Source of the DNA: a virus
Reading direction: 5' to 3' (one strand)
IMG/VR virus record: IMGVR_UViG_3300008085_000023
Location: 32,001 to 96,000 of that record
DNA length: 64,000 nucleotides
The position numbers and the translations under genes were made by a program. The notes beneath the pieces were generated by a model that saw only the letters and a program-made list of their open reading frames with translations, did not search any database and had not been told where the DNA came from. This document shows, one piece after another, positions 1 through 64,000 of this stretch. How positions within the stretch are numbered: the first letter of the stretch is position 1; each line of letters starts with the position of its first letter.

Positions 1-253
1 GTTAAATTTAAACGCATTGTAGGAGTCCGATTGGAAATGCATTTTTGTAGTAGTTGCAATTTGCCATGCTCGGTGTCCAGTCATTTCGTCTCATCTCCAT
101 AAGCGCATGGGGCACAAGTTATAGCTCTTTTGGCTCCAATAAATTGCTTCTTGCAATTGAAGCATACACATACGTAATCACCGGGCGCCCAGGTGCCCTT
201 GTGTGGTCGAATGTCTTTCTTTGCATCCTCCCACCATGGTTTTACATTAGGCA

Positions 254-541
254 TTACATACACTCATCAATAAAAGTATTATGAACAGGTTTGCGAATAT
301 TTCGAAGGATGTTCATATTAATTGCATCCAATCGAAGTTTTTCTAGAAGTGGCCCCCTGATTAGAGGGGCTGCTTCTTCAGGTTCTAGTTCAAGCTCTTT
401 ACATACTTCAATTACGGCCTCTATCGTATTCATCTCTTCATAGCGAATATATTGAAGCACCTTGGTGATGAACGCAGCTTTCTTCTCACCTAGTCCCAAC
501 TCAAGCAATGCTTCAGCTTTTGTTTTAGCCGTATTTGACAT
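254..541 (-). CDS. gp33: late-transcription coactivator gp33-like
   Basis: IEAVIEVCKELELEPEEAAPLIRGPLLEKLRLDAINMNIL resembles T4-like gp33; 95 aa. Confidence 0.7.
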   Translation of the reverse strand: MSNTAKTKAEALLELGLGEKKAAFITKVLQYIRYEEMNTIEAVIEVCKELELEPEEAAPLIRGPLLEKLRLDAINMNILRNIRKPVHNTFIDECM

Positions 542-969
542 TACGCCTTAACCTTAGTCCCTTTCAAACGCTTTTGCGATACCTTATTAGCAAACGCATT
601 GAAGAACTCCAACACTGCCCTCGGATCCTGCTCAGTCCAGAGGCGGTAGTCATAGTTAGGATAGTACCCAACAATATTGGTGTCCTCAAAGGTATAAAGA
701 TCACATGTGTTCAGTCCCTTATGCAGAACTGCAACATCCATGACGCCATTTTCTTTGCGGAACATGATTGACGTCTTACCACGCCGGGTGTTAAAGATCC
801 ATCCGAAACCCAGGTCCTCACGGAAATTTGTGACCATGGTAAAACCACCGTTTGTGAGAATCTGAGTTATATCGCCTGTTCTGATGTCCATAGCTGCTGC
901 TATCCTTAATTTTGCCGATAGAACATGTGATGTCCTATCGTTGTTGTTGTTATCATTGCACTCGCCCAA
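541..969 (-). CDS. hypothetical protein
   Basis: 142 aa ORF in minus-strand gene run; start uncertain. Confidence 0.5.
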   Translation of the reverse strand: MGECNDNNNNDRTSHVLSAKLRIAAAMDIRTGDITQILTNGGFTMVTNFREDLGFGWIFNTRRGKTSIMFRKENGVMDVAVLHKGLNTCDLYTFEDTNIVGYYPNYDYRLWTEQDPRAVLEFFNAFANKVSQKRLKGTKVKA

Positions 970-1373
970 TAAGGGTTCACACTGATCGTATGATAGTGAG
1001 TCGCCCCTCCTGTGAGATTTGTAGTTGGCCCATTAATAGATATCGCTACGGCAGTAGCAAACTTCGGATGAGCCATAGCCTTTTCCAAAAGCTCTTTACG
1101 CTTAGTGATGTTATTCCAACATGAAAATTGCTTCCGCCGCATGCATTCTTGTGCTGGGGTTCGGCCGGACTGTTGGGCGCGATTGCTGATGACTTCATAT
1201 ACAGCAGGCATCGCCTTGGTCGATCGTTCGCCCCCAGCTTCTAGAATTAGAGTTGCAGCGATTACGATGTCGTCGGAAATAGTGGACAGATCAAACGCAA
1301 ATGATGTTGAACATATAAGCAGCATTGCTAGAATGAATGTATAACACTTCATACCTTCGTCCACATTGTCCAT
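906..1373 (-). CDS. SleB/CwlJ-like cell wall hydrolase (Hydrolase_2)
   Basis: Signal-like N-terminus; EAGGE, VISNR, QFSCWN, GATHYH, PYWA, IGHHMFY motifs. Confidence 0.85.
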   Translation of the reverse strand: MDNVDEGMKCYTFILAMLLICSTSFAFDLSTISDDIVIAATLILEAGGERSTKAMPAVYEVISNRAQQSGRTPAQECMRRKQFSCWNNITKRKELLEKAMAHPKFATAVAISINGPTTNLTGGATHYHTISVNPYWASAMITTTTIGHHMFYRQN

Positions 1374-1505
1374 CTCCCTCTTGAAATATATTCGCGCCTA
1401 CCGCAACCATCACACCATCTACGGTAAGAAACATCTCGCCAATACATCCACTTATGAAAACCAAACCGGCATAATATGTATTGTATAATCTGTTTCATTC
1501 TAGAT

Positions 1506-2024
1506 CTAATATACCATAGTATGTTGTATTTGTACACCCTTATTTTTCTGAGAGCAATGTGTACATATTTGTGGCGGTTGACGTTGTGTACTGAAGAAAC
1601 CACAGTATTGGCATGTCCGAGCGGCAGTGCGCTCAGCCATACTTATAGCGCCGTTGAAGATATCGATGACGCTTTTGACACTAAAGTTCTTGTAGGGTGT
1701 AATCAACATCGTGTCACCATTCTTAATCCACGTGTAACTGCCATCATCTTCAAGAATAAGCTTGGTCGGATCTACAGTGAAACCATTAGTGTGATACCGC
1801 AATCCGCCAAACTTCACTTTAATCTGTTGAACGATTATGTTGATGCCATAATTGTGACGTCGCTCTGATCTCATCAATTGCAAATCCAACAGAATAGGCC
1901 ACCAACCAAATCCAACACATTCTGTTGGATCTATGTCACCTTCAAACAGCACCGACTTTATCCGTGCACGTAATATTTCTTCACACTGCATTAGCGAATA
2001 ACCATGTCTTTGCAGCCTTAGCAA
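1506..2024 (-). CDS. conserved phage hypothetical protein
   Basis: GWWPIL, QIKVKFGGLRY, TCQYCG motifs. Confidence 0.6.
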   Translation of the reverse strand: MLRLQRHGYSLMQCEEILRARIKSVLFEGDIDPTECVGFGWWPILLDLQLMRSERRHNYGINIIVQQIKVKFGGLRYHTNGFTVDPTKLILEDDGSYTWIKNGDTMLITPYKNFSVKSVIDIFNGAISMAERTAARTCQYCGFFSTQRQPPQICTHCSQKNKGVQIQHTMVY

Positions 2025-2994
2025 CTGCAGAGCCTACTTCTTTCTTCTCGAGACCAGACGCCTGAATAACATCAGACTCTTCCTTAACGATATCTTCAAA
2101 CACCCAACGGATGAATGTGCCAATGTCCTTCTGTGTGAAGGCCTCGGGATCGCCATTAGTGATCTCGTGCATACCCTGGTTACAACGGTTGTCCGTTACA
2201 ACTGTAGTAACGAATTCCTTTATAGAATTCACCTTCTCAACATCAACTGCAGCGAGAGTTTTCACCTTAGATGTGCTATGCTTCTCACCCTTAACCTTAA
2301 ACCAAAAGCGTGAATGATTCCATTTAGGCTCAACAGGCGTCCAGACAATTCCTTCACCAATGCCATTAGCACCAAAAAATGCTGACACTGGACATTTAGC
2401 TTCGACGAGCTTTGTAAGCTCAGCTAACTGATTCTGAATTTCCTCAGGATTGTTGAAGTCAATAGTTGACCAGAATGTAGCAAAACGCGTATTGCTGTAG
2501 ATGCCAAGTTCTGGTAGGTCAATACATTCACGTTCAGACGGGCTAAGCCAACGATCGTTGTGCTTCACTGCGAAAATAACAAACATCTTATCAACCTGAT
2601 TGAGTGCAACGCCCTTTTGGATACTGCCCCCGCACCATTCACCAAAGACGGCAACAACGTTGTGGCCTTCAACGGGCCAAAGGTCTGGGAGTGTCTTTTG
2701 TAGTTCGGCAAGCTTAGGTTCCATGAATGCAGCGAAGCCTGCATTGTCATCTTTCCATGAGATTATACGCTTCCGAGATTGGATATGGCACTCATCATTG
2801 ATGAGATCAAACACTACTGCGGCGTTGGTTCCATGAAGCTTGACAGTGCCACGGTATGGAATAACAGGTTTAGGCTGAGTGTAATCAAGCACCTCATCGC
2901 CGTGAAACGTGGTACCGACGAATGCAGATGTCCGTTGGACTTCCTTAACTACATTACGAAACTGATTAATTTCTGGGAACTTAATGAATTCCAT
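1981..2994 (-). CDS. RNA ligase, Rnl2 family
   Basis: Nucleotidyltransferase motifs KLHGTN, FGEWCG, GEGIVW, FKVKG. Confidence 0.85.
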   Translation of the reverse strand: MEFIKFPEINQFRNVVKEVQRTSAFVGTTFHGDEVLDYTQPKPVIPYRGTVKLHGTNAAVVFDLINDECHIQSRKRIISWKDDNAGFAAFMEPKLAELQKTLPDLWPVEGHNVVAVFGEWCGGSIQKGVALNQVDKMFVIFAVKHNDRWLSPSERECIDLPELGIYSNTRFATFWSTIDFNNPEEIQNQLAELTKLVEAKCPVSAFFGANGIGEGIVWTPVEPKWNHSRFWFKVKGEKHSTSKVKTLAAVDVEKVNSIKEFVTTVVTDNRCNQGMHEITNGDPEAFTQKDIGTFIRWVFEDIVKEESDVIQASGLEKKEVGSAVAKAAKTWLFANAV

Positions 2995-3065
2995 GATTCT
3001 CCTTATTTTCTCTTTCTATTAAATGCATGGTACTAATATACCATAGTATGCGGTATTTGTACAGG

Positions 3066-3515
3066 TTAATATGGTCTAGGGTTAAGCTCAATGATGTTGA
3101 TATTACTTGCCTCGCTATAGTCACGACCTTCTCCAGCACAGATATAAGCTACCACTGCATGAGTGATCACTGGTTTATTACGAATATGCGTACACAATCC
3201 AGAAACGCAGCGCTCTAGAGACGCACCGGTGTCGATGAAGTCATCTAAGAAGATGTAATTGCCAAACTTACCCATGCTATTATCGCCGCTAATAACTCCA
3301 CCATGGCCTCGGCTTTTACCAACATGGATGTGGCACAGATCCCTTTCAAGCCTGAGCATAACACCCGCTGCGAGAATTGTCCCGCTGGATCCAGTTGATA
3401 CGAGACCGAGGATGTCATTCTCGGCAAGGATTAGCTTTACAGCTTTAACATAATAGGGAAGCACATTCTTAAGTGCGCGGGTTTCGTACAGAGTTGTTCC
3501 ATAATCTATATGCAT
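3066..3515 (-). CDS. phosphoribosyltransferase-fold protein
   Basis: PRPP-binding loop IFLDDFIDTGAS. Confidence 0.75.
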   Translation of the reverse strand: MHIDYGTTLYETRALKNVLPYYVKAVKLILAENDILGLVSTGSSGTILAAGVMLRLERDLCHIHVGKSRGHGGVISGDNSMGKFGNYIFLDDFIDTGASLERCVSGLCTHIRNKPVITHAVVAYICAGEGRDYSEASNINIIELNPRPY

Positions 3516-3591
3516 TGTGTCTTCCTTTGGTTATTCATTAACTACTGTATTATTATACTATAGTTGACAACAAATGTACACTATATTTTTT

Positions 3592-3975
3592 TCACTTGTC
3601 GTTAATCACATTACCGATGACTATAAAGCGTTTAGCTGTAATTGTATTGAGACCAATACCCGAAGCTGGATATTGCTTATTGCTGTTTTGAAACAGATGT
3701 AATTTATGATCTCTATCTGAACGACGAACAGTTCGCTGAGTGTTGCTATGATTATTCACCCGGCGTTCATATGGCGAACTCAAACATGCCTTTGTTTGTA
3801 AGACGTCACCTTCAAAAATCTCAGTTCCTTCTTTATCAAAGAATCCTGTAGATTCCTGAATAATGAATTCATCGGCGTTTAGCGCTTCAACGAGATATTG
3901 CTCAAGAAAATCCGGAATGGCCTTACGCGTGTCAGCCCAATATGCACGAAAATTAAAAATTCGGGATGTTTTCAT
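3592..3975 (-). CDS. YopX-family protein
   Basis: FRAYW...STGFFDKEGTEIFEGDVL...VIGNV. Confidence 0.75.
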   Translation of the reverse strand: MKTSRIFNFRAYWADTRKAIPDFLEQYLVEALNADEFIIQESTGFFDKEGTEIFEGDVLQTKACLSSPYERRVNNHSNTQRTVRRSDRDHKLHLFQNSNKQYPASGIGLNTITAKRFIVIGNVINDK

Positions 3976-4304
3976 GCCCCAGCGCTTTCGAACAAAACTT
4001 TATAATTGTCTGGGATTAGATCATTAGCGAGCAGCGTGCGATTAGGCCATTGCAATGCTCCTTTACGACCAGCTAGGCGTGGATAGTTGCTGCCCCAGCC
4101 ATAATCTTCAACACCCAAGACAGTAATAACGAAGCCAGAATCACAACTGTACTTCTTTTCCTTCGACTTAATCGCAACGACCTTACCAAATTTCAAAGCA
4201 GCGGAGCGCCCCATTAAATGGGCATAGACAATGAAGTCTCCAACCCGTACGATATTGCCACCTTTATCTAAGTAACTTTCTAGTTGCATATCATTTTTCG
4301 CCAT
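3972..4304 (-). CDS. hypothetical protein
   Basis: 110 aa ORF overlapping neighbours. Confidence 0.6.
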   Translation of the reverse strand: MAKNDMQLESYLDKGGNIVRVGDFIVYAHLMGRSAALKFGKVVAIKSKEKKYSCDSGFVITVLGVEDYGWGSNYPRLAGRKGALQWPNRTLLANDLIPDNYKVLFESAGA

Positions 4305-4737
4305 TTTGTATTTCCTTTATGTGTTTGCATGCTTTCTTGCGAAATTTGTATTGAGCACACGTGCATGTGTAATTTCCGCTGCCAAGATTATTGACAGTAT
4401 AGACATCACCTTTTGATCCTGTGACTTCCCATTGAGTTGTAATTTCATCTTGAGCAACCCCATCAATTGACGCAATGTTCTTTCGCTGCACCAATTCAAT
4501 AACAGATGATTGACCATCTAACCGCATTACACGATAATAGTGATCGGAATCAAACCCAGGAAGTTCACGCCAGGGAAGGGTAATTCCAGGAAATGCTTCA
4601 CCTACTCGCTTAACATATGGTGTGATCACGTCCTTAGTGACAAAGATATGTAGATCAGAGAGTGTAACTCCCTCTAAATATATGGTTTGCTCAGTTATAA
4701 GCTTATCACAAAGTTGTTGGCGACTCCTTTTCATCAT
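4291..4737 (-). CDS. SWIM zinc-finger protein
   Basis: VTGSKGDVYTV...CTCAQYKFRKKACKHI. Confidence 0.8.
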   Translation of the reverse strand: MMKRSRQQLCDKLITEQTIYLEGVTLSDLHIFVTKDVITPYVKRVGEAFPGITLPWRELPGFDSDHYYRVMRLDGQSSVIELVQRKNIASIDGVAQDEITTQWEVTGSKGDVYTVNNLGSGNYTCTCAQYKFRKKACKHIKEIQNGEK

Positions 4738-4970
4738 ACATTCAAATTGCTTTCATCTATAGCGCCTTCAATGCACTGTAAAGTCGTCGGATCGTACTTT
4801 TGACCAAGGCCTGGCCCAATACCCATCCCACACTTCTCAAAACATGTAGGACACATCAATGCCCAGGGTCCTGCAATAGTTTTGCCATCGACGAAAAACT
4901 CGACGATATGGGGCTTCAGCGGCCCATCACATATATCGCATAGTTCATGCTCACTTAGCCACTTGCCCAT
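4734..4970 (-). CDS. small Cys-rich hypothetical protein
   Basis: CDIC...GPWALMCPTC...GLGQKY; RBS upstream. Confidence 0.6.
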   Translation of the reverse strand: MGKWLSEHELCDICDGPLKPHIVEFFVDGKTIAGPWALMCPTCFEKCGMGIGPGLGQKYDPTTLQCIEGAIDESNLNV

Positions 4971-5014
4971 TGTATCTCCTTCACTTACTCATTAATAACA
5001 TCAACACCAAAAAT

Positions 5015-5320
5015 AGAGGGGCTGCTGCCGGCTTGTAACGGCGAGTTAAAAAGACCCGAACCCCCAAGGTCTACCCGCTTGATATCGTGCACTTTACTGC
5101 ATCAACGTGAATCAGAAGCCCCACTGTTACAAGAGGGTTGAGCAAAGCTGTAATAGGATTCGAACCTATATCTGTCCGGACAAACTGTCCGCTGTGATTA
5201 CCATTACACCACACCGCTCATCGCGCCTTGAAGCTTGCTGGCTTCGCTGGCTGATGTCTTCCTGCTTCGGTATTTCTGGGCAGCAACCCTTACTCTCACC
5301 TCAGCGCTTCTTCTCACATC
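5015..5320 (-). ncRNA. putative structured ncRNA with embedded tRNA-like domain (copy A)
   Basis: Non-coding, downstream of early promoter and boxA-like TGATCTTTGAAA (5324-5335); tRNA-like domain 5146-5218; shares hairpin motif with 11437-11695. Confidence 0.6.
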
Positions 5321-5351
5321 AAATTTCAAAGATCAATTGCTTGATAAAACC

Positions 5352-5680
5352 ATTATACACCAGCTTTTTTAGCATGTACACCATTATATTCAATTATTTT
5401 CACCTGAAAAGCTAAGTCGGGCTCGATTAAGGACTTATGCTGAAAAATAGTTTTCGTGATGGTCCGAAAACGGTTGTAGAGATGGTAGAGATGGCTCCCA
5501 CGTGGTAGGAAGCCTCTCCACGTATTACGTACAGGCTGGCTCCTGAGTCACTCTAGAATGCATTGGACTCTCGGGTGTATGTTTACCCTCGTAAAACTGC
5601 AGAAACACTCCTGAATGCATCTCTAATCACGGAGCCCGATATCCGGACGACTTGGGAGACGACCCGAAACTTATTGACAA
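5352..5680 (-). repeat. early promoter plus extended intergenic module
   Basis: TGTACA-N17-TATAAT, TAAGT-N15-ACTTA, GAGTCACTCT hairpin element. Confidence 0.7.
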
Positions 5681-5937
5681 TCTACAGCGGAATAGCTCCA
5701 CCGAATTGTTCTACAATGTGTTTATTCATATGACACATAGCTTCAATGATAGTGGGATTATATATACCACGACCTAGGCGCATCACCTTACCCATTGCAT
5801 ATTTTATACGTTGATCATATGAATCATAGCTTTCCATATTATGTATCATGCAATAACCAACCATGCTATCATGGATTACAGTAGCAATATCTATGATACT
5901 ATATCTGTTAAACGATTCTTCAGACATTTAAGTTCCT

Positions 5938-6231
5938 TTAGAAAATGGTGGGTGCCGAAGGAATAACCATCCAATGAGTTAGCGTATCTCCCAGCCAGCA
6001 CTCGTCTCTTCCCTCGTCTCTCCAAAACCATTCACGCGTATCGGCCTCATACCAGACAATCCTAGCGCGATAACCATCCCACCCCATTACTTCGTCTGCG
6101 TTGGGCGGGAGTCGTTCGCAGCAAGGCACCCAACAATCACTTTGACCCGTACAGGAGGAAGTCGGTTTAGGTGGTGGCGGTGGCAGTTTGTTTTTCTCTG
6201 GCGCGTAGCTTCCGTATATCTCTAATTTCAT
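5938..6231 (-). CDS. DUF551-like protein
   Basis: WVPCCERLP...THWM. Confidence 0.6.
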   Translation of the reverse strand: MKLEIYGSYAPEKNKLPPPPPKPTSSCTGQSDCWVPCCERLPPNADEVMGWDGYRARIVWYEADTREWFWRDEGRDECWLGDTLTHWMVIPSAPTIF

Positions 6232-6751
6232 TTCACATTCAACGCTAATACCATATCCTCTCGGATCTCTTCAGCAGCTTCCCGTCGAGCCTGCTTCTTC
6301 CAATAACGCCGGGTCTTCTGCTTACCGACTGAACGAATAACGTGGCCGGATCGAGTGGCCAGACCATAATGCCGAATATCTTCAACATCGGGCCATTCAA
6401 CACCATCTTCCCGCGGGATACCATATGCTTTCATAACTTCATTCTCCTAGAATGTGGCGGTGGCAGCCGTAATCTTCTTCCCGAGCAGAGCGCTCAGGCC
6501 TTCATTCACAGCGTTGGCCATGGCTTGGTTCATATCACCAAACCCATACTGCCGGTGCTTTTCATTTGCCACAGCGATCGCCTCGGCCTTCCGTAGACGG
6601 AAGCGATATTCACCCAACGATTCACCTTCTAACATCTTCATATCCGTGACGCATCCTGTATTAGTACGTTCCCAATTACAGCCAGCACCTTCAGCACTGT
6701 TTGCCCGATCTCTCTGCTTTGTTCGTTCATTATATTACTTCCTCTGATATT

Positions 6752-7000
6752 ATTATAAACCAGTTTCTGCAGCTTGTACACCATTATTTTCATTTATTTT
6801 CGGCTAAAAAGCTAAGGTCCAGCTTATCAAGCACTTATGCTGAAAAATAGTTTGTGGGCAGTAATAACGATGGTAGAGTAGATGTGTAAGTGGTTGATAC
6901 GCGGATGGCTCCTGAGTCACTCTTCAGGCCATTTTGCCCTTTTTGAAGGTAAATATACATCCTACGACTCAAAATGCTCTCAGGAGTGATTCCGGACTGC
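6752..7000 (-). repeat. early promoter plus extended intergenic module
   Basis: Near-copy of the 5352-5460 block; TATCAAGCACTTA IHF-like site; GGCTCCTGAGTCACTCT shared with 5538. Confidence 0.7.
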
Positions 7001-7341
7001 AGATTTGACTGTAGAGAGATTCTTAAGCTAGCATGCTAAAACACCAACGATAACCACGATCATGTGGGCCTTTATCGGTCGTGCCGGCAGGATTAAATAT
7101 ACAACCATCGTTACGAAACATGCTCACATAATATTCATATGGTTCTACACGGCGAGGCTAACGAAATTTGAGGGGTGGGATAAAGCCGTTAAGTTGATCT
7201 TTACGCGAGAAACGGATGGCTGATATGCATGTGCTAATAATATTTTGATGATAGTTAATCTTTTCATGCTCTAATAAACAGTAGTGTTGTTGTATACATT
7301 ATCTCGTCATCCTTTATGTTTTGAATCTAACATTGAGAAGA

Positions 7342-7707
7342 TCACACCCAAAAGTGGTATCTCCTGCACTTGGCGCAGGATTGACCTATAGGCACACCAT
7401 GTTGACATTGACCAGAGTATGGCCGATCAATAGCGTCCTTCTCCAAGGGTGCATCCACCTTTTGAGGCGGTGAACTTTGCTCGGCCGCTGTTTGGATAAT
7501 AGCCCTAAGCCGAACAATTTCAGCATTGGCTTCTGCAACAATCTTATCATAGTATTCTGTAGAGACGGTGTTGAGCTCAAGCAGTTGATAGTCGTGATAA
7601 CTGACGTACGTACCATTCAGATTATCAACAAACATACACGCTCTGCTGTCGTCCACGGGATCCACATGTGGATCGTATCTTAATACCATAACGTCGATAT
7701 CACTCAT
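7342..7707 (-). CDS. hypothetical protein
   Basis: 121 aa ORF directly after early promoter 7739-7769. Confidence 0.6.
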   Translation of the reverse strand: MSDIDVMVLRYDPHVDPVDDSRACMFVDNLNGTYVSYHDYQLLELNTVSTEYYDKIVAEANAEIVRLRAIIQTAAEQSSPPQKVDAPLEKDAIDRPYSGQCQHGVPIGQSCAKCRRYHFWV

Positions 7708-7754
7708 AATAATTTCCTATTCTTAACTTCATAGAATTATTATACCATGGTTTG

Positions 7755-8609
7755 TCAAATTTGTACACCGTTATTTTTATAGGCATTGAGATACCCCTCG
7801 ACAATGAAGTATTCCTTTGAGAGTGTCCCATCCGTAAAGTAGTTGAATGAATTGACGGATGTTTCGACTGTCCTCCAAAAGTTTACTTCCTTGCCGTAGA
7901 TATTGAACACTTCAGCGCTATAAAAATCAGCAATCTTTTTATGTGTCTTTATGAACTCGGTATAGAAGCTTTCATACAGGTCGATATCCTGCTGCAACTC
8001 TTCTTGACGAGTGTCTGTAGAGATCCGACGAACATGAATGTATTTGACGTTATCGAATTTAGAAATATACTTCACCAACTCATCAAACTCAACGACGTTA
8101 TAACGGTTCAGTACAATAGAGACACGTACGTTATCTCCGCTCCTGGGTATAATATAATCCCAATCAGGTATATCACTTCGACCCATAATCTTTTTGTTAG
8201 TCTCGGGATTCAGACTGTGAATGGAATACCCAATCTCATCCTGCATTAGATCGATGAGGCACATCTTCTCCTGCGCTAAATATCCATTCGTTCGAACACC
8301 AACTGTAAAGCCATAGTGTTGAAGGTGGATCAACAAAGACCTAAGATGCTCGGACTTATATTGTAGTCCGTCAGCAGTCTGACCGGTGAGATATAATTTC
8401 GTTATGCCGTTCTTAGCACACTCTGACAGAAACTCATTGAAGTTTTTCCATTGCGTCCATGGGACATCCAATTGGTTCTTCCCTGCGAGCTCATTACAGA
8501 TATCCTTGCCGAGGCAAAAGTAGCAATTTGCATTGCATTGGCCCAGTAGGTTAATGTTTGCAAACGTTGGCGCTTTACGATTTCGATTCTTTTTGATTTC
8601 AATTTTCAT
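7755..8609 (-). CDS. radical SAM protein
   Basis: CNANCYFC (CxxxCxxC), LTG, RTNGYL. Confidence 0.85.
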   Translation of the reverse strand: MKIEIKKNRNRKAPTFANINLLGQCNANCYFCLGKDICNELAGKNQLDVPWTQWKNFNEFLSECAKNGITKLYLTGQTADGLQYKSEHLRSLLIHLQHYGFTVGVRTNGYLAQEKMCLIDLMQDEIGYSIHSLNPETNKKIMGRSDIPDWDYIIPRSGDNVRVSIVLNRYNVVEFDELVKYISKFDNVKYIHVRRISTDTRQEELQQDIDLYESFYTEFIKTHKKIADFYSAEVFNIYGKEVNFWRTVETSVNSFNYFTDGTLSKEYFIVEGYLNAYKNNGVQI

Positions 8610-9831
8610 ATTAGTGCTTATATAAAGTGTAGAATGAATTCTTCGTCTTAAAACGAATATGATCGTTAGTAATTTCTAAGATCTCTGTGATTACCGTTGT
8701 GCACCACCAGTCCCTAGATGAAAACATCCCACCTGTAACTGTACCAATATATAATCCGAATCCCAAAAGCGATTCGGGATTTCCATCCCAACTATGCATA
8801 CTATCGCTCAGGTTCGCTGGTATAAGATTTAAGACAGAACCATAGTGTCCTTCGCCATCGCGATCTCTAACTAATCTTGCCATCACTCATCTCTTTCAAT
8901 ATTTCGTATAGTGATTTAACTTCAAAAAGTAAGAACAATTCGTGAGGCTTCACTCCCGGATGTTTCGACGATAGATACGTATTAGCATTACGCTTTCGAG
9001 TAAAACACAGTTCAGGATATACCAGCTTTTGTGTTGTTCGATTAACAATTAACCATTTATCCTTTGTGCACACTTTCATTTTACGAGACCCGTTGTGTAT
9101 AGTTGTAGTAGAGAGTCACTCCAATAGCCCACATGACACTGATGACCGGATTAATGTATATACACACCAACATCATGGCGAGTGTCTCAGGAGTGAACTG
9201 GAGAGCCGCCGTAGCGATTCGATATGCGAGTAATTGCAGCTTATTCATGTTTTTCTTTCTGTTGTTTGTAGATTACCAGGATTCAGAGACCATGGGTTCT
9301 TTGCCTAAGGCGTTCGTTATGTCAGCCAATAATTCGTATACGATACCACGATCAATGGGGATTCGTTCATGAGCCTCATTAATTGTCCACGCTTCTTTAG
9401 GTGTAATCACATGCAGCACACTATGAATTGTAGCGCTGAAGCACTTGGGAGTGTCTGAATAGATATCCATTACAGAGCCGCCTTCTTCTGATTAATGTGG
9501 TAACATGCCGGAACCATCTGCTCAAGAGAGCGGAAGAATGCTGACGCAGTATCTCCATTGGCGATGCATTTCTGCATGCGTTCCACGATCTGGCGAGTTG
9601 TCATTTTCTTGGTCTTCATAGTTTTCTCCTACAGGTTAAACGCTTTCTTCAGCGCCGCTATTATTTCAATAGCTTTTTCTTTATCAACGTCAACAGACGT
9701 CTCAGTATCAGAACTGTAATGATCACATGCGTGTTCAGTGAATTCAAAATATGCATGATTATCGAAACGTTCCCAAATATCAATTGACAGTTTCAGTGTG
9801 CTTCCAATATCGACTTCGTTTTGTTCATTGG

Positions 9832-10155
9832 TCATATTGACCTCCGTTTTGCAGCATTGATAACTGCGGTAATTCTGTGGCGGCCGATCGGATTTGCCGA
9901 GTGGCAAAATGTTCCATCCTTGGGCCAGACATTATTCTCTTCCATCCAACATGCTACGATATAGCCCGTGTCATCGCCGCCGAGGTCATGGTCAAGTGAG
10001 CACTCAATAACATTCTGTGTTTTGAGAATCTCAATTGCCTCAGCGCTAGTCTTAGCGACAACCCAATCCCGAAGTCCAGAAAACACTGGATTGCGGATAT
10101 CATCCACGTATAGCCGTATTGGAGCTGTATTAGTTTTATTAACTTTAAAATTCAT
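9832..10155 (-). CDS. cyclic-phosphate-processing receiver-like domain protein
   Basis: LYVDDIR, SLDHDLG, DTGY, HSANP.G motifs; start moved to MNFKV after promoter. Confidence 0.7.
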   Translation of the reverse strand: MNFKVNKTNTAPIRLYVDDIRNPVFSGLRDWVVAKTSAEAIEILKTQNVIECSLDHDLGGDDTGYIVACWMEENNVWPKDGTFCHSANPIGRHRITAVINAAKRRSI

Positions 10156-10787
10156 AGAATTATTATACCACACTTTCTAAATTCTGTACACCATTATTTT
10201 AACTCTACAGAAAGGCGTCAAATACGCGATTTAGAGTTGTCGTCGCTTGATCCTGATCGCGATCACAACTAAGGATCTCAAAATCGGGATACATGTCTAC
10301 GTCCTCGCCATCCCGGCGCCAACCTTTAAGCAGGTGAGCAGCTGCTGATTTGTGACCGGCGAAATAATCCTCTGCAGCCGAGACTGCACCATTGATGCTA
10401 TACGTCAGAACGCTGTGCTCGAGCCAACGACATCCTGTCGTAGTTTCATGAAAGAAGATAACCTCGATGTTATTCGGTTCTGATAGTACGCTCATTATAT
10501 GCTCCTGATTTCGCGAATAATGCCCTGGAAGTGCCACATAAAACGACGATCCTTTTTATATGCTAGGACATGTAGCATGGTCCGCCCGAATCTTGACGAT
10601 GCGAATTGTAATTGGCGATCGATACTCATGTTACGACTTCTTTACTTCTTCAGCCATACGCCGGGCATTCCGATGGATCTTGTTGGCCAAGGCCCGATCT
10701 TCCTGGGCCATCTTGTCAAGCTGCTTCTTCCATTGATTCGTCTTCATACTGTATCCCTTTGCTGTTACCGTTATTCCTCTGATATCA

Positions 10788-11035
10788 TTATAAACCAGTT
10801 CTCAGTAAAAGTACACCATTATTTTTCAGTTTTTAGCACTTTTTTGTTAAGTAGGGCTCCAGAAGGGACTTACACAATCACTTATTTTCGCGAAAAAAGG
10901 CCCTCAAGTGGTCCTGAATGAACACTGCATCTAAAATAGGGTTAAATTACACTAAATCAGGTACTTATGCATTCAGGACCACTTGAGGGCCTCGATTTGC
11001 CGTCAAATCGGTAGTTGTAGTTGTAGTTGTGGTTG
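10788..11035 (-). repeat. early promoter plus extended intergenic module with 23-bp inverted repeat
   Basis: Promoter, TAAGT-N15-ACTTA, perfect IR 10898-10920/10970-10992, (GTAGTT)n. Confidence 0.75.
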
Positions 11036-11111
11036 TGGTAGGCTTAGTGGGAGTCGAACCCACGACCTGCAGAGTAGGAATCTGCTGCTCTGTCCTCTGA
11101 GCTATAAGCCT
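11036..11111 (-). tRNA. tRNA-Arg(CCT)
   Basis: Cloverleaf, GCAGA-TTCCTAC-TCTGC, CCA encoded. Confidence 0.95.
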
Positions 11112-11352
11112 ATAACGTGTTTACATCGTCATTAGTTGCTGTATTCATCGCCAAAATCCTCCAAACAGTTCTTCAAAACCAGTAGGATATGCCGGAGCTT
11201 TCGTGTGTTCAGAACTCTTACTTGTATCCCATACCACCTCAACGAGTCGCTTCAGTTGAGATACCGGTAGTGACACACGTCCCTTGCCGATCAACTTATT
11301 TTGATCAGCAATATAATTCCACATCTGTTGTTTGTTCGTTATCATAATAAAA

Positions 11353-11430
11353 TGGTCGGAGTAGAGGGATTCGAACCCCCGGCCCTCGCGTCCCAAACGC
11401 GATGCGCTAACCAGACTGCGCTATACTCCG
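11353..11430 (-). tRNA. tRNA-Pro(TGG)
   Basis: Cloverleaf, TCGCG-TTTGGGA-CGCGA, CCA. Confidence 0.95.
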
Positions 11431-11436
11431 TAAAAA

Positions 11437-11695
11437 GGTGAGGGCCCCGAAGGGAAGAGCAATTGAATATGGGGATTCGAACCTCATGATTCCAGCTAAA
11501 CGCTGGTGTCTTGCCAATTAGACGAATTCATTACCTGTTTTTTAACATTGCCGTGTTACGTCACGGGTATCTCTTAAGGACAAACTATCAGGGCGGCAAC
11601 CCTTACACGTTCCTCCAACCACTCAAAAATCAACATTTACCGGATGACCCCTAATCCATCGTCTCCGATATCGACCTCATCTCTTGGCCCTACCA
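11437..11695 (-). ncRNA. putative structured ncRNA with embedded tRNA-like domain (copy B)
   Basis: After TATAAATA; ends pair (GGTAGGGCC-AAGAG / CTCTT...GGCCCTCACC); tRNA-like domain 11462-11532 with 5-nt anticodon loop. Confidence 0.6.
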
Positions 11696-12370
11696 CTGTT
11701 CTGTTATAATATTTATATATCAAATTGGCTCGGATTATATTATTTTACATGGTAACCCGAGAAGACCCATGAACTTTTAGGATGATCTTTCTGCAACTTT
11801 CGCGATTGGACCTGTTCGTACTCGTTCATCCTTGTTGCAACACAGCTTGTTCGCTGTAAGATTAATCTTCGATTGTACACCATCCGGCAACAGCACCGAC
11901 TGGTGGGATGAAAACTCCCACGCCCCGAATCGTCTCGGCCTTAAATGGCGCTTCAAAATCGCACTGGCAAACCTTAACTACATTCATCACCCAACCACTC
12001 ACAAATAGGCACACCAATAACATCGGCACCAACATAATCACTGTCTTCATAATCTTCTCTCTCACTGTTAATTTATTATGGTACTAATATACCATAGTCT
12101 ATCAGATTTGTACACCATTATTTTCAGACTCGAATGCTTATCTTATGAGATCAACGCACTCGCCGAAGTACTTGTCGAATACCTGAATCAAATTCTCATA
12201 ATCGCTTGTCGTCATTTCAGTGACGATAGCAGCACCATCAAGGTCCATGCGTTTTGCAAAACGCTTTGCTGCTCCTATCAAACAAAAGGCATTACCCTCA
12301 GGTCCACTGAGATCAATCGTCAGCTTGGTGTTCGGATGCTCTGTTAAAATTGCCATTGCGTCTTCCCTCT

Positions 12371-12832
12371 TTACTTAATGTTATTAGCTACTGCAGCTTT
12401 ATGGGCTGCCATATCAGCTGCCAGCAATTTTGCAACCTTCTTGGACTTAATCAAATCCAAAGTGGCTGCGACTTCTTCCTCAGTGAATTCCAGGGTAAGG
12501 AAAGCCCAAGTGCCCCGTTTCCCACCCCTGACGATGAATCCTGGTGAGCAACCGCAGCTGCATCCAGCCTTCTGTGAAAACCACACATTTTTCAGAGGAA
12601 CATCGAAGTGTTCTACGAGACCGGCATAGACGATCTTATTCGTAAAGCGGGTAAGAGCGCCCCACGCCTTGGACTTAACTTTTAGTTCCCAGATCTCGTT
12701 AGCCATGAACCACTTATCGATGATGGATCGAATATCCATGTTATCATCACTGCAGGACACCATCACCTTGCAGTGATTAAAACTGCGTTCTTGATAATTC
12801 CGCTCACGCTGATCGACGTTGACTACCTTCAT
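12371..12832 (-). CDS. hypothetical protein (WFSQKAGCSCGCSPGF motif)
   Basis: 153 aa ORF after early promoter. Confidence 0.6.
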   Translation of the reverse strand: MKVVNVDQRERNYQERSFNHCKVMVSCSDDNMDIRSIIDKWFMANEIWELKVKSKAWGALTRFTNKIVYAGLVEHFDVPLKNVWFSQKAGCSCGCSPGFIVRGGKRGTWAFLTLEFTEEEVAATLDLIKSKKVAKLLAADMAAHKAAVANNIK

Positions 12833-12879
12833 AACTGTTGCTCCATTAGCTTCTTTGTAACTGTAACCCTCATAGAATT

Positions 12880-13080
12880 ATTATACCACAGATTCGTACT
12901 AAAGTACACCATTATTTTCGGTTTTCAGCACTTTTTTGCTAAGTATGGCTAGATCAGTCCTTTATGCATAGAAGCCCCTCGGGCCTTCAGGAGGCCGTTG
13001 GGGCTCTAGATCCATATAATCACCCTCAATTTGCTGAAAAGTGATCCTGAGGGTGATTAGAAGCTTGGATCAGGCTATAT
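12880..13080 (-). repeat. early promoter plus extended intergenic module
   Basis: Promoter, CACTTTTTTGCTAAGTA block, 12-bp IR TAATCACCCTCA/TGAGGGTGATTA. Confidence 0.7.
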
Positions 13081-13099
13081 GTTCCTTATGTTGTGTTTG

Positions 13100-13501
13100 T
13101 TATTGATTGATATGATCTGCATATTCCAATCCTAAAGGGCGGATGTCAGATCTACGGAAATTTGCACGTTGAATTTCCTGAGCTGCGCGATAGCCTATTT
13201 CTCGGCCAACGTGCTCGATGGCAACGTGATCATCGCCATGCATGAAACCGTACTCTAAAATTGCAGAATCGATGTCGATGCATACACGAAGCTTAGGATA
13301 AGAATGATTGACACGACGCACTTCGACTGAACAAAGCTTACGTGATATTTCAGCAACCCTTTCCCCTAGCTCATCAGAATCCCGCTTCATAATTTGTAGA
13401 GAGCTTTCCGCGCGCCGTAATTGATTACGAGTATCTAAATAGAGATCACTCTTCCGTGCCAGCCAATTCAGTAATCGTTTGTGTGTTTTTGTTTTCTTCA
13501 T
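13100..13501 (-). CDS. hypothetical protein
   Basis: 133 aa ORF. Confidence 0.55.
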   Translation of the reverse strand: MKKTKTHKRLLNWLARKSDLYLDTRNQLRRAESSLQIMKRDSDELGERVAEISRKLCSVEVRRVNHSYPKLRVCIDIDSAILEYGFMHGDDHVAIEHVGREIGYRAAQEIQRANFRRSDIRPLGLEYADHINQ

Positions 13502-13533
13502 GTCATATCCATTTGTTTTCTGATGATTATTCT

Positions 13534-14910
13534 TTACATTTTGAATTCGCTGTAGTCCGGCTCATCGGTTGTAGCAGTGAATGACGTATCGCCCGACAAC
13601 ACATCGGTCTGAGCTGATTCCTCAGCATCATATAGGCGCATCTTGGCGCGTTCCATTCCCAACACAAAGCGACGGTAATAGGCTACGTCATTATATCGAT
13701 TCTTAAGTTGTTTGACCAATATTTGATCTAACTCTTCAAGCTCTTCTGTAGTGATCAAAGCCAACATTAAATCTGCTGTAGCGGGTAGGCCAAAGGACTC
13801 AGACGTATTGGTGATATCGACATCCGAAGAATTCATACCATCACGGTTAGTTTGCGTAGCCGACCACATGATCGTATCGGTTTCAATTGCCAGGCCTCGA
13901 AGCTCTTCAGCAATCGCCTTGATATAGCCGTATGAACCAATGGATCCACCCATTCCCTTAATACGAGATGAGGCGCAGATGTTAATGTAATCGATTAAGA
14001 TTACGTCAGGAATAAAATCCTTTTTCAACTTCAGTTCAGAAAGCAATGCTCTAAAATGTCCTGCATGCGCTGCAGCCGTCGGGTATTCCTTGATAATCAG
14101 TCGGCCGGACGAAGTTGTGCGGATCTTGTGGATTGCTTTATTGAATTCACCTTTGGTTAGAGAAGCAATTTCGTTGATGTTGACGTCAAATAGATTGGCA
14201 TCAATACGTTCAGCGATTTTCTCCTCACTCATTTCCATGGTGATGTATAGGCAATTAATACCTTGAGTTATATATGCTGCAGCAAGGTGACACAGTGTCA
14301 TACTCTTACCTGTGCCGGTACCTCCAAGAAAGATGTTTAGTGTTTTCCTTTTAACACCTCCACCAGTGATCTTATTAAGCATCTCTAAATCGAAAGGCAC
14401 CTTGTTCTCCGGGGTGTGGTAGTATTCAAAACGCTTGTCTGAATTTTCCATGTAGTCATGACCAATGTCACGATCGAAACCCACACCCAATGCTTGTTGA
14501 AGCATATCAGGAATAGCGCTGGGTAACATCTCAGCGTTATTTCCGTTGATGATTTCAATTGACTTAAGGACAGCCAAATAAACAGCTCGATCCTGACACC
14601 ACTTCTCTGTGGTTTCAACGAGCCATGTCATATCCGTAGATCGTTCGTCATCCGTTATAGTGAATGCTCGCTTAATATAAGCATGAATTTCTTGTGCTTG
14701 CTCGGGATGAGATTCAAGTTGAGAGAATTCATACTCCATAGTAGAGCAATTGGGCATCGTATTATATTTGGTGACAAACTTTACGAGCAGGTCAAATACA
14801 AATCTGGCATGGCCATCAAAGTATTCTTTCTTGAGGAATAGCAATACTGTTCGGCAGTACTCCTCATTCGCTACAATATTTTTAATTACTAATTCGCTAA
14901 TATCTTCCAT
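13534..14910 (-). CDS. gp41: replicative DNA helicase, T4 gp41-like
   Basis: GGTGTGKS, YITMEMSEEKIAERIDAN, IDYINIC, SESFGLPATAD, KQLKNRY. Confidence 0.95.
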   Translation of the reverse strand: MEDISELVIKNIVANEEYCRTVLLFLKKEYFDGHARFVFDLLVKFVTKYNTMPNCSTMEYEFSQLESHPEQAQEIHAYIKRAFTITDDERSTDMTWLVETTEKWCQDRAVYLAVLKSIEIINGNNAEMLPSAIPDMLQQALGVGFDRDIGHDYMENSDKRFEYYHTPENKVPFDLEMLNKITGGGVKRKTLNIFLGGTGTGKSMTLCHLAAAYITQGINCLYITMEMSEEKIAERIDANLFDVNINEIASLTKGEFNKAIHKIRTTSSGRLIIKEYPTAAAHAGHFRALLSELKLKKDFIPDVILIDYINICASSRIKGMGGSIGSYGYIKAIAEELRGLAIETDTIMWSATQTNRDGMNSSDVDITNTSESFGLPATADLMLALITTEELEELDQILVKQLKNRYNDVAYYRRFVLGMERAKMRLYDAEESAQTDVLSGDTSFTATTDEPDYSEFKM

Positions 14911-15091
14911 ATGTCTATTATACCATATCGTCGGTTAGATGTACACTATTCAATTTCGTAACTCTCTACGGTTACCAAACTATAATTAGATTCGAGTTGT
15001 TGGCGATGGGTGTGAGCCGATGACTCATCATCCCATACACCTTCAACATTCATTGTAGAGCCATTGCCATCGCGGCCGAGTACTAAATGAA

Positions 15092-15448
15092 TCACTGCTT
15101 TACTTTCTCAACATCCTTTTCATCAATCATCTGAGATATCGACTTAACGACGATATCAGCAAGAAGCTGATGAAATGCAGGATCACATTCAATCGATTCT
15201 TTCGTCTTGCATGATCGGCCGATTATGGTACCATAATCGGGAATTTCGAGAATGTTAAATTCGATGTGCATCGGGACATTACCATTCTGATCTTCAATGG
15301 AATCACCTTCCATTGTTGGGAAACTCACGGCGCCTATTTGAAATAGCACGCCCTTAAACTCTCCTGATTCACACCGCATCTTAGCGAATGGGTGTCCGGT
15401 CTTTTCATCAATTTGCTCGGTGGGTATTACTGTGATTTGCTCCATCAT
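15092..15448 (-). CDS. gp40-like protein between uvsX and gp41
   Basis: T4 synteny uvsX-40-41; size. Confidence 0.45.
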   Translation of the reverse strand: MMEQITVIPTEQIDEKTGHPFAKMRCESGEFKGVLFQIGAVSFPTMEGDSIEDQNGNVPMHIEFNILEIPDYGTIIGRSCKTKESIECDPAFHQLLADIVVKSISQMIDEKDVEKVKQ

Positions 15449-15449
15449 T

Positions 15450-16499
15450 TTATATGTCCTCTTCTTCGTATTGTGCCATGGCAACCTCGCCGATAGTGTA
15501 ACGTTCCTTGATCCACTGTAGGAACTGTGCGTTAGTTAATAGCGGCTGCCAGAATTCTGCACAGTGAGTCTTATTTTCACTGCAAATTTTGCCGACTGGT
15601 TTATCACCACCCGGAGTATCAACAACGGTGTAGTAACCTTTCTTGGGCTTCATAACCCAACCTGATTCTAGACCAACTTCAAGGAGGCCCGACCATTTCA
15701 TGATCCCGCCTTCCCATGATACAGAGATAGGAATCTTCGACTTCTCTTTAACGAATCGAGATTTCTCGATGTTAATGATGAAGTGGTATCCCTTAATCTC
15801 AACACCCTGCTTATCCTGACGACGTCCAATAATCCAGATGTTATTCGCTGAATAATATATGCCTGTTCCACCAGAAACAACATCAGTACTAAACATTTCC
15901 TGCGTCTTATACGTGTGATTCACTGCGATCATTGGGATGTTTTTCGTTTGAAGGTAGGGTGTTACCATTCGGAAGAGACCTTTAAGCGCCTTGGCTCTAG
16001 TCATATCAGCTTTGCTACTCTCGGACAAAGCGTCTTCCAATTCCTTTTTAGATGCTAGGTTACCAATTGAATCAATGATGATGATAACGTCTTCCTTGTT
16101 TTCCAGCGTTTCGAGCTGATGAACAAGGTCGAATTTCAATTCTTCGATATTCATAATAGGAACATGCAACACTCGTTCAGTGTCGATACCAAAAGCGTTA
16201 AAGTACGCCTGGGGTGTTCCGAATTCAGAATCATAGAACATCAACACAGATTCGGGATGTGCCTTCAAATATGACGCGGCCATCAACAAAGCGAAGCTCG
16301 TTTTGAAATGCTTACTCGGTCCTGCAAGCATCGTCAGCCCAGGTCCAATACCTCCATCGATGGAACCACTAAGCGCAACGTTAATCATTGGAACTGAGGT
16401 GGGCGTCAGAGGTACGTCGTTGAAGTATACTGACGTTGCAAGACCATCCGTCTTTGAGAGTTTTGAACTCTTCTTTAATTTGGCTAGTAATGATCCCAT
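15450..16499 (-). CDS. uvsX: RecA-like recombinase UvsX
   Basis: AGPSKHFKT, FYDSEFG, IDSIGNLASKKE, DMTRAK. Confidence 0.95.
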   Translation of the reverse strand: MGSLLAKLKKSSKLSKTDGLATSVYFNDVPLTPTSVPMINVALSGSIDGGIGPGLTMLAGPSKHFKTSFALLMAASYLKAHPESVLMFYDSEFGTPQAYFNAFGIDTERVLHVPIMNIEELKFDLVHQLETLENKEDVIIIIDSIGNLASKKELEDALSESSKADMTRAKALKGLFRMVTPYLQTKNIPMIAVNHTYKTQEMFSTDVVSGGTGIYYSANNIWIIGRRQDKQGVEIKGYHFIINIEKSRFVKEKSKIPISVSWEGGIMKWSGLLEVGLESGWVMKPKKGYYTVVDTPGGDKPVGKICSENKTHCAEFWQPLLTNAQFLQWIKERYTIGEVAMAQYEEEDI

Positions 16500-16885
16500 G
16501 TTATTTTGTTCCTTTATATATGTGTTCTTTCATCTTATCTTTCTGTTGTTTTGACGCCCAATTAATTGCGTCAAAGCGCTCGTCGTAAATCTTTCGATTG
16601 GAAATGCGTTCTGCATCACCTTTCCCAGCCCCTGTGGCATTGCGTTCCTGACTTGTACTCATTATGCTTGGCAATAAATTTTTGTCTCATCTAGTTTAGG
16701 CGGCCAACTGCCGCCGCTCGTATGGTATGAGCCTATGAGCTCAACATCGTTGATGCCACCACCCCGACACCCTTTATGCGCGGATAACCACTCCTTATGT
16801 AGGGCCAATTCTTCGGCGGCTGTCTCTTGGCGAATTGCAATCGCTGCTCCGCATGAACATGTATCATTAATCATAGTTGTTTCCT

Positions 16886-17446
16886 TTATACGAGCTTCAA
16901 ATAAAGCTCAGCAGTTTTCCGCGCATCATACATTGCATCATGCGCATCGTCTTCGTTGAACTCAATTCCAGCAAATTCACATAACGATTTGAGAGTGAAT
17001 GCGGATGTTACCCTGGCGTCTCGTAGAATCCATGCTGCTACACGATAGAGACACAGCGATGGGCGCCAAAAATAGCTGCCATACATATAATCCATGGGTG
17101 TATTATCAAACCACTTGCTGACAAAGTCTTCGTCGAAAACTGAATTGTACGCAACGAATTGCATCTTATCTTTGGGATTAAAGCGGTCGGCGTACTTGTC
17201 AAGGAACTTCGTATAGATCTTAAATGCATCGTCTGACGAGAGTTCTCGACTATAAAGCTCTTCCATAGTGATGTGTGATTTCTCTAATGCTGCCTGTTCG
17301 TAATCAAGCTTAGCAGGCCTAAACTTTAGATCAATTAAATCAATCTCTACGTCCTTATCATCCAAGACAATGCATGACAACTGGTGAACGGTGTGGATTT
17401 CTGGATCGAGGCCTGTGGTCTCAGTATCAGTGATGCATTTAATCAT
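16886..17446 (-). CDS. DEDDh 3'-5' exonuclease (DnaQ-like)
   Basis: DTETTGL, AYNSVFD, AHDAMYD. Confidence 0.9.
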   Translation of the reverse strand: MIKCITDTETTGLDPEIHTVHQLSCIVLDDKDVEIDLIDLKFRPAKLDYEQAALEKSHITMEELYSRELSSDDAFKIYTKFLDKYADRFNPKDKMQFVAYNSVFDEDFVSKWFDNTPMDYMYGSYFWRPSLCLYRVAAWILRDARVTSAFTLKSLCEFAGIEFNEDDAHDAMYDARKTAELYLKLV

Positions 17447-17447
17447 G

Positions 17448-17816
17448 CTATCCTCTGCATTCGAATGATGTAGGAACTCCGCGAGTGACGATCATGTCCA
17501 GTAGATCATATAGACCTGAACCACTCTGTAGAGGTGAGCGAGGTGCCGATGATCGAAATTCTAAACCACTATCCCAATACAATATTACGTCGGGCTTCTG
17601 TCTACGAACTGCCTTAGCCTTCTTAATGTACTCAGCTTGACTAGCTCGTAGTTTTTGCAATTGCACAGCGATGCGTGACAGCTTTGCCGCTTCATCGGTC
17701 GTCTTTTCGGCAATCACTTTGCGAATCTCAGTGCCTTTGTTAATCAAGGTGGCGAGCTCGCTGTCGTATGGTGTGGGTATGTTTTTCATATATTCCTTGG
17801 GTGTTAGATAAGCCAT
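17448..17816 (-). CDS. hypothetical protein
   Basis: 122 aa ORF. Confidence 0.55.
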   Translation of the reverse strand: MAYLTPKEYMKNIPTPYDSELATLINKGTEIRKVIAEKTTDEAAKLSRIAVQLQKLRASQAEYIKKAKAVRRQKPDVILYWDSGLEFRSSAPRSPLQSGSGLYDLLDMIVTRGVPTSFECRG

Positions 17817-18249
17817 TGAAGTACGACAAATGCCGTGATGGCGATTGACTGCAAGATAATGGTGATGGCTGGCAGATCGTTTCTTGCCATGATTCGATAC
17901 GTGTTACTGAATGTGAATAACACACCAATAAATAGTACGATAATTTTTGCTATGAGCATAATTACTTTCTTGTGTTGTGCTACAGTTGACGGATCAACTT
18001 ATTAGCGGTTTTAAAATCCGGATGTGAAGCATTACGAACTGCAAGATTGCGACTCAGCCAATTGATGTCATCTATCCGTAGCGATGGAACATCCATCGTG
18101 GCCAGAATTCGGGCCAGCTTTACGGCTATTACATCATTTTTCTCAATCATCTCAATTCCTTATTAATAATAACTAGACTAATATACCATATCACTGGCCT
18201 AATGTACACCATTATTTTCGGCTCCTGAGAGGCCCTAGAATCACTTGGA

Positions 18250-18942
18250 TCATATTGGGAGGGTATTAACCTTAGTCTTACCCCGCGGACGTCTTGAGGG
18301 CTTCTTTGGAGCCGTCTTTTGGGCAGGTTTAGCTGTTGTGAGCTTCACACGAGTCTTCACCGGGGCCTTGGCTGTAGTTTTCTTCTTGGCTGGAGCTCGT
18401 TTGGCAGTAGCCACCAACGGTTCAGCAAATTTCTGAAGCTTCTTGAAGAGACGGAGACCTTTATCACATTCCTTCTTATCCAGAATCTTTTGATCGTCAG
18501 TGCGGGTGGTATCCTTTCGGATTTCCTTCTTCCGTTCCTTAATAGTCTCAAGCTCATCGTCAATACACTGAAGGATATACTGTAGATCATGCCTGCAGAC
18601 GCCCACTAGCTTCTCAGGATCTTCAAGGTATGCGACCATTGAACCTTTAGGTGTTGGATCACTCTTGGGTTCAGTTGCGCCGGTAGTCGTCCCACCAATT
18701 GTGCCCACGACTTTGGCCTTAGGCTTCCGCGGTTGGCGTGGCTTACGCTTCTTTCGTGGCTTAAAATCACGCACCATCTCCTCGTAATGACCCATCACAC
18801 TTTTAGCCAAGCGATCTATTTGATCCTGCGTAAGGATGTACTGCTCACCGTCTTTAACGAGGACGTACTTATTCTTTTTGATGTAGAATACACCTGGGTA
18901 CGTCTCAGTTATACCTTCAAGGTTGATTACTTCAGTTGCCAT
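18250..18942 (-). CDS. Lys-rich hypothetical protein
   Basis: C-terminal PAKKKTTAKAPVK...TAPKKPSRRPRGK tail. Confidence 0.6.
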   Translation of the reverse strand: MATEVINLEGITETYPGVFYIKKNKYVLVKDGEQYILTQDQIDRLAKSVMGHYEEMVRDFKPRKKRKPRQPRKPKAKVVGTIGGTTTGATEPKSDPTPKGSMVAYLEDPEKLVGVCRHDLQYILQCIDDELETIKERKKEIRKDTTRTDDQKILDKKECDKGLRLFKKLQKFAEPLVATAKRAPAKKKTTAKAPVKTRVKLTTAKPAQKTAPKKPSRRPRGKTKVNTLPI

Positions 18943-18950
18943 AATGGATC

Positions 18951-19781
18951 CTATATGTCGCTGGTTCGAATTGCATGCAATTCATTCTTGGTCATCTTCA
19001 AAACTCGAGGAGCGTGATCATTGAGATAGACAATTGAAGCTGAAGGTCGTGTATCAATCAACTCGAATATGTCATGGAATTGATGGGCGTAATTGACGAT
19101 CTGTAGCACCATCTTCGTCCAACCGATTATCAGGTCGTAGTCGTCCACCATCTGGGCACATCGGATCTCTGCTCGTCGGCAATCGTCTTCGCCATAGAGG
19201 TGTACATCGGTGTACTTCTCCCCGATGAGGCCTGGGTTGTTAAGCAGCAGTGTAGCTACTTTATTAATCATTGGGACGTCTGGTCCGTGCGGATTAACTC
19301 GGATGAGTGACTGACTGTAGTGGCTATTGGCGCGATCGGGAAAGATACCATAGATGTCCGAAGACATTTCATACCATATCGCTAGAAACACAAGACGATC
19401 GAGGTCGCCCAAGTCAACGTGGATGTGATAACCCGTCTCGCTGCCAAATCGACCGTCGTTGTTATTCACAAGCTTAATAGTCTTAGCGATTTCCAAAAAT
19501 GACTCTTTACATACGTCAAGGATTGGAGAGACTATTTCACCTCCAACGTCATCGCCAGAATCATCCATCTCAGTTACGGAATAGTCGGCAATAAGCTGCC
19601 AATGCTTATATTTGGAATCAACATCATCCCAGCCATCGAGCGAACACTTGACGCCATGACGATACTTAGACTTTTGTTGATTGAATATGGGCGCAAATGT
19701 TTTCAATGGCGTATCCATAAATTCAATCTCTACACCGAACCGAAATGATTCGGGTAGTAAGTAAGGTGTCTTAGCCGGCAT
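18951..19781 (-). CDS. putative amidoligase (COOH-NH2 ligase family)
   Basis: FGVEIEF, ADYSV, GEIVSPIL, GYHIHVD, AEIR. Confidence 0.8.
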   Translation of the reverse strand: MPAKTPYLLPESFRFGVEIEFMDTPLKTFAPIFNQQKSKYRHGVKCSLDGWDDVDSKYKHWQLIADYSVTEMDDSGDDVGGEIVSPILDVCKESFLEIAKTIKLVNNNDGRFGSETGYHIHVDLGDLDRLVFLAIWYEMSSDIYGIFPDRANSHYSQSLIRVNPHGPDVPMINKVATLLLNNPGLIGEKYTDVHLYGEDDCRRAEIRCAQMVDDYDLIIGWTKMVLQIVNYAHQFHDIFELIDTRPSASIVYLNDHAPRVLKMTKNELHAIRTSDI

Positions 19782-19787
19782 GGTGGG

Positions 19788-20387
19788 TTACCCCTTTCCG
19801 TTGAGGATCATGATCTGGGCGGTCAGGGACTCGATGATCGCGGCCGCATTATAGCAGCCACGGACTGTCGCCTTGAAGCGAGGGTGTACAGTTTCGCGGT
19901 AGATGTCGCGGAGACTGAACACTGGCTCAAGGGCCTGCATAAAGATGCAACGCTTAACTACGGTGAGGTCAGCCTCCTTAGAGGTGGCATCCACGAGAAT
20001 ATCGCGCATCTTAGTGGTGTCCTCGAGGTTCATCTTCGGCTTCCGACCACGGTCGGTCTTCGCGACCTTCGCCTTAGGTGCCTTCGCCTTGGCCTTCTTC
20101 GCGGACTTCTTGGCCACAACAACGTCTGCTGCAACCTGCTTGGTAATAAGGTCGCATTCGTCATCAACCACAGACTGGCCAGTTCGGCGCAACTCAGCGT
20201 TGATCTCAGCACGGATGGCAGCATCTTCAGCTTCCATCTCAGCGTCGGTCATTTCAACCGCGTCGGTATCCTCATCTGGGATCACGATGTCCAGGTTCTC
20301 GATAGCCGCAGTAGATGCGTCCATATCAAAATCCTCAATACTGCCTTCGGTTGCCATTGCGTCCATGATGTCGTCTATGTCGTTCAT
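19788..20387 (-). CDS. hypothetical protein, acidic N-terminus and AKKAKAK linker
   Basis: Start at MNDIDD after early promoter 20428-20458. Confidence 0.6.
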   Translation of the reverse strand: MNDIDDIMDAMATEGSIEDFDMDASTAAIENLDIVIPDEDTDAVEMTDAEMEAEDAAIRAEINAELRRTGQSVVDDECDLITKQVAADVVVAKKSAKKAKAKAPKAKVAKTDRGRKPKMNLEDTTKMRDILVDATSKEADLTVVKRCIFMQALEPVFSLRDIYRETVHPRFKATVRGCYNAAAIIESLTAQIMILNGKG

Positions 20388-20427
20388 TCTCTTTTCCTTC
20401 TGGGCTGCTGCCCTGTTGCTTGATACC

Positions 20428-20625
20428 ATTATACACCAGTTTCAGCCATAAAGTACACAAAAAAGTGATCCCGACAGCACTTTTTTGCTAAGTAGGCCTC
20501 TAGAAGGGGCTTACACAATCACCTTTTTCGGCCTTTTGGGCCCAAAATCGGCCAAAATCGACCCATGAGGGCGTAAAATGCATAAATATGGCTCCGATGG
20601 CCATTTACATACTGTAGTTGTGTAA
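20428..20625 (-). repeat. early promoter plus extended intergenic module
   Basis: Two TAART-N15-RYTTA palindromes; GACCCATGAGGGCGTAAAATGCATAA shared with 24721. Confidence 0.75.
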
Positions 20626-20643
20626 AGCCTTGATGCAGGATGA

Positions 20644-20928
20644 CTACTCTACAGTTTTCCGCCATCCCAGGCGCCATAGGAGCTTAGCGATGGTTGTTGC
20701 AATGATATTGATGTAGTATTCGCAGATAAGAGGACACGCCGCGTGGAGGCCTTCGTGGATGATAACGTCCAGATCTTCTAGGGTATTTCCCTCGAGTAGG
20801 ATATAGAGAGTCTTCTTTTCGTAGTTACATTCTCCAAGCTTGCCTTCTGGGAGCCCCGATTGATCTTTTAATCTGTAGCGAATATCGTCAAAGACATGAC
20901 TCTTAGGCAGGGATTTCTTTCTTGACAT
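20644..20928 (-). CDS. small HExxH (zincin-like) protein
   Basis: GECNY...IIHEGLHA. Confidence 0.6.
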   Translation of the reverse strand: MSRKKSLPKSHVFDDIRYRLKDQSGLPEGKLGECNYEKKTLYILLEGNTLEDLDVIIHEGLHAACPLICEYYINIIATTIAKLLWRLGWRKTVE

Positions 20929-20937
20929 AATATATTC

Positions 20938-21264
20938 TCATTTACTTAAGATAGAGCGATAGTATTCATACTCGCTTTTCCAAAACGGTAGACGCTGTGA
21001 TGGATCTTTCCGGTCTGGATATGTTTTATCGGGATCATACGCGCAGTAAGCTTTACCGTCCTTGGCCATTGACCATTTATTTGACACGTCGTGTTCCATA
21101 GGGAACATCAACGCTTCTGCAGCGTCGGCTGTGGAGAGCGTAGCAGACTTGCATAACATACGATTATGAGTTCTCAACCGCTGATGCCAGATACGCTTAT
21201 CCTGCTTTTCAGAAGAGCATTTAGCTATACCATGGATTGGTGTCTTTTTGAACGATCTGCTCAT
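20938..21264 (-). CDS. conserved hypothetical protein
   Basis: MSRSFKKTPI...SEKQDKR...WSMAKDGK. Confidence 0.6.
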   Translation of the reverse strand: MSRSFKKTPIHGIAKCSSEKQDKRIWHQRLRTHNRMLCKSATLSTADAAEALMFPMEHDVSNKWSMAKDGKAYCAYDPDKTYPDRKDPSQRLPFWKSEYEYYRSILSK

Positions 21265-21881
21265 GCCGTAGGTTCCAAAGAATGAAAGTGATTCAATACG
21301 CTAGTCATTAAAGCGAGCTCATCAAGGCGGGCCCGACTACTAAAGAGATGGTTCGGGCCGGCAAGATCGTGGAATCTATTCCAATATCGAGCCGGTTGAT
21401 GAATATAACCGCCATTGGCACTGAACGCATCGACGATATAATCCATGTCATCGATGAGCAATGCATCTGGTTCACCTAGAGGGCCCTTGCCAACTGCCGA
21501 GCTGACATATATACGTTCACCATCGGAAAATGCGTTACGGTCAAGCCAATCATTCCTTCCAGCAATAAAATTATCTTTCATCCCCTCGGGATATTGAGTA
21601 CAGATCGCAAATGGGATGCGGTGGAGATGGCAGAATTCTGCCACTAGGTTGTAGATGAGGTTACCATTAGGCAAAACACCAAGGTTTGACCAAAAGTCAT
21701 AATCATCCAGCTCTTTAATGAACTCATCAGATGTCATACCTAGCATAGGACCCATGCGATCACAACCTGCAGGCCAATTAACCTCTTCGGGTCTAATCCC
21801 GTGATAGAGCAACGCTGATGTGGTAAAATCTGCCAATACTCCATCAACATCTAAATAAATCTTCTTAATCATTTTGTCCAC
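21261..21881 (-). CDS. HAD-superfamily 5'(3')-nucleotidase-like
   Basis: IYLDVDGVLADF, LLIDD. Confidence 0.8.
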   Translation of the reverse strand: MDKMIKKIYLDVDGVLADFTTSALLYHGIRPEEVNWPAGCDRMGPMLGMTSDEFIKELDDYDFWSNLGVLPNGNLIYNLVAEFCHLHRIPFAICTQYPEGMKDNFIAGRNDWLDRNAFSDGERIYVSSAVGKGPLGEPDALLIDDMDYIVDAFSANGGYIHQPARYWNRFHDLAGPNHLFSSRARLDELALMTSVLNHFHSLEPTA

Positions 21882-22431
21882 CCTTCCATTTGTGGTATAT
21901 TTTCAAAACGTCCATCTTACTCATAGGGACGAACCGACGTACATCTACACCAACATTGATGCGGAGAATGCCATCTATAACGCGTTCCGCCCACTTCTCG
22001 TGAACATGCCCGCACAGAACTAAATCGATTGCGCCGGTTGCCAATAGCGTGTCCACATAAACACACTCGGGCTTATGCACCATAAGGACATTTAGGTTGC
22101 TCATTCGCATGACTGCATATTCAACACCATCCTTGACCTTGTTATTCGAGTCATGATTACCCATGATATGAATAACCTTGGCATTGATCAAATCCTCATA
22201 GTACGTCGCCGGGGCCTTATCTCCCATGACACCCTTTTCGCGTCCATAGGCGCAAAAGTCACCAATATGATACAACGTATCATTAGGTTTTACCCGTTGA
22301 TTAATGATCGTAATCATATGTTTGAGCATATGATCGCGGTCTCGAAACGGGCGTTGGCAATACTTTATTATGCTGCCATGACCGAAATGCAAGTCTGATG
22401 TAAAATAAGCTGCCATTATGTCATTGTCCAA
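21865..22431 (-). CDS. calcineurin-like metallophosphoesterase
   Basis: SDLHFGH, HIGDF, GNHD, CGHVH, NVGVD. Confidence 0.9.
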   Translation of the reverse strand: MDNDIMAAYFTSDLHFGHGSIIKYCQRPFRDRDHMLKHMITIINQRVKPNDTLYHIGDFCAYGREKGVMGDKAPATYYEDLINAKVIHIMGNHDSNNKVKDGVEYAVMRMSNLNVLMVHKPECVYVDTLLATGAIDLVLCGHVHEKWAERVIDGILRINVGVDVRRFVPMSKMDVLKIYHKWKGGQND

Positions 22432-22671
22432 TCGTCTTCATCAATTAGAATTCTACCGTACGTATCTATTGTCGGTTCCGGAAAATCTCCAGGCCATGTA
22501 ACACCAGCAACCATACCTAAACATAACCTGCCATCATACCATGATACTGCATTCTCTACTATGCCAATAATAGTGAAGCGGGAGGATATTCCTCCTGCAC
22601 CCATATCAATCTCCGACTCGCAGAATGAAGGGTATTTCATATCAAAGGATTTTCCGTAGATCTTAATCACT

Positions 22672-23802
22672 TCAGATATCCTCTCGTAGGCGAAGAGCCA
22701 CAGGAAAGCGAGGGGCACCCGTCTTCTTAATGATCGCCTGATACTGCACGGTGAGCATCTGTCCGATGTACTTATCTGGGCTGTCAAAGTACTTCTTCAG
22801 ATCCGCCAGCGAGCCCTTCATTTTGGCGTCAAATGAGTAACCATCCTTCGTCTGGCAGATGAAGATACCATGGCCTGCCATCTTGCCGCGGCCTTCCTTG
22901 ACCCCGGTGATTTCGAATTCGTCATCGTGGAACTTCTTAATCTTCTGCAGATCGTAGGACCGCTTAGAAGGAGAGAAAACATATTCCCCAACCTTGTTCC
23001 GCAGCATGGCGCCTTCGTAACCCACCTCAAGGAAGTGTTCGAACGCAGCTATAGCTTCCATCTCATCCTCAGCTTCAAGGGTTTCTACGATGACCAAATA
23101 CTCGGAGGCCCCTGATATGAGGTCGTCAATGATATAGTGGCGTTCACTGAAGTCCAAACCTGACATGGCTAGGTCGTAAACATGGTGCTGTACTTCCGTG
23201 TGACCTTCAACGGGTTCGTCGTGCCGAATCAAACTCGAGATCTGATCAAAGTCATCATGATACTTATGGTTGTATAGTTCTCCATCAAACACCATGTTAC
23301 GTACATCCAGTGCCTCATATGCTTCTACAATGTGTGGCAAAGAGGTAATGGGCTTCCGTGAGCGTGACCACAAAGCGCACTTCCCCTTGTCGTCAATAAT
23401 GGCCACACAACGATGGCCATCGAACTTGGGCTGAGTGAATGCTGGGAAGTTGATCTTATGCCCAACCTTATCAAATCGATGGGCCAGCATAGGCCAGACA
23501 CCACCTTCAATGATTGCGTCAATCTGCCCGGTTTTTGCCCCGGTTCGTTCCTGTACATGGCCTCGCTTCAGCTTACGTTCCCACTTGGATTGCGCTTCAG
23601 CTTGGGCCTGCTCAGTTGGCGTAGTGGCGTTGGAACGACCAATATTCTTGCCTTCTTTTACTTCATCACGAGATTCCTGCATGGAACCGTCTTCTTGTCC
23701 CCAGCGGGTTACGATGACGTTATCTTCAGTTGAGATCGTCCAAGTCTGGATGGCACCGGATTGACGCTGGCGGTATAGGGTTGGAAATGTTTTAATGTTC
23801 AT
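22672..23802 (-). CDS. ATP-dependent DNA ligase
   Basis: QPKFDGHR, FDGELY, YEGAMLR, KIK, PRFP. Confidence 0.9.
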   Translation of the reverse strand: MNIKTFPTLYRQRQSGAIQTWTISTEDNVIVTRWGQEDGSMQESRDEVKEGKNIGRSNATTPTEQAQAEAQSKWERKLKRGHVQERTGAKTGQIDAIIEGGVWPMLAHRFDKVGHKINFPAFTQPKFDGHRCVAIIDDKGKCALWSRSRKPITSLPHIVEAYEALDVRNMVFDGELYNHKYHDDFDQISSLIRHDEPVEGHTEVQHHVYDLAMSGLDFSERHYIIDDLISGASEYLVIVETLEAEDEMEAIAAFEHFLEVGYEGAMLRNKVGEYVFSPSKRSYDLQKIKKFHDDEFEITGVKEGRGKMAGHGIFICQTKDGYSFDAKMKGSLADLKKYFDSPDKYIGQMLTVQYQAIIKKTGAPRFPVALRLREDI

Positions 23803-24054
23803 ATTCGCTTTCTTTATTTGATGTTCATGAAAAACACGTCGGGAGCTTCAAATATAGATCCGTCAGGGCGGCGTAAACTGTACCAGCCTTCGCCATTATA
23901 AAAATAGGACCTAATGACAACGTATTCCACATTGGCCTCAATGCCCCAAAACTCGCTTGCTCTGTCAGTAATAACTGTAGTTGCCATAGTGTCTTCCTTT
24001 ATTCTGGATCTATTATACACCAATCGATGACCGATGTACACCGTTATTTTGCGA

Positions 24055-24555
24055 TCATCCTTTAAATGTGAATTCCCTCGCATCCTCCAGCTGGAGAAGC
24101 GATTCAAAATCAACGTCCTTACTATTGCCATTTTCAAACGTAATGCGAACCTGTGTGATCACCCGGCATGTCATAAAGTCAGCACTCGGGAATACACCAC
24201 CTGTGATAATGACTGGCTCGCCATTAAAAATGAAGGTGGTAACCATCGTAGGCGGCACGGATTCCTTAAGATTGTCACTATGGACCCACCGACCGGTGAA
24301 AGAGTCCTTGATGATAACTGTACCGTCAAGGATTGGACGATTCCAACCACGAAGACCGGTGCAGTAATAACCGCGGTTTACCCGACGAAACACCATTTCG
24401 TCAGTATTCCAATTCTTCTCCTGGCGGAAGAGGTTCCAGTCACGACCGTTAACTTTACAAATAAACTCCTGACATTCCGAGAACGTGCGGCCCTCAACTC
24501 CGCCTTCCTTAACAAAATCGATGATTCTTTGACGCTTGGTGATCTGCTTGCTCAT
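24055..24555 (-). CDS. hypothetical protein
   Basis: 166 aa, AGGA RBS, after early promoter. Confidence 0.6.
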   Translation of the reverse strand: MSKQITKRQRIIDFVKEGGVEGRTFSECQEFICKVNGRDWNLFRQEKNWNTDEMVFRRVNRGYYCTGLRGWNRPILDGTVIIKDSFTGRWVHSDNLKESVPPTMVTTFIFNGEPVIITGGVFPSADFMTCRVITQVRITFENGNSKDVDFESLLQLEDAREFTFKG

Positions 24556-24590
24556 ACTGTATCCTCTTCCTTTAACTTGTTCCTAATATT

Positions 24591-24785
24591 ATTATACCAC
24601 AGTTTCCACGGCTATGTACACCATTATTTTCATCCAGAAGGTACTTTTTGCTAAGTATGGCTTCAGAAGGCACTTACACAATCACTTTTGAGACAAAAAC
24701 GCCCTCGATGGGCTCAAAATGACCCATGAGGGCGTAAAATGCATAAGTAGGGCTCTAGCTGCCGCTTACATACTGTAGTTTTGAA
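24591..24785 (-). repeat. early promoter plus extended intergenic module
   Basis: Close homolog of 20428-20625. Confidence 0.75.
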
Positions 24786-24796
24786 ATACCATCATA

Positions 24797-25438
24797 TCAG
24801 GTATCGTCTGAGGCCAACGATAGAAGAACTACAGCCAAAACATCCTCGTGAACCTCTTCCAAAGACCTATTAGCGTCAATTGTAGTGAAGCGGTGGTTAT
24901 TATCAGCCGCCGCGAGGCCACGATATCCATTAGCGACCCGATTATGGAAGTTCATGGATTCACGTTCCATACGATCGAGGTTTGCCTTTCCTTTGGTCTC
25001 TTTAAAGATACGTTCGAACCCTGCCTCAACTGGAAGGTCAAGTAAGATTGTAATATCCGGCATCAGTTCCTGCGTGGCAAATGAGTTGAGTGCTTCAATA
25101 TCTTTTAGCGGGAACTTCCGGCCATAGCCTTGATAAGCCATGGTTGAGTCGATGAAGCGATCTGAAAGCACAATTGTATTTTGCGCTAATGCCGGGCCAA
25201 TGACTTCATGGATGAGCTGTGCGCGACTTGCTTCGAACAATAGCGTTTCAGCTACTGGAGAAATGTTAGGTCCACATGAATCGTGCTGTAGGATATTCCG
25301 TACAGCTTCACCCATGATCGTTCCGCCTGGTTCTCGTACAGTGATCACATCGTAATTGCTAAGCGTTAAGCGATCAGCGAGCATTTTGAGTTGAGTTGAT
25401 TTGCCCGATCCTTCGGGTCCTTCGAATGTAATAAACAT
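24797..25438 (-). CDS. tmk: thymidylate (dNMP) kinase
   Basis: FITFEGPEGSGKSTQ, REPGGT, DRFIDSTMAYQGYGR. Confidence 0.95.
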   Translation of the reverse strand: MFITFEGPEGSGKSTQLKMLADRLTLSNYDVITVREPGGTIMGEAVRNILQHDSCGPNISPVAETLLFEASRAQLIHEVIGPALAQNTIVLSDRFIDSTMAYQGYGRKFPLKDIEALNSFATQELMPDITILLDLPVEAGFERIFKETKGKANLDRMERESMNFHNRVANGYRGLAAADNNHRFTTIDANRSLEEVHEDVLAVVLLSLASDDT

Positions 25439-25580
25439 GTTTGCCTTTCTACGTACCACCCCCGATATTCAGGATAAATGGTTTCTAATTTACTTTATTG
25501 TTACTTTTTGATTTTGGATATTCTAGAGGCTTATCGTTAGAATTTTTAGCTTTCGTGCGACATACTCTGGAATTCCATGC

Positions 25581-25860
25581 TCAATACAGTGTTTTTTGAA
25601 TGTTGGCATTACGTTCTAAAATGAGTTCGCCATGCTCATTGAACACTTTATAAGACTTAGCGGCGGGGTTCTTATCGCCTAGACGTGATTTTACATAATT
25701 TTCTCGGTTAGATTTCTTCACCCCATACCACGGGCACTCTGAACCTCGTTTCCCTTTCCAATGCGATTTAGTCATACCAAAGCAGCCTTTACCATTCGCA
25801 TATGCCATATTGATATATAATGGATTACGCACTGCGTTAACGCTATGCTGTAGTGAATTT
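25581..25860 (-). pseudogene. C-terminal remnant of GIY-YIG/NUMOD homing endonuclease
   Basis: LQHSVNAVRNPLYINMAYA and GDKNPAAK motifs; no GIY-YIG N-terminus. Confidence 0.5.
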
Positions 25861-25864
25861 TCTT

Positions 25865-27061
25865 TTACATGAATTCATTAAGTGTTACACACGGCATAGG
25901 CGCAATTGACGAAGTTTGCTTCTTATTATCCTGCACTAGGAATGACGTTGTTACTGTGTCTCGCTTGCCGTTTAGGTACGCTAGTATCTCGCTAGCGAGA
26001 TCAGCAGCCGTTGTCACTGGAACTGACTGGCATATCATATTTAAGTTCTTCAACCCACCTTGTAACTGAAAATCGCTAGGCATCTTCATAATTGCCAAAC
26101 ATTCACGGACTGTAAGGAAGCGTTCTTCGAAAGGATGCATCAATTGCGATGGCGTGTGTCCTACAAACGCACCTATGTGATCCTTTGGAAATTCACAGAT
26201 CTTTCGCATAATGTTTCCCCCAGACGCGAGCTTCACTTTGATTTCCCGACAACGCGCGGCTTTCTTGAGCTCACCTTGTTGTTCCATCCATTTAGCTACT
26301 TCATCATATGAGATGCCATTGTCTTCAATGAGGCTCATACCATTAATTGACTTCACCTGCTTCTCCACGATTTCTGCGTGGGTGAAGTTAGGATATATCT
26401 TCGTTCTAATGAAGCGGTAATATGGATCATCCATTGGCGCTCTATTATTAGCTGGCATATTCATAGGATCATCCTTCGATACAAACGCATTCAGAATTGT
26501 TTCATCAATCGTTTCATGCTTTCTGCGAAAGTACTTCAGGATAGGCGTCTCTGTACCTTTCCAAAAGAAATAGAATGACCTGTCCCTCACTTGACTCAAG
26601 CCATGCAGTATAGACTTAGTCTTGTAAAGCGAAAAGGTATAGCCATTATACTTCGCTATCTCACGTAGTCTATTCACGGTTGGCTCGCCCATCTTACTTG
26701 CAAGACGAGGTGCATTCTCTCCCCAAAAGACCTTTGGCTCTAGTTCAGATAGAACATACTTAGCCGTAATTGTCATCCAATCATTTGTAGTCGACTCAGC
26801 AGCAGCCGATGGTGATAATGAAGATAGCCCTGCGCATGGGCAGAGGGTTGTCACAATATCAACTGGCGCAAGCTTAAAAGACTTCGCTTCATTCTTATCA
26901 ATGAACATATACGGCACATTTGGGCGGTATGCACGGTATTGCGCATCATTCGCAGCAAAGGGAGTGTATGACAAGATATATTCAGGCGGTCTTTTGAAGA
27001 CGTGCTCCATAGCAATGGGCATTCCTCCAATTAGAGGTATAATTACGGCGTGTTTATTCAT
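25865..27061 (-). CDS. DNA cytosine-C5 methyltransferase-like protein
   Basis: PCAGLS (IV), ENAP (VI), QVRDRS (VIII), RFLTVRECLAIM (IX), QSVP (X); motif I divergent (PLIGG). Confidence 0.75.
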   Translation of the reverse strand: MNKHAVIIPLIGGMPIAMEHVFKRPPEYILSYTPFAANDAQYRAYRPNVPYMFIDKNEAKSFKLAPVDIVTTLCPCAGLSSLSPSAAAESTTNDWMTITAKYVLSELEPKVFWGENAPRLASKMGEPTVNRLREIAKYNGYTFSLYKTKSILHGLSQVRDRSFYFFWKGTETPILKYFRRKHETIDETILNAFVSKDDPMNMPANNRAPMDDPYYRFIRTKIYPNFTHAEIVEKQVKSINGMSLIEDNGISYDEVAKWMEQQGELKKAARCREIKVKLASGGNIMRKICEFPKDHIGAFVGHTPSQLMHPFEERFLTVRECLAIMKMPSDFQLQGGLKNLNMICQSVPVTTAADLASEILAYLNGKRDTVTTSFLVQDNKKQTSSIAPMPCVTLNEFM

Positions 27062-27623
27062 TTTTATGTTTTCTTTTTATGTGTAAGGCCACATTTCCTG
27101 CATTATTTTTATAATCACAATGCGGGCATTGGACCAATTTATGCATTGCACCTAAGCATTTTGCTCTCTTAATAGGATCTTGCATATGTTCTGTAGTACG
27201 GCGCGACCGTAACTTTTGCGAATCTTCACTCTTGTAGTAGTTTTCTTTAAAGGTTTCTCCCTGTTTTTTCTTAAGTGCTTCATCTTTCATACGTTCGCTT
27301 TGAGCCTTTGATCTATGTGCACTGAGATCTTCAATTCCTGAAATGTATGGGCCGCAACCACCGCCAGATGCAACGTTCCAACCCATCTTCTGTTTTGGTC
27401 TCAATTTCTTTTCCATTTGATAGCACTCTTCAATATCACCTTTAAAAATAATATCAACATCTTCTAACTTCAAATTATGAATTCGAATCCAATGATGCAT
27501 TGTACAATGTGGATCGCCTTGATGTGCTTTCCATCGTTTGTTAAGATGCTTCGTAACACCAATATAACCGTGATCTAAATCGCTACATTTAGGATCCCGA
27601 ATGTGATAAACATACCCTGTCAT
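27054..27623 (-). CDS. GIY-YIG homing endonuclease
   Basis: GYVYHI...GYIGVT...RWKAH, GWNVASGG, CPHC; TATAAATA upstream. Confidence 0.8.
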   Translation of the reverse strand: MTGYVYHIRDPKCSDLDHGYIGVTKHLNKRWKAHQGDPHCTMHHWIRIHNLKLEDVDIIFKGDIEECYQMEKKLRPKQKMGWNVASGGGCGPYISGIEDLSAHRSKAQSERMKDEALKKKQGETFKENYYKSEDSQKLRSRRTTEHMQDPIKRAKCLGAMHKLVQCPHCDYKNNAGNVALHIKRKHKNE

Positions 27624-27701
27624 AATTAACTCCTTGCGCTGGTTTGTGTTATTTATAACTAGCAAACTTTTCACCAGCGCAAGGGCTGCTACAGAGCATG
27701 T

Positions 27702-28940
27702 TTAACTCGCAATTTTAGCCTCCGCAGTAGCGAACATTTCAGCAAAGACATTCTCTGCATCCTGATGTTCTTTGTAGAACTCATACGCCATGTGGCGCCA
27801 TTCATCTCTCATGCCATCATCGGCTTCGAGCTTCTTAATCAATTCAAATGCCTTAGACATTTCAACAATATCTTCAGCCAACCAAACTGTGCCGTTATCC
27901 TTACACTCAATAAGTGGATCACCTGACACACGGTGATGGCATTGCTTGCCATAAAGCTCGCGAAAAACTGGCACCACACCGGCACACACGATTTCCATGT
28001 GGGTGTACTCTAATGCCCGGCGCTGGAAGCGCGGCTTGAATACCGTCAGTTGATAACCAAAGCCACAACGTGACATGCGGTCGAGCATTTCAGCATGGAC
28101 GTAAGGTCCAAACACTTGGACAGGTTTTCCGTATGCATTAGACAAATCGTCAGTGGCAATATCATCATCTTTTCCAATATGCCCGTCAAACTCACCTAGC
28201 TGCCGGAAGCCAAGGTATGCCGGGGAACGTTCAATGCCCTCAAACGTTGTCAGGCAGCCATTACCCTTAAGATAGCAATCATGGAACTGGAACAGTTTAT
28301 CATAACCCTTCCAAGACGTGGTTCGGCCAATCCATTTGTGATGCTTGGCATCCTGAATTGAAATATCATCTTTCCAATATTGATCACGGATCGTATCGAA
28401 ATACAGACCAACCTGATAGTCGAAAATCTCAATTTCGTCTTCACCAAAGAAACTGCTAAGCTCGCCTACTTCTTTGTACTCTTTGACATACTGACCAAAG
28501 TCATTATCTGGGCTGAGTGAGAATATGACGCCGGCCTTGTCAATAACTTCATCCATACATTCATTCCTACGAATAGATGCACTCATGTGATCTAACTGCA
28601 CAAGCATTACAGGAACGCTAATGGCTTCAATCAAACGCTTGAAGTTTGCAATACATTCAACAGGATGTCCCTTGGATGGCAACGAATTGATGATGACATA
28701 ATCACACGTATTACACGCATGAATGACAGTGTCAACTGCAGCATTATCCTTAAACTTCACTAGCTCAATTGCGCTGTTATCATGAGCATTCTTTCGAGTC
28801 CATGCTTTATCCGCCACCGAAAAAATGGTCGTGTCATACCCATGTTCAATCAACCAACGGTTTTGCTCCAGGGTAAACTTTGTTACGCCACACCCTTCGG
28901 TGCCGCGGCCCAATATGATTGCTACTTTTTTGCTTCTCAT
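27702..28940 (-). CDS. agt: DNA alpha-glucosyltransferase (T4 agt-like)
   Basis: GRGTEGCGVTKFTLEQ, WIGRTTSWKG, GFGYQL, LEYTHME match T4 alpha-gt. Confidence 0.9.
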   Translation of the reverse strand: MRSKKVAIILGRGTEGCGVTKFTLEQNRWLIEHGYDTTIFSVADKAWTRKNAHDNSAIELVKFKDNAAVDTVIHACNTCDYVIINSLPSKGHPVECIANFKRLIEAISVPVMLVQLDHMSASIRRNECMDEVIDKAGVIFSLSPDNDFGQYVKEYKEVGELSSFFGEDEIEIFDYQVGLYFDTIRDQYWKDDISIQDAKHHKWIGRTTSWKGYDKLFQFHDCYLKGNGCLTTFEGIERSPAYLGFRQLGEFDGHIGKDDDIATDDLSNAYGKPVQVFGPYVHAEMLDRMSRCGFGYQLTVFKPRFQRRALEYTHMEIVCAGVVPVFRELYGKQCHHRVSGDPLIECKDNGTVWLAEDIVEMSKAFELIKKLEADDGMRDEWRHMAYEFYKEHQDAENVFAEMFATAEAKIAS

Positions 28941-29417
28941 TTATTTCTCCTTATTATATCTTTTGTTTAGTGTGTTTTTTATAGCTTTAGCTATTGATAA
29001 TTCTTGCATTTGTCGAGCTAAAAATGAATCGGTAAATTGCTTTAAAAGTTTCATATCATCAATTCTCCATCCATGCATTGTTTGCCGTGATGTTGGTCGG
29101 AACAACCTAGCAGTGTATGTTTGAAAGTTGAATCGTCTGTCCTTTGGAACTTCGTATATTGATATTTGTGATGATTCATCATATGTTACAAATACCAATC
29201 GATCTACATTTAGGCATTTCTTTAATTGATTCGCTCTAATTGTGCACAATTCACCACTATGGTGATGCAATGGATATTGAGTTTTCACTTCAATAGTTTC
29301 GTTATTGGGTCCAATAAGATCCTTTTCTGCATCAAAATAATTTACAGAAAATTTAGCATTTAATAATTCTGCAACAATCTTCTCACCAATATCACCAAGT
29401 TGTTTGTTCATATTCAT
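28941..29417 (-). CDS. PD-(D/E)XK nuclease-like protein
   Basis: GDIGEKIV...KDL...IEVKTQ; AT-rich. Confidence 0.6.
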   Translation of the reverse strand: MNMNKQLGDIGEKIVAELLNAKFSVNYFDAEKDLIGPNNETIEVKTQYPLHHHSGELCTIRANQLKKCLNVDRLVFVTYDESSQISIYEVPKDRRFNFQTYTARLFRPTSRQTMHGWRIDDMKLLKQFTDSFLARQMQELSIAKAIKNTLNKRYNKEK

Positions 29418-29426
29418 AATATTTCT

Positions 29427-29894
29427 CTACATCTCAATCGCAATATGATCAACGCCGGCTTCGTTAAAATAATCCAACGCTTTACGACAAGACTCCACCC
29501 AACGTTGGGGGAGCTGTTTAAGCTCAACTACTACTCGTTTTATTCCAACTTGAATAATGCCCTTAGCGCATTCCTCACATACAAACAACCCATGGATGTA
29601 TATCGTAGATCCTGTAAGAGACACACCCTTTGATGTGGCGTTATATATCGCGTTCATTTCACCATGAACCATTAATTCATATTTAAGTTTACGGATTTGC
29701 AAGCGGGGAATGCGATCCTGTATTCCTCTAGGGAATCCATTATAACCTAAGCTTAAGACATTCCTATCATCATCTACAATCACTGCTCCAACTTTCGTTG
29801 AAGGGTCCTTAGACCAGCCAGATATATGCTTCGCCAGATCTAAGAATCTTATATCCCACTTCGGGGAATACACAACTATTCTACTTTTATCCAT
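29427..29894 (-). CDS. cd: dCMP deaminase
   Basis: SKDPSTKVGAVI, GYNGFPRG, HGEMNAI, CEECAK. Confidence 0.95.
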   Translation of the reverse strand: MDKSRIVVYSPKWDIRFLDLAKHISGWSKDPSTKVGAVIVDDDRNVLSLGYNGFPRGIQDRIPRLQIRKLKYELMVHGEMNAIYNATSKGVSLTGSTIYIHGLFVCEECAKGIIQVGIKRVVVELKQLPQRWVESCRKALDYFNEAGVDHIAIEM

Positions 29895-29895
29895 A

Positions 29896-30504
29896 CTATG
29901 CCTTTTCCGGTCTGCAGTTATCAAAATGATATCTTGTCATATTTTGTTTCCCGCCAGATTTTCCACAATGAGGGCATTCAACAATCTGTTGTGGTGCAGA
30001 CTTACCCTTATTCCACGTAGGCTTTCCTGCGCGGTTTTCTGACATTTTCTTACGACTTTCAAGAGTATGCCCTCGGCCGAACATAGAATTCTTTTCACCA
30101 GCCATAGCTTTACTTTGAGCAGGGCGTTTTTGGCCAATGAGAGTCTTGGACATAATACTCGCTCTTTGTCTCTGTTCAGCTTTTCGTTCAGGTGTCCAAG
30201 CATCTCTAAGTTTTTGCTTGGTGTCATCATCATGAATAAAACCAATACGCCAACCTTGCGAACCGCCGACTGCTCGGTTCCACCCAATACCTTTAGTCGG
30301 TCGTAATTCAAATTCGCGTTCAAAACACTCTTCTCGAGAACCTTCATAAATGATTTTAACTTTTGCATTAGATGGTATATTTTTAGTCTTTAGCAAATGA
30401 GTTTTAAAACGGCGCGCAACATTTGCTGTAACTCCAACGTAACCATCGTTTTTAATGTTTTGACACGTTTCATCATACACCCAGTACACATAAGTAGTTT
30501 CCAT
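29896..30504 (-). CDS. GIY-YIG/NUMOD3 homing endonuclease
   Basis: YVYWV...GYVGVT...RFKTH, HTLESRKKMSE, CPHCGK; TATAAATA upstream. Confidence 0.85.
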   Translation of the reverse strand: METTYVYWVYDETCQNIKNDGYVGVTANVARRFKTHLLKTKNIPSNAKVKIIYEGSREECFEREFELRPTKGIGWNRAVGGSQGWRIGFIHDDDTKQKLRDAWTPERKAEQRQRASIMSKTLIGQKRPAQSKAMAGEKNSMFGRGHTLESRKKMSENRAGKPTWNKGKSAPQQIVECPHCGKSGGKQNMTRYHFDNCRPEKA

Positions 30505-30550
30505 ATTCAGCCTTTCGTAATTATTTATACAAAAGGCTGTTTTGAAATGA

Positions 30551-31255
30551 TTATGCTTGGCTTCCCTCAGGCACTACAAGTTTGAAGTGTCGTTCATATA
30601 CATGCAGATTCATGACCTGCCAGATTAAATCGCCAGCTTCTAACTTGCGCTGAGGATCATCTCGATCACGCGCCATGTTCATATTCATTAGCACCATATT
30701 TTGCACATATCGCGCCCAAGAGTAATCATTCATATATCCGTAAACTACGTCATTGGAACGCATCTGTGATACCATATGAAGCTTACCATCTCTGATATAA
30801 AATGACTGAGCGTTAGTGCAGATGAAGTCATTCTTCCCATCTTCATTATATTCAAGCCACATGCTTGGCCGATTATAAATGATCTGAGCTCTGCGCGAAT
30901 CTGGATTCACAAGAAGCTCAGTGACAGCGTGCTTAAACTGGTTGTAATACTTCTTTGAAAAGATAAGCTTTCCATAATTAGAATTAACCTCACCGTGTTT
31001 GTTGGCCGATACCGCCCATGCTTTTGGAATCGATCCATAGATTTCACCTAGTGTATTAACATTAGCATCTTCAGATTCATACCACTTGATCTCTGCATCA
31101 ATATAAACGTTATTAGGGTTACCAAAGATTGCAGGTTCGTCTGCGATAAATGAAGCGCCAATGAGCTCAATGGTCTTAGCGCCTGTACGATCGATGGTAA
31201 AATCTTCATGCATTAGAGCTGTGCGGAAGTGTCTTCGTATCTGATCTACGTTCAT
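30551..31255 (-). CDS. gp42: dCMP hydroxymethylase (T4 gp42-like)
   Basis: NSNYG, DSRRA, DFICTN, MRSNDVVYGYMND (Asp specificity residue), LHVYERHF. Confidence 0.9.
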   Translation of the reverse strand: MNVDQIRRHFRTALMHEDFTIDRTGAKTIELIGASFIADEPAIFGNPNNVYIDAEIKWYESEDANVNTLGEIYGSIPKAWAVSANKHGEVNSNYGKLIFSKKYYNQFKHAVTELLVNPDSRRAQIIYNRPSMWLEYNEDGKNDFICTNAQSFYIRDGKLHMVSQMRSNDVVYGYMNDYSWARYVQNMVLMNMNMARDRDDPQRKLEAGDLIWQVMNLHVYERHFKLVVPEGSQA

Positions 31256-31269
31256 AATTATATTTCCTT

Positions 31270-31716
31270 TCAATGCCGAGCGGCAATCTTGCGCTGTTTG
31301 TGCCAGTCTTTTTTACGTAATTCACCGAGCTCAAATGTACACTCAGTTAAAAGCTCCGGCTCAGACTTACCGGCAACCTCGGCGAATTCATCACCGAGTT
31401 TAGGTGACTGATCGCCTTTCCAACGATCATCCGCAGCCTTACCATACATTGTCTGAATCTTGAGAATGCAAAGCTGGGTAAGAGCATGGTCAATATGCGG
31501 GAGGCCACTCTCAGGATCATCATCTTCACCCAGAAAGAACTTCGTGAGGTGTCGCTGTATGGATCCATAGGTACGGGAATAAAGAGTCCCGTTGAGGTCC
31601 TCACGCCAATTGTTAGCACCGTACTTGGCTTTGCCCATTGCAAATACTTGAGCGATCGCCATAATACACTCAGGCGGAATCAGTTCGATCGTCGGTTTTC
31701 CTGCATCATTCTTCAT
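31270..31716 (-). CDS. DUF5664 dATP/dGTP diphosphohydrolase-like protein
   Basis: KNDAGK...GKAKYGANNW...RHL...GEDDDPESGLPHIDHA. Confidence 0.8.
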   Translation of the reverse strand: MKNDAGKPTIELIPPECIMAIAQVFAMGKAKYGANNWREDLNGTLYSRTYGSIQRHLTKFFLGEDDDPESGLPHIDHALTQLCILKIQTMYGKAADDRWKGDQSPKLGDEFAEVAGKSEPELLTECTFELGELRKKDWHKQRKIAARH

Positions 31717-32150
31717 TACTGTTGCTCCCCTAAAATCATTGGAATGTCGCCGTGATTGCCTTTATGATTTGGATTCTTCCAGCCCAAAGGTTTAATCAAA
31801 TCTGGGAGACCAAATTTATTAGGACGCTCAGCTTTAACACCAGGCTCCTTTGCCATATTAGCATTAAGGATTGTATCCCATGCCTTATGTGCATCAACAC
31901 CCAGAACTTCAAGTGTTCCAATTGCAAAGACACACAAATCAATGAGACCATCAACCACTTCTTCACTGTCGCCTTGTACTAAAGCAGCAGAGAAAGTCTC
32001 AGCTAACTCTTCATTAATCATCAACAAGCGAAAAGACAGATACTTGCGAAGAGTATCGATATTCCCATCGTCAATCTGTTGTTTCATCCACGTATTCACA
32101 CCAAACTTTTGGTGCATTGCTTTCATATCACTAAACCAGTCTACTGACAT
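31716..32150 (-). CDS. MazG-like all-alpha dNTP pyrophosphatase (probable dCTPase/dUTPase)
   Basis: EELAE...EEVVDGLIDL...NMAK...DLIKP.GW. Confidence 0.8.
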   Translation of the reverse strand: MSVDWFSDMKAMHQKFGVNTWMKQQIDDGNIDTLRKYLSFRLLMINEELAETFSAALVQGDSEEVVDGLIDLCVFAIGTLEVLGVDAHKAWDTILNANMAKEPGVKAERPNKFGLPDLIKPLGWKNPNHKGNHGDIPMILGEQQ

Positions 32151-32338
32151 AATGTATTCTCCTTTGAGTTCTTGTGAAATTTGTTCGAGTTAGTATTAAT
32201 TGTCATGGATCTAATATACCATAAAGTAGACATCTTGTACACCATTATTTTTCATCTACAGAAGGCCGTCAGGATCACTGAAGTCTTGCTGGCTATATGT
32301 TTACCTTGATTCATATGACGATGAGCTTCTAGAGTGAC

Positions 32339-33295
32339 TCAGGTGTTCCGTATGATGAACGATATGGCTCTTGCAGCCTCCAACTGCAGAGGCCTCTTCT
32401 GATATCGTGCGCCAAAGTCTAAATCTATACCCGACATAAGCTCGGCTATCTCAAATGGAGTGATGGGGTATTTCTGCCGAATGGCATTTCCTGCGATAGA
32501 AGTCATGATCTTATAGAAGAGACCGTAGCGGCCTGTACCGTCCTGAAATGCTATTGACTGATATTCCCGCAGAAGTTTGCGATTGACGAATGGGCAATCC
32601 TGATATGACGTCCATTGAAAGTTATTATTGGTGAGAGATTGCTTACGTTGCTTGATCACTGCGCGCTGTACGTCTTCTGGCAGCTTAGACAAGAAGTCAC
32701 GAGGCGGCTCAACGTATTTAGTTTTGGCCATAAGCACATCAGGATTTATGACAGTGCTGCCTCCAAGTCGGAATATGAAGTTGAAAGCGTCTGGATACTC
32801 TGCTGGAACATAATACATCCGAGACAAATCCTTGGTCTGAGGATCACTTACATCGTTGAACTCTTTATTGAGAGCAAACCAAAAGTGTCTAATCTTATCG
32901 GCGGGAATATCCTTGCTTAGATTAAGGACGATTCGAAACTTTGGATGCTCTTTGGTGCTAGATGCAGATGAATAACATATGCCCCGATACTCCTTAAACA
33001 TCTCAAGCGTCTCTTGGAATGAACCTTCATAGTTATCAATGTCGATAGCAGTCCAGGATGACCAATGCGTAACATTATCGTTAGCTCTAGTCGTGTTAGG
33101 CTTGTACTTCGCAGGTGATATTAGAGGCGCTGCGCCGCGGCGGTGGCGTTCGCCGCGCTTAAGCTTAAAACCCGGCACCTTACTCATTCCGAATAAAGCT
33201 TCCTCAAACTTATCCCAATTCTCAAATGTTAAACCACGCGTGGTGGCGTTAGAGAATATCGATTTGAATACAGTTAGCTCTTTCATTTTCGGCAT
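32339..33295 (-). CDS. AEP/PrimPol-type primase-like protein
   Basis: AIDID, SSASST..PKFRIVL, DPQTKDLSRMYYVP; helical C-terminal domain. Confidence 0.7.
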   Translation of the reverse strand: MPKMKELTVFKSIFSNATTRGLTFENWDKFEEALFGMSKVPGFKLKRGERHRRGAAPLISPAKYKPNTTRANDNVTHWSSWTAIDIDNYEGSFQETLEMFKEYRGICYSSASSTKEHPKFRIVLNLSKDIPADKIRHFWFALNKEFNDVSDPQTKDLSRMYYVPAEYPDAFNFIFRLGGSTVINPDVLMAKTKYVEPPRDFLSKLPEDVQRAVIKQRKQSLTNNNFQWTSYQDCPFVNRKLLREYQSIAFQDGTGRYGLFYKIMTSIAGNAIRQKYPITPFEIAELMSGIDLDFGARYQKRPLQLEAARAISFIIRNT

Positions 33296-33516
33296 TCCTT
33301 AATCATTGTGTTAATCAATTTACGTAAATGCGGCCAATCTTCAGGATCAATTGAAATTGTTAAAAATTCTTCAGTGGTTTCAGTATAACCTGTAAGTCGA
33401 ATATACTCGCCTCCTCCGGCATTAATAATTTCAACGTCAAATGATGATGGACCATTATCGTCTCCAACAACTTCAAGAGAACGTTTTAACACTCGTGTTT
33501 TGCGATACTCGCTCAT
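33283..33516 (-). CDS. hypothetical protein
   Basis: Short ORF coupled to polymerase stop. Confidence 0.5.
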   Translation of the reverse strand: MSEYRKTRVLKRSLEVVGDDNGPSSFDVEIINAGGGEYIRLTGYTETTEEFLTISIDPEDWPHLRKLINTMIKECRK

Positions 33517-34430
33517 TGAAAGAAGTCCTCCAAACTTGCTCTCGGTTCCGTTGACCATCCAATAGCGTCTAACACATTTTGAATAGGATCAATATATGTT
33601 TTAGTGAACTGAAGTTCATAATCAATATAGCGTTCAAGACCCAATTCAGTTGGCAACTTATCATCAGGGTACGATATCACATTTTCGTTTATAGGATTAG
33701 GCAACTTAAGATAAACGAACTTGATCTTATCGCCATTGAAGATACTGTGATATTTCCGCAGCTTCTTTGTCTTAAGCATATTGTTATAAAGGATCGCACC
33801 TCTCGCATGGATAGGTGTGCCTTTTGCATATCCATTGTTCGTAACATACTTGGCGACGTCTGATACTGAGCGAGGGAAAGATACTTCATGAATAGGTGCA
33901 TTGAAAAACTTAACCTTGAATTTAGCTACAGCATTTTGAACAGCATGTTCGTCTTCATTCATGATAACATTGAAGATAGATTTCATCGCAGTACGACATA
34001 TCTGTGGTGTAGATGACTTAACGCATTCCAATCCCATGACCTTAAGCTTAGGCTCAGCATAGCGTACACCTTCAGAGTCAAGTACATTAAGGATGTAATG
34101 CTTTTTGCCTGTCCAAAGACCACGGTCGGCGATTACCTCACGGGCCATCACCATACGATTTTCAATCGCACCATGGTGTGCTGCAAATCGTTCGAAGGCT
34201 TCATTGAAAACCTCCACCATAAAGCGCTCACCAAATTCGTTCAGGAATTTAACAGGATCCTTTGGCTTAAACTTTTCAATCACATCCTTAACGCTGATGT
34301 ACAGCGAATTATGCACGCATATATTATTACCAAAAAAGTTGTGATTGCGTTCAACCTCAATGTCATAGACATCTATTTCCTGTATGCCTAAATCCTCTAC
34401 TTCGAAATCATTATACTCGAGTTCTAACAT
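33513..34430 (-). CDS. gp43: C-intein (41 aa) fused to C-terminal part of family B DNA polymerase
   Basis: VYDIEV...HNFFGNNICVHN|SLY then REVIAD, KKHYILNV, KVMGLE.VKSSTP, KGTPIH.RG. Confidence 0.95.
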   Translation of the reverse strand: MLELEYNDFEVEDLGIQEIDVYDIEVERNHNFFGNNICVHNSLYISVKDVIEKFKPKDPVKFLNEFGERFMVEVFNEAFERFAAHHGAIENRMVMAREVIADRGLWTGKKHYILNVLDSEGVRYAEPKLKVMGLECVKSSTPQICRTAMKSIFNVIMNEDEHAVQNAVAKFKVKFFNAPIHEVSFPRSVSDVAKYVTNNGYAKGTPIHARGAILYNNMLKTKKLRKYHSIFNGDKIKFVYLKLPNPINENVISYPDDKLPTELGLERYIDYELQFTKTYIDPIQNVLDAIGWSTEPRASLEDFFQ

Positions 34431-35496
34431 AATCTAAAATCCTTTCAATACACTCTGCGGGGTTACGATCCCAATCTCTCTCCCATATCATTATAACAGG
34501 AAACTTGCGACTTATAAACAAATAATTGTTTTTGAAATCATCAGCCGCCCATTTTTCCCTTGCGGTTAAATTGGTGCATCCTCTACCTCGTAATTTATCG
34601 CTCGGCTTGTATAAACTGGGGTTGCCATGATAATGATCGCCATTAAATTCAATCGCAAATTTATACTTTAGAGATACAAAATCGTACTTGAATAAGCAAT
34701 TTTTCACATCGCACCAAACACCATATTCATTCTCTCCATAAAACATTCGTGAATCTTCAAATAATTTAGTATTAGCAAGACGTGAAAAAAGCGCGAAAGA
34801 CTTTTTGCTGTAGAAAGATCTTTGGGAATTAATATATGCATAGTATCGATCAGTGCCATTCTCCTCACCATATCTTTCAATGTACACTGGTAAAGTATGG
34901 CTCTTTTGACGATTAATACTACGGTAGCGCTCAGTTCCCAGGTGTTCTTCAGAATTAGTATATGCTTGTCGCGATCGGTAGTCTTCCCACATTTTTCTAC
35001 CAATTACATCGCCATGTCTACTAATGAAGTTTGCTAGCGTGCAAGAGCGAGAGCGATTAAACTCGTCAAACTCCTTTTTCGTCCACCCAAACCTTCTGTT
35101 CTTATACTCGAATGTATTTGATTCACCCTGTCTTTTGCGATAAGCAGTGAAGCGTCTTTGGCCTTCGCTCTTGCCGTACCTTTCTATCAGTATCTTTAAC
35201 GAAACCCCCCTTGGCCGATGGAGATCATACTGTATTTGCCCTTCTTCATCACCGTATTGCAGCTGATACCGTTCAAGAGTATTGGCTGCGGCGATTTCCG
35301 CTAATCGAATGCAAGCAGAGCAGAATTCTTCCCATGTTCTTAAATTGCGAGCAATAAGGCGGCGGAATCCCACAGTTCGGCGATATCTCCAAATAATCAT
35401 AAAGTCGTCATAATCAATTTTATCAATGTCTGGAATATATGGAATTAACGCCCGAAGCGCATTATAGTGTTTTATCTGTATCTTATGCATGTACAA
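34411..35496 (-). CDS. free-standing homing endonuclease (Vsr/very-short-patch-like) between split intein halves
   Basis: Repeated ERYGEENG-type motifs; YDF...IEFNGDHYHGNP...IWERDW. Confidence 0.8.
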   Translation of the reverse strand: MYMHKIQIKHYNALRALIPYIPDIDKIDYDDFMIIWRYRRTVGFRRLIARNLRTWEEFCSACIRLAEIAAANTLERYQLQYGDEEGQIQYDLHRPRGVSLKILIERYGKSEGQRRFTAYRKRQGESNTFEYKNRRFGWTKKEFDEFNRSRSCTLANFISRHGDVIGRKMWEDYRSRQAYTNSEEHLGTERYRSINRQKSHTLPVYIERYGEENGTDRYYAYINSQRSFYSKKSFALFSRLANTKLFEDSRMFYGENEYGVWCDVKNCLFKYDFVSLKYKFAIEFNGDHYHGNPSLYKPSDKLRGRGCTNLTAREKWAADDFKNNYLFISRKFPVIMIWERDWDRNPAECIERILDYVRTRV

Positions 35497-36044
35497 TATT
35501 TATAATCTGGTGTTTTTTGGTGTTAAGATCCTTTGGCTTAATCGAAAAAACCTTTTTAGACGTTCTATCCCGAACAATACAAGAATGATCTTCTGTGACG
35601 TCAACACTGCCTCTTGGTGTCTTGATACGGAACATCCGCTTTTTAACACTATGCTTCATGACATAGTTAATACGTCTTTCCTCAAGCTTTGCTGTAGAAG
35701 ATACAGAAAGGGTCGTGCAATCTAAATGGCTTGTAGACTTGACGTAATCGCGGTTAAAGTCGTCCTTACGGATATAATGGTCTTCATCTACAGATTCGTA
35801 AAATTCAGCAATAGTCGTTTCCTGACCGTTAACCAAAAGACTGGTTGAACCAGCAACACTATCAGTGTCAATCGCAATTACACGATCTTTGTCCTTCGTA
35901 CCTAAGAAAGCATTAAGTTTTTCATTGATGATACGTTCAGCAAACTGAATAACAGCTTGACCTGTTAATGTAACACCTTCTGCAATACGCAAGTCGAAGT
36001 AACGAAAGTATTGATTAGCCAAGGCGCCATACAGGCTATTTAAT
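35483..36044 (-). CDS. gp43: DNA polymerase gp43B exon 2 plus N-intein (35483-35860)
   Basis: LNSLYGALANQYFRYFD...IAIDTD|SVAGST; block B VTEDHS. Confidence 0.9.
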
Positions 36045-36288
36045 CATTGTGTTCAAAATACTGCGTTACGGTATTCCCGGGATTTCCCCAGCTCATATTT
36101 TCATACGAGATCAGACTATATCTTCAACTCAATGAGTTGCCGAGCGCTTCCATTCACTTGAATGTACTCCTTGCGGATAGTCGTTGCACCTTCCACTTTG
36201 TGGCTTGGCTCAGTATTAGCATTTGAAAGCCTTCACTGAATTCACACGGTGTTAACGTGAGCATCGCTGCTCACGGTCCCACTATTTT
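36045..36288 (-). mobile_element. group I intron (244 nt, no ORF) in DNA polymerase motif B
   Basis: 5' exon ends U with U.G in P1 (TCCT|AAAATAGT-GGGA); GCAACGACTA and AAGATATAGTCT (P7); terminal G; removal restores AYKILLNSLYG in frame. Confidence 0.9.
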
Positions 36289-36389
36289 AGGATCTTGTAA
36301 GCCATTTGCTGATTAGAGAACACCTCAATCTTAGCATCGAGAGTGTGTATCTTCAATCGCAGCTCTGCTATTCTTTCTTCTTTATTCAT
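36289..36389 (-). CDS. gp43: DNA polymerase gp43B exon 1 (not in ORF track)
   Basis: MNKEERIAELRLKIHTLDAKIEVFSNQQMAYKI + CT; AAGGT RBS; own early promoter. Confidence 0.85.
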
Positions 36390-36413
36390 AAAACTACCTT
36401 TCATTAGAGAACC

Positions 36414-36443
36414 ATTATACCACAATTCACTAAGCATGTACAC
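36414..36443 (-). promoter_or_regulatory. early promoter driving gp43B
   Basis: GTGTACA-N18-TATAAT. Confidence 0.8.
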
Positions 36444-37185
36444 TGATGTTTTTACAGTTTGAAAAATGATACCTAGTCATATTACCTCCACTGCCTTCAA
36501 CACCACAATGAGGGCACTTCACTAGCTTTAGAGAGCGTGGTTTACGAAGCTGCAATAGTTGACGCTGTTTAACGGAAGGAGTTATGCCTTGGACAAATCC
36601 CATTGGAATAGCTTCACCATCTCGTAAATATATTGTTTCATCCGTCAAATGATTAGAGTATAAGCGTCGGCCTCTAATACCATTTTTCGACATCTTTGAT
36701 CGTGTAGCATGGCTATGACTAGATCCAGTTCTATAATATACTAACTCCCCCGAGACGTATCGTGGATCATTAACTGCTACTCTAAACGTTTCGCCAATTG
36801 CGTTCTTCACGACAACATAACCCGTTGAACGTTTAGATATTTCATCACGGACAGATTGGCTACGCTTCCGGCCACGGTTTGATGTTGAAATAGCACTACT
36901 AATATATTTTCTAGCAGCCTCGTATAAAACCGACCGACCATTACAAACTCGTTTCATCATATTGAATGCAAACCAAAGCTTGCTATTATTTGTGCTTTTA
37001 GCAAGCAAATAATGGGCGATAAAATGCGCGCGATATGGAAGTTTTATGATATTGGTTTCGTCGTCTGTTCCGCCAGCACACTTAGGTATAATATGGTGTA
37101 GTTCACCTTCAGAAATAATCTGCGAACTATAGTGTTCAATAAAGCGCTGGTAACGACCGTAATAATGTTGTGAGTATATGTTCAT
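36430..37185 (-). CDS. HNH homing endonuclease
   Basis: ELHHIIPKCAGGTD...HFIAHYLL; CPHC tail; TATAAATA upstream. Confidence 0.85.
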   Translation of the reverse strand: MNIYSQHYYGRYQRFIEHYSSQIISEGELHHIIPKCAGGTDDETNIIKLPYRAHFIAHYLLAKSTNNSKLWFAFNMMKRVCNGRSVLYEAARKYISSAISTSNRGRKRSQSVRDEISKRSTGYVVVKNAIGETFRVAVNDPRYVSGELVYYRTGSSHSHATRSKMSKNGIRGRRLYSNHLTDETIYLRDGEAIPMGFVQGITPSVKQRQLLQLRKPRSLKLVKCPHCGVEGSGGNMTRYHFSNCKNISVHA

Positions 37186-37218
37186 ACAGACTATTTATAC
37201 TTTAGAAGCTTTAACTCT

Positions 37219-38709
37219 CTATACGGCTTCCAGCAAGCTCAGATCGTTCAACAAAGCTTCCCTTTCCTGCATCGCTTCGATCATCTTGCCTTTGAGACCT
37301 TTGCGCTTAGCATAAATTTCACTAACAATCATTGGGATGAACCCCACTTTGTTAGTTTTGAACTGAGCGCCATTCGCAGCTACGGTTATATCTGGATCAT
37401 CAACTCTAAACGTTTCGTCAATGAAACCTTGGACAGATGCCTCAAGATTGCGCTTAGGCAAAAGAGTTTCCGTAGACATATTGTTCTGAATAATCAACGA
37501 TGGGTACAACGAATTTAAATCGAAACTCATCACCCAATCATGCATACCAACCTGCGGTATTTTAACGAAACCTCCTGCATAACTGGTTGCGGTTTTTCCA
37601 GCATTTGAGATGGGAGGTACAACATTAGCTTCGCACAATCTACGATAAATGATGCCATCCCAGATTGGTGTGGTTTTCAAAGCGTCAGCATAATTCGTGC
37701 CGGCCATATATGATAGTGTGAAGCAAATGTCAATGAATCCAAGCTTATCATCTAAAGCGTCAACCAAACCAACGTCCTTGATGTTGTATTCAATAAACTT
37801 TTGAAAGTTCTTTTCGTACAGGTCATTAAGGTTGCCGATTTCAGAATAGTCCAACTTCGTTTCACCAAGGACTATGTGAGCGATATGATTGAGTGTATAT
37901 GACTCTTGGTTGCCATAGGTATATGCAAACTTTTTGAAGAGTTCAATATAGTCAAGATGCTGGATGCCTGATATCTCAAACGTCGGGCGCTTCTGACCAT
38001 AGAAGTTGACGTCTCGTGCTGAGATAAGTTTCCATGGCGAAAGCAACTTAGCGGTGCCCTCACCTAACACCGCTTCAATACGATTAATGAGATACGGAAC
38101 ATCGAAAAACATTGTGTTCCAACCAGTTAAAACGTCGGGACGATTATATGGTTGCTGCCACCATTCTAAAAAGGTGTTAAGCATATCGGCTTCATCTTTG
38201 CATGGGATAAAGTTCACACCGTCCATATGTGGAGCATACTGCTTTTTGAAAGCAAAGACGTAATACTGACCGTCCCGCGATTGCTTAATAGTAATGGCGC
38301 GGACTTCCTCGGCCGCGGTAGCCGGATTAGGAAACCCATCGCCCACTGCAGTCTCAATATCCATGTTGGAAATATTGATGAAGCGAGAATCATAGTCAAC
38401 ACGGCCTGGAAACTTTTCCTGGGTGAAGGCCATGACATGACGGTCGGTACCAAAGATTTCGAAGCTAGGAATATGTTTATATTGATTGACGAAGTCGCGC
38501 ATATCGCGCATAGAATCAAGGCGCACCTCTTTAACCGGTGCGCCAAAGATCGACTTCTTATCAGTAGCTTCGTTCTTGTCTTTAGTGGGGATGAAAACCT
38601 TTGGCTTAAACATAACGCGTTTCTCAATGCGTTTGCCTTCACCATCGTAGCCGCAGTAAAGCAGCTTGTTACCAAATCTATCTATTGATGTATAAAATTC
38701 ACTGTTCAT
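37219..38709 (-). CDS. gp43: DNA polymerase gp43A (exonuclease + palm motif A)
   Basis: DIET, TGWNTMFFDVPYL, YNIKDV, SFDLNSLYPS; ends in fingers domain. Confidence 0.95.
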   Translation of the reverse strand: MNSEFYTSIDRFGNKLLYCGYDGEGKRIEKRVMFKPKVFIPTKDKNEATDKKSIFGAPVKEVRLDSMRDMRDFVNQYKHIPSFEIFGTDRHVMAFTQEKFPGRVDYDSRFINISNMDIETAVGDGFPNPATAAEEVRAITIKQSRDGQYYVFAFKKQYAPHMDGVNFIPCKDEADMLNTFLEWWQQPYNRPDVLTGWNTMFFDVPYLINRIEAVLGEGTAKLLSPWKLISARDVNFYGQKRPTFEISGIQHLDYIELFKKFAYTYGNQESYTLNHIAHIVLGETKLDYSEIGNLNDLYEKNFQKFIEYNIKDVGLVDALDDKLGFIDICFTLSYMAGTNYADALKTTPIWDGIIYRRLCEANVVPPISNAGKTATSYAGGFVKIPQVGMHDWVMSFDLNSLYPSLIIQNNMSTETLLPKRNLEASVQGFIDETFRVDDPDITVAANGAQFKTNKVGFIPMIVSEIYAKRKGLKGKMIEAMQEREALLNDLSLLEAV

Positions 38710-38775
38710 AGATTTATTATAACACAAAGGGAGCAGATTGTACACAACAAAATGCTCCCTGAAGTGGATATTAAA

Positions 38776-39216
38776 TTACTTATAAACCGAATTTTTGAGA
38801 TCAGAACCAATAGTGTATTTTGCAACGAGGTTCCAGTTTTTCTTCTCCTTAAAAGGAAGAATTTTAATCTGATTGACCGAGCATCTATCGGTCGTCTTTG
38901 CAGCATCAACTATTTCCAATAGTCCCCAGTCAGACAATAAAGTAGTGATAGTGTTTCTACGGAGTCGATCGTTCTCACTAAACGAACTGCGCTTGCCATC
39001 CAACAAGAATAACTCTTTAAAATGTACAATGAAGTACCGACCTTGCTTATGCAAAATGTGACACGATTGGTACAGCACCTGGCCTTCGGACGTTGCTGAT
39101 ACTCCTATGCGGGTGAGTGTTTCTTTTACACGCAGAAAATCATCTGGTTCTTTCAACGTGACTTCTACCATGTTGGCAGCAGTCCATTTATCACTCACTA
39201 AAGTATCATCATTCAT
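38776..39216 (-). CDS. regA: translational repressor RegA
   Basis: DDFLRVKETLTRIG, LYQSCHILHKQGRYFIVHFKELF. Confidence 0.95.
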   Translation of the reverse strand: MNDDTLVSDKWTAANMVEVTLKEPDDFLRVKETLTRIGVSATSEGQVLYQSCHILHKQGRYFIVHFKELFLLDGKRSSFSENDRLRRNTITTLLSDWGLLEIVDAAKTTDRCSVNQIKILPFKEKKNWNLVAKYTIGSDLKNSVYK

Positions 39217-39348
39217 TTACATCTCGCATGGTACACACAACAAATTCATTCTGCTGCTGACAGAACTTATTTATCTTATGTTGTGCTTTAGCGAGATGCT
39301 AGGTTGTTACGATATCACCGACTTTAATCGTATTATCGTACCGAATAA

Positions 39349-39747
39349 TCAAGCTTTCTGTAATCCACCATGGGATAAATGCGATCGCATAGACGCTATA
39401 GCTTCTTTGCTCAGAATTTTTAAAACACCCCTTGCCTTTTCACGAGACATATTGTAGTATTCGACAACAGTATTAACATCCTCATCTTTAAGAGCCTTAG
39501 GCCACTTTGCAAATCGTTTACTTGGCCGAACAATTGCGCGATAGAAGTCAAATTGCAGGCGATTATCAATTCTACTAGAAGCATTCATCATGTTCGCAGC
39601 GAGGATTGTATCAGCAAAATACGAAAACTGCCTATTAATTATGAACGGCAGGTACGCCTTTTCGTTCTCAGGATCGTCAGACATGATATCTGGCTTTTCC
39701 CGAGAACTAATGGCGCTTATAAAATCGAATGGCGACAACTTGGCCAT
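39349..39747 (-). CDS. gp62: clamp loader small subunit gp62
   Basis: YLPFIINR..SYF.D, QFDFY, EYY..S.EKA; synteny. Confidence 0.9.
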   Translation of the reverse strand: MAKLSPFDFISAISSREKPDIMSDDPENEKAYLPFIINRQFSYFADTILAANMMNASSRIDNRLQFDFYRAIVRPSKRFAKWPKALKDEDVNTVVEYYNMSREKARGVLKILSKEAIASMRSHLSHGGLQKA

Positions 39748-39899
39748 AAGTTACTTCCTATTACGATCCGTAGTCTTACCCACAGTGCAACCACACGGAT
39801 TGTATCGCATACAACCGCAATTGTTGCACTTGTGCTTTGGTGACTTTTCACCATGCTTGTCAATAAGCTTCGTTGGTCCTGTATTCTTCATGGTACTCC

Positions 39900-40844
39900 T
39901 TATGCCCATTTGCAGTCGCGCATCAGTTCAGTTAGACACGCGACAGTGTTAATTTCATGATCACTGACGTGAGCATGCTTGTATTGATATTCCGCGATGA
40001 TAATACATGCTGCCGGAATTGATGATGGCTCGGCTTTAAGTGCAAGCGAGTCATAAATCTTACGATAAATTGCGGTTGCATCCAGGTCGGAATTCATACC
40101 AACCCACTTACGCATCGCACCAAAGTTCTTATCTTTGAGATAACCGATCACTTCTGCGAACGAATCATCAGAAAGTGAATGCAAAACCTCAGGAGATAAT
40201 GTTCCACTCATTGAATGGATTTGGCATGCTTCAATAACCCGTCGCCAATCCGGCGCATGACTCATAACGACCTGAGCAACAAGCTTTGGATCATACTTAA
40301 CCTTATTCAGATCAAGGATACCACACATACGCTTATGAAATTTCGCAGCGAGGAGGGGCAAATCCTTTTTGGTAATCTTGAATTCGATCTTTGTCATACG
40401 AGAATCACGAATGGGTTCGATGATCTTGTTTGGGTAGTTACAAGTAAAAATAAACCGGCAACTCTTATTGAATTCTTGAATGAACCCACGGAGAGCGGGC
40501 TGTGTTGAAACAGGATTGAGATAATCCGCCTCGTCAACAATGATGACCTTCGGTTTGTCACCACCCTGCAAAGAGCACGTTGAAGCAAACTGCCTCAACG
40601 TTGTGCGCAGCACCTCAATACCCGAATCTTCAGATCCGTTGATCATCATATAATCGAGATCAAGTTCCTCACACATGGCCCGGGCAGCCGTGGTCTTACC
40701 TCGACCATGACTGCCCGTTAGCAGCATATTAGGAACCATTCCAGTGGAGACGACCTGCTCGAAGGTTGTCTTGAGGTTTGTAGGAAGAACACATTCGTCA
40801 ATGGTCTTCGGGCGATATTCTTCGCTCCAAAGTAGGTTATTCAT
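39900..40844 (-). CDS. gp44: clamp loader large subunit gp44
   Basis: WSEEYRPKTIDEC, GRGKTT, INGS, DEADYL. Confidence 0.95.
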   Translation of the reverse strand: MNNLLWSEEYRPKTIDECVLPTNLKTTFEQVVSTGMVPNMLLTGSHGRGKTTAARAMCEELDLDYMMINGSEDSGIEVLRTTLRQFASTCSLQGGDKPKVIIVDEADYLNPVSTQPALRGFIQEFNKSCRFIFTCNYPNKIIEPIRDSRMTKIEFKITKKDLPLLAAKFHKRMCGILDLNKVKYDPKLVAQVVMSHAPDWRRVIEACQIHSMSGTLSPEVLHSLSDDSFAEVIGYLKDKNFGAMRKWVGMNSDLDATAIYRKIYDSLALKAEPSSIPAACIIIAEYQYKHAHVSDHEINTVACLTELMRDCKWA

Positions 40845-40869
40845 TTGCTTCGCCTTGTGTTTGAGTTGA

Positions 40870-41151
40870 TTAGTCGTCGATGGAAACAGCTGGTTCAGGC
40901 TGTACTTCTTCAGCAGCAGCCTTTTCTTTCTTCTGCGCTTCGACCAGCTGGTCGATTTCGACCTCTACTACGGTGTAGAGAGTGTCACGAATCTTTCCAA
41001 CTGAGCTCAACTCGCCTCCCTGATATGCGCCGCGAGCTGCTGCTGCGTCGATGCACTTAAGCGCGTTGATAATGACGTCAACTGGAACTTCCTTTACCGG
41101 CGCTGGCTGGGACGGGAAGTCGATGGTGGGGTTGTCTTTGTTCTTATGCAT
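40870..41151 (-). CDS. conserved T4-like hypothetical protein
   Basis: IDAAAARGAYQGGELSSVG. Confidence 0.6.
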   Translation of the reverse strand: MHKNKDNPTIDFPSQPAPVKEVPVDVIINALKCIDAAAARGAYQGGELSSVGKIRDTLYTVVEVEIDQLVEAQKKEKAAAEEVQPEPAVSIDD

Positions 41152-41170
41152 ATACTTTTACTTTCTTTTG

Positions 41171-41866
41171 TTATGCGTTATATTCGGACGACTTTTCAAG
41201 AGCAATCCAGTATGTGATAGGTGAGGTGCTGTCCAATACCCACTTGCTGATGCTTCGTGAGCTGAGCTGCAAGGTGTAATCACCCGGGACAATCTTCATA
41301 TTTCCAATGAGGATGTCAAATGAGAATGCAGGCAGAGAGGCAAATGCTTCATCCGTCGCGACTTCGGCCCGATAGGCATTAGACGACTTATTCGTTGGGT
41401 CAGAAACTACGGCCCAAATGCTATCAGCATCGGCCTGCTTCGTCAATGACACCGTCTCACAATGGAGAACTGAAGCGGCCTTCTTAATCTGGGCCAGCAT
41501 GCCTTCATCCATCTTAAGTGTGACCTCATATTCAGGATCCTTAATATCCTTCTTGGGATACGTCAGAATCTCTGGATTAGAGCAGAAATAATTCAATCCC
41601 TGTGTACCAGATGAGGAGTCCACTGCGATCATGGTGCCATCGAACGTGAACATCGGCTTATTAATTAGCTTGATCGCAGACAAGAACTCGTTGAGGTCAT
41701 AGATACCAAAGGTGGAATCGATTTGCTCAGAAATATCGGCCATAGCCATAATATTCTTCGCTTCAGAAACCGTCTTCAGCTTCCCAGTGTTTTCCTCAAC
41801 GACGATGTTGGGATTGATCATTGCAAAATTCTGCAAGATCGCAAGTGTTTCGGTGGTTAGTTGCAT
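41171..41866 (-). CDS. gp45: sliding clamp gp45
   Basis: LQNFAMINPNI, FGIYDLNEFLS, YWIALE. Confidence 0.95.
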   Translation of the reverse strand: MQLTTETLAILQNFAMINPNIVVEENTGKLKTVSEAKNIMAMADISEQIDSTFGIYDLNEFLSAIKLINKPMFTFDGTMIAVDSSSGTQGLNYFCSNPEILTYPKKDIKDPEYEVTLKMDEGMLAQIKKAASVLHCETVSLTKQADADSIWAVVSDPTNKSSNAYRAEVATDEAFASLPAFSFDILIGNMKIVPGDYTLQLSSRSISKWVLDSTSPITYWIALEKSSEYNA

Positions 41867-41958
41867 GTGGTCCTTTTCATGTTTTTGTGTTTCTTTCTTT
41901 CTGTATTAAAAGTATGGATCTATTATACCATACTGTTAGCCGTTTGTACACTACTAAA

Positions 41959-43209
41959 TTATCCCTTGACCGATATCAAAGGACGAAGCTTCACGAGAGG
42001 CTCTACAAGATCACTCTGGTTCGCCATAACAGTATCAATATCCTTGTAAGCGCCGGGGGCTTCAGAGACATCCAAGAGGCCCTTATCTCTACCGTGACGG
42101 AAAGGTTTGAATTCACTATGGATGATGCCGTCTAATGAGGCCTCAACATCAGGAGAGCCAGCCATAGAACGTGAGTAAGCCTTACGACTCATCGTTCGTC
42201 CAGCCCCATGGCTACACGACATCAGAGATAAGTGATTCCCAAGACCTTTGGTAATATATGATGGAGTACCCATAGAACCCGGGATGATGCCTACGAGGCC
42301 TTCTGATGCCTTAGTTGCGCCCTTCCGGTGTACCCATAGGTTCCTACCATAGTGATTCTCCAGCGCCGCGTAGTTGTGGTGAATGTTGATCATATTATAC
42401 TCAGCCTGGCCAGTCACCTTGGACCATGTGATAAACTCAACATCTGGGAAGTGATCCCTGAATGCAGCCTTAACTTCCTGCATCATCACTCTACGGTTTA
42501 GATAGGCAAAGTCCAAAGCGAAGTTCATCCACGAAATATAGCCCTTACCCAATTCAGTGGTCGTTGGGATGTACGCAATATCGTGGGAAATGCAATAATT
42601 ACTCAATACTGACCTCGCAAGATCGTTGAAATAATCACCCGTCACCTTACCCAAGTTACGTGAACCCGAGTGAACCATAGCCCAGATACCTCCAGCTTCG
42701 TCAGCCTGAATTTCGATGAAGTGATTTCCACCGCCCAACGTACCAAGCTGATCCCAAACTGCCCGAGGATAGTCATCAACAGGCGCGTGCTTAATAGCGT
42801 TATCATCCAATTCAAATTCCATATCATTGAAGTCTTTCTCAAAAACAATCGAAAGTTCCCGAGCCCGGTCTTTCGAATTGTGAGAGAAGCCCGTAGGGAT
42901 ACGACGAGTGATGTTGCTGAATAACTTCTGACGAACATCATCACTGAGGTCATCAATTAGGAGGTCGGTTTTCATTGCACACATTCCGCAGCCGATGTCG
43001 GCTCCTACAAAGTTGGGTACGATGATGTTGTCTGTAGCAACAACTCCACCAATACACATATCCATCCCAAGGTGGCCATCAGGCATCAGACAGGAGTGTA
43101 CAGTGAAAGGAAGGTTAGCTATTACCTTCATCTGATCGATAGCATTCTGGGCCACATCAGGAGCCCAAGAACGGATCTCCTTACCAGTATCTGTAGTAAT
43201 AATATTCAT
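41959..43209 (-). CDS. rtcB: RtcB RNA ligase
   Basis: MPDGHLG, VGADIGCGM, LGTLGGGNHFIE, HSGSR, HHNYA, IPGSMG, SHGAGR, EAPGAYK. Confidence 0.95.
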   Translation of the reverse strand: MNIITTDTGKEIRSWAPDVAQNAIDQMKVIANLPFTVHSCLMPDGHLGMDMCIGGVVATDNIIVPNFVGADIGCGMCAMKTDLLIDDLSDDVRQKLFSNITRRIPTGFSHNSKDRARELSIVFEKDFNDMEFELDDNAIKHAPVDDYPRAVWDQLGTLGGGNHFIEIQADEAGGIWAMVHSGSRNLGKVTGDYFNDLARSVLSNYCISHDIAYIPTTTELGKGYISWMNFALDFAYLNRRVMMQEVKAAFRDHFPDVEFITWSKVTGQAEYNMINIHHNYAALENHYGRNLWVHRKGATKASEGLVGIIPGSMGTPSYITKGLGNHLSLMSCSHGAGRTMSRKAYSRSMAGSPDVEASLDGIIHSEFKPFRHGRDKGLLDVSEAPGAYKDIDTVMANQSDLVEPLVKLRPLISVKG

Positions 43210-43243
43210 ATTCGTTTCTTTCTTGTATTATAGCATGTTAAGA

Positions 43244-44419
43244 TTATACGAGGCCGTCATCGTCCCTGGGATCACCCATGGGATCGAGCTCGATTTCCTC
43301 GTCGGTGAAGACCTTTTCACCGGCGTCAATCTTAGAGTAGAGCTCTTCGAAAGCCTCCGAGGTTTCGGCCGCAAAGCGGTTTGTCACCAGGGCGATTGCT
43401 GCCTTGCGGTTACCGAGGATCGCATAGGTTTTTACCGTGTGATCGAGGCGGCGGGTGGAGATGACGTCATCAACTCCGCCGGCATCAAACGTCTGGCGGA
43501 TGATCTTGGCCCAATCCACCAACTTGGTAGCAAAGTCCTCATCCATTGCGTTATAGCGTTCCATAGAACGCAGCACAATCTTAAGCTCAGTTGTCCGAGA
43601 CGGGAACGGCTGCTTCACAATGATGGGGAAGCGTTCGAGGAATGCTTCATCCAAGAGACTAGCTGCAGTATATCGTCCATCTTCATCCCCACGACCAGTT
43701 GTATTAGCAGTAGCGATGATGGTGAATCCAGGGGCAGGGTAGACCGTCTGGCAAATCTTCTTTAGGAGGACCGAGTTACCCTCGAGGATAGACTGCAGAC
43801 ACATGATCTTGTTCGTAGCACGGTCGATTTCGTCGAGGAGAAGTACAGCGCCTTCTTCCATAGCCCGAATTACGGGACCCTTGGCAAACACCGTGTCACC
43901 ATCCTGCAAGCGGAACCCACCAATCAGATCGTCCTCATCCGTTTCCGGTGAGAGATTGACACGGATGAACTTCCGCTTGAGCTTAGCACAAAGCTGCTCT
44001 ACCATGATGGTCTTTCCATTACCCGAAGGTCCTGCCACATAGACAGGGAAAAACTGTTCGGACTTGATGATCTTCTCCAACGTGGAATGGTGACCCCACC
44101 GAACGTAAAACGGATCAATGTGGGGGATGTATGTGGCTTCATCCAACACATGACTATGCATTGGCGCCATTTCGAGAGTCTTAGTCTCAATAGCTCGCCG
44201 CTGAATCATCGGCGAAGGCGGCTGGTCAGCAGCCGGTGCAGAGACCGGTTCGTCACCCAATATCTTGGCGATGTTGTAATGACCACGCTTTGCAGTCCGA
44301 AACTCGGGTTTGCAGATGTGTTTATATATCATCTTGTCCTCAATGCCGGCGGCAGCTGCTGCAGTGAGGATCTGACTACGGGATACGGATGCGCCGTGGT
44401 CAGCCATAATGGACTGCAT
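43244..44419 (-). CDS. MoxR/CobS-like AAA+ ATPase
   Basis: GPSGNGKT, DEDDLIGG, LLLDEID, ATANT.G, AFLERF, ISTRRL. Confidence 0.9.
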   Translation of the reverse strand: MQSIMADHGASVSRSQILTAAAAAGIEDKMIYKHICKPEFRTAKRGHYNIAKILGDEPVSAPAADQPPSPMIQRRAIETKTLEMAPMHSHVLDEATYIPHIDPFYVRWGHHSTLEKIIKSEQFFPVYVAGPSGNGKTIMVEQLCAKLKRKFIRVNLSPETDEDDLIGGFRLQDGDTVFAKGPVIRAMEEGAVLLLDEIDRATNKIMCLQSILEGNSVLLKKICQTVYPAPGFTIIATANTTGRGDEDGRYTAASLLDEAFLERFPIIVKQPFPSRTTELKIVLRSMERYNAMDEDFATKLVDWAKIIRQTFDAGGVDDVISTRRLDHTVKTYAILGNRKAAIALVTNRFAAETSEAFEELYSKIDAGEKVFTDEEIELDPMGDPRDDDGLV

Positions 44420-44496
44420 GAGGTGTGTGAGTGATTCGTCTTTGATGAGATGCGCCGTGATTTCTTCTTCCTTATTACTGTACTCGATTGTGATAT

Positions 44497-44740
44497 AATA
44501 ATACCACAGTTAAGACTAAATGTACACCATTATTTTCGGCCAGATGCATAAATTGGCTTCTGGATGGAATATAGCCATAAAATAGTCTAGATGTCATATA
44601 ATCAGTAGGGATATGGTTATTGTTGTGGTTGTAGAGTCATTCTGGAGCCCTACGGGCATCTAGAACCAGCAGGAGGGTATATCCCAAGGGGATACGAATC
44701 GAGGGCCTCAGGAGTGATCCCGAAGGCCCCGAAACTACAG
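44497..44740 (-). repeat. early promoter plus extended intergenic module
   Basis: Promoter; GAGTCATTCTGGAG...CTCAGGAGTGATCC hairpin element. Confidence 0.6.
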
Positions 44741-44746
44741 TTTATA

Positions 44747-47224
44747 CTAGAACTGCCCACAAACTGCAGAAGCAAAGATACTACAGAACAGCTTCTTTGA
44801 CTTATGAGACTTACCAAACCGCATGAAGGTTTGTGTGATTTCCTTGATGTTTTCTTCTTCACACTCAATATCACCAAAGGACGATATATTACCACTATTC
44901 GCAGTTAAGACATAGATGTACTGATCGTACCCAATGATGTTTTCGTAGGCAGCGATGCCAACTTTACGCAGTTCCCGCATTGCGTTGTTAATATCAATCT
45001 TAGTCTCGGATATATTCTCAAGCATCTTAAGATCCTCTTGACCATATTCGTAACTATAAGGACGGCGGGTCAAGTCATACGATTCATTCATACACCCGAT
45101 TGTATTCTTCAACGATCTCTGACTATTGGAGATATAGAAGCATAACGTATTCGTACCATATAGAGCTTTAATGTTCTTTAATAATGCATGATGGTGAACG
45201 TTATGCACATGCGTATTTGTGCGGGTCTTGCCGACGCCATTTGTCAACTTCACCTTGCCTCCAGCTATCCTGCCATACGCAGCGGTTTCAACATTGCGTT
45301 TATCCCATGGAGTATAGACATCATAATTGACAATCTTGCATCGCGAACCAGAACCGTCAGATAGGACAATGAGGTTCGATACCTGAACATTCGTCTTCGC
45401 AATGAATTCCTTCAGTATGTAAGTAACTGCCACGAGAGCTTCGTTTAACGGTGTGGAACCCATGTGTTCAAAACTAGAAATTACCTTGCAAGGGAATTCA
45501 ATAAGACCAAGATAAAGGTCCTTCTTCGCTCGGAGATATATTGACTTAGGCATGGACGAGGATAACACTTCTATAAGATGAAGATTAAGAAGCGAAAGCT
45601 CATGCGTCTGCAACTCAGGTTTTTTAGTATTACCAGGACGCACTTCATCACGTACAGAAGTAAAGGTATATACCGAAAATGGTATGCCAGTGATTCTGCA
45701 GAAGTCCGTTAGAATGATCGTCTTTTCAATTACTGCACCGATGCAGCTCGACATTGAACCCGAGAAATCCACAAGAAAAATCATTCCGTGGTTCTTGGCG
45801 TCAGCCAACTGCATTATGGTTTTAAAAATATTATCATCAGTTTTGTAGCGATGCAGCGAGTTCACATTGATGACACCACGGCGGGACTCACCTGCTCTGG
45901 TGTACTGAAACGCAGCCTTCTTACGCTCAAACTCATTGGCTAACTGGCTAGCTAACTTCTTACTATCCTTGGTGAATACATTCCACCTATTAATGATGTC
46001 AGGCTTATTTCCCATTGATAAAATGTGCGAATTATACCAAGAATCCGCATTGCGAGCAGCAATAGCCTTGGCCCACGGCGTAACAACATAGTCTAGAGCT
46101 TCGCGAGAAGGCTCAATAAATTCGCAATCAAGCGCAAAGTCAGTCTGACCAATTTCCTGCGACTTTTCAGAGAGAGCCTCGTTAAAAGCCTCTTCAGTTT
46201 CAGAAACGAATTCCTCTTCAGGTTCGTTATCTACGTTAGTGCCATCCCCATCCGGCGCCGCATCCGGATTACTCTTGCCGTTATCATCACCTTGCGTAGA
46301 CTTGGCATTAGCATCGTCAGGATTGCTGCTTTCATCATTATCAGAATCTTCAGTTTTGGCCGAGTCAGAATCTTCAGTTTCGTCGCCAGACTTCGTGGGA
46401 ATGTTGTTATCGTTGTCAGAATCTTCAGTTTCGTCGCCAGACTTCGTGGGGATCACATTGTCCTCAGACTTCTCAGGCTCTTCATCGGTTGAGGGTTCAT
46501 CCTCTTCACCGCCAAAGCCCCCAACGTCTTCGCAATCTGATCGATCAGCTTCAGTATCGCTGATGTCGACCTTAATTTCCGGCATTGCGCTAACTTCAGG
46601 TTCGGCTTCCTTAGACATAAAGTTATCGATGATGCGATTAGCGACACGCTCGACGTCCTCCGCAGTTTCTACAGAGAAAGCATCATCTACAAGAGACTTT
46701 TCTTCGGGTGTGAAATTGGGGTTAATTATACCCGTACCACACTTGGCAAGGACGTTCAAGCGATCAAGGACGTTCATGCTATCAAGAGCAATCTGATCCT
46801 TGACGTTCTTTCCGAAGAAGTCGATATCGAATAGATATTTGTACCCAGCGCGGAAGTCCTTGATGAGGCCCGGGTAAGACCGCATAATTTTCTTCTCAAT
46901 GCGGATATCTTCAAGGATGTTGAAGACGGAATGAAAGCGACGATACTTCGGGTTCGATTTGAGAGCATTAAAATCTTCGATTGAGCTCCATAGCGCATGC
47001 CCCACTTCGTGACCTATAAAGAGATCGTACACTGCACGAGGAGCATCAAGCATCACTGGCAATCCCACCGTACGTGTCTCCATATTAAAGAAGGCCGTGC
47101 GATATGTTGCAGAACGATGGATTTTGATGTTTTCCTTGGCGAGTAATCGACCGACAGTATTTTGTACGTCGACGGCGAAGGGCGAATGGACAGCATCATT
47201 GGTCTTTGGTATTGTATCTATCAT
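44747..47224 (-). CDS. CobT-like metallopeptidase + vWA domain protein
   Basis: HEVGH, NILEDIRIEK, acidic linker, MIDAS DFSGSM, TPLNEAL, LSDG. Confidence 0.85.
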   Translation of the reverse strand: MIDTIPKTNDAVHSPFAVDVQNTVGRLLAKENIKIHRSATYRTAFFNMETRTVGLPVMLDAPRAVYDLFIGHEVGHALWSSIEDFNALKSNPKYRRFHSVFNILEDIRIEKKIMRSYPGLIKDFRAGYKYLFDIDFFGKNVKDQIALDSMNVLDRLNVLAKCGTGIINPNFTPEEKSLVDDAFSVETAEDVERVANRIIDNFMSKEAEPEVSAMPEIKVDISDTEADRSDCEDVGGFGGEEDEPSTDEEPEKSEDNVIPTKSGDETEDSDNDNNIPTKSGDETEDSDSAKTEDSDNDESSNPDDANAKSTQGDDNGKSNPDAAPDGDGTNVDNEPEEEFVSETEEAFNEALSEKSQEIGQTDFALDCEFIEPSREALDYVVTPWAKAIAARNADSWYNSHILSMGNKPDIINRWNVFTKDSKKLASQLANEFERKKAAFQYTRAGESRRGVINVNSLHRYKTDDNIFKTIMQLADAKNHGMIFLVDFSGSMSSCIGAVIEKTIILTDFCRITGIPFSVYTFTSVRDEVRPGNTKKPELQTHELSLLNLHLIEVLSSSMPKSIYLRAKKDLYLGLIEFPCKVISSFEHMGSTPLNEALVAVTYILKEFIAKTNVQVSNLIVLSDGSGSRCKIVNYDVYTPWDKRNVETAAYGRIAGGKVKLTNGVGKTRTNTHVHNVHHHALLKNIKALYGTNTLCFYISNSQRSLKNTIGCMNESYDLTRRPYSYEYGQEDLKMLENISETKIDINNAMRELRKVGIAAYENIIGYDQYIYVLTANSGNISSFGDIECEEENIKEITQTFMRFGKSHKSKKLFCSIFASAVCGQF

Positions 47225-47230
47225 GATACC

Positions 47231-47270
47231 ATTATACCACAGTTTGGGCCCATTTGTACACCATTATTTT
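47231..47270 (-). promoter_or_regulatory. early promoter (representative of ~25 copies)
   Basis: AAAATAATGGTGTACA-N18-TATAAT. Confidence 0.85.
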
Positions 47271-47334
47271 AGCCAAAATGCGTAAATTGGCCTACAAGAG
47301 ACCTTTAAGACTGAAAATAATCTTGACATGCAGC

Positions 47335-48999
47335 CTAAACTAGGGACGCAAGATAGAAATAATGGCTATTTGCGGTTGGCAATTGGGCGGGATCTGTAGC
47401 TCCAGAGACGTCAATACTGTAGTGAGAGAAGAATGATAAAGTATTTCCGTACGTGGCATTTTCTGCAGTATTAAGTAGAGTAGAATCGCCCAATAATGTC
47501 ATTCTGATAGTTGTTGCTGTAGAAGTTGGATTATACACATTAGCAGAAGGTTGGATGATTGAAGCTGCAGCATTGATCGCCCCCGCGAAGATGTTTGAGC
47601 AATCAGTAAATGTGAACCCAAGTGCTGAAGGACGGAATGTTACTTGTGAACCTTCCCAGATTTTGAATGCTGAAGTGCAGTTGCTGAAGTTACATGGCGC
47701 TATAAATGATATGTTAGAATCCTGCTTCAATGTGAATGTGCATGTATCAAAATTTAGATATGCGAATTCAACTGCTGCATGTTTACGACCAGTGAAAGAA
47801 AGATCCATGCCTTGAATCGTCACACCTGTATCGCCAGTAGAAGCGATTGTTTCACCTGTGATAACCACTTTTCCTGGACCACTAGGGAGATAATCAGTGA
47901 GATTTGAATCACCCACCACAAGTGTTGCCATATCATCAACGGGTGTGGCTAATGGTCTATTAAACTGAATTGTAAGTGTGACGTCTGGGCTTATATAATC
48001 GAAAGCGCGAAGAGCGTTTTGTAATTGTTCAATTGAGCTATATGTTGTTTCATCTGGATTAATGACAAACAGCGTATCTTGGTCGCACGAAACTATACGA
48101 TTATATCCACGGAAATATCCAAGCTTAGTACCATAATCATATGACGCTGCCGTTTGATAAAAATCGAGCATTTCATCCATATATACTTCAAACGCGGCGC
48201 GCTGGTCAATTAATTCTAGATACTGTGCTGACAAATTGTCCCACTGCGCTTCATACGTTTCTGACTCAAGGATGGCATCATTAATTTCCTGATCCCTATC
48301 ATCAAGTGAGCTCACTACTAATGCGTTTAGAGCAGTATCTAACGCCAAATTATCTGATACGACCTGATCCAAAGCGTCCGATGCTAGCTGAAGCGCCGCA
48401 GCATTGGCAGTTTCTTGGCTAGTAATAATGTTGTTAGTTCGAATGACCGTGGTGTTTAATGCATGGAGAACATCTGCGACATTATCTTCATCAAATGCTG
48501 TGTAGTCATTATCAATCTTAATAGTTGAAGCTAAATGCGAAGTAGTGGCCCCAGTCGCATGATTGACAAGATCAGATTGAAGTCCAACAATTACATTGGC
48601 TAATACGGTTATTACTGTTTCGAGATTTGTTGCAGTCGTTAATGCGCGTAGAGCAGCATCTGCACCAAGTCTATCAACTCGAATTGAAGGAGCTTCGTGG
48701 GACACTTCGGCCGTGTTATTGATATGAGCATAAAGAGGAATAAGTGCTTCGGCAACATTATTAACAGTGTTGCTTTCTAGATCAGTAAGGTCAGCTGTTG
48801 AAATTTGATCAGCACGATGGGCACCAACAACGCTGCCTTCTATATGTTGGTTCAATTCATAGATTGCTGCTGCATTTGCCGCGTTCTGTGTCAATATGTC
48901 AGCTGCAATTCCCAACACTGAACGAAGAATGTCTACTTGACCCTGAGTCGGCGCATTAGTGTCAGACCCTATTGTTTTACTTAAATCTATTGTGCTCAT
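47335..48999 (-). CDS. probable virion fibre/structural protein
   Basis: TATAAATA at 49005-49012; coiled coil, HxAxxI repeats, beta-rich C-terminus. Confidence 0.55.
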   Translation of the reverse strand: MSTIDLSKTIGSDTNAPTQGQVDILRSVLGIAADILTQNAANAAAIYELNQHIEGSVVGAHRADQISTADLTDLESNTVNNVAEALIPLYAHINNTAEVSHEAPSIRVDRLGADAALRALTTATNLETVITVLANVIVGLQSDLVNHATGATTSHLASTIKIDNDYTAFDEDNVADVLHALNTTVIRTNNIITSQETANAAALQLASDALDQVVSDNLALDTALNALVVSSLDDRDQEINDAILESETYEAQWDNLSAQYLELIDQRAAFEVYMDEMLDFYQTAASYDYGTKLGYFRGYNRIVSCDQDTLFVINPDETTYSSIEQLQNALRAFDYISPDVTLTIQFNRPLATPVDDMATLVVGDSNLTDYLPSGPGKVVITGETIASTGDTGVTIQGMDLSFTGRKHAAVEFAYLNFDTCTFTLKQDSNISFIAPCNFSNCTSAFKIWEGSQVTFRPSALGFTFTDCSNIFAGAINAAASIIQPSANVYNPTSTATTIRMTLLGDSTLLNTAENATYGNTLSFFSHYSIDVSGATDPAQLPTANSHYFYLASLV

Positions 49000-49016
49000 A
49001 TCTGTATTTATACGGC

Positions 49017-52000
49017 TTAGTTATAACGTGAAAGCCATGTACCCTTTTCTAATGAAGCTTCGGTTAACGTAATTGCTGTAGAAAGATTATCAACTCCCAC
49101 GGTACTTCGTGTAGTACTTTGATTATACTGCAATTGGCCAGGTGTTGAATATTTATGAGTGTTCCACTGGCCATGAACAAAATCGTTATAGTTCAAAAAT
49201 AAGCTACCGCCTCTAATCTCCACAGAGCGCACTGCTAATGACGATAGGGGATTACTAATGAAATTCTTTTCAGCCATCGAGAAGGAAGCTTGAAGACTTC
49301 TGCGACCATCTCCTATCGCAATTGGTCCGTATAGATAAAAGCTTGAACGTTCGTCAATAACAATATTCTGATACCAACCATGATATAGATTACTTCCTGC
49401 ACCGATAAAATGCAAAACAGATAGAGGAACAAACGCAGTGTTTTCATATAGTTCAAATGTCGTTAAGCCTTTATCTGTGTTATTTCCGTTATACTGCGAA
49501 ATAGCGCGCAGATGACTTCTACCCTTGCAACATATTGCGATAGCTTGTCCAACATTAGTGCTTTCAGTATTGTCTAATAGAGGTCCTTCAAATACAAATG
49601 ACAATGCTTCAGGAACATTAGGCCATGTTAAATTTACAACATGCTTACTTGACTGGAATATATCAACCGTGCTACGATCATCAACGAAGATGCCAAACTT
49701 ATTCCATTTGCCCGATAGCTTCATTGGACATACAAAATCTAGCTTGCTATTATTCGTTACTGATACAGCTGTTGAACCATTGCCTGTAGCATGCAGCTCA
49801 ATACTGTTAAGCTCAATATTGCATGCGTCAGGACCAGAAGAATACGTAATACCAGACGATCCAGAAAAACTAAATGTCGTTAGAATATTAGAATAGTTGT
49901 ATGCGAGCAATGGACTTTCAGCACTCTCTAGTTCGCGTTCGCCGCGAAGAATAATCTTACCGGCGCCTGGTAGAGCAATGCGATTCAGATCTAAACCTGT
50001 ACTAAAGTTATAATATCCTGCTGGGAAGTTTAGTGTTAGGACACCCCCAGTCGCAACGTAATCGTAATTAGACTGAATAGTAGAATATACTTCATTGTTA
50101 CGAACAGTATCAGATACTACAAACTGTTGTGTTATTTCTTCATTATCAGTAAATGCTCTTGCTATGATTTTCAATTCATCGGGAGATGCAATACCATACG
50201 TAACTGAATACCCAAGATTAAACATACTATTTGCATTAGTAACCCTCCAACCCATTTCACTCATCACGTCGCGATACGCAGCCATAGATGAATATGTTCG
50301 ATTAACTTTACTATTCAATAGAGAAAAATCAACGCCTTCAGTCGTTGCAACTTTAAAGCCAGAGATCGTTAACTCAGTAGCGCCAGCTGCTGACATATCG
50401 TCGAACGCAGTTGCAAGATCAGAGAAATCGCATGCCAGTGACGCTGCGCCAGAAGTGGTTCGGCCAGTTTGTCTTTGCACGATTGGCTTGTATTCCTTAA
50501 TCGTGTTGAATTCGTAATATGAAAACGCCGGCTGATAACGACTCCTGTTGGCATACCCATCTAGATATAATTCTTCATATGTCGTCCAGGTCGTCTGGAT
50601 TTTCATTGGCCACTCAGTCCATGGAGTCTTGCCAAAGTAAATCACTTCGCCATCAACCGCTTTAACAGCGGCAATCGTCATAACATAATCATCTGATACG
50701 TTAATGGTGTACTTGTTTCCAAGATTCACAGTCCTATCAGCAAGATTTTGAATTGCCCATTTAACTTGATCAATACGTCCAATTGAATACTCAATATTCC
50801 CATTAGCATCTAACTTAGGCGCGCGGGGACCATTGTCAAGTGGAGGGAATGCTGTTTCGTTTAGCAACGAAGCCTCGCGATAAAAGCGTCCATCGTTCAT
50901 TGCTATACCACCATTATGGTATCCAAAATAGTCCCAACTATCATTCTCATTGATTTGATTAAAGAAGTATCCAAACACTTCGTTGAATGCATTAGAATCA
51001 ACTGTTGAATGAATTTCAAAATCAGAAAACCATAATTGAGGTTGCTCCCATGCTTCGCGCGAAGAGTTAATGCTGCTTGGCAACCACGACGATGGGTACC
51101 AATATTTATCTTCGCCTACGGGAATCATTCGGTTGAATAGTTGCTTAAGATCAAACGTTAACGAAGCTCTGACTGCACCGGCGTCACCAATAACACTTTC
51201 TGCGAGAGCTGGGTTAAGTGATTCAAGTTTAACTTCAGTTTCAGCTGATGTTGCGGGATCAATATATTTTGCTATAGGAATTGTATTATTTGGCTCGAAC
51301 GTTACTTCGGTCGATTTAACTATAGCAGGAATAACACCAACAACCTGTGACAGAACTTCTTCGCTATTGAGTGTTTGCGACTTAATAAGCAACGTATTAT
51401 CTTGAAAGGTTATTAGATAATCTGGACCGTAATCTTTTTCAGTGATAGTTGTTTTTAAATCATCAAGGGTAAAGAATATGCCATTGTTTAAATCAGCATT
51501 CAATTGTGTTAGTGCACTAGGTGAACCAACATTACTTACAAATTTAAATCCCTCTAATGTAACGCCCCAAAAAGCATTAGCTTCACCTACTGGATGAGCT
51601 GCAAGGAACACATTATTAAGTGCAGAAAAATCGCATAATATCGATGAACCTTCTTCGATAAGAACACCTGGTTCTGATTCGTATACTGGAGGCGTTGTTG
51701 TGTACTCTTCCCACGATTGCTCGCCTTCAACTTCGATTTTACGACGTACATCATACGTAGCGTCCACTGAAATTAATTCAGTATTTGTTGGATCATTAGC
51801 AACAATACTAAATGTCATTGGATCGCGTGTTACTAATGGATCTACATCGCCATTCTCGTAATCATGATTCCAGCCGTTTTCATTAATCGTAATTGTGTAA
51901 TTTGGAATGAGCTCATTTGCAGCGCGAATCTTCGAAATAATATAACGTCTAAATGATCCAGGTGTGCTATAATCGCCAGGAGGTACTACTAATAGATCAT

Positions 52001-54512
52001 TTAACGCCATGTTAAGATGATACAAGGCCGTAGGATCCACAGTCGTTCTGAATACTAAACCTGTAACTTTAACATCAAAATATCCACCATCAACGTAATC
52101 TTTTGCGATTCCCCACACATCATCATAAAGAGGAATCGTATTCATCGTTAACGAAGCGTTGGCACTTACGAAATTAGATTCAAATTGAGTTGAGTTGGCC
52201 GCATTAAGTGATGGTAACGCAACTTGGTGTGATTCAAATTCAGTGATGCGATAATTAGCAACTGGATCGTTGCTGCTATTAAGAACACTTCGTGAAAGCA
52301 TTCGGCGTTCAATAACTGGAGTTACAGTTCGATTCAAATAAGAATCACCTAACGTGTGCGTTGTACGCGGATCAGTTGTGGCAAGGTCCGTGTTTTCATC
52401 TGGAATGCTATATCGATATGTGGCGTCAGCATGGTCAACAGCGACCGCTTCATCAACAGTATCCCAAATATCTCCAGGCAACGCTTCGGCTCGAGGATCC
52501 TCTTCGGTTGGGTACGTATACGGTGGTGATGGAAGTGTTTCCTTAATGTCAACGACGAAATCAGCAAACCAATATGAAGGTGATTCCGCCAATACGTAGA
52601 GACGTTCATTCAATACTAACATTTTTGTTAATTTGGTACCTAACGCTCTGCCATACCACTCGTAAAGTCTCCATGGCTGATGTTGAGCAGGCGTTGTTGT
52701 AGCAGGCGTGCCTTTAATGAAGTCAGCTGCAGGGTTATGCACGAAACTCGCTAGTTTGGCATCAAGATTTGCAAAGCCTGCTATTAGAGCGCTATTAACT
52801 GAAGCTGCAGTAGTAACGCGAGATTCTTCAGCACTGGCTAAAAGGTCTCTAGATATGTCATAAGGCGGTGTGGGAATTCTACCCTCGGTTAGAACAGCAA
52901 TCCACGAAAGTGCGCGTAATGATTGCGCCAAAGATCCATCAGAAATATCACCCGCTGCCGGTGCAGTAGCTGGAGGAAACTCTATTCCATCGTAAGGTTC
53001 AGACATCCAGTATGCTAACAAATCAAAATCCTGTGTGAGCGATTCGTTGTGCACGGTGTCGATCTGCAACCTAGAAACAGTTAGAATGTTTGCTGCGAGG
53101 GTTACACTAAAGCTTGGTATAGTTACGCCTGCTACTGCTGATTCTAATGCAGCCATGGAAGCATATGAAGTGTTAAGCACGTCATTCAGTACACTTAAAT
53201 CTACACCTGTAGTTGACAAAATATTGAACCCGCTGAGAGTCACATTACCAAATAACACTGGATTGTCCATGATCGCTGCGAGATTGCTAAGATCAAATTC
53301 AATTGACGCGGGCACATCATTTAGAGGATTAGCATCAGGCTTATTACCGACAACCTGTGTTATAGTCACAACAAGAGGATCGTTAGTGTATACCGTATAT
53401 TCGTTTTCAACCAACTCAAGCTTGTATGATGCTCTAATTGCGGGATTTGAATCGAGAGTGCTATCTTGAATCGTATCTGCTGTATGAAAATAATCGATTG
53501 CGTTTTTATGCTTTGTAAATTCTGGTTTATACGTCTGAATGCCATCGTACATGCGAATGAATGAAGATAACAGCGTGTCAACATCAGCAAAACCAGAAAT
53601 AGCATTGATCGTTAAAAGCCCTGCTTCTGAGAACGCCACTTGCTCAAGTGTGTGAGCTGCCGTTTGACGAGTGACGTGAGAATAAATTGAATCGATCGCA
53701 TCTTGTAAATTACTAAAACCAAGTGTAGTGTAAAATGCTTCAAGACTCGCCCAATCAATATTCTGTGTATTATAAAGAGGATCAAGCCACCAATGGTCGT
53801 AATACGGCGAAGCGTAATCAAAACTAATATCATCATCAGTTGGAATTACTAGCTCTATATTTGAAGCTAAATGGCGGGGGTCATCATCACCAAGATCCTC
53901 TACTTCTCTATGTATTGAAACATCGGTATTAAACGCATCGCGATTTGCTACTACCCCGGCGATATCAGTTGGCCATTCAATAAGATTGCGAATAGCATCT
54001 TTGATTTCTTGATTAAGAGCAAGCGTGCCAGAGATTAACGAAATATTGCTATTAACTGTCGTGTTAGGAATGCGGACAACTTCTGATGCATCAGAAGAAC
54101 CATCCCAATATGAGTAAAGGCATTGTAAGTAATCAACATACTCTCCGTATTGCATTCCTGACAATTGCTCCATTGGTCCAATTGGAACACCGGCGTCTGC
54201 TTCAAAAATGATAGTATTTCCAGATCTGCTAACACTATACCCAGTTCCAGGTGTTGCGGCAAGGGCATCTAAAAAATCGTCCAATGAATCATGCGCCGTA
54301 TTATTGCCAAGATTGTTTATATCACTTAAAATGAAGCCAAGCTTTTGCAACGTTAGGAATTCAATCCACACAGAACCAGTGCCGGCCCAGCCCGGATTAT
54401 TTGCTAGAATGTCTAGAAGGCCCTGTTGCGCTGCATCGAATATCGGTTGTAGAAAACTAAAATCGATCGTAAATCTTTGAGTTGCATTTCTGCCTATATC
54501 TATAGTAGCCAT
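49017..54512 (-). CDS. large probable virion fibre/receptor-binding protein (1831 aa)
   Basis: TATAAATA at 54518-54525; repeated DFS.L...GF domains; beta-helix-like C-terminus. Confidence 0.55.
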   Translation of the reverse strand: MATIDIGRNATQRFTIDFSFLQPIFDAAQQGLLDILANNPGWAGTGSVWIEFLTLQKLGFILSDINNLGNNTAHDSLDDFLDALAATPGTGYSVSRSGNTIIFEADAGVPIGPMEQLSGMQYGEYVDYLQCLYSYWDGSSDASEVVRIPNTTVNSNISLISGTLALNQEIKDAIRNLIEWPTDIAGVVANRDAFNTDVSIHREVEDLGDDDPRHLASNIELVIPTDDDISFDYASPYYDHWWLDPLYNTQNIDWASLEAFYTTLGFSNLQDAIDSIYSHVTRQTAAHTLEQVAFSEAGLLTINAISGFADVDTLLSSFIRMYDGIQTYKPEFTKHKNAIDYFHTADTIQDSTLDSNPAIRASYKLELVENEYTVYTNDPLVVTITQVVGNKPDANPLNDVPASIEFDLSNLAAIMDNPVLFGNVTLSGFNILSTTGVDLSVLNDVLNTSYASMAALESAVAGVTIPSFSVTLAANILTVSRLQIDTVHNESLTQDFDLLAYWMSEPYDGIEFPPATAPAAGDISDGSLAQSLRALSWIAVLTEGRIPTPPYDISRDLLASAEESRVTTAASVNSALIAGFANLDAKLASFVHNPAADFIKGTPATTTPAQHQPWRLYEWYGRALGTKLTKMLVLNERLYVLAESPSYWFADFVVDIKETLPSPPYTYPTEEDPRAEALPGDIWDTVDEAVAVDHADATYRYSIPDENTDLATTDPRTTHTLGDSYLNRTVTPVIERRMLSRSVLNSSNDPVANYRITEFESHQVALPSLNAANSTQFESNFVSANASLTMNTIPLYDDVWGIAKDYVDGGYFDVKVTGLVFRTTVDPTALYHLNMALNDLLVVPPGDYSTPGSFRRYIISKIRAANELIPNYTITINENGWNHDYENGDVDPLVTRDPMTFSIVANDPTNTELISVDATYDVRRKIEVEGEQSWEEYTTTPPVYESEPGVLIEEGSSILCDFSALNNVFLAAHPVGEANAFWGVTLEGFKFVSNVGSPSALTQLNADLNNGIFFTLDDLKTTITEKDYGPDYLITFQDNTLLIKSQTLNSEEVLSQVVGVIPAIVKSTEVTFEPNNTIPIAKYIDPATSAETEVKLESLNPALAESVIGDAGAVRASLTFDLKQLFNRMIPVGEDKYWYPSSWLPSSINSSREAWEQPQLWFSDFEIHSTVDSNAFNEVFGYFFNQINENDSWDYFGYHNGGIAMNDGRFYREASLLNETAFPPLDNGPRAPKLDANGNIEYSIGRIDQVKWAIQNLADRTVNLGNKYTINVSDDYVMTIAAVKAVDGEVIYFGKTPWTEWPMKIQTTWTTYEELYLDGYANRSRYQPAFSYYEFNTIKEYKPIVQRQTGRTTSGAASLACDFSDLATAFDDMSAAGATELTISGFKVATTEGVDFSLLNSKVNRTYSSMAAYRDVMSEMGWRVTNANSMFNLGYSVTYGIASPDELKIIARAFTDNEEITQQFVVSDTVRNNEVYSTIQSNYDYVATGGVLTLNFPAGYYNFSTGLDLNRIALPGAGKIILRGERELESAESPLLAYNYSNILTTFSFSGSSGITYSSGPDACNIELNSIELHATGNGSTAVSVTNNSKLDFVCPMKLSGKWNKFGIFVDDRSTVDIFQSSKHVVNLTWPNVPEALSFVFEGPLLDNTESTNVGQAIAICCKGRSHLRAISQYNGNNTDKGLTTFELYENTAFVPLSVLHFIGAGSNLYHGWYQNIVIDERSSFYLYGPIAIGDGRRSLQASFSMAEKNFISNPLSSLAVRSVEIRGGSLFLNYNDFVHGQWNTHKYSTPGQLQYNQSTTRSTVGVDNLSTAITLTEASLEKGTWLSRYN

Positions 54513-54520
54513 GTTAGTAT

Positions 54521-54784
54521 TTATATCTCCATTTTACTATGGCTACCAGCACTCTTATGAATGCCTCTCAATACCTCGCCCCATCGGGATCCCATTTTAC
54601 GTTCAGCACGTTTATGCACTGACACTGTGTCATAAACAAAACTAATGCCAGAATAATCGCGTCTAACCTTACCTTTGGTCGAACACTTCGGGCATTTTTC
54701 ACCAATGGGTACTTCACGATCACTTATTGATAAGTCAACGCAAAACACCTCATTGCAATTTTCACACACATATTGGTATATCAT
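54521..54784 (-). CDS. FmdB-family zinc-ribbon protein
   Basis: YQYVCENC...CPKC. Confidence 0.75.
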   Translation of the reverse strand: MIYQYVCENCNEVFCVDLSISDREVPIGEKCPKCSTKGKVRRDYSGISFVYDTVSVHKRAERKMGSRWGEVLRGIHKSAGSHSKMEI

Positions 54785-54790
54785 ATCATC

Positions 54791-55303
54791 CTATAGAATG
54801 TTTGGCCATACTTCTTTAACAATATCTTTGGTAATCTTTGGATAAAGCTCTTCAAGCTTTTTATCTTTAACAACACAGATCAACTGCGCGTCTGCAATAT
54901 TTACAGTCTCCAATAAGCTTATAAATGCAGCTTCCTTCTGCAGCTTCGACCCTTTTGCCTGTACAATCAGCTGACCCATTACCGAAATTATACGGTCGGT
55001 GACTTTAACAACTGTCGTGTTTGGCTTAAATGGCGGTTCACCTTCGGGAAATGGGAACTGCACCTTATCATTGAAATTTGCTGCAAGAATTGTCTTAAGG
55101 ACAAACGATTCGTTTTCCTTTAAACGTAAAATAAGCTCTTCACGATCACGCTTTGCGGACGGTCTACCTGCGCGCTTGCGCTTTGACAAATCAACAATGT
55201 TGTCGAAAATTGCTGTAATGGTACCATTTAAAATTGGTGTTTCTTCGTTTAGTACGACACCAGGCGTGGTCTGTGTTGCGCGGTTTTTAGCATCTGCGGC
55301 CAT
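54791..55303 (-). CDS. conserved T4-like hypothetical protein
   Basis: PEGEPPF...FISLLE...VKDKKL...YPKIT. Confidence 0.65.
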   Translation of the reverse strand: MAADAKNRATQTTPGVVLNEETPILNGTITAIFDNIVDLSKRKRAGRPSAKRDREELILRLKENESFVLKTILAANFNDKVQFPFPEGEPPFKPNTTVVKVTDRIISVMGQLIVQAKGSKLQKEAAFISLLETVNIADAQLICVVKDKKLEELYPKITKDIVKEVWPNIL

Positions 55304-55333
55304 AATTATATCTCCATTGTGTATTAGTATTTA

Positions 55334-56209
55334 TCAGAAAAACTCAGGCAGCTTTTCGATCATTGTATTACAACGCTTCTTGATGAGATAATTCAAGAAT
55401 GCATTTTTGTTGACAGGTTTGCCAACCTTACTCTTAGCTTCGAACTCAGTCCGAATAGCTTCTACGATATCACGGGGGAGAAAATTTAAATCGATGACAG
55501 TTTGATTGCGATCAAAGTTTCTTCGATGAACATCCTTTTCGAAAGCAGTATCTTCATCGTTTAGAAAACTATGGTATAATGCTTCTAACTTTTTCTTAGA
55601 CACAGGCGTTTGGCGTTTTCCTTCAGTCACTAGAACATCATCATCAGAAAAGATGTTGGGAACTCCATCACCTGTATCGCCCTTAACAATATGCTCAAAC
55701 AGATAACGTCTCGGATCTTTCTCCACAAGCTTCTTCTTTAGCAGATTCGAATACTGACTGACGTTGGAATATCGCTGTAGTTGGAGAAAATCCTTATCAG
55801 CCGAGACGATCATCACGGGCTCATGACATCCGAACTCTTGGGTTCCCTTAACCAATACTGCTATGACATCGTCTGCCTCCGCTCTAGGAACATCTACAAC
55901 CGTAAATGGGGAGTATTGATCAATCTCCGATTTAATATTATCCAACCAACCATAAACTTCAACCCAATCAATAGGCGAAAGCTCTCGGCCCTTTTTACGA
56001 TTGGCTTTGTAGAACTCAAAAACTTCTTTTCGCCAAGACCCATGATCGCATGCGAGAACTATATCTCCATGTGATTGCTTGAACTTTCGATTATAGAAGC
56101 TAATGCTATTCAAAATCATATGCCGCATCATATTCTCAGACAGTTCTTCTCTACCATGCTGCACAAAAATACTTGCTACGGAAATTCCTGAAAAATCGAT
56201 AATTGTCAT
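55334..56209 (-). CDS. rnh: T4-type RNase H (5'-3' exonuclease)
   Basis: SWRK..F.FYKANR, EADDVIA, SADKDFLQLQ, GDTGDGVPN. Confidence 0.95.
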   Translation of the reverse strand: MTIIDFSGISVASIFVQHGREELSENMMRHMILNSISFYNRKFKQSHGDIVLACDHGSWRKEVFEFYKANRKKGRELSPIDWVEVYGWLDNIKSEIDQYSPFTVVDVPRAEADDVIAVLVKGTQEFGCHEPVMIVSADKDFLQLQRYSNVSQYSNLLKKKLVEKDPRRYLFEHIVKGDTGDGVPNIFSDDDVLVTEGKRQTPVSKKKLEALYHSFLNDEDTAFEKDVHRRNFDRNQTVIDLNFLPRDIVEAIRTEFEAKSKVGKPVNKNAFLNYLIKKRCNTMIEKLPEFF

Positions 56210-56270
56210 AATATATTCCTATGTTAATTTCTAGATCTAATATAACATAAAGGAGCGGTGTTGTACACTA

Positions 56271-56699
56271 TTATTTTTCTATGGACATATGTTTAACGTG
56301 AGTTGCGTTAATTCTGCAGTTAATTATGCCGTTATAATATTCATCCTGCTTCAGCAAAACGCCGCGCGTAAATTGCTCTTCGCTTTCGCGATACGATAGT
56401 TCGCCTTTAGTGTAGCAGAGATGAAGGATCTCTCGATGAAAGATATCAAGGCCATGCTCTTCAAGCAGCAGCTTAATATTTTCGCTTGATCCACAGTATT
56501 TTTTCCAATCGGACTCTGGGTATGAAACGCGTTTACGCTTATTTCCTTTTAGTGGTGGTCGCGAAACTTTGCGAAAGAACCGCTTTTGTCCGATGTACTT
56601 TTTGTTATTCTGAAGATTAGTGACGCAATATACAAACCCTACAGCATCGCCAATCATCTCACTAGTAAACTCTTTGCCATCATATATCCATTCATTCAT
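56271..56699 (-). CDS. GIY-YIG nuclease-family protein
   Basis: GFVYCVTN...KKYIGQK...YYNG. Confidence 0.75.
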   Translation of the reverse strand: MNEWIYDGKEFTSEMIGDAVGFVYCVTNLQNNKKYIGQKRFFRKVSRPPLKGNKRKRVSYPESDWKKYCGSSENIKLLLEEHGLDIFHREILHLCYTKGELSYRESEEQFTRGVLLKQDEYYNGIINCRINATHVKHMSIEK

Positions 56700-56707
56700 A
56701 TAGTTAT

Positions 56708-57037
56708 TTATACCTTGTCGTGATAGCCACGCTTAAGTATCACTATATCTCTTTGACCAAACTGAATACAATTCTTGCGAATATGTGGATTCCAATCTCG
56801 CCAATATGAATGATGGCCGAAACGAAAATGGCATTCACGGCAAAGAGTGATAAGATTATCTGGATCGAATCTAAGTTCTGTTACCATTGCCCATGGTTGG
56901 ATATGATGAACTTCTAATTGTTTGATTCGACCACAACATTGACAAAAGGCCTCGGTAAGTAGGTGACTCTTCCTGACCTTACGCCAGTCGCCACCTCTTA
57001 CCGAGGCCTTCAATTTATCTTGTATAGTCGTTATCAC
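56708..57037 (-). CDS. HNH endonuclease
   Basis: CQCCG...LEVHHIQP...NLITLCRECH. Confidence 0.85.
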   Translation of the reverse strand: MITTIQDKLKASVRGGDWRKVRKSHLLTEAFCQCCGRIKQLEVHHIQPWAMVTELRFDPDNLITLCRECHFRFGHHSYWRDWNPHIRKNCIQFGQRDIVILKRGYHDKV

Positions 57038-57045
57038 ATGACTAT

Positions 57046-57657
57046 TTATTCATCATCGTCGTCATTAGTCTTCTCCCTAACAAGGAATGAATCCAAGAAG
57101 GGTTTCCACTGAGGCTTCATATCGATATGAGCAGTCATTTGATTCATATGCAAAAACCACGAAGGCTTCTTAGGTTCAAACAACAATCTCATTCCTGCTT
57201 CTTCAGGTGTACGGTCAGCCTTGAAATGATTGCAGGGCTTGCATGCAGAAATTGTATTCTGCCATGACTTTGGTCCACCGAATGATTTCGGATTGATGTG
57301 ATCAACCGTCAATTCCTTTTTGGTGAATGTTTGGCCGCAGTAACCACAACGATATCCATCGCGCACAAATAAGCTTTCACGCGAAAACTTTACTTGGTTC
57401 TTTGGAAGACGATCGAACTGGGTTAGAATTACAACCTGTGGTACAGCTATACGATTATTAACCGTATGGATGATGTGCTGAGTAGGGCTCTGCTCAATCT
57501 TAAGAGAAGCGTCTAGCCAACTTTTGAAGTTATATTGAATATAGTTTTGATCCACTACGTGGCATTTGTCCTGCATCAGCAGCGACATAGTACGCTTCCA
57601 ATTGATAACATGTATAGGCATGAAAACCTTGTTTAAAACTAGTGCGTCTCTTTTCAT
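57046..57657 (-). CDS. HNH endonuclease (McrA-like)
   Basis: RDGYRCGYCG...TVDHINP...ACKPCN; start moved to MKRDAL. Confidence 0.85.
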   Translation of the reverse strand: MKRDALVLNKVFMPIHVINWKRTMSLLMQDKCHVVDQNYIQYNFKSWLDASLKIEQSPTQHIIHTVNNRIAVPQVVILTQFDRLPKNQVKFSRESLFVRDGYRCGYCGQTFTKKELTVDHINPKSFGGPKSWQNTISACKPCNHFKADRTPEEAGMRLLFEPKKPSWFLHMNQMTAHIDMKPQWKPFLDSFLVREKTNDDDDE

Positions 57658-57673
57658 AATATTACTTTCAATT

Positions 57674-57749
57674 TGGAGGATGCAGTGAGAATCCAACTCA
57701 CACAATCACGGTTTGCAGCCGTGCGCCTTTAGCATTCAGCCATACACCC
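57674..57749 (-). tRNA. tRNA-Cys(GCA)
   Basis: CACGG-CTGCAAA-CCGTG, CCA. Confidence 0.9.
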
Positions 57750-57962
57750 ATTAAACTACTTTGATCTATATTAACATATTTAGGTGTAATTGTACACCAT
57801 TAGTTTTGCTGCCCAAGGTGAAAGCTCTCACCTTAGGACTTTAAATAGGTCAACCTTTAAGTCGCATTATTGGAATTGCTTCTTCACATATTACATATAT
57901 CGGAGACTCATACGTCCAATTTGACGTCTCCTATTATGCGTATACCGATTGAATGTGTAAAT

Positions 57963-58044
57963 TGGTGCGGATGGTGAGAATCGAACTCACAAATAATTCA
58001 CCAAGGTTTGAGCTTGGCCGCTTTGCCAGATTGCGTACATCCGC
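57963..58044 (-). tRNA. tRNA-Leu(CAA)
   Basis: CCAAG-CTCAAAC-CTTGG. Confidence 0.9.
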
Positions 58045-58053
58045 ATTTTGAAA

Positions 58054-58127
58054 TGGTTGCTTCACCGGGATTCGCACCCAGACAAAGAGCTTCAAAGACT
58101 CCTGTGCTGCTATTACACTATGAAGCA
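58054..58127 (-). tRNA. tRNA-Gln(TTG)
   Basis: GGAGT-CTTTGAA-GCTCT. Confidence 0.9.
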
Positions 58128-58133
58128 ATAAAA

Positions 58134-58215
58134 TGGTACCAGTGGAGGGAATCGAACCCACAAACATATCACCTGCTTCTAAGGCAGGCCGCTTTGCCAG
58201 ATTGCGTACACTGGT
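58134..58215 (-). tRNA. tRNA-Leu(TAG)
   Basis: CCTGC-CTTAGAA-GCAGG. Confidence 0.9.
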
Positions 58216-58379
58216 ATTAAAATGTGTTTAGTAGTGAACTTTACAACGCGAGAATTTATTGCTTCGCTCCACAATCGCTATATCAAGCAATTACTTCTGT
58301 TAGCATCAACCATCCTCGTAGATGTGATATCATCTATCTTCAACGTATTTCACAGTGTGATACCATGACTAAACATAAA

Positions 58380-58463
58380 TGGTGTGGATAGGGAGACTTG
58401 AACTCCCACGCCTTTCAGCACAACGTTCTCGACGTTGCATGTCTGCCATTTCATCATATCCAC
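58380..58463 (-). tRNA. tRNA-Leu(GAG), C33 variant
   Basis: CAACG-TCGAGAA-CGTTG. Confidence 0.85.
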
Positions 58464-58586
58464 ATAAAAGGTTTCGGCCCTTTGGAGATTTGAGCATTAT
58501 CTATATTCTTGCTACTTATGCGCTGGGAATATTGCTTAGACAAGAGGCTTTCCTCATTGGCCTTGACACTCGTCAGTGCCCATTAT

Positions 58587-58668
58587 TGGTGCGGATGGCG
58601 AGACTCGAACTCGCAAATAAATCACCAAGGTTTAAGCTTGGCCGCTTTGCCAGATTGCGTACATCCGC
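58587..58668 (-). tRNA. tRNA-Leu(TAA)
   Basis: CCAAG-CTTAAAC-CTTGG. Confidence 0.9.
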
Positions 58669-58674
58669 ATGAAT

Positions 58675-58712
58675 TGACACTAAAAGGATTCGAACCTTCA
58701 TCTCTCTTACTT
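58675..58712 (-). pseudogene. tRNA 3' fragment (T arm only)
   Basis: GAAGG-TTCGAAT-CCTTT without D/anticodon arms. Confidence 0.5.
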
Positions 58713-58719
58713 TAATCGA

Positions 58720-58795
58720 TGGTGCGATAGGCGGGGTACGATCCCGCAACCTCCACGTTGGCAACGTGGTATTCTCCCAGTTGAATTACTATCGC
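58720..58795 (-). tRNA. tRNA-Gly(GCC)
   Basis: CCACG-TTGCCAA-CGTGG. Confidence 0.9.
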
Positions 58796-58801
58796 ATAAA
58801 C

Positions 58802-58875
58802 TGGAGCCGACAGACAGACTTGAACTGACATCATCTGATTACGAAACAGATATTCTTCCTTTGAACTATATCGGC
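58802..58875 (-). tRNA. tRNA-Thr(CGT)
   Basis: TCTGT-TTCGTAA-TCAGA. Confidence 0.9.
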
Positions 58876-58880
58876 GAAAT

Positions 58881-58956
58881 TGGTGCACCGGCAGGGACTC
58901 GAACCCTGATCTCACGCATTAAAAGTGCGTTGCTAAGCCAATTTAGCTACCGATGC
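58881..58956 (-). tRNA. tRNA-Lys(TTT)
   Basis: ACGCA-CTTTTAA-TGCGT. Confidence 0.9.
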
Positions 58957-58965
58957 ATTTTAAAT

Positions 58966-59041
58966 TGGTACCTCTGTTCGGTAACGATCCGAATTCTCCG
59001 GGGTAAAGGCCCGGTCATCATCCATATAATGTTTCAGAGGC
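58966..59041 (-). tRNA. atypical tRNA-Lys(TTT) (C33, C38, T-loop ATCGTTA)
   Basis: CCGGG-CCTTTAC-CCCGG; body near-identical to 63370-63445. Confidence 0.75.
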
Positions 59042-59050
59042 ATTGTAAAG

Positions 59051-59126
59051 TGGAGCCGACACTGAGACTTAAACTCAGTTCCCATCCGTACCAAGGATGA
59101 ATTCTAATCAGTTGAACTATGTCGGC
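59051..59126 (-). tRNA. tRNA-Thr(GGT)
   Basis: CATCC-TTGGTAC-GGATG. Confidence 0.9.
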
Positions 59127-59137
59127 ATTAAAAAAAA

Positions 59138-59213
59138 TGGTTGGCCTGAGTGGATTTGAACCACTAACCTGCTGAGTCAGAGTCAGCCGCACCGCCAATT
59201 GTGCTACAGGCCA
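59138..59213 (-). tRNA. tRNA-Gln(CTG)
   Basis: GCTGA-CTCTGAC-TCAGC. Confidence 0.9.
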
Positions 59214-59219
59214 ATAAGA

Positions 59220-59294
59220 TGGTCCCTAAGGAGAATTTCGAAATCTCGACATTTCGGATATGAACCGAACGCTCTGCCTCTGAGCTACCTAGGG
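59220..59294 (-). tRNA. tRNA(CAT), elongator Met or Ile2
   Basis: TTCGG-TTCATAT-CCGAA. Confidence 0.85.
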
Positions 59295-59299
59295 ATGAA

Positions 59300-59390
59300 T
59301 GGCGGAAGTAAGAGGTATCGAACCCCAACCGCTTTTACACGGTCCAACTGTTTAGCAAACAGCGCCCATCACCATCAGGGATTTACTTCC
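59300..59390 (-). tRNA. tRNA-Ser(GCT)
   Basis: GCTGT-TTGCTAA-ACAGT, long variable arm. Confidence 0.9.
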
Positions 59391-59396
59391 AAAAAT

Positions 59397-59471
59397 TGGC
59401 TCGCGAGGCTGGATTCGAACCAGCGACAACTTGCTTAACAGGCAAACGCTCTACCACTGAACTACACGCGA
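59397..59471 (-). tRNA. tRNA-Asn(GTT)
   Basis: TTTGC-CTGTTAA-GCAAG. Confidence 0.9.
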
Positions 59472-59478
59472 ATTAAAT

Positions 59479-59554
59479 TGGAGCCGCCACACAGACTCGA
59501 ACTGTGATCACTGGAGTACAAAACCAGGGCTCTAAGCCTTTGAGCTATAGCGGC
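59479..59554 (-). tRNA. tRNA-Thr(TGT)
   Basis: CTGGT-TTTGTAC-TCCAG. Confidence 0.9.
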
Positions 59555-59561
59555 AATAAAT

Positions 59562-59637
59562 TGGTACTCCTACTAGGACTCGAACCTAGACTAAAAGCTT
59601 AGAAGGCTCTTGTGCTATTCCCTTACACCATAAGAGT
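59562..59637 (-). tRNA. tRNA-Arg(TCT)
   Basis: AGAGC-CTTCTAA-GCTTT. Confidence 0.9.
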
Positions 59638-59645
59638 ATTAAAAT

Positions 59646-59721
59646 TGGTGGCACAGGTGGGGAATGATCCCACGACCGGCAGGGTTTCAATCTGCTACTC
59701 TACCAACTGAGTTACTGTACC
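59646..59721 (-). tRNA. tRNA-Phe(GAA)
   Basis: GCAGA-TTGAAAC-CCTGC. Confidence 0.9.
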
Positions 59722-59728
59722 ATGAAAT

Positions 59729-59812
59729 TGGTGGCGAAGGTAGGAATTGCACTTACAAGTCCGAAGAGGGTGATTTACAATCACTTGAGCCCACTACCTG
59801 CTCAACTCCGCC
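59729..59812 (-). tRNA. tRNA-Tyr(GTA)
   Basis: AGTGA-TTGTAAA-TCACC. Confidence 0.85.
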
Positions 59813-59821
59813 GTGTTAAAT

Positions 59822-59910
59822 TGGTGGGAAATGGTGGTAACGCACCACTTGTCTACTTCCGTTCTGTTTTTCGACGTTGGTTTTACAGACCAATGAACGG
59901 TACATCTCCC
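59822..59910 (-). tRNA. atypical D-armless tRNA-Tyr(GTA)-like RNA
   Basis: Acceptor GGGAGAT/ATTTCCC-ACCA, TTGGT-CTGTAAA-ACCAA; no D hairpin; CCGTTC complementary to GAACGG in variable loop. Confidence 0.7.
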
Positions 59911-59976
59911 AAATAAAAATATGGGCCCTTATTACGGGTTTTCGACCGCGCGAGGGGCTAACGCCATGCTATTTGT

Positions 59977-60143
59977 TTTTGAAAGAGGTTCACCATAAAC
60001 GCTCAACAATTACCTAGGATGTTAAGCTTTCTCTGCTGACGTATCTTGCGATTGGATAGCTAATCCGGTGCGGCGAGAGTCGATTTAAGGACGTTTGCCA
60101 GACAAAACTAGAAACTGACCACAGACTGGTGAATCTTTCAAAA
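59977..60143 (-). ncRNA. putative rod-shaped ncRNA, 6S-like architecture
   Basis: Terminal helix TTTTGAAAGA-TTCACCA / TGGTGAA-CC-TCTTTCAAAA, central unpaired region, apical stem. Confidence 0.45.
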
Positions 60144-60220
60144 TGGTAGGACAGTTCAGAATCGAACTGAAATTATTTCTCGGTGTAAACGAGGTGCCAT
60201 AACCATTAGGCGACTGTCCC
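60144..60220 (-). tRNA. tRNA-Val(TAC)
   Basis: CCTCG-TTTACAC-CGAGA. Confidence 0.9.
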
Positions 60221-60900
60221 TACATAAATTTTCCACGAAGACCATCTCGTTTGCGGCCTTTCGTGTGATGTTGTGTATTTTCGTATCTCTTAATCAATGC
60301 TTCTTTTACATTTTTTACATGCTCAAGTGTTTTTGGTGTGCCCTTAAGCGCGTTTTTTACAATTGCTCTTCGACAATTCTCTGAACAAGACATACGATCC
60401 AAGCTAATTGATTTACCACAGTTTTTACAAAGGCCAGAACCCCTTTTATTCCAAGCGCTTCTGCCTTTCACCCACCCTTTCGGAATAATGGTATCATTAG
60501 AAATTCGGCTATTCTCTTTAAGCTCGATATTAGAAATCCACATTGTTCCAAACGAGCCATTAAATTTACCAACGCGCTTCTTACCATTAGCGCGCCATGT
60601 ATCTAAGCACATTTTTCGAACCGCTTCATACATGCGGGAATTGCGAATATGAGGAATACCACGTTCTTCACATCTCATTGCCATCATATGACAAGCATGG
60701 GCCATCTGTTTATTTTTATATATTCTAAATAAAAGTAGATGAGCAATCCAATGTTCACGACCTGTTAAAATTACTATATTAGTTAAAGAATAATCACCAC
60801 CCATTGATTTGGGTAATATGTGATGCCGCTCGGTATAGCCTATGGCCGGGTGCTGAAGACGTGTATTGATTAGTGAATCGTAAATATATTTGTAGTTCAT
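60220..60900 (-). CDS. HNH homing endonuclease in tRNA array
   Basis: Start MNYKYIYDSL after TATAAATA; YTERHHILPKSMGG...EHWIAHLLL. Confidence 0.85.
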   Translation of the reverse strand: MNYKYIYDSLINTRLQHPAIGYTERHHILPKSMGGDYSLTNIVILTGREHWIAHLLLFRIYKNKQMAHACHMMAMRCEERGIPHIRNSRMYEAVRKMCLDTWRANGKKRVGKFNGSFGTMWISNIELKENSRISNDTIIPKGWVKGRSAWNKRGSGLCKNCGKSISLDRMSCSENCRRAIVKNALKGTPKTLEHVKNVKEALIKRYENTQHHTKGRKRDGLRGKFM

Positions 60901-60920
60901 AAGGTTATTTATATATTTGC

Positions 60921-60984
60921 GAACTTTCAAACCCCCACAATCTGCGTGTAAAACAGAGGTTCTAGACCTTTGAACTAACAGGGC
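60921..60984 (-). pseudogene. 3'-truncated tRNA-Val(TAC)
   Basis: GCCCTGT, D arm, TCTGT-TTTACAC-GCAGA; breaks off in T loop just before HNH promoter. Confidence 0.75.
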
Positions 60985-60992
60985 ATTAAAAT

Positions 60993-61083
60993 TGGCGGAT
61001 GGAGTGAGACTCGAACTCACACGTGTTTTACCACTAACTGTTTTCAAGACAGCAGCCCGTAGACCGACTTGGCTTATCCATCC
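60993..61083 (-). tRNA. tRNA-Ser(TGA)
   Basis: GCTGT-CTTGAAA-ACAGT, long variable arm. Confidence 0.9.
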
Positions 61084-61093
61084 ATAAAAAATT

Positions 61094-61163
61094 GTTCGGT
61101 GTCCTACCGTTAGACGACCACCCCGCAGTGGAGTAAGCAGGACTCGAACCTGCATTTCCGAAC
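61094..61163 (-). ncRNA. circularly permuted tRNA-like RNA (YrlA-type topology)
   Basis: Order: anticodon-stem 3' strand, T arm, closed acceptor stem, D arm, anticodon-stem 5' strand. Confidence 0.75.
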
Positions 61164-61169
61164 GTTCAT

Positions 61170-61268
61170 TGGTCAGGGATGTGGGATTCGAACCCACGAG
61201 GCATACACGCTTAGTATACCTATCCGGTTCCAAGCCGGACGAAGATAACCAGACTCTTCCAATCCCTG
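61170..61268 (-). tRNA. tRNA-Pro(TGG) with long variable arm
   Basis: C1-G72, A73; TCCGG-CTTGGAA-CCGGA; 8-bp variable stem. Confidence 0.85.
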
Positions 61269-61273
61269 TAAAT

Positions 61274-61348
61274 TGGTGCCCTCTGAGAGAATCAAACTCC
61301 CATCATTCGGTTCGTAGCCGAGTATTCTATTCGTTGAAATAAGAGGGC
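61274..61348 (-). tRNA. tRNA-Arg(ACG)
   Basis: CTCGG-CTACGAA-CCGAA. Confidence 0.9.
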
Positions 61349-61359
61349 ATCTTATAAAT

Positions 61360-61445
61360 TGGCACCTAGGGTAGGAGTCGAACCTACAGTTGACTTTCGT
61401 CGACGGGTTAACAGCCCGCTGCAATACCATTCTGCTCACCTAGGT
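61360..61445 (-). tRNA. tRNA-Asn(GTT) with extended variable arm
   Basis: GCGGG-CTGTTAA-CCCGT; GAC-GAAA-GTC variable hairpin; G73. Confidence 0.85.
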
Positions 61446-61453
61446 ATTAAAAT

Positions 61454-61527
61454 TGGCGCCCCATAGGAGTATCGATCTCCTTCTGCTACCGTGACAGGGT
61501 AGTGTGCTTCCATTACACCAATGGGGC
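61454..61527 (-). tRNA. tRNA-Asp(GTC)
   Basis: CTACC-CTGTCAC-GGTAG. Confidence 0.9.
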
Positions 61528-61535
61528 TTGTAAAT

Positions 61536-61610
61536 TGGTGCGGCAACTGAGTAACGCTCTCAGAACTAATGGGTGGAAGCCATTCGTGTATCTATTAACA
61601 CCTCTGCCGC
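61536..61610 (-). tRNA. tRNA-Gly(TCC)
   Basis: AATGG-CTTCCAC-CCATT. Confidence 0.85.
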
Positions 61611-61751
61611 TCGAAAAATGAGAGAGGATCCTTACCATCACTATTCTAAATTTGTGATGATCATTTAATTTCCGGATAGGAGAAGTCTTTAGAAACCTCT
61701 ACGTCCTTGCCCTACTCTGAAACCCCTCGTAACAGAATCAACAGGCAATAT

Positions 61752-61826
61752 TGGGTTGACCAACGGAAATCGAATCCGTATCCCCGCATTCACAGTGCAG
61801 TGCTTTTGCCGTTAAGCTATGGCCAA
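61752..61826 (-). tRNA. tRNA-His(GTG)
   Basis: CTGCA-CTGTGAA-TGCGG, C73. Confidence 0.9.
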
Positions 61827-61837
61827 ATTGTAAAAAT

Positions 61838-61914
61838 TGGTGCCCCCATCGGGCTTCGAACCCGAATCGCCGGATTGAGAGTCCAGTATTCTATACCGTT
61901 TAAACTATGGGGAC
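61838..61914 (-). tRNA. tRNA-Glu(CTC)
   Basis: CTGGA-CTCTCAA-TCCGG. Confidence 0.9.
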
Positions 61915-61921
61915 GATAAAT

Positions 61922-61996
61922 TGGTGCCTCCTGTAAAACTCGAACTTACAACGTCAGGTTCGTAGCCTGATGTGATATCCGTTTCACCAAAGAAGC
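61922..61996 (-). tRNA. tRNA-Arg(ACG), second copy
   Basis: TCAGG-CTACGAA-CCTGA. Confidence 0.9.
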
Positions 61997-62005
61997 AATA
62001 CCGTA

Positions 62006-62674
62006 TTAAAACTTTATCTTACGGCCGATAAGCCAGCCCTCAGGCACCAGCATATCTTTTGGAACTCGTTTTGAGACCTTTTCATATGGGTTGTAAATCC
62101 ACTTGGTCCCAAATTGGGAATTCCGACTGCCCAATTGACTAATTTTATTAGCCGACCCGATTCTTTTCTTAGCATCTTCTGAATGAGTTTTGCCAAGAAA
62201 TGCTCGAGTATTCTTACGCTTTAAGAAATCTGGATCATCTTCAATTTTTAGTTTCAAACCCGTAACCCCTTGAATTGCGAGAATACTTCGCCAATTAGGA
62301 CCATACTTCGCCTTTAATTTTTCATCTGCAGCGATCCGGCCTTTACGGGCAACTTCAACGTTGGAAAATCCATTGAGATTGTTTTTATTGATTAAATCCC
62401 AACCTCCAGAACCACCAACCTTTAGGTTATATGTGTTTTCTTCAGTTAAGAAATCTTCATTAACGATCTCAGCTTCTTTAGCATACATGTCTTCAGGGTT
62501 GTCGTAAACGAACAAAATCTCTTTGGTAAAGTTTTCAATACCATTCTTCTTTTGAGCTCGTTTTAGATACTTACCTGAACCCATATAATTGTCATTCGGA
62601 TCAATGGTCTTATGGCTTCCAATATAGAACTTGCCATTGATCCGATTCGTTATCTTGTATATCGTATAGAACAT
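62006..62674 (-). CDS. GIY-YIG (Seg-like) homing endonuclease in tRNA array
   Basis: TIYKITNRINGKFYIGSH, YMGSG, YNLKVGG; TATAAATA upstream. Confidence 0.9.
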   Translation of the reverse strand: MFYTIYKITNRINGKFYIGSHKTIDPNDNYMGSGKYLKRAQKKNGIENFTKEILFVYDNPEDMYAKEAEIVNEDFLTEENTYNLKVGGSGGWDLINKNNLNGFSNVEVARKGRIAADEKLKAKYGPNWRSILAIQGVTGLKLKIEDDPDFLKRKNTRAFLGKTHSEDAKKRIGSANKISQLGSRNSQFGTKWIYNPYEKVSKRVPKDMLVPEGWLIGRKIKF

Positions 62675-62730
62675 AGAATTACTCCATGTTCTTATTTATA
62701 CAAGTTCGAGTCTTGACTAGACTCTGAAAG

Positions 62731-62803
62731 TAGCGGAGGTTGGAATCGAACCAACGTCACTGGGGTTATGAGCCGCAGCGGGGAACCAGCACCCCACTCT
62801 GCA
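62731..62803 (-). tRNA. tRNA-fMet-like (CAT), no encoded CCA
   Basis: CTCATAA loop, 1:72 mismatch, A73. Confidence 0.75.
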
Positions 62804-62806
62804 AAT

Positions 62807-62881
62807 TGGTACCCCTGAGCGGTTTCGATCCGCCTCCCTTTGGGTGAAAACCAAAGATCCTAGCCAGTAGACGACAGGGGC
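62807..62881 (-). tRNA. tRNA-Glu(TTC)
   Basis: TTTGG-TTTTCAC-CCAAA. Confidence 0.9.
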
Positions 62882-62893
62882 ATTAAAAATTGT

Positions 62894-62968
62894 TGGTGGA
62901 CGATGCCGAACTCGAATCGGCATCCTCTGAGTGCAGGTCAGAGATTCTAGCCTTTGAACTAATCGCCC
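62894..62968 (-). tRNA. tRNA-Ala(TGC), C33 variant
   Basis: G3.U70; TCTGA-CCTGCAC-TCAGA. Confidence 0.9.
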
Positions 62969-63118
62969 TTAAAATGAAAATATAATGATCTATGTTTTAG
63001 CTGTTGATCACGGTCTACAACCATATCAACAAATTTCGAAAATGATAATGTTGATAAGCAAAATTCAGCTTTAAGCTGAGAAATATACTTTGCGAACTTT
63101 GAACAACTTCTATGCAAT

Positions 63119-63196
63119 TGGTACGAGGAGAGGGCCTTGAACCCCCATATCAACTGGTTATAAGCCAGCCGGCTTCACCGATTTGCCTATCCTCGC
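63119..63196 (-). tRNA. tRNA-Ile(TAT)
   Basis: GCTGG-CTTATAA-CCAGT. Confidence 0.9.
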
Positions 63197-63203
63197 ATTA
63201 AAA

Positions 63204-63278
63204 TGGTCCGCGATGGTGGTAACGCACCACCTTTCCCTGTGTATCAGACAGGAGTAATAACTTTTATACTAATCGCGG
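63204..63278 (-). tRNA. tRNA-Ile(GAT)
   Basis: CCTGT-CTGATAC-ACAGG. Confidence 0.9.
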
Positions 63279-63284
63279 ATAAAT

Positions 63285-63359
63285 TGGCAGGTCCACCCAG
63301 ATTCGAACTGAGACAATGAGTTTTGGAGACTCTCGTGCTACGCATTACACTATGAACCT
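63285..63359 (-). tRNA. tRNA-Trp(CCA)
   Basis: AGAGT-CTCCAAA-ACTCA. Confidence 0.9.
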
Positions 63360-63369
63360 AACGTAAAAA

Positions 63370-63445
63370 TGGTACCCCCGTTCGGTAACGATCCGAATTC
63401 TTCCGGTTAAGAGCCGGAACATCATCCATATAATGTTTCGGGGGC
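63370..63445 (-). tRNA. tRNA-Lys(CTT), first tRNA of array
   Basis: TCCGG-CTCTTAA-CCGGA; T-loop ATCGTTA. Confidence 0.85.
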
Positions 63446-63540
63446 AACTTGAAAAAAGGACACTCGCATTTTTGATAACAAGGTTGTAGAGTGTCAGCTC
63501 TCTATCCTTGGATTTTTTCCAATTTTCAAAACTATATTCA

Positions 63541-63553
63541 ATTGTCAATGATC
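63541..63553 (-). promoter_or_regulatory. boxA-like antitermination element
   Basis: GATCATTGACAAT just downstream of terminator; resembles rrn boxA. Confidence 0.5.
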
Positions 63554-63559
63554 GATAAC

Positions 63560-63591
63560 AAAAAAGCCTCTTGGCTTTTCAGCTAAGAGGC
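63560..63591 (-). terminator. intrinsic terminator (attenuator) ahead of tRNA array
   Basis: GCCTCTTAGCT-GAAA-AGCCAAGAGGC-TTTTTT. Confidence 0.9.
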
Positions 63592-63623
63592 AAACATAAA
63601 CGAGCTATGTATGCGTCTTAACC
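63581..63623 (-). promoter_or_regulatory. antiterminator hairpin overlapping leader stop codon and terminator 5' arm
   Basis: GGTTAAGACGCATACATAG-CTCGT-TTATGTTTGCCTCTTAGCT (17 of 19 positions pair). Confidence 0.8.
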
Positions 63624-63719
63624 GACACCCTCATCAGGTGTAATTTCGGCATTATGTTTCCATTGTGTGGAACATGTCCCTGCCAGGGGATTACTAAATC
63701 TATATAACTTCTTTATCAT
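63618..63719 (-). CDS. 33-aa leader peptide containing all 20 amino acids
   Basis: MIKKLYRFSNPLAGTCSTQWKHNAEITPDEGVG*; below ORF-track cutoff. Confidence 0.75.
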   Translation of the reverse strand: MIKKLYRFSNPLAGTCSTQWKHNAEITPDEGVG

Positions 63720-63727
63720 TCTACTCT

Positions 63728-63758
63728 TATTTATACAACTTACTGCCTTCAATCTCAA
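63728..63758 (-). promoter_or_regulatory. promoter for leader/tRNA array
   Basis: T4 late-type TATAAATA (63728-63735) overlapping TTGAGA-N17-TATAAA. Confidence 0.7.
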
Positions 63759-63790
63759 ATTATTTTCAATTATTTTCAAACTCTGGTAAT

Positions 63791-63830
63791 ACTATACCAC
63801 AATGTCCGTGGATTGTACACCGTTATTTTT
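63791..63830 (-). promoter_or_regulatory. early promoter
   Basis: AAAATAACGGTGTACA-N18-TATAGT. Confidence 0.8.
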
Positions 63831-63876
63831 CAATAACCGCTGCTTTCAGGTTGCTATCCCTTTAGCATCTAGATCT

Positions 63877-63980
63877 AGTATAACACAATGGCCATGGCAT
63901 GTACACCATTATTTTCAGTTTTCGGTAACTTTTTTGCTAAGTTGGCCATTATCAGGTACTTAGGGCTAAAAATAGTTTCC
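63877..63980 (-). repeat. early promoter plus start of extended intergenic module
   Basis: Promoter; TAAGT-N15-ACTTA with TATCAGGTACTTA IHF-like site. Confidence 0.7.
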
Positions 63981-64000
63981 CGTACCGCGCGCGCGCCTAT

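What the first reader, a model, noticed from the sequence alone, without database searches (positions are those of the whole stretch)
5015..5335. Candidate new ncRNA family, copy A: loop-E hairpin, covarying pseudoknot and embedded anticodon-less tRNA domain
Seen: after an early promoter and boxA-like TGATCTTTGAAA, hairpin GTAAGGG-TTGCTG-CCCAGAA; complement CAGCAA exactly 40 nt downstream; 16 nt later a tRNA-like domain (5218-5146) with D and T arms, a 5-nt anticodon loop and no CCA. The same layout recurs at 11.6 kb with a compensatory change. Alternative pairings (AGGGTTG with CAACCCT, or with distal GGCAGCAGCCC) hint at a switch.
Basis: partly seen in the sequence, partly recalled or inferred. 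Interest (0 to 1): 0.75.

Follow-up and report, generated by a model that had tools for sequence, protein, structure and literature searches.

The report
Phage RNA with embedded tRNA mimic
An uncultured groundwater T4-like phage carries two copies of a folded non-coding RNA in which a tRNA-shaped module that can no longer read codons sits between conserved flanking hairpins; it is a real RNA with no Rfam family of its own, recovered from RNA libraries, job unknown, of the same general kind as the unexplained 'stable RNAs' of phages T4 and T5.

Summary
On the minus strand at about 5317-5107 (copy A) and 11625-11440 (copy B) lie two paralogs of one structured RNA. Each has hairpin H1, then hairpin H2 whose 6-nt loop is the exact complement of the H1 loop. 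Helix P2 abuts a cloverleaf with intact D and T loops, a short non-canonical 'anticodon' loop and no CCA. A conserved trailer hairpin follows. I found a third member, A', in a sister phage (L123). There the leader and trailer are 89-91% identical, against 76% for the neighbouring gene. The acceptor, D and T stems change by compensatory substitutions, and the anticodon arm is scrambled. A covariance model built from A and A' alone finds B at 64.7 bits, while ordinary tRNAs reach at most 39 bits. Contigs from four aquifer RNA libraries span leader, cloverleaf and trailer in one piece. Apart from the generic tRNA model, no Rfam family matches, and no tmRNA gene or Ro gene is present. There is no detectable homology to the T4 or T5 tRNA-like stable RNAs, which are the closest known kind. 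'BoxA', 'loop E' and the proposed switch are not supported. Distribution is narrow (two phage species) and the function is inferred only. The same element was also noted earlier in overlapping windows of this genome.

The parts
5352..5380 (-). Promoter-like site (TGTACA, 17 nt, TATAAT) heading copy A; part of a repeated promoter module
   Evidence: The module recurs at 6752-6853, 63897-63978 and 20416-20442. It is 83% identical in sister phage L123.
5306..5317 (-). P0 5' strand: proposed closing helix, pairing with 5119-5107
   Evidence: RNAalifold of A and A' predicts it. One G-C to A-U compensatory change between A and A'. Only 4 of 6 pairs in register in copy B. Provisional.
5278..5293 (-). 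Shared 16-mer containing hairpin H1 (GGG, 6-nt loop, CCC)
   Evidence: Exact in A and A'; one loop change in B. The stem is invariant.
5219..5256 (-). Helix P2 enclosing hairpin H2 (5245-5230). The H2 loop 5240-5235 is the complement of the H1 loop. P2 ends at the base before the cloverleaf.
   Evidence: P2 has 3 pairs with double changes, H2 has 3 of 5, and the loop-loop helix is 6/6 paired in all three copies with one compensatory U-A to C-G.
5145..5218 (-). tRNA-shaped module: acceptor, D and T arms intact, short non-canonical 'anticodon' hairpin, discriminator U5145, no CCA
   Evidence: Compensatory changes versus A' in acceptor, D and T stems. CCA absent, unlike the other tRNAs.
5107..5144 (-). 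Conserved trailer: UUGCUC-NN-CCC, hairpin H3, then the P0 3' strand
   Evidence: 89% identical in A'. The start is shared by B. H3 is paired in all three copies.
5018..5106 (-). 3' domain of copy A: variable hairpin, conserved box about 5087-5072, terminator-like hairpin and U run about 5070-5048, tail
   Evidence: Alignment with A'. Covered by the RNA-library contigs down to 5018-5059. Structure not resolved.
11591..11625 (-). Copy B: 5' end of the conserved region and the H1 16-mer (11606-11591)
   Evidence: The R1 match starts at 11606. RNA-library contigs match up to 11625.
11532..11569 (-). Copy B: P2 (UACC with GGUA) enclosing H2 (11558-11543; loop 11553-11548, complement of the B H1 loop)
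11461..11532 (-). Copy B: tRNA-shaped module (Lys-UUU-like, G33, 5-nt loop, no CCA)
   Evidence: Rfam 28.7 bits against a cut-off of 29. ARAGORN calls it only at a relaxed threshold. MFE fold gives a 5-bp stem with a 5-nt loop.
11432..11460 (-). Copy B: trailer with H3 (UUCG loop), ending at the 5' edge of tRNA-Pro (11430-11353)
   Evidence: An RNA-library contig spans 11432-11625.

Best explanation
This is a phage-encoded structured non-coding RNA family derived from a tRNA gene. I read it as working as a whole folded molecule, not as a decoding tRNA.

Shown:
- Two paralogs in this phage and one ortholog in a sister phage share one architecture: H1, then P2 enclosing H2, then a cloverleaf, then a trailer with H3.
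- The H1 and H2 loops are complementary in every copy.
- The cloverleaf keeps its acceptor, D and T stems through compensatory changes and keeps the elbow-forming D and T loops. Its 'anticodon' hairpin differs in sequence and in loop length (3-5 nt) in every copy, and no CCA is encoded.
- Leader and trailer are more conserved than the neighbouring protein gene.
- The whole unit is found as single contigs in RNA libraries.

Inferred:
- Helix P2 ends on the base immediately 5' of the acceptor stem, the 3' side runs straight into the trailer, and in A and A' helix P0 closes the fold. The tRNA module is therefore held inside a multi-helix junction, where RNase P and 3'-end enzymes are unlikely to release it.
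- The RNA would then act in trans as a stable tRNA-shaped mimic. It would present the tRNA elbow and acceptor body to a tRNA-binding factor: a host tRNA-processing or modifying enzyme, or a tRNA-directed defence nuclease.
- The sequence-conserved leader and trailer would give it stability or a second binding surface.
- The phage's large tRNA array, RNA ligase and RtcB fit a lifestyle centred on conflict over tRNA.

My odds: about 0.8 that it is a real, selected, non-decoding structured RNA, and about 0.3 for the mimic/decoy mechanism specifically.
For: - Architecture and paralogy.
- Model R1, built from A and A' only, finds B full-length at 64.7 bits (E about 3e-14). Ordinary tRNAs match only model positions 77-149, at no more than 38.6 bits. 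The genome holds just two copies.
- Ortholog A' in L123 is syntenic, with the promoter module upstream and the 78-aa gene downstream.
- Segment identity, window versus L123: leader 91%, trailer 89%, cloverleaf 73%, neighbouring CDS 76%.
- Structure count on A, A' and B: 91.9% of cells paired against 31-48% when partners are slid; 19 pairs with changes on both sides against 1-3; 0 of 500 shuffles reach this.
- Non-decoding features: A33 in A and G33 in B instead of U33; short loops in the MFE folds (3 nt in A, 4 nt in A', 5 nt in B); ARAGORN reads a 4-base 'anticodon' in A'. No CCA, although the other tRNA genes of the genome encode it.
- RNA libraries: four aquifer metatranscriptome runs give single contigs at 5027-5311, 5023-5307, 5018-5299 and 5059-5305 with no mismatch, bridging both ends of the cloverleaf. 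One contig is of the A' type, and one covers B at 11432-11625.
- P0 is predicted by RNAalifold.
- Context: RNA ligase and RtcB, and 39 ARAGORN tRNA calls in the whole genome, copy A among them.
Against: - There are only three sequences from two closely related phages, and A and A' are nearly identical in the leader. Support for H1, the kissing helix and H3 rests on few or no substitutions.
- The alignment used for the pair counts was fitted to the model.
- No member was found in more distant relatives, in IMG/VR or in GTDB genomes.
- The RNA evidence is from assembled contigs. These cannot show ends, abundance or strand, and DNA carry-over in the libraries is not excluded.
- Contig ends coincide with points where the A and A' variants diverge, so they are probably assembly breaks rather than RNA ends.
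- No binding partner is identified. Nothing tested here shows resistance to RNase P.
- P0 is only partly formable in B.
Confidence: 0.5

Rival explanations
1. Processing punctuation. The tRNA-shaped module is a cleavage signal, as in MALAT1-mascRNA, plant mitochondrial t-elements or tRNA-operon spacers. RNase P and a 3' endonuclease would cut at its borders and release the sequence-conserved leader (with its kissing hairpins) and trailer as the functional small RNAs.
For: Leader and trailer are conserved in sequence (91% and 89%), while the cloverleaf is conserved only in shape (73% identity with compensatory changes). The copy-B contig stops 2 nt before the 5' end of tRNA-Pro, where RNase P would cut (one contig, a weak hint). 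The elbow and acceptor features that RNase P recognises are intact.
Against: P2 pairs the base at -1, leaving no single-stranded 5' leader next to the cut site, and no RCCA follows. In four RNA libraries the unit is recovered uncut across both junctions. P0 suggests that leader and trailer fold together.
Confidence: 0.2
2. Unusual but working tRNAs: Asn-GUU-like (A), Lys-UUU-like (B) and a four-base-anticodon form (A'). Their altered anticodon loops would let them escape host anticodon nucleases while still decoding. The shared leader would be merely a duplicated precursor sequence.
For: ARAGORN calls A as tRNA-Asn, and Rfam scores it above the tRNA cut-off. B keeps UUU and A keeps GUU in the loop. 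The phage carries tRNA repair enzymes. Established knowledge: phage tRNAs with anticodon-loop changes that resist defence nucleases are documented.
Against: U33 is missing in A and B. The loops close to 3-5 nt. The 'anticodon' is not conserved between orthologs A and A'. There is no CCA, unlike the other tRNAs of the genome. All copies have discriminator U and an A1-U72 pair, which does not match the AsnRS or LysRS identity elements (my knowledge, not tested). The genome already has canonical Asn-GUU and Lys-UUU tRNAs. Leader and trailer are more conserved than a coding gene.
Confidence: 0.08
3. A cis-acting leader, either an attenuator or an mRNA-processing element. In this reading the RNA controls the downstream 78-aa gene operon through the terminator-like hairpin at about 5070-5048 and alternative pairings.
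For: Copy A lies between a promoter and a terminator-like hairpin, about 75 nt before the 78-aa gene. The arrangement is kept in L123. Alternative pairings exist in A.
Against: Copy B is followed by a tRNA gene, not by a coding gene. The distal alternative pairing is lost in A'. More distant homologs of the 78-aa gene have no such leader. An extended -10-like element sits between the hairpin and the gene in L123, so the gene may have its own promoter.
Confidence: 0.07
4. Decaying tRNA pseudogenes with no function; the similarities would reflect only recent duplication.
For: Narrow distribution, degenerate anticodon loops, missing CCA and mismatches in the acceptor stems of A and B.
Against: Substitutions between A and A' in the acceptor, D and T stems are compensatory or repair mismatches; none breaks a pair. 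The flanks are more conserved than the adjacent CDS. H2 and P2 covary between the old paralogs A and B while the surrounding sequence is randomised. The unit is present in RNA libraries.
Confidence: 0.07

Closest known systems
Phage T4 stable RNAs RNAC (species 1, rnaC) and RNAD (species 2, rnaD)
   Same: Both are small non-coding RNAs encoded by a T4-type phage next to tRNA genes. T4 rnaC reads as a 5' extension followed by an acceptor-like stem, a canonical T arm and a short-looped central hairpin. Their biological roles are still unknown (PMC3014915; PMC12685909).
   Different: No detectable homology: model R1 hits only the T arm of rnaC at 11 bits, and blastn finds nothing. T4 rnaC scores far lower as a tRNA (17.5 bits to the tRNA-Sec model). 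I did not see a kissing-hairpin leader in T4. The T4 genes sit at the end of the tRNA cluster, whereas copy A here has its own promoter far from the main array.
Phage T5 'tRNA-like stable RNAs with unknown functions' (RNA1, RNA2, RNA3) and RNAX
   Same: They are annotated in the T5 record as stable, tRNA-like RNAs of unknown function, lying among tRNA genes and behind early promoters. They follow the same general theme of a tRNA-derived module inside a longer RNA.
   Different: R1 matches only genuine T5 tRNAs, not RNA1, RNA2 or RNA3; its one hit inside the RNAX gene (L141 21435-21503, 23.3 bits) covers only the tRNA part of the model. The sizes and flanking structures differ.
Canonical (phage) tRNA, Rfam RF00005
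   Same: The cloverleaf order, the D loop with GG, the T loop and a 7-bp acceptor stem. Copy A passes the Rfam cut-off.
   Different: No U33, no 7-nt loop kept between orthologs, and no CCA in a genome where CCA is otherwise encoded. The module is embedded in conserved flanking helices. B falls below the cut-off.
tmRNA tRNA-like domain
   Same: A tRNA-like body without an anticodon, combined with pseudoknot-type contacts. Distant relatives of this phage carry permuted tmRNA genes downstream of the helicase.
   Different: Here the cloverleaf is contiguous, not formed by the 5' and 3' ends. No tag reading frame is evident, and neither ARAGORN nor Rfam calls a tmRNA in this genome.
Bacterial and phage Y RNA (YrlA) with Ro/Rsr
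   Same: A non-coding RNA with a tRNA-like module, often linked to RtcB; this phage has RtcB.
   Different: No TROVE/Ro gene in the phage and no Rfam hit. In YrlA the acceptor-like stem is capped and the ends lie at the other side (my knowledge), so the topology differs.
tRNA-like processing signals and functional tRNA-operon spacers (MALAT1-mascRNA; plant t-elements; 3'ETS-leuZ sponge)
   Same: A tRNA shape embedded in a longer transcript, with the functional sequence lying outside the tRNA part.
   Different: Those systems are eukaryotic or chromosomal. Processing is not shown here, and the paired -1 base argues against easy RNase P access.

Membership tests
tRNA (Rfam RF00005) | Score at or above the curated gathering threshold (29 bits) | tested here: inconclusive
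   Copy A 38.6 bits (passes; the lowest of the 31 tRNA hits in the window). Copy B 28.7 bits (fails by 0.3).
tRNA (Rfam RF00005) | Seven-nucleotide anticodon loop with U33 and a purine at 37, with the anticodon conserved between orthologs | tested here: not met
   A has CAGUUUG (A33, U37). B has G33 and a 5-nt loop. A' has a different 4-8-nt loop. The arm is the least conserved part.
tRNA (Rfam RF00005) | 3' CCA, encoded by the genuine tRNA genes of this genome | tested here: not met
   All but one of the other tRNA genes end in NCCA. A, A' and B run from discriminator U straight into the trailer.
tRNA (Rfam RF00005) | Acceptor, D and T stems with elbow-forming D and T loops | tested here: met
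   Paired in 86-93% of cells, with 3-4 compensatory pairs per stem. GG in the D loop and UUCGAAU in the T loop in all copies.
tmRNA | tRNA-like domain formed by the two RNA ends, plus a tag reading frame; detectable by ARAGORN or Rfam | tested here: not met
   ARAGORN finds no tmRNA in the genome or in the two loci. No Rfam tmRNA hit even at E up to 5.
Y RNA / YrlA | Partner Ro (TROVE) gene, and a match to the Rfam models | tested here: not met
   No TROVE match in the 142-kb phage record, while the control genomes are found. No Rfam hit. A host-encoded Ro cannot be excluded.
T4 rnaC/rnaD and T5 RNA1/RNA2/RNA3 stable RNAs | Sequence or structure homology to the described genes | tested here: not met
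   R1 does not match them beyond an 11-bit T-arm hit. blastn against 50,697 phage records finds nothing.
T4 rnaC/rnaD and T5 RNA1/RNA2/RNA3 stable RNAs | Kind: non-decoding tRNA-like RNA of a large virulent phage that accumulates as a stable species | tested here: inconclusive
   The non-decoding tRNA-like body is met. Presence in RNA libraries is shown only by contigs. Stability was not measured.
   Whole window at gathering thresholds, and 4500-12500 at E up to 5: only tRNA and noise hits.

The most novel reading that the evidence does not exclude
The RNA is a phage counter-defence or take-over device. In this reading it is a nuclease-resistant tRNA decoy whose body is locked by the P2 and P0 helices. 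It would soak up a host factor that recognises the tRNA elbow and acceptor, such as a tRNA-cleaving defence effector, RNase P or a tRNA-modifying enzyme. The H1-H2 loop-loop contact would either rigidify the decoy or open to pair with a second RNA. That would make it a functionally defined trans-acting RNA of a T4-type phage, which a 2010 review said had not yet been characterised for T4 (PMC3014915). It might also explain what the T4 and T5 stable RNAs do.
Probability: 0.2. Interest if true: 0.85.

Novelty: new variant of a known kind. Interest (0 to 1): 0.6.

Why it matters
Large virulent phages have been known for about 50 years to make tRNA-like 'stable RNAs' (T4 RNAC and RNAD; T5 RNA1-3 and RNAX), and no function has been assigned to them. 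This element is a cleaner example. It has a defined, covariation-supported fold in which a tRNA body has plainly lost decoding and end-processing features, while its flanks are under stronger constraint than a neighbouring gene. It is also present in environmental RNA libraries. That gives a compact construct of about 200 nt for testing what such RNAs bind. The phage also carries a full tRNA set, an RNA ligase and RtcB, so conflict with the host over tRNA is likely. If the function is mimicry of tRNA towards a host enzyme or defence nuclease, it would add an RNA-based mechanism to phage counter-defence.

Tried and rejected
1. blastn of both copies against 50,697 cultured-phage records: no match.
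2. Exact 16-mer scan of IMG/VR: 56 hits, all unrelated coding sequence or chance.
3. H1-plus-T-loop pattern in IMG/VR: 8 chance hits inside unrelated tRNA arrays. The same pattern in metagenomes gave 7 chance hits and 1 true ortholog, L123.
4. T-loop-plus-trailer pattern: 0 hits in IMG/VR; 3 chance hits in GTDB genomes.
5. Distant relatives (helicase 39-57% identical): no element in 45 loci or in 5 whole records. L008 has nothing upstream of its tRNA-Pro. The candidate in L127 is an ordinary tRNA-Met with CCA.
6. Homologs of the downstream 78-aa gene in more distant phages have no upstream gap.
7. Near-identical contigs L097-L106 carry no informative variation.
8. Y RNA idea: no Ro gene. tmRNA idea: none called.
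9. Hammerhead idea: CUGAUGAG occurs at the P2/acceptor junction of A' but not of A, and Rfam is silent. I take it as coincidence.
10. Distal 11-bp pairing of H1 with 5029-5019, and a possible trans target at 20412-20402: neither is conserved in the sister phage.
11. From the RNA libraries, the lack of contigs over the neighbouring genes cannot be used as evidence. The contig ends (5299-5311, 5018-5059, 11625) coincide with places where variants diverge, so I do not read them as RNA ends.
12. The MFE of the whole of copy A is no better than shuffled sequence (z = 0.01). Thermodynamics alone does not single this region out; the support is comparative.

Full report
**What is there.** The window is bases 32001-96000 of a 141.9-kb IMG/VR phage record with terminal repeats. 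It is a distant T4-type phage: it has UvsX, gp32 and a DnaB-like helicase. It also has an alpha-glucosyltransferase, an RNA ligase and RtcB and a group I intron. All 37 ARAGORN tRNA calls in the window lie on the minus strand.

They are all present on the minus strand.
- Hairpin H1 is 5289-5287 paired with 5280-5278, with loop UUGCUG.
- The complement CAGCAA lies 40 nt further on, at 5240-5235.
- The cloverleaf starts 16 nt after that and spans 5218-5146.
- ARAGORN calls the cloverleaf tRNA-Asn. Rfam's tRNA model gives it 38.6 bits, the lowest tRNA score in the window.
- Copy B repeats the layout at 11606-11444, with loop UUGCCG and complement CGGCAA at the same 45-nt offset. Its cloverleaf scores 28.7 bits, just below the cut-off.

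**A refined structure.**
- The complement of the H1 loop is itself the 6-nt loop of a 5-bp hairpin, H2. Its stem differs at three of five pairs between A and B yet stays paired. The contact is therefore a loop-loop (kissing) interaction.
- Helix P2 encloses H2 and ends on the base immediately before the acceptor stem.
- After the cloverleaf, all copies continue with a shared trailer and a small hairpin, H3.
- The 'anticodon' loops lack U33 (A33 in A, G33 in B) and close to 3-5 nt in the MFE folds.
- None of the copies encodes CCA, whereas all but one of the other tRNA genes in this genome do.

**Homologs.** Cultured phages give no blastn match.
- Helicase relatives in IMG/VR are at most 57% identical and lack the element.
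- Scans of IMG/VR and GTDB genomes with three different signatures gave only chance hits.
- The metagenome scan found one true ortholog, A', on contig L123. It comes from the same sample as a phage whose helicase is 72% identical to the window's.
- A' is syntenic: the same promoter module lies upstream and the same 78-aa gene lies downstream.
- Identity between the window and L123, by segment: leader 91%, trailer 89%, cloverleaf 73%, adjacent coding sequence 76%.
- Within the cloverleaf, the substitutions in the acceptor, D and T stems are compensatory or repair mismatches. The anticodon arm has an indel and a different loop.

**Formal tests.**
- Covariance model R1 was built from A and A' only. 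It finds B full-length at 64.7 bits (E about 3e-14).
- Genuine tRNAs match only the tRNA part of the model, at no more than 38.6 bits. The whole genome holds exactly two copies.
- On the model-fitted alignment of A, A' and B, 91.9% of cells pair, against 31-48% when partners are slid by 1-3 columns.
- 19 of 45 pairs show changes on both sides, against 1-3 in the slid controls. No shuffle out of 500 reaches the observed values.
- Per helix: the kissing helix is 6/6 paired in all copies with one compensatory change; P2 and H2 have three compensatory pairs each; acceptor four; D three; T three; H1 and H3 never vary.
- Caveats: there are only three sequences, two of them close, and the alignment was fitted to the structure.
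- RNAalifold on A and A' also predicts a closing helix, P0, between 5317-5306 and 5119-5107, with one compensatory change. In B only 4 of 6 pairs form in the same register, so P0 is provisional.

**Expression.**
- 24 public runs hold the stretch, almost all labelled aquifer, with single cold-spring and hot-springs metagenomes. Four of them are metatranscriptomes.
- Their contigs cover copy A as single pieces with no mismatch: 5027-5311, 5023-5307, 5018-5299 and 5059-5305. These bridge both borders of the cloverleaf.
- One contig is of the A' type, and one covers copy B from 11625 to 11432, two bases before tRNA-Pro.
- Contigs cannot give ends, strand or level, and DNA carry-over is not excluded. 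The contig ends fall where the A and A' variants diverge, so I read them as assembly breaks.

**What it is not.**
- Rfam gives nothing but the tRNA hits, at gathering thresholds over the whole window and at E up to 5 over 4500-12500.
- There is no tmRNA in this genome, although distant relatives carry permuted tmRNA genes.
- There is no Ro/TROVE gene.
- The 'boxA-like' 12-mer is at chance frequency.
- The distal pairing proposed as a switch is not kept in A'.

**Closest known.**
- T4 encodes RNAC and RNAD beside its tRNA cluster. rnaC reads as a 5' extension plus an acceptor-like stem, a T arm and a short-looped hairpin.
- A T4 review states that their roles are unknown and that no trans-acting regulatory RNA of T4 had been functionally characterised (PMC3014915; see also PMC12685909).
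- The T5 record annotates RNA1, RNA2 and RNA3 as tRNA-like stable RNAs of unknown function, plus RNAX.
- R1 matches none of the tRNA-like stable RNAs (T4 rnaC/rnaD, T5 RNA1-3) beyond an 11-bit T-arm hit. Inside the T5 RNAX gene it gives only one tRNA-part hit of 23.3 bits.
- The new RNA is therefore an analogue of this kind, not a detectable homolog.

**Mechanism.**
- Shown: there is selection on the fold and on the flanks, loss of decoding and CCA features, and the unit is present uncut in RNA libraries.
- Inferred: P2 pairs the -1 base, and the 3' side runs into structured trailer. The tRNA body is therefore probably not released, and it acts as a stable tRNA-shaped mimic toward a tRNA-binding factor.
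- The main rival is that the module is a processing signal that releases leader and trailer RNAs.
- Working but odd tRNAs, a cis-regulatory leader and dead pseudogenes are less likely, for the reasons given under the rivals.

**Verdict.** This is a real, structured phage RNA with no Rfam family of its own, recovered from environmental RNA libraries. It is a new variant within the poorly understood class of phage tRNA-like stable RNAs, and its function is unknown. The same element was noted earlier in overlapping windows of this genome. I found no note of it on other DNA.

Noticed in passing
L012 13528-13931; L026 3897-4274; L027 4058-4437; L038 4200-4569; L039 9729-10085; L040 4070-4443: Distant relatives of this phage (helicase 39-57% identical) carry permuted two-piece tmRNA genes. 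In L012 and L039 they lie downstream of the helicase (2.2 and 6 kb), in the other four upstream of it. The window phage has none.
   Followed up: partly
L123 6690-6660 (minus strand): In the sister phage, about 110 nt is inserted between the promoter and A'. The insert contains an orphan T-arm fragment resembling copy B's T arm. An RNA-library contig joins this upstream sequence to a window-type copy A, so a recombinant variant exists in the aquifer.
   Followed up: partly
window 20402-20412 (minus strand): The 11-mer GGCAGCAGCCC, complementary to the H1 region, recurs in a hairpin in the 5'UTR of a gene (ATG at 20386) that sits behind the same promoter family. It is also in copy A's own tail (5019-5029). 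Counting up to one mismatch, there are 5 matches against 0.42 expected. It is not conserved in the sister phage.
   Followed up: partly
window 6752-6853, 20416-20442, 63897-63978: The promoter module heading copy A is repeated (70-87% identity) before other transcription units, including the main tRNA array.
   Followed up: partly
window 62730-62803 (minus strand): The tRNA-Met(CAU) call in the main array is the only other tRNA call in the genome without an encoded CCA.
   Followed up: no
window 36092-36298 (minus strand): Group I intron, Rfam 95.7 bits, lying between the DNA-polymerase ORFs.
   Followed up: no
window 7755-8609 (minus strand): A radical-SAM enzyme lies between the two RNA copies. 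Its homologs (64-75% identical) are widespread in metagenomes, including a 249-kb phage-like contig that also has RtcB, an RNA ligase, a CCA-adding-type enzyme, NADAR and NAMPT.
   Followed up: no
window 57654-57807, 61902-62038, 58110-58244 (minus strand): Weak full-length R1 matches (16-27 bits) inside the main tRNA array. They are probably tRNAs plus flanks, and I did not examine them.
   Followed up: no

Follow-up and report, generated by a model that had tools for sequence, protein, structure and literature searches.

A phage replicative polymerase gene that appears to have been invaded by three kinds of homing element

We conclude with high confidence that the broken gene on the minus strand of the window, the 64,000-nucleotide stretch of DNA analysed here, encodes the phage's only family-B (T4 gp43-type) replicative polymerase, and that three kinds of selfish homing element have invaded it. 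Its parts follow one another as gp43A, a gene for an HNH endonuclease, a promoter with exon 1 of gp43B, a group I intron, exon 2 with the N-terminal half of an intein (N-intein), a second endonuclease gene, and the C-intein with the C-extein, and each element sits in or beside a conserved catalytic motif. All of these parts are on the minus strand, and the gene and splice boundaries that we checked match those of an earlier, sequence-only reading, so the fractured layout which that reading described is real. Because the sole polymerase gene is cut by three selfish elements, making its product would require rejoining at three levels, those of RNA, protein and subunits. The comparisons described below establish the anatomy and homology of the locus, together with an intein-less allele and a mosaic of identity in its nearest relative.

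The source phage is uncultivated and T4-like, and is known from metagenome assembly alone. A megablast search of GenBank phages with the whole locus returned no match, and relatives surfaced only in protein-level searches. When a full-length cyanophage gp43 was aligned to the genome, each polymerase piece aligned once and nothing else in the genome matched. The intact polymerase elsewhere that would have undone the sequence-only reading was not found: the 141.9-kb record, which has terminal repeats and is 79% complete by CheckV, yielded no second PolB gene and no PolA gene.

Two cistrons, an HNH gene and an intron

The first cistron, gp43A (37219-38709; 496 aa), encodes the N-terminal subunit (Pfam DNA_pol_B_exo1, 3.4e-20; DNA_pol_B, 1.3e-15). 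It holds the N-terminal domain, the 3'-5' exonuclease, motif A (DLNSLYPS) and the first finger helix, and terminates in the fingers region, where homologues read on in a single frame. Its ATG lies 6 nt past the -10 box of a promoter-like site (38716-38744; GTGTACA-N14-TGtTATAAT), one of 14 copies in the genome against 0.8 expected by chance. Another copy (36414-36442; GTGTACA-N14-TGGTATAAT) overlaps the end of the HNH gene, precedes gp43B and is identical in the nearest relative, a separate contig that we call L005. The two-cistron split falls between motif A and motif B, each cistron having its own start signals, and comparable gp43A/gp43B splits are present in L035, L080, L088 and the Aeromonas phage Aes508.

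Between the cistrons is a free-standing gene for a Mob-type HNH homing endonuclease of 251 aa (36430-37185; phrog_655 'homing endonuclease', 5.8e-42), with a box of the T4 late-promoter consensus, TATAAATA, 6 nt ahead of its start codon (37192-37199). The protein is ~33% identical to the products of T4-like phage genes annotated 'homing endonuclease / mobile endonuclease E' and has a C-terminal zinc-finger-like module (CPHCG...H..NC). An HNH motif (HHIIPK...N...H) is readable in its sequence; Pfam gave no match to an HNH domain at E 0.01, and a PDB sequence search returned nothing significant.

Exon 1 of gp43B (36289-36404) ends in ...QQMAYKI + CT and has two candidate start codons, ATG 36404 (MKGSF...), 9 nt beyond the -10 box, and ATG 36389 (MNKEE...), with AAGG just before it; both stay in frame in L005 despite a 3-nt indel. 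An ORF-less group I intron of 244 nt (36045-36288) follows, 101-116 nt into 43B and within the coding sequence of motif B (KIL^LNSLYG). It matches the full Rfam model RF00028 (positions 1-253) at 95.7 bits (gathering score 50; E 2.1e-24) and is the only intron of this kind in the genome. Its P1 helix pairs GAUCCU with GGGAC, with a U.G pair at the 5' splice site, its terminal G is at 36045, and we predict that it is self-splicing. The predicted splice, CT|A, yields KILLNSLYG, which is uninterrupted in about 75 relatives. The extein part of exon 2 (35861-36044), contiguous with exon 1 in intact homologues, runs from the remainder of motif B (LNSLYGALANQYFRYFD) to motif C (IAIDTD). Motif B is an intron hot spot: in four lineages, group I introns are inserted at four separate positions, all within about 22 nt of it. 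Exact-match scans with a 26-mer (viral contigs) and a 22-mer (metagenome contigs) from the intron core recovered the L005 contig as the only true relative; the other matches were about 74-80% similar (92% in one 39-nt stretch) and did not match the locus pieces.

A split intein with an endonuclease gene between its halves

The N-intein (35483-35860) comprises 125 aa (coding positions 35860-35486) and a stop codon (35485-35483), begins with Ser1 (SVAGST...), and matches PDB 9HTH at E 2.5e-20 and, weakly, Pfam Intein_splicing. It has an NX motif (as defined in PMC10189870) of K69-H70 and an N3 motif of TEDH, and S1, K69-H70 and T89..H92 are invariant in the intein alignment. The C-intein (34308-34430; 41 aa; Pfam Intein_splicing, 3.3e-05) has its own ATG at 34430 with a Shine-Dalgarno AAGGA, is 71% identical to that of Aes508, and ends in ...NICVHN, directly before Ser+1. 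This serine opens the C-extein (33513-34307; SLYISVK... to stop), which supplies the thumb and what remains of the palm domain, corresponds in alignment to cyanophage gp43 residues 558-829 and matches phrog_262 DNA polymerase at 2.2e-92. The residues of splicing, Ser1, NX K-H, N3 TxxH, terminal HN and Ser+1, are all kept. The intein halves are on separate ORFs, with an ORF in another frame between them, and the insertion site at motif C, DTD|S, is common to Aes508, CP21 and 13 IMG/VR loci. The intein is absent from L005, which reads IAIDTDSLYISVK unbroken; the boundaries 36289/36044 and the predicted junction peptide that the sequence-only reading had given are exactly right.

The closest characterized counterpart is the Aes123 PolB1 intein, a proven split intein that trans-splices in vitro (PDB 9HTH; PMC11923092, PMC10189870), and by analogy with it we predict that the two halves of gp43B are trans-spliced. 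Both are class 1 Ser1/Ser+1 split inteins in a T4-like PolB, with similar N and C fragments (120 and 39 aa in Aes123, PMC11923092; 125 and 41 aa here) and conserved NX and N3 histidines. The window's intein is about 42% identical to it in the N part and contains non-catalytic cysteines.

The ORF between the halves (34411-35490; phrog_22677, 2e-47) is a free-standing gene for a Vsr-like (EDxHD-type) endonuclease of 359 aa, and, like the HNH gene, it has a late-promoter-like TATAAATA box (35497-35504) 6 nt 5' of its ATG. An endonuclease gene is found between the N- and C-intein ORFs in L088, L089, L091, L098 and Aes508 as well. The protein has an N-terminal part of helical repeats and a C-terminal nuclease domain (aa 224-359), and is 31% identical to the 'putative VSR endonuclease' of Aes123/Aes508. 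A PDB sequence search found nothing significant, and Foldseek with the whole AF2 model, whose mean pLDDT is only 68, found no match with E below 0.5. A clear fold match came only from structural alignment of the C-terminal domain alone, in which modelled residues 224-359 matched NGO0050 (3hrl; Z 11.0, rmsd 1.7, 91 aligned), Vsr (1cw0; Z 10.8) and the catalytic domain of I-Bth0305I (3r3p; Z 10.4, rmsd 2.4, 96/97); at Z 10-11, the model thus suggests the nuclease fold of these enzymes. Residues D270, E281, D285, H288 and D317 do not vary among 5 homologues, and their mapping onto Asp51, His69 and Asp97 of Vsr is a motif likeness, not a residue-level superposition.

A block shared with the nearest relative

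L005 shares the split, promoter and intron of the window, but its HNH gene has decayed, having lost residues 1-167, which is the decay expected of a homing endonuclease. Where the two loci can be compared, their identity is a mosaic. The 3' part of the HNH gene is 94.5% identical, exon 1 is 97% identical at the nucleotide level, the intron 98% and exon 2 100% over its first 12 nt, whereas the flanks are 68-72% identical (rest of exon 2, 71.5%; gp43A, about 70%), except that near-identity returns over the final ~30 nt of gp43A. A block of 94-98% identity set in flanks of about 70% looks like one recently exchanged homing cassette. The putative cassette (36033-37250, defined by identity over the part retained in L005) would run from the last ~30 nt of gp43A through the HNH gene, the promoter, exon 1 and the intron to 12 nt into exon 2. 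From this one pairwise comparison, in which the left edge is partly hidden by the L005 deletion, it seems most likely that the HNH gene, promoter, exon 1 and intron move as one cassette.

Such an arrangement has precedents in collaborative or trans homing: the cyanophage psbA intron with F-CphI, T4 mobE with the nrdB intron, and T4 mobA with the gene 60 bypass element. In these cassettes a free-standing endonuclease lies beside an ORF-less element thought to protect the carrier, and neighbouring sequence is co-inherited. The block in the window differs from them in also holding a stop codon, a promoter and a start codon, and so splits its host gene. We give about even odds to a more specific proposal, that this is a "gene-splitting" cassette (HNH-promoter-start-exon 1-intron) in which the intron acts as immunity, and that all the endonucleases are made from near-leaderless late transcripts (TATAAATA-N5-6-ATG). 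If that is true, a single conversion event would be enough to split an intact polymerase gene and give it an intron.

Predicted assembly, alternative readings and known systems

We propose that a Mob-type HNH gene divided the polymerase at the fingers, creating cistrons 43A and 43B, and brought with it a stop codon, a new start codon and a promoter of the phage type. Motif B of 43B would be interrupted by the ORF-less group I intron, and a Ser1/Ser+1 intein at motif C (DTD|S) would have been broken by the Vsr-like gene at the usual position of the endonuclease domain, giving a "fractured gene"; this location agrees with Dassa et al. 2009 (PMC2677866). The 43B transcript would self-splice, and the two 43B polypeptides would associate via their intein halves and trans-splice to ...IAIDTD-SLYISVK.... 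Ligated gp43B would then pair with gp43A, a pairing that is needed because the palm and fingers are divided over both chains. The split gp43 of phage 25 is a precedent: its 43A and 43B co-purify as an active enzyme (PMC2988022, citing Petrov et al. 2010). We too infer, from the intact signatures, the single polymerase and the experimentally characterised homologues, that RNA splicing, trans-splicing and A/B assembly are all required for activity, as had been claimed. As for homing, the shared block suggests that the HNH enzyme would cleave, close to the site of insertion, alleles that lack the intron, and that the intron would shield its own genome from the enzyme. This would be collaborative homing as in Aeromonas phage 25, whose free-standing endonuclease and ORF-less intron are cited for it (PMC2988022, citing Petrov et al. 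2010).

The three breaks had also been read as several control points on replication; in such a design RNA splicing, protein splicing and subunit assembly would be retained as checkpoints to tune it. Both polymerase cistrons do have a GTGTACA...TATAAT promoter and both endonuclease genes the TATAAATA box, as such a design might have, but nothing ties splicing itself to control, and the gene is unbroken in about 75 relatives. Moreover, the nearest relative does without the intein and has let its HNH gene decay, the insertions are at conserved motifs, as is typical of homing elements, with introns at four sites across lineages, and the identity mosaic indicates recent lateral transfer. We find a regulatory design unlikely and its claim of control without support: the intein-less L005 allele, the HNH-intron identity block, the decayed L005 HNH gene and the late-promoter-like boxes all favour stacked homing elements, and we read the locus as stacked selfish elements, not replication control.

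Two other readings concern the product and the record. The intein halves might merely dock the gp43B fragments without ligation, to give a non-covalent three-piece enzyme, much as the split NrdA of Aeh1 and the split gp43 of phage 25 work unligated (PMC2988022); the natural Aes intein, when purified, is also only about 30% efficient in splicing in vitro (PMC11923092). We consider this very unlikely, since the splicing residues are all conserved and an intein left at DTD|S would occupy the catalytic centre at motif C. A decaying pseudogene or a chimeric assembly might be suspected in a record that is a metagenome assembly and 79% complete, and yet the exteins are free of frameshifts and stops, every polymerase motif is present exactly once, the insertions are in frame, and the catalytic signatures of intron and intein are intact. 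The split, promoter and intron recur in the L005 contig, from a sample possibly not independent of the window's, and other phages share the intein and endonuclease arrangement; a dead or artefactual gene is thus highly improbable.

The triple layout is not new. In GenBank JN377894, the record of Aeromonas phage Aes508, gp43A and a Seg-like endonuclease are annotated ahead of gp43B-1 ('including group I intron and N-intein'), which a VSR-like ORF separates from gp43B-2 and its C-intein; Aes123, Aes144, Aes509, Aes512, Aes516, Aes517 and AS-gz have the same layout. The part order in this group is that of the window, a homologous intein occupies the identical site (N part 41-43% identical, C part 71%), and the VSR-like ORF is homologous (31%). 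However, the gene between 43A and 43B encodes a GIY-YIG (Seg-like) endonuclease in Aes508 and an HNH (Mob-like) one in the window, the two proteins having only the C-terminal CPHCG zinc-finger module in common; the Aes508 intron is a different insertion, lying after YGA and about 22 nt farther downstream; and identity between the host polymerases is only about 29-32%. The combination also occurs in the further uncultivated phages L098/L099 and L092, where introns at the intein-bearing loci scored 65.8 bits (L098) and 94.9 bits (L092) when short stretches were searched in Rfam's 'evalue' mode; 'gathering' mode across many loci at once missed real introns. The statement that the three devices were known separately, and that all three in one gene is unusual, therefore overstated the novelty. 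The anatomy and the need for splicing and assembly stand from the sequence-only reading, and the novelty and the replication control do not.

Simpler versions are known as well. In PMC2988022, gene 43 of Aeromonas phages 25 and 44RR is split in the same region with an endonuclease between the cistrons, and its 43B has an ORF-less group I intron, as in the window, but the endonuclease is GIY-YIG and no intein is described. The fractured genes of Dassa et al. 2009 likewise have a split intein and a free-standing Vsr-like gene between overlapping ORFs; in the available text of PMC2677866, gp43 figures only as a split gene without intein, whereas the fractured gene here is additionally split and intron-bearing.

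The locus reveals no new mechanism. What is new is the intein-less L005 allele and the 94-98% identical HNH-intron block, and setting the window beside L005 gives a clean natural record of how one such element moves as a block. No more elaborate way to break a phage polymerase gene is known than this union of split cistrons, group I intron and fractured intein, and the combination is not confined to a single group of Aeromonas phages, having been assembled repeatedly in distant T4-like lineages. The locus also adds a new, divergent Ser1/Ser+1 split intein together with its intein-free target site; the related Aes123 PolB1 intein is used in protein engineering.

A polymerase gene in pieces

It is very probable that three stacked selfish elements occupy this single essential polymerase gene, and that the enzyme would be rebuilt stepwise by RNA self-splicing, protein trans-splicing and assembly of the A and B subunits. 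The order of parts claimed from 38709 to 33513 on the minus strand matches what we read from the ORF list, Pfam and PHROG scans, Rfam and the sequence directly. On that strand, gp43A (38709-37219; 496 aa), which carries the exonuclease domain and motif A (DLNSLYPS), is followed by an HNH endonuclease gene (37185-36430; phrog_655, 5.8e-42), a promoter-like site matching a phage motif (36442-36414), and exon 1 of gp43B, which ends at 36289. A 244-nt group I intron (36288-36045; RF00028 over the whole model, 95.7 bits, E 2.1e-24) precedes exon 2 (36044-35861), which ends IAIDTD and leads into a 125-aa N-intein with its stop codon at 35485-35483. Then come an endonuclease gene (35490-34411, 359 aa; phrog_22677, 2e-47), a 41-aa C-intein with its own ATG at 34430, and the remaining polymerase, down to 33513.

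The U.G pair at GAUCCU/A in the Rfam alignment places the end of exon 1 at the CT at 36289, and 36045 is the last G ahead of the in-frame LNSLYG-coding sequence. Joining CT to A yields KILLNSLYGALANQYFRYFD, the motif B consensus, a stretch coded without interruption in ~75 related contigs; the predicted exon-ligation junction reads ...AAGATCCT/ATTAAATAGC. If the RNA stays unspliced, a stop codon is met two codons into the intron.

A gene in this many fragments could be dead, or an artefact of assembly, but the exteins are all intact, and L005, a separate contig and the nearest relative, carries the same split and intron, which makes this unlikely. The pieces align to residues 2-473, 498-568 and 558-829 of a full-length cyanophage gp43, which has no other significant match in the genome, and neither PF00136 nor PF00476 retrieved a second polymerase from it (an IMG/VR record of 141,905 bp that bears direct terminal repeats; the window spans its bases 32001-96000); the intact copy elsewhere that the sequence-only reading had named as evidence against itself was thus sought by both routes and not found. 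The same reading proposed that the breaks offer control points on replication; that they are kept for such regulation has no support. Directly downstream of gp43, a 318-aa ORF (32339-33295) matches the phrog_9765 primase profile (1.2e-48) over only the first ~270 of its 939 positions, and could represent a short primase or one more split gene.

The split intein and its Vsr-like endonuclease

After DTD the intein opens with Ser (SVAGST...); its last residues are VHN, followed by SLYISVK. L005, whose gp43A is 70% identical, lacks it and reads IAIDTDSLYISVK without interruption, which fixes both intein borders and, at the sequence level, bears out the predicted junction peptide. At E 2.5e-20 the N-intein matches 9HTH, the crystal structure of the Aes123 PolB1 split intein from T4-like Aeromonas phages, for which trans-splicing has been measured (PMC11923092); the C-intein shares 71% identity with its counterpart in Aeromonas phage Aes508. 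Ser1, the K-H of motif NX and the TxxH of motif N3 are all invariant in an alignment with the inteins of Aes508 and Campylobacter phage CP21; the NX K-H is specific to Ser1 inteins (PMC10189870). Carriers of the intein comprise ten Aeromonas phage records, the CP21 group of Campylobacter phages and Vibrio phage VPALA. A weak intein-like match also occurs at genome 132940-133044.

The endonuclease between the intein halves is 31% identical to the 'putative VSR endonuclease' ORFs found at the equivalent position in Aes123 and Aes508, an arrangement that corresponds to the 'fractured gene' outlined by Dassa et al. (PMC2677866). In an AlphaFold model built from five homologues (mean pLDDT 68), the C-terminal domain (residues 224-359) aligns structurally with NGO0050 (Z 11.0, rmsd 1.7), with E. 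coli Vsr (Z 10.8 and 10.0) and with the catalytic domain of the homing endonuclease I-Bth0305I (Z 10.4, 96/97 residues), and D270, E281, D285, H288 and D317 are invariant among the homologues. The same phage has a second fractured gene just past the window's right end (L101:3-2805, genome C1 ~96,663-99,465), where a class II ribonucleotide reductase-like ORF ends ...NPC/VTADTLV (N-intein) and is followed by a free-standing 254-aa endonuclease ORF and then by a C-intein (...MLVHN/C) with the remaining reductase.

Precedents and independent assembly

The first reading of the locus was correct and careful, and the locus belongs to a known kind of system. The claim that the three devices were known only separately is wrong. 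In the GenBank annotation of Aes508 (JN377894), gp43A is followed by a Seg-like endonuclease of the GIY-YIG family, and the two parts of gp43B, 'gp43B-1, N-terminal fragment including group I intron and N-intein' and 'gp43B-2, C-terminal fragment including C-intein', lie on either side of a VSR-like ORF. Split 43A and 43B of Aeromonas phage 25 co-purify and are active, as a review reports (PMC2988022, citing Petrov et al. 2010, J Mol Biol 395:457). Rfam agrees on the Aes508 intron (73.3 bits).

We surveyed 13 IMG/VR loci carrying a homologous intein. In L098/L099, gp43A and exon 1 are followed by a group I intron (65.8 bits), then by exon 2 plus N-intein, a Vsr-like gene and the C-intein; L092 combines split, intron (94.9 bits) and intein without the endonuclease; and L088, L090 and L094 have split and intein without the intron. 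An Rfam 'gathering' search of ~144 kb at once (L087-L099) missed the introns that score 65.8 and 94.9 bits singly; negatives from such bulk scans are unreliable, and short regions searched alone recover the introns. Two intein-less polymerase relatives are split at the same fingers position, L035 by a 342-nt spacer without an endonuclease (L035:6110-6380) and L080 by an ORF of 255 aa whose C terminus is Vsr-like (L080:4216-5007).

The intron sits at KI-L(CT/A)-LNS in the window and L005, at NS-L(CT/G)-YG in L098, at NSA-Y(T/AT)-G in L092 and, to within a base or so, after YGA in Aes508, so motif B is a hot spot, its four sites falling within ~22 nt. A further difference is the endonuclease that separates 43A from 43B, which is HNH in this phage and GIY-YIG in Aes508. 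The two enzymes have in common only a C-terminal CPHCG...H..NC module of 25 residues with 64% identity (window 36433-36525, HNH aa 221-245; L085:3802-3876 in Aes508). Their nuclease domains are different, and the shared tail is putatively DNA-binding. Because both the intron sites and these endonucleases differ, the triple layout was assembled independently; only the intein is homologous across lineages, together with the Vsr-like gene in those that carry it.

A probable mobile block, and expression signals

The window and L005 are 68-72% identical over gp44, regA, gp43A, most of exon 2, the C-extein and the downstream genes. Near-identity extends through the last ~30 nt of gp43A (28/30), the 3' part of the HNH gene (94.5%), the promoter-bearing stretch (91%), exon 1 (97%), the intron (98%) and the first 12 nt of exon 2 (12/12), the rest of exon 2 being 71.5% identical. 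Constraint on the intron RNA cannot account for synonymous sites that are nearly identical in the HNH gene and exon 1, but recent transfer of the block as a whole can. The block's right-hand edge is sharp and lies 12 nt beyond the insertion site, which suggests a break made close to that site. HNH residues 1-167 are lost in L005, as would be expected of an endonuclease left without targets. [quoted passage not shown] 2010). We somewhat favour the view that the HNH gene and intron form a linked cassette. Further phrog_655 HNH copies lie in the window at 60163-60912 (apparently intact, E 5.7e-37) and 29872-30255 (degenerate, with three stop codons).

The motif GTGTACA-N14-TGGTATAAT has 14 genome copies where chance would give 0.8, and 13 of the 14 lie on the coding (minus) strand (in the window, for example, at 3580, 5380, 6780, 7767, 10190, 14945, 24040, 24620, 36442, 38744, 41950 and 47260). 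One copy precedes gp43A and one gp43B, so the 'new promoter' proposed before gp43B is real insofar as it matches the phage's own consensus; in several copies an ATG lies only 6-9 nt past the -10 box. The T4 late-promoter consensus TATAAATA occurs 33 times in the genome (12.8 expected), 32 times on the coding (minus) strand and in about half the cases with an ATG 5-6 nt downstream (in the window at 35504, 37199, 49012, 54525, 56712, 60913 and 62700). Such a box stands in front of each of the four endonuclease genes seen, namely the HNH and Vsr-like genes of the locus, the second copy of the HNH gene (window 60913) and the endonuclease in the second fractured gene. These consensus matches suggest that the endonucleases are expressed late with little or no leader, as the same review describes for T4 homing endonucleases (PMC2988022).

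Follow-up and report, generated by a model that had tools for sequence, protein, structure and literature searches.

A phage tyrosine tRNA gene lacking a D hairpin and predicted to fold as a pseudoknot

All known bacterial tRNAs are described as cloverleafs, and tRNAs lacking arms are said to exist only in mitochondria (PMC11551756), where mammalian mt-tRNA-Ser(AGY) and nematode mt-tRNAs do without a D hairpin. An artificial D-armless tRNA is nevertheless used by the unmodified translation machinery of E. coli (PMC11551756), while metagenomes have yielded allo-tRNAs which, like tRNA-Sec, depart from the usual partition of the acceptor and T stems (PMC7609411). Tyrosine tRNA, a class II molecule in bacteria (PMC7609411), is also a target in phage defense: Septu and retron-Eco7 PtuAB stop phages by cutting tRNA-Tyr in its variable arm, the tRNA-Tyr of T5 resists through a distinctive variable loop, and homing endonucleases next to phage tRNA-Tyr genes help escape by amplifying them (PMC11555353, PMC13096335). 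Here we describe an 89-base phage gene which, on comparative evidence and without expression, processing, charging or probing data for the gene itself, is probably a working tyrosine tRNA that is not a cloverleaf. It has no D hairpin, and appears to rebuild that helix by pairing with a strand inside its own variable arm. The design is conserved in many phages and in bacterial tRNA arrays, is missed by tRNA finders, and is absent from the papers that could be searched, including a review of non-canonical tRNAs that mentions neither phages nor pseudoknots (PMC7609411).

The gene and its genomic setting

The analyzed window is a 64,000-nucleotide stretch (positions 32,001 to 96,000) of the IMG/VR record IMGVR_UViG_3300008085_000023, a 141.9-kb phage contig with direct terminal repeats found in aquifer and spring metagenomes. 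It encodes DnaB, a DNA polymerase, RtcB, and CobS/CobT-like proteins. Positions 57.6-63.5 kb hold a minus-strand array of more than 30 tRNA genes, interrupted by genes for HNH and GIY-YIG endonucleases (Table 1). The gene is the only family copy in its genome. The initial annotation had noted an intact acceptor stem with ACCA, intact anticodon and T arms, only ten nucleotides (GUA-CCGUUC-A) between the acceptor and anticodon stems, and an exact complement of CCGUUC within a GUC...GAC variable arm. All of these statements hold, although some details need correction. The G of “GUA” is paired, so that the acceptor stem has 8 bp, one of them G-U, the T stem has 4 bp, and nine nucleotides separate the acceptor and anticodon stems. 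The T loop does not follow the UUC consensus, and the neighboring tRNA-Tyr, called conventional in that annotation, is a weak cloverleaf with two non-standard pairs.

Table 1. Features of the D-hairpin-less tRNA-Tyr gene and of its surroundings (window coordinates).
Position	Strand	RNA position	Feature	Remarks
59903..59910	-	1-8	Acceptor stem, 5′ strand	The 8th pair (alignment A3, columns 8-92) makes the fold 8/4
59901..59902	-	9-10	Two-nt connector	UA here, mostly UU or CC in the family
59895..59900	-	11-16	P helix, 5′ strand CCGUUC, in the place of the D arm	Family pattern CCNNNC; pairs with RNA 47-52
59877..59893	-	18-34	Anticodon arm, stem UUGGU/ACCAA (5 bp), loop CUGUAAA (U33, GUA, A37)	Anticodon GUA at 59884-59886; stem 98% paired, 4 co-varying pairs
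59873..59875	-	36-38	Variable-arm stem, 5′ strand GUC	Pairs with RNA 58-60
59865..59872	-	39-46	A-rich strand of the variable loop	Three A positions conserved in 29-33 of 35 sequences; a role in groove contacts is inferred
59859..59864	-	47-52	P helix, 3′ strand GAACGG, inside the variable loop	Within a 28-nt variable region
59854..59858	-	53-57	Segment AAGUA after the P helix 3′ strand	Its A-G is the likely stand-in for D-loop G18-G19
59851..59853	-	58-60	Variable-arm stem, 3′ strand GAC
59834..59848	-	63-77	T arm, 4-bp stem, loop UGCGUUA	Same 18 nt in the window's tRNA-Ile(GAU); stem 97% paired in the family
59826..59833	-	78-85	Acceptor stem, 3′ strand	96% paired; all 8 pairs co-vary
59822..59825	-	86-89	Discriminator A and encoded CCA	A in 33 of 35 sequences; CCA encoded in most
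59729..59812	-		Neighboring cloverleaf tRNA-Tyr(GUA), 9 nt downstream	Called by ARAGORN; RF00005 33.2 bits; G at T-loop position 55
58054-58127			tRNA-Gln(UUG)	G at T-loop position 55
63204-63278			tRNA-Ile(GAU)	G at T-loop position 55
61170-61268			tRNA-Pro(UGG), 99 nt	Long extra arm, unusual for this class I specificity
61360-61445			tRNA-Asn(GUU), 86 nt	Long extra arm, unusual for this class I specificity
57046-57705, 60220-60990, 62006-62674			HNH, HNH-like and SegE-like GIY-YIG homing-endonuclease genes	Interrupt the tRNA array
59911-60143			233-nt spacer between the gene and tRNA-Val	No ORF, tRNA or Rfam match
61075-61176			Weak Rfam match to the Y RNA-like YrlA, between two tRNA genes	25 bits, E 0.05
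41959-43209			RtcB

The gene escapes standard annotation. ARAGORN does not call it in bacterial mode, with introns allowed, or at a lowered threshold, and its mitochondrial mode gives a 57-nt call with wrong borders. The Rfam tRNA model RF00005, whose gathering cut-off is 29 bits, gives no match even at E<=10 in a 211-nt search. An alternative fold with a small D hairpin (ACCG, 5-nt loop, UGGU) and a 17-nt anticodon loop was rejected, since it destroys the perfect anticodon arm and is not conserved in relatives. Taken alone, the sequence is suggestive but not decisive: an exact 6-nt complement between the connector and a shuffled variable region arises in 3.0% of 200,000 shuffles (p about 0.03), and the minimum free energy (MFE) fold, which contains the 6-bp helix (hereafter the P helix) but not the 3-bp variable stem, has a z-score of only -1.82. 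The DNA contigs covering the gene are identical to the window, leaving no population variation to use, while the one metatranscriptome holds a contig identical to 59926-60088 within the spacer but none on the gene, which says nothing either way. A divergent DNA variant from a hot-spring run covers 59923-60168 with many changes.

A family with covarying helices

The comparative data are what decide the matter. BLAST of the 601-nt region, of a 17-kb region and of the 89-nt gene against GenBank phages found nothing, nor did queries from L200 and L188 (L and G numbers denote the phage loci and larger phage genomes collected here). Synteny through the neighboring RNase H-like gene also failed, as relatives are at most 49% identical and have no array beside that gene, and the array of the 170-kb relative G001 is not collinear. 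An exact 24-mer scan of viral contigs was empty, and a single metagenome scan with a 21-mer returned only ordinary tRNA-Tyr genes. Pattern scans anchored on the anticodon arm, followed by inspection of the flanks, did however reveal the same layout in many viral contigs, with 6/6 complementarity found in the raw sequences without any alignment and with quite different letters in the P helix, such as CCUAAC/GUUAGG in L032, CCGGUC/GAUCGG in L188 and CCCCAC/GUGGGG in L213. A covariance model, R1, was built from 19 of these sequences. In all, 35 distinct sequences score 41-96 bits with this model, 33 of them at 58 or more, against 35 or less for ordinary tRNAs in about 2 Mb of phage arrays. The window's copy scores 95.6 bits, the second best, while the two lowest are the L032 copy (52.5), which has the two helices but an irregular 3′ part, and a second UCU-anticodon member in L238 (40.7).

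The family is not confined to IMG/VR. BLAST with a family member found unannotated copies in two cultured phages, Pseudomonas phage Rembedalsseter (85.9 bits with R1, but only 26.3 with RF00005) and SCYZ1 (75.8 bits), as well as in an oyster-associated Melvirus genome. One scan of GTDB genomes gave 11 hits, all of them family members (64-92 bits) inside tRNA arrays of Alphaproteobacteria and Verrucomicrobiales MAGs. Nor is the fold tied to tyrosine: in L247 (1491-1578) and L238 (4885-4971), the same 8/4 pseudoknotted design, with a 5-bp P helix, the variable stem, and GG or AG after the P helix 3′ strand, occurs with a UCU anticodon (loops CUUCUAA and GUUCUAA) and discriminator G or U. In the Melvirus phage it is the only tRNA-like gene. 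What looks like a more divergent member, at 1372-1468 of L044, has no D hairpin, a 5-bp helix between the connector and the variable loop with one G-U, a 4-bp variable stem and GG after the 3′ strand. It scores only 31 bits with R1, so the family is wider than the model's reach.

Base pairs were counted on the 35-sequence alignment (A3). Standard pairs are formed in 97.7% of 900 cells, against 38-52% when partners are slid by 1-3 columns, and no shuffle of 500 reaches the observed covariation score. The P helix is 98% paired, with three invariant C-G pairs and three middle pairs carrying 18-22 double substitutions each. The variable stem is 100% paired, with five pair types at its middle pair, and because it was not part of the model used for the alignment it constitutes an independent test. 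The strands of this stem lie on either side of the P helix 3′ strand, so the two helices cross, as in an H-type pseudoknot. Pair counts on the nested helices do come from an alignment fitted to them, members were found with patterns that fixed parts of the motif, and the sequences are related, so that cell counts overstate the number of independent events; that both helices form at the same time is inferred from the covariation of each. The base after acceptor pair 7 pairs with the base before the acceptor 3′ strand in 34 of 35 sequences, with five pair types, whereas the conventional first T-stem pair forms in only 12 of 35. This 8/4 partition was not in the model either. The structural reading of the initial annotation, that the D stem may be rebuilt by a pseudoknot with the variable loop, is thus supported.

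Its suggestion that the L shape could be kept receives indirect support from the segment that follows the P helix 3′ strand, which is of AAGU or UGGU type. The second base is A in all 17 sequences whose T-loop position 55 is G, while the other 18, with U55, carry GG there, and the next G accompanies C56 in 33 of 35. Thirteen cloverleaf cousins obey the same rule in their D loops, with GG and U55 in ten and AG and G55 in three. The segment therefore looks like the stand-in for G18-G19 at the elbow, although shared ancestry inflates the counts and this remains a lead rather than a proof.

Function and alternative explanations

Several lines of evidence place the gene in the tyrosine slot. The anticodon loop is invariant apart from the two UCU members, A73 is present in 33 of 35 sequences and G1-C72 in 29 of 35; together with the GUA anticodon and a long variable arm, all present in the window, these are probably the features by which bacterial TyrRS selects its tRNA. 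ARAGORN covers 19 amino acids, missing only Tyr, with 25 tRNAs in L075 and with 46 in the 97%-complete 255-kb phage G007; in the 360-kb G006, 41 tRNAs cover 18 amino acids, with Asn and Tyr missing. Of 27 family-bearing loci tallied, 23 have no tRNA-Tyr call at all, and in Rembedalsseter the gene is the only tRNA-like one in the genome. In the window, as in L220, a cloverleaf tRNA-Tyr sits beside it, so that on paper the gene is redundant here. Several family-bearing phages (L203:1186-1259, L209:3498-3571, G006, G007) also carry a CUA-anticodon tRNA, called Pyl by ARAGORN, that is, a possible amber suppressor.

The explanation we favor, with fair though not complete confidence, is that of a functional tyrosine tRNA with a rewired core. 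It would be transcribed with the minus-strand array and cut out like its neighbors. An 8-bp acceptor stem stacks on a 4-bp T stem, and six bases just before the anticodon stem pair with six bases in the loop of the long variable arm, whose own 3-bp stem also forms. By inference, the P helix stacks on the anticodon stem where the D stem normally sits, and the A-G after its 3′ strand touches G55-C56 of the T loop, which would keep an L-like shape. Host TyrRS would then charge the molecule through G1-C72, A73, the anticodon and the variable arm, allowing it to read UAU and UAC. Why such a fold? The initial annotation proposed escape from nuclease or toxin recognition, and burying the variable loop in a helix might indeed protect it from the nucleases that cut the tRNA-Tyr variable arm. 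This is our preferred motive, made plausible by the work on Septu and retron-Eco7 (PMC13096335, PMC11555353) and by the endonucleases and RtcB carried here, a GIY-YIG enzyme next to the T6 tRNA-Tyr being known to drive amplification that defeats Septu (PMC13096335), but it is pure inference.

Could the molecule instead be a decoy or regulator, mimicking tRNA-Tyr to soak up or misdirect a tRNA-Tyr-directed nuclease, TyrRS or a modification enzyme without delivering tyrosine to the ribosome? Its core is unlike any tRNA known to work in bacteria (PMC11551756, PMC7609411), the window and L220 keep a cloverleaf Tyr beside it, and phage tRNA-Tyr has been discussed as a possible decoy or supplement (PMC13096335). 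We consider this unlikely, since the gene fills the only empty specificity in near-complete tRNA sets and keeps every feature needed for decoding and charging, including a 12-bp acceptor/T stack; furthermore, a decoy for a nuclease that cuts the variable arm should keep that arm ordinary, yet this is the part that is remodeled. It is less likely still that the two helices are alternatives between which the RNA switches, the P helix being then a simple extension of the anticodon arm. The nested MFE fold and the fact that covariation shows only that each helix is selected would allow it, but a 3-bp stem closing a 20-nt loop would be negligible on its own and makes sense only if the P helix holds its loop. 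The loop lengths (7-10 nt and 4-8 nt) also allow an H-type knot, and the covariation with the T loop fits one compact fold. As for a decayed or rearranged pseudogene, left by recombination in an array full of homing endonucleases and with a chance complementarity, the weak single-sequence statistics and the adjacent working cloverleaf Tyr speak in its favor. This is however very improbable, being contradicted by the recurrence of the architecture, with compensatory changes, in 35 distinct sequences from unrelated phages and bacteria whose extensive stem variation excludes recent copies of one element.

A broader reading can be offered only tentatively, and is more likely wrong than right. The knotted core would be a general, second way to build a bacterial-type tRNA, evolved by phages so that their tRNA-Tyr cannot be cut by Septu or retron-Eco7 PtuAB, then reused for other anticodons such as UCU. 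Such genes would work in unmodified host translation and would be invisible to all standard tRNA annotation, so that phage and array tRNA repertoires would be systematically under-counted.

A natural, widespread, pseudoknotted tRNA working with bacterial synthetases, EF-Tu and ribosomes would overturn the view that bacterial tRNAs are always cloverleafs, would show how the L shape can be rebuilt from different parts, and would give genetic-code engineers a natural orthogonal-looking scaffold.

Comparison with known tRNAs and tRNA-like structures

The closest relatives are the class II cloverleaf tRNA-Tyr(GUA) genes of bacteria and phages, the nearest being the phage genes L033, L037, L039, L069 and L073. 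Their anticodon arm is identical or near-identical, A73, G1-C72 and an encoded CCA are shared, the variable-arm stem directly follows the anticodon stem (GUC/GAC also in L037), and the unusual T loops ending CGUUA are common to both. The D-stem letters CCGU/ACGG recur as part of the window's P helix. The cousins have an ordinary D hairpin (4 bp, 7-nt loop) and a 3-nt variable loop, whereas here the D loop and the 3′ D strand are absent, and the partner strand lies in a 20-nt variable loop. The family thus derives from a phage tRNA-Tyr lineage by loss of the D loop and its 3′ strand, and by growth of the variable loop.

Like the mitochondrial D-armless tRNAs, the molecule has a short connector between the acceptor and anticodon stems. 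In those, however, the connector is unpaired, the variable region is short, the shape is a Y, and the partners are co-evolved organellar machinery, while here the connector is paired, the variable region is long, and the setting is bacterial cytosolic translation. With tRNA-Sec and the allo-tRNAs (8/5, 8/4 and 9/3 stacks), it shares a 12-bp acceptor/T stack split 8/4, a 6-bp helix in the D position, a long variable arm and discovery in metagenomes (PMC7609411), but those keep a D hairpin and carry SerRS identity (G73), whereas the P helix is intermolecular in topology (connector with variable loop) and accompanied by a discriminator A and a GUA anticodon. The tRNA-like structures of plant RNA viruses (TYMV, BMV) are also viral and also use a pseudoknot to imitate part of a tRNA, yet they are 3′ ends of eukaryotic viral genomes, carry the pseudoknot in the acceptor arm and are not decoders, contrary to this free-standing gene with a normal acceptor stem and anticodon arm. 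Finally, the counter-defense tRNA-Tyr genes of T5 and T6 are likewise phage-encoded, in an array with GIY-YIG and HNH homing endonucleases, and resistance to retron-Eco7 and Septu PtuAB is reported to rest on a distinctive variable loop (PMC11555353, PMC13096335), but they are cloverleafs.

Follow-up and report, generated by a model that had tools for sequence, protein, structure and literature searches.

The trpL, hisL, thrL, and ilvGMEDA leaders are the familiar examples of transcription attenuation by translation of a short open reading frame (ORF), and the erm and vmlR leaders are antibiotic-responsive attenuators that likewise act through a leader ORF. T-box riboswitches couple the state of a tRNA to the choice between antiterminator and terminator; these RNAs carry a specifier loop and a T-box bulge and bind the tRNA directly, without translation. 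The tR2 study shows that the distance from stop codon to hairpin decides whether a ribosome blocks folding (PMC4824070). Phage tRNA sets are now viewed as a form of counter-defense against tRNA-cleaving immunity (PMC10264068, PMC11555353, PMC11464382). A literature search found no publication on the attenuation of phage tRNA genes.

The phage leader described here lies at the head of the main tRNA array of its genome, and the best single explanation for it is a ribosome-gated (translation-gated) transcription attenuator. This reading is offered tentatively, with confidence that falls a little short of even. It is supported by sequence anatomy, predicted energetics, and a gene-start signature in one genome. 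We infer from these that the ORF is translated, that its terminator acts in vivo, and that ribosome stalling alters read-through.

The leader belongs to IMG/VR record IMGVR_UViG_3300008085_000023, a phage sequence of 141,905 bp with direct terminal repeats, 42% G+C, and 39 tRNA genes. Bases 32001-96000 of this record make up the window, which is the whole stretch of 64,000 nucleotides that was analyzed and to which coordinates refer unless the genome or another contig is named. Nearly all genes of the phage are on the - strand, its replication proteins are T4-like, and among cultured phages the nearest to it by helicase (54% identity) is Methylophilales phage Melnitz, which has only 4 tRNAs. 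The leader region sits between a split class II ribonucleotide reductase (RNR) gene, whose stop is at 63997, and the first tRNA of the array at 63445. Because the same 7.8-kb sequence was recovered independently in at least seven JGI and ENA assemblies, identical or with one base different, an assembly artifact is excluded. Other assemblies of the phage are 100% identical and thus yield no information on polymorphism. The RNR gene itself (genome 95997-99465; 63997-64000 at the window edge) is broken into pieces that match intein-splicing Pfam entries, and the gene that intervenes carries a late promoter of its own.

The features of the region are as follows.

63877-63915, - strand: early promoter P_E1, with an A-rich UP element, GGTGTACA, 14 nt, and TGnTATACT (TGTACA-17-TATACT with TG)
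63791-63829, - strand: second early promoter, P_E2, tandem to P_E1; start predicted near 63784
63728-63735, - strand: T4-type late promoter motif TATAAATA; predicted start A63722, giving a 3-nt leader ahead of the ATG
63618-63719, - strand: leader ORF of 33 codons plus TAA, with all 20 amino acids, each residue at most 3 times, and 28 distinct codons
63580-63624, - strand: predicted antiterminator hairpin of 18-19 pairs, dG -17.9; its 5' arm includes the last sense codon and the stop, and its 3' arm doubles as the terminator's 5' arm
63560-63591, - strand: predicted intrinsic terminator T1, with a stem at 63591-63566 (7+3 bp, dG -15.6) followed by U6 (63565-63560)
63452-63495, - strand: second predicted hairpin, dG -9.6, followed by U6, directly ahead of the first tRNA
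57674-63445, - strand: array of 34 co-oriented tRNA genes (ARAGORN) for all 20 amino acids, interspersed with homing-endonuclease genes that have their own late promoters

The original prediction placed a promoter ahead of the ORF. This claim stands for two early promoters of the sigma-70 type, whose -10 elements end at 63877 and 63791, but it missed the late motif at 63735-63728. Early promoters of this phage follow a consensus of an A-rich UP element, GGTGTACA, 14 nt, and TGgTATAaT, with about 26 copies that are nearly all on the - strand, and P_E1 and P_E2 are the sole tandem pair in the genome. The late motif TATAAATA is present in 33 copies on the - strand of the genome versus 1 on the + strand. 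In T4, this motif is the late promoter, located at -13 to -6 (PMC1524935). A gp55 homolog is encoded in the genome (E 2e-11), and thus both marks of a T4-type late transcription unit, TATAAATA and a gene for a gp55-type sigma factor, are present.

Downstream of 14 other late motifs, an ATG at a distance of 5-9 nt opens an ORF of 76-1831 amino acids, which suggests that late mRNAs of this phage are leaderless or nearly so. The motif at 63735-63728 is followed by 8 nt and then the leader ATG, and the leader therefore bears the signature common to the starts of these 14 real genes. This signature may offset the weak Shine-Dalgarno sequence of the leader ORF (-2.4 kcal/mol; 71% of long ORFs score better).

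Several other observations can be made on the promoters of this phage and a relative. Early promoters of the form gAAAATAAtGGTGTACA-N14-TGgTATAaT, for example at sites 1538, 7769, 10192, 12116, 18210, 32243, 44528, and 56269, usually lie 25-50 nt ahead of a gene with an AAGGAG-type Shine-Dalgarno sequence. Late genes appear to be leaderless, with an ATG exactly 5 nt (10 cases) or 6-9 nt after TATAAATA and no Shine-Dalgarno sequence (for example at 54525, 49012, 37199, 35504, 56712, and 60913), and the same spacing from TATAAATA to ATG is seen in a relative, G005 (positions 3138, 6355, and 8603 of contig L026). Outside the window, at genome positions 109091-109328 on the - strand, a solitary tRNA-Thr is preceded by an early promoter, whose start region, ATTACCAGA, matches that of P_E2, and by a leader of about 200 nt that is highly structured and lacks a long ORF.

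Such a gene start might simply belong to an ordinary tiny late gene, or the ORF might be incidental and followed by a leaky terminator, with the array expressed by constitutive read-through and with the hairpin and the all-20 composition being coincidences of a large scan. Small ORFs abound in T4-like genomes, and there is nothing unusual about an early promoter ahead of tRNA genes (PMC1524935). Weighed against this, four features of the leader are jointly unlikely by chance, and one of them, an ATG at the spacing set by a late promoter that opens an ORF of at least 33 codons, has an estimated chance of roughly 1%. On balance this explanation is considered doubtful, although it must be taken seriously, and further evidence on both sides of it comes from the ORF and from the hairpins.

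The original description of the ORF was reproduced in full, including its position at 63719-63618 on the - strand, its 33 codons, its 28 distinct codons, and the presence of every amino acid. With the residue compositions of this genome, a stretch of 33 codons would include every amino acid with a probability of 5.7e-4 to 7e-4, and 0.05 ORFs of this kind with 33 codons or fewer are expected genome-wide. Among 488 ATG-initiated ORFs of 25-40 codons in six frames, the leader ORF alone contains all 20 residues, and it is the shortest such ORF in the six frames of the 142-kb genome, the next being 41 amino acids long. At about 6e-4, the composition speaks against an ordinary mini-gene. However, the property was spotted post hoc among about 250,000 scanned windows and thus cannot carry the case alone. 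Furthermore, across thousands of phage tRNA arrays, chance is estimated to give a few leader ORFs that reach all 20 amino acids within 40 codons, as the ordinary explanation would have it.

Other properties of the ORF are less distinctive. The tendency of repeated residues to switch codons had been noted as a possible signal, but 7% of ORFs with 31-35 codons use at least 28 distinct codons, and the pattern is not significant. A match between leader and array at the level of codons or anticodons was also considered and rejected. The array tRNAs read 27 of the 33 leader codons, compared with 83% of average phage codons, which is no enrichment, and the 22 of 30 array anticodons that the leader ORF touches place it merely in the top 7%. 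The lack of such a match favors the ordinary mini-gene. The design signal, if real, is amino acid identity rather than tRNA species. Gene callers left the leader ORF uncalled in every assembly, and its codon-usage score, intermediate between those of genes and those of spurious ORFs, favors coding by a likelihood ratio of about 3.8. With all 20 amino acids present and no residue found more than three times, the ORF contains no run of cognate codons, and single-codon stalls would therefore need to suffice for regulation. The leaders of the solitary tRNAs of this genome were examined as well, and no comparable ORF was found in them.

As originally proposed, a hairpin that sequesters the 5' arm of the terminator can be drawn. 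It spans 63624-63580 and shares 63591-63580 with the T1 stem. T1 starts 26 nt after the stop codon (TAA, 63620-63618), and this stop codon falls inside the antiterminator arm, which is a point against an ordinary mini-gene. About seven strong intrinsic terminators, T1 among them, are found on the - strand of the 142-kb genome. When each is folded with 40-100 nt of upstream RNA, the probability that T1 forms is 0.00-0.01, compared with 0.93 or more for the other six. T1 is therefore predicted to be conditional, the sole one of the seven to be out-competed by upstream RNA, and this too counts against a merely leaky terminator. Dinucleotide shuffles of the upstream 40-130 nt disrupt T1 in 9-16% of cases, however, a frequency that favors coincidence, and a ddG at least as large as the native value is seen in 1-6%. 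The antiterminator and terminator states are only 1-3 kcal/mol apart at equilibrium.

The effect of a ribosome was modeled by folding solely the RNA 3' of its footprint, and locally. Minimum free energy (MFE) folds of the whole transcript with ribosome masks were dropped because long-range pairing to the A-rich 5' UTR made them misleading, and local folding was used instead. In the local folds the antiterminator is favored when the A site is at any of codons 1-29, and its probability is 0.97-0.99 for codons 20-28 and also with no ribosome. The terminator has a probability of 0.93-0.98 for A-site positions from codon 32 to the stop, and already at codon 31 with a longer footprint. The original suggestion to fold the RNA with and without the stop-codon footprint masked gave the predicted outcome, as masking raises the probability of the terminator from 0.00 to 0.98.

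The related claim that stalling at almost any codon permits read-through is borne out in silico for codons 1-29. It does not extend to Val, which is found solely at codon 32, where a stall would favor termination in the masking model, and Asp, found solely at codon 29, is at the edge of the zone. Codons 1-28 contain 18 amino acids (chance P 0.023) and codons 1-30 contain 19 (P 0.004). The exclusion of Val and the marginal place of Asp are somewhat easier to accept if the ORF is an ordinary or incidental one. A search for an anti-antiterminator (1:2 pairing) found that the best upstream partner of the antiterminator arm reaches only -6.4 kcal/mol. With no well-pairing segment upstream, untranslated RNA should read through (antiterminator probability 0.98 without a ribosome), and this default would be predicted to restrict the dynamic range of the switch.

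These structures could also operate without translation. The unit might produce a stable sRNA that ends at T1, or it might act as an RNA switch or a processing module that responds to polymerase speed or to a factor of the phage or the host, with the ORF left untranslated. The whole leader is more structured than its shuffles (z = -2.9) and has two further hairpins inside the ORF, and strong tandem promoters with a good terminator 225-310 nt on resemble an sRNA unit, as would be expected for such an element. The weak Shine-Dalgarno sequence fits as well, and sRNAs derived from attenuators are known (PMC6614838). Nevertheless, Rfam covariance models, including leader and T-box families, gave no match to 63446-63800 at E<=1, and T1 is predicted not to form in free RNA, so that a discrete sRNA would need something that masks the antiterminator arm. 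The spacing from late promoter to ATG, together with the codon-usage likelihood ratio, also favors translation. Overall, a translation-independent element is judged unlikely.

Additional features of the RNA around T1 and beyond can be described. The second hairpin at 63452-63495 may act as an additional, weak terminator or as a processing site, or may be a chance structure, and a 15-codon frame that starts with TTG (63541-63494, - strand) ends at its foot. The late transcript is predicted to begin with a segment (63713-63722, AUG included) that is complementary to the 9-10 nt that follow the U-tract of T1 (63550-63559). This long-range helix, 63713-63722/63550-63559, is present in the MFE structure and would enclose the whole leader in read-through transcripts. 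Also after T1 is a boxA-like element in which, by eye, about 8 of 11 positions match the rrn boxA.

The original count of 37 tRNAs directly downstream must be revised, although the coverage of all 20 amino acids is correct. The contiguous array has 34 tRNA genes, and the other three lie 46-52 kb away. No consensus promoter was found between T1 and the first seven tRNAs, and no promoter of the early consensus between T1 and 57798; the first internal late motif of the array is at 62700, ahead of a homing endonuclease gene. Thus, all recognized transcription into the head of the array crosses the T1 switch.

Some members of the array are unusual. The gene called first by ARAGORN, a tRNA-Lys(CTT) at 63370-63445 on the - strand, receives no score from the Rfam tRNA model at E<=1 and has an odd D/T region, and further array members fall below this model or match it weakly. 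The homing-endonuclease genes within or after the array (GIY-YIG, HNH, and SegE-like) each have a late motif on the - strand, at 62700, 60913, and 56712. At 62700, the ATG that follows the motif after five nucleotides opens a frame of only two codons, and this frame contains the Shine-Dalgarno sequence of the real gene.

Searches for related leaders covered both nucleotide and protein space. A blastn search of the leader against 50,697 phage records returned nothing. With the adjacent RNR gene and RNase H as anchors, loci from IMG/VR and JGI metagenomes revealed no syntenic tRNA array, and blastn and tblastn searches with the leader across these loci also returned nothing. Scans for exact patterns of the terminator and of tRNA-Trp were empty, as were a word-based protein search with a 53-amino-acid form and an exact look-up of the 33-amino-acid peptide. 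An exhaustive phmmer search of this peptide against 1.84 billion representatives yielded no homolog; its four matches were rejected as spurious because they are repeat proteins scored over four or five stretches. The failure of these searches to find a homologous leader is consistent with an ordinary or incidental ORF. The peptide itself is less so, being a soluble chain of 33 amino acids with no homolog among those representatives and no evident function of its own.

The leader of the tRNA array in a distant phage, G004, has a plain terminator, a promoter, and a 67-amino-acid ORF, with no switch. Homologs of the GIY-YIG endonuclease in the array have at most 66% identity. The only relative that shares the promoter types is G005, whose array is located elsewhere and is truncated by the start of the contig in each of three assemblies. 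This array is found about 8 kb upstream of RNR. At that position the phage studied here has only solitary tRNA-Gln and tRNA-Thr genes, which indicates that the main array has moved or expanded. The three G005 assemblies (L062, L239, and L240) are independent, and all start within 6 nt of the same point inside the tRNA array. This common start could be a physical genome end or a repeat.

If the leader is a ribosome-gated attenuator, its operation can be outlined. Transcripts from the two early promoters and the late promoter would enter the 33-codon ORF and then the region of two mutually exclusive hairpins. A ribosome that keeps pace with RNA polymerase and has reached the last codons or the stop would cover the 5' arm of the antiterminator, T1 would then fold, and the transcript would end near 63560. 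With no ribosome present, or with one that lags or is stalled anywhere from codon 1 to about 29, the antiterminator would fold first and the polymerase would proceed into the tRNA genes. Under such a hairpin choice, tRNA synthesis should rise when decoding is slow and fall when it is fast. Coupling would be tight for the late transcript, since its AUG is 3 nt from the 5' end. Early transcripts, which have a leader of 65-150 nt and a weak Shine-Dalgarno sequence, may be poorly translated and mostly read through.

A narrower claim contained within the attenuator reading is that selection favored the all-20 composition because it broadens the set of shortages that can be sensed, making the ORF a pan-amino-acid "progress meter." We regard this as possible but improbable. 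In such a scheme, the shortage, lack of charging, or cleavage of almost any tRNA would delay the lead ribosome, allow the antiterminator to form, and thereby raise the supply of a complete set of replacement tRNAs. Any link between the leader and anticodon nucleases is purely conjectural.

Should the proposal prove correct, attenuation without runs of cognate codons, and attenuation of tRNA genes, would each be described for the first time in this leader. The leader might provide a self-limiting countermeasure against host defenses that target tRNAs or against the phage's own shut-off. Setting tRNA output by the speed of ribosomes across all amino acids would represent a new attenuation logic, with breadth in place of specificity, and the leader would offer a compact, portable sensor of global decoding capacity. 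One prediction that follows is that starvation for Val should not induce read-through, whereas starvation for Ile, Lys, or Ser should.

The proposed mechanism has partial parallels in several known systems. It shares with T-box riboswitches a tie between the state of tRNA and the choice of antiterminator or terminator, but the phage leader has no Rfam T-box match, and no bulge of the T-box kind is seen in it. The distance principle of the tR2 system would apply in the phage leader to the antiterminator arm. There the ribosome suppresses the terminator itself, whereas in the phage leader the antiterminator would be blocked and T1 freed. The antibiotic-responsive mef(E)/mel attenuator (PMC4335068) is similar in that general ribosome stalling in a short leader ORF relieves a terminator. 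Attenuators of this type respond to drug-bound ribosomes, control resistance genes, and usually terminate by default, whereas the phage leader is proposed to respond to slow decoding and to set tRNA output.

In organization, the phage leader resembles the trpL, hisL, thrL, and ilvGMEDA leaders. As in these systems, a short ORF lies between the promoter and the structural genes, one arm is common to terminator and antiterminator, the position of the stop codon is such that a ribosome terminating there would mask the antiterminator, and a ribosome stalled upstream is predicted to favor read-through. As proposed, the phage leader is a variant of leader-peptide attenuation outside the trp/his type. 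In place of a run of cognate codons it has each amino acid one to three times, and it lacks a 1:2 anti-antiterminator, such that its untranslated RNA is predicted to read through rather than terminate. Finally, it is a phage-borne unit with early and late promoters, and it would control tRNAs in place of biosynthetic enzymes.
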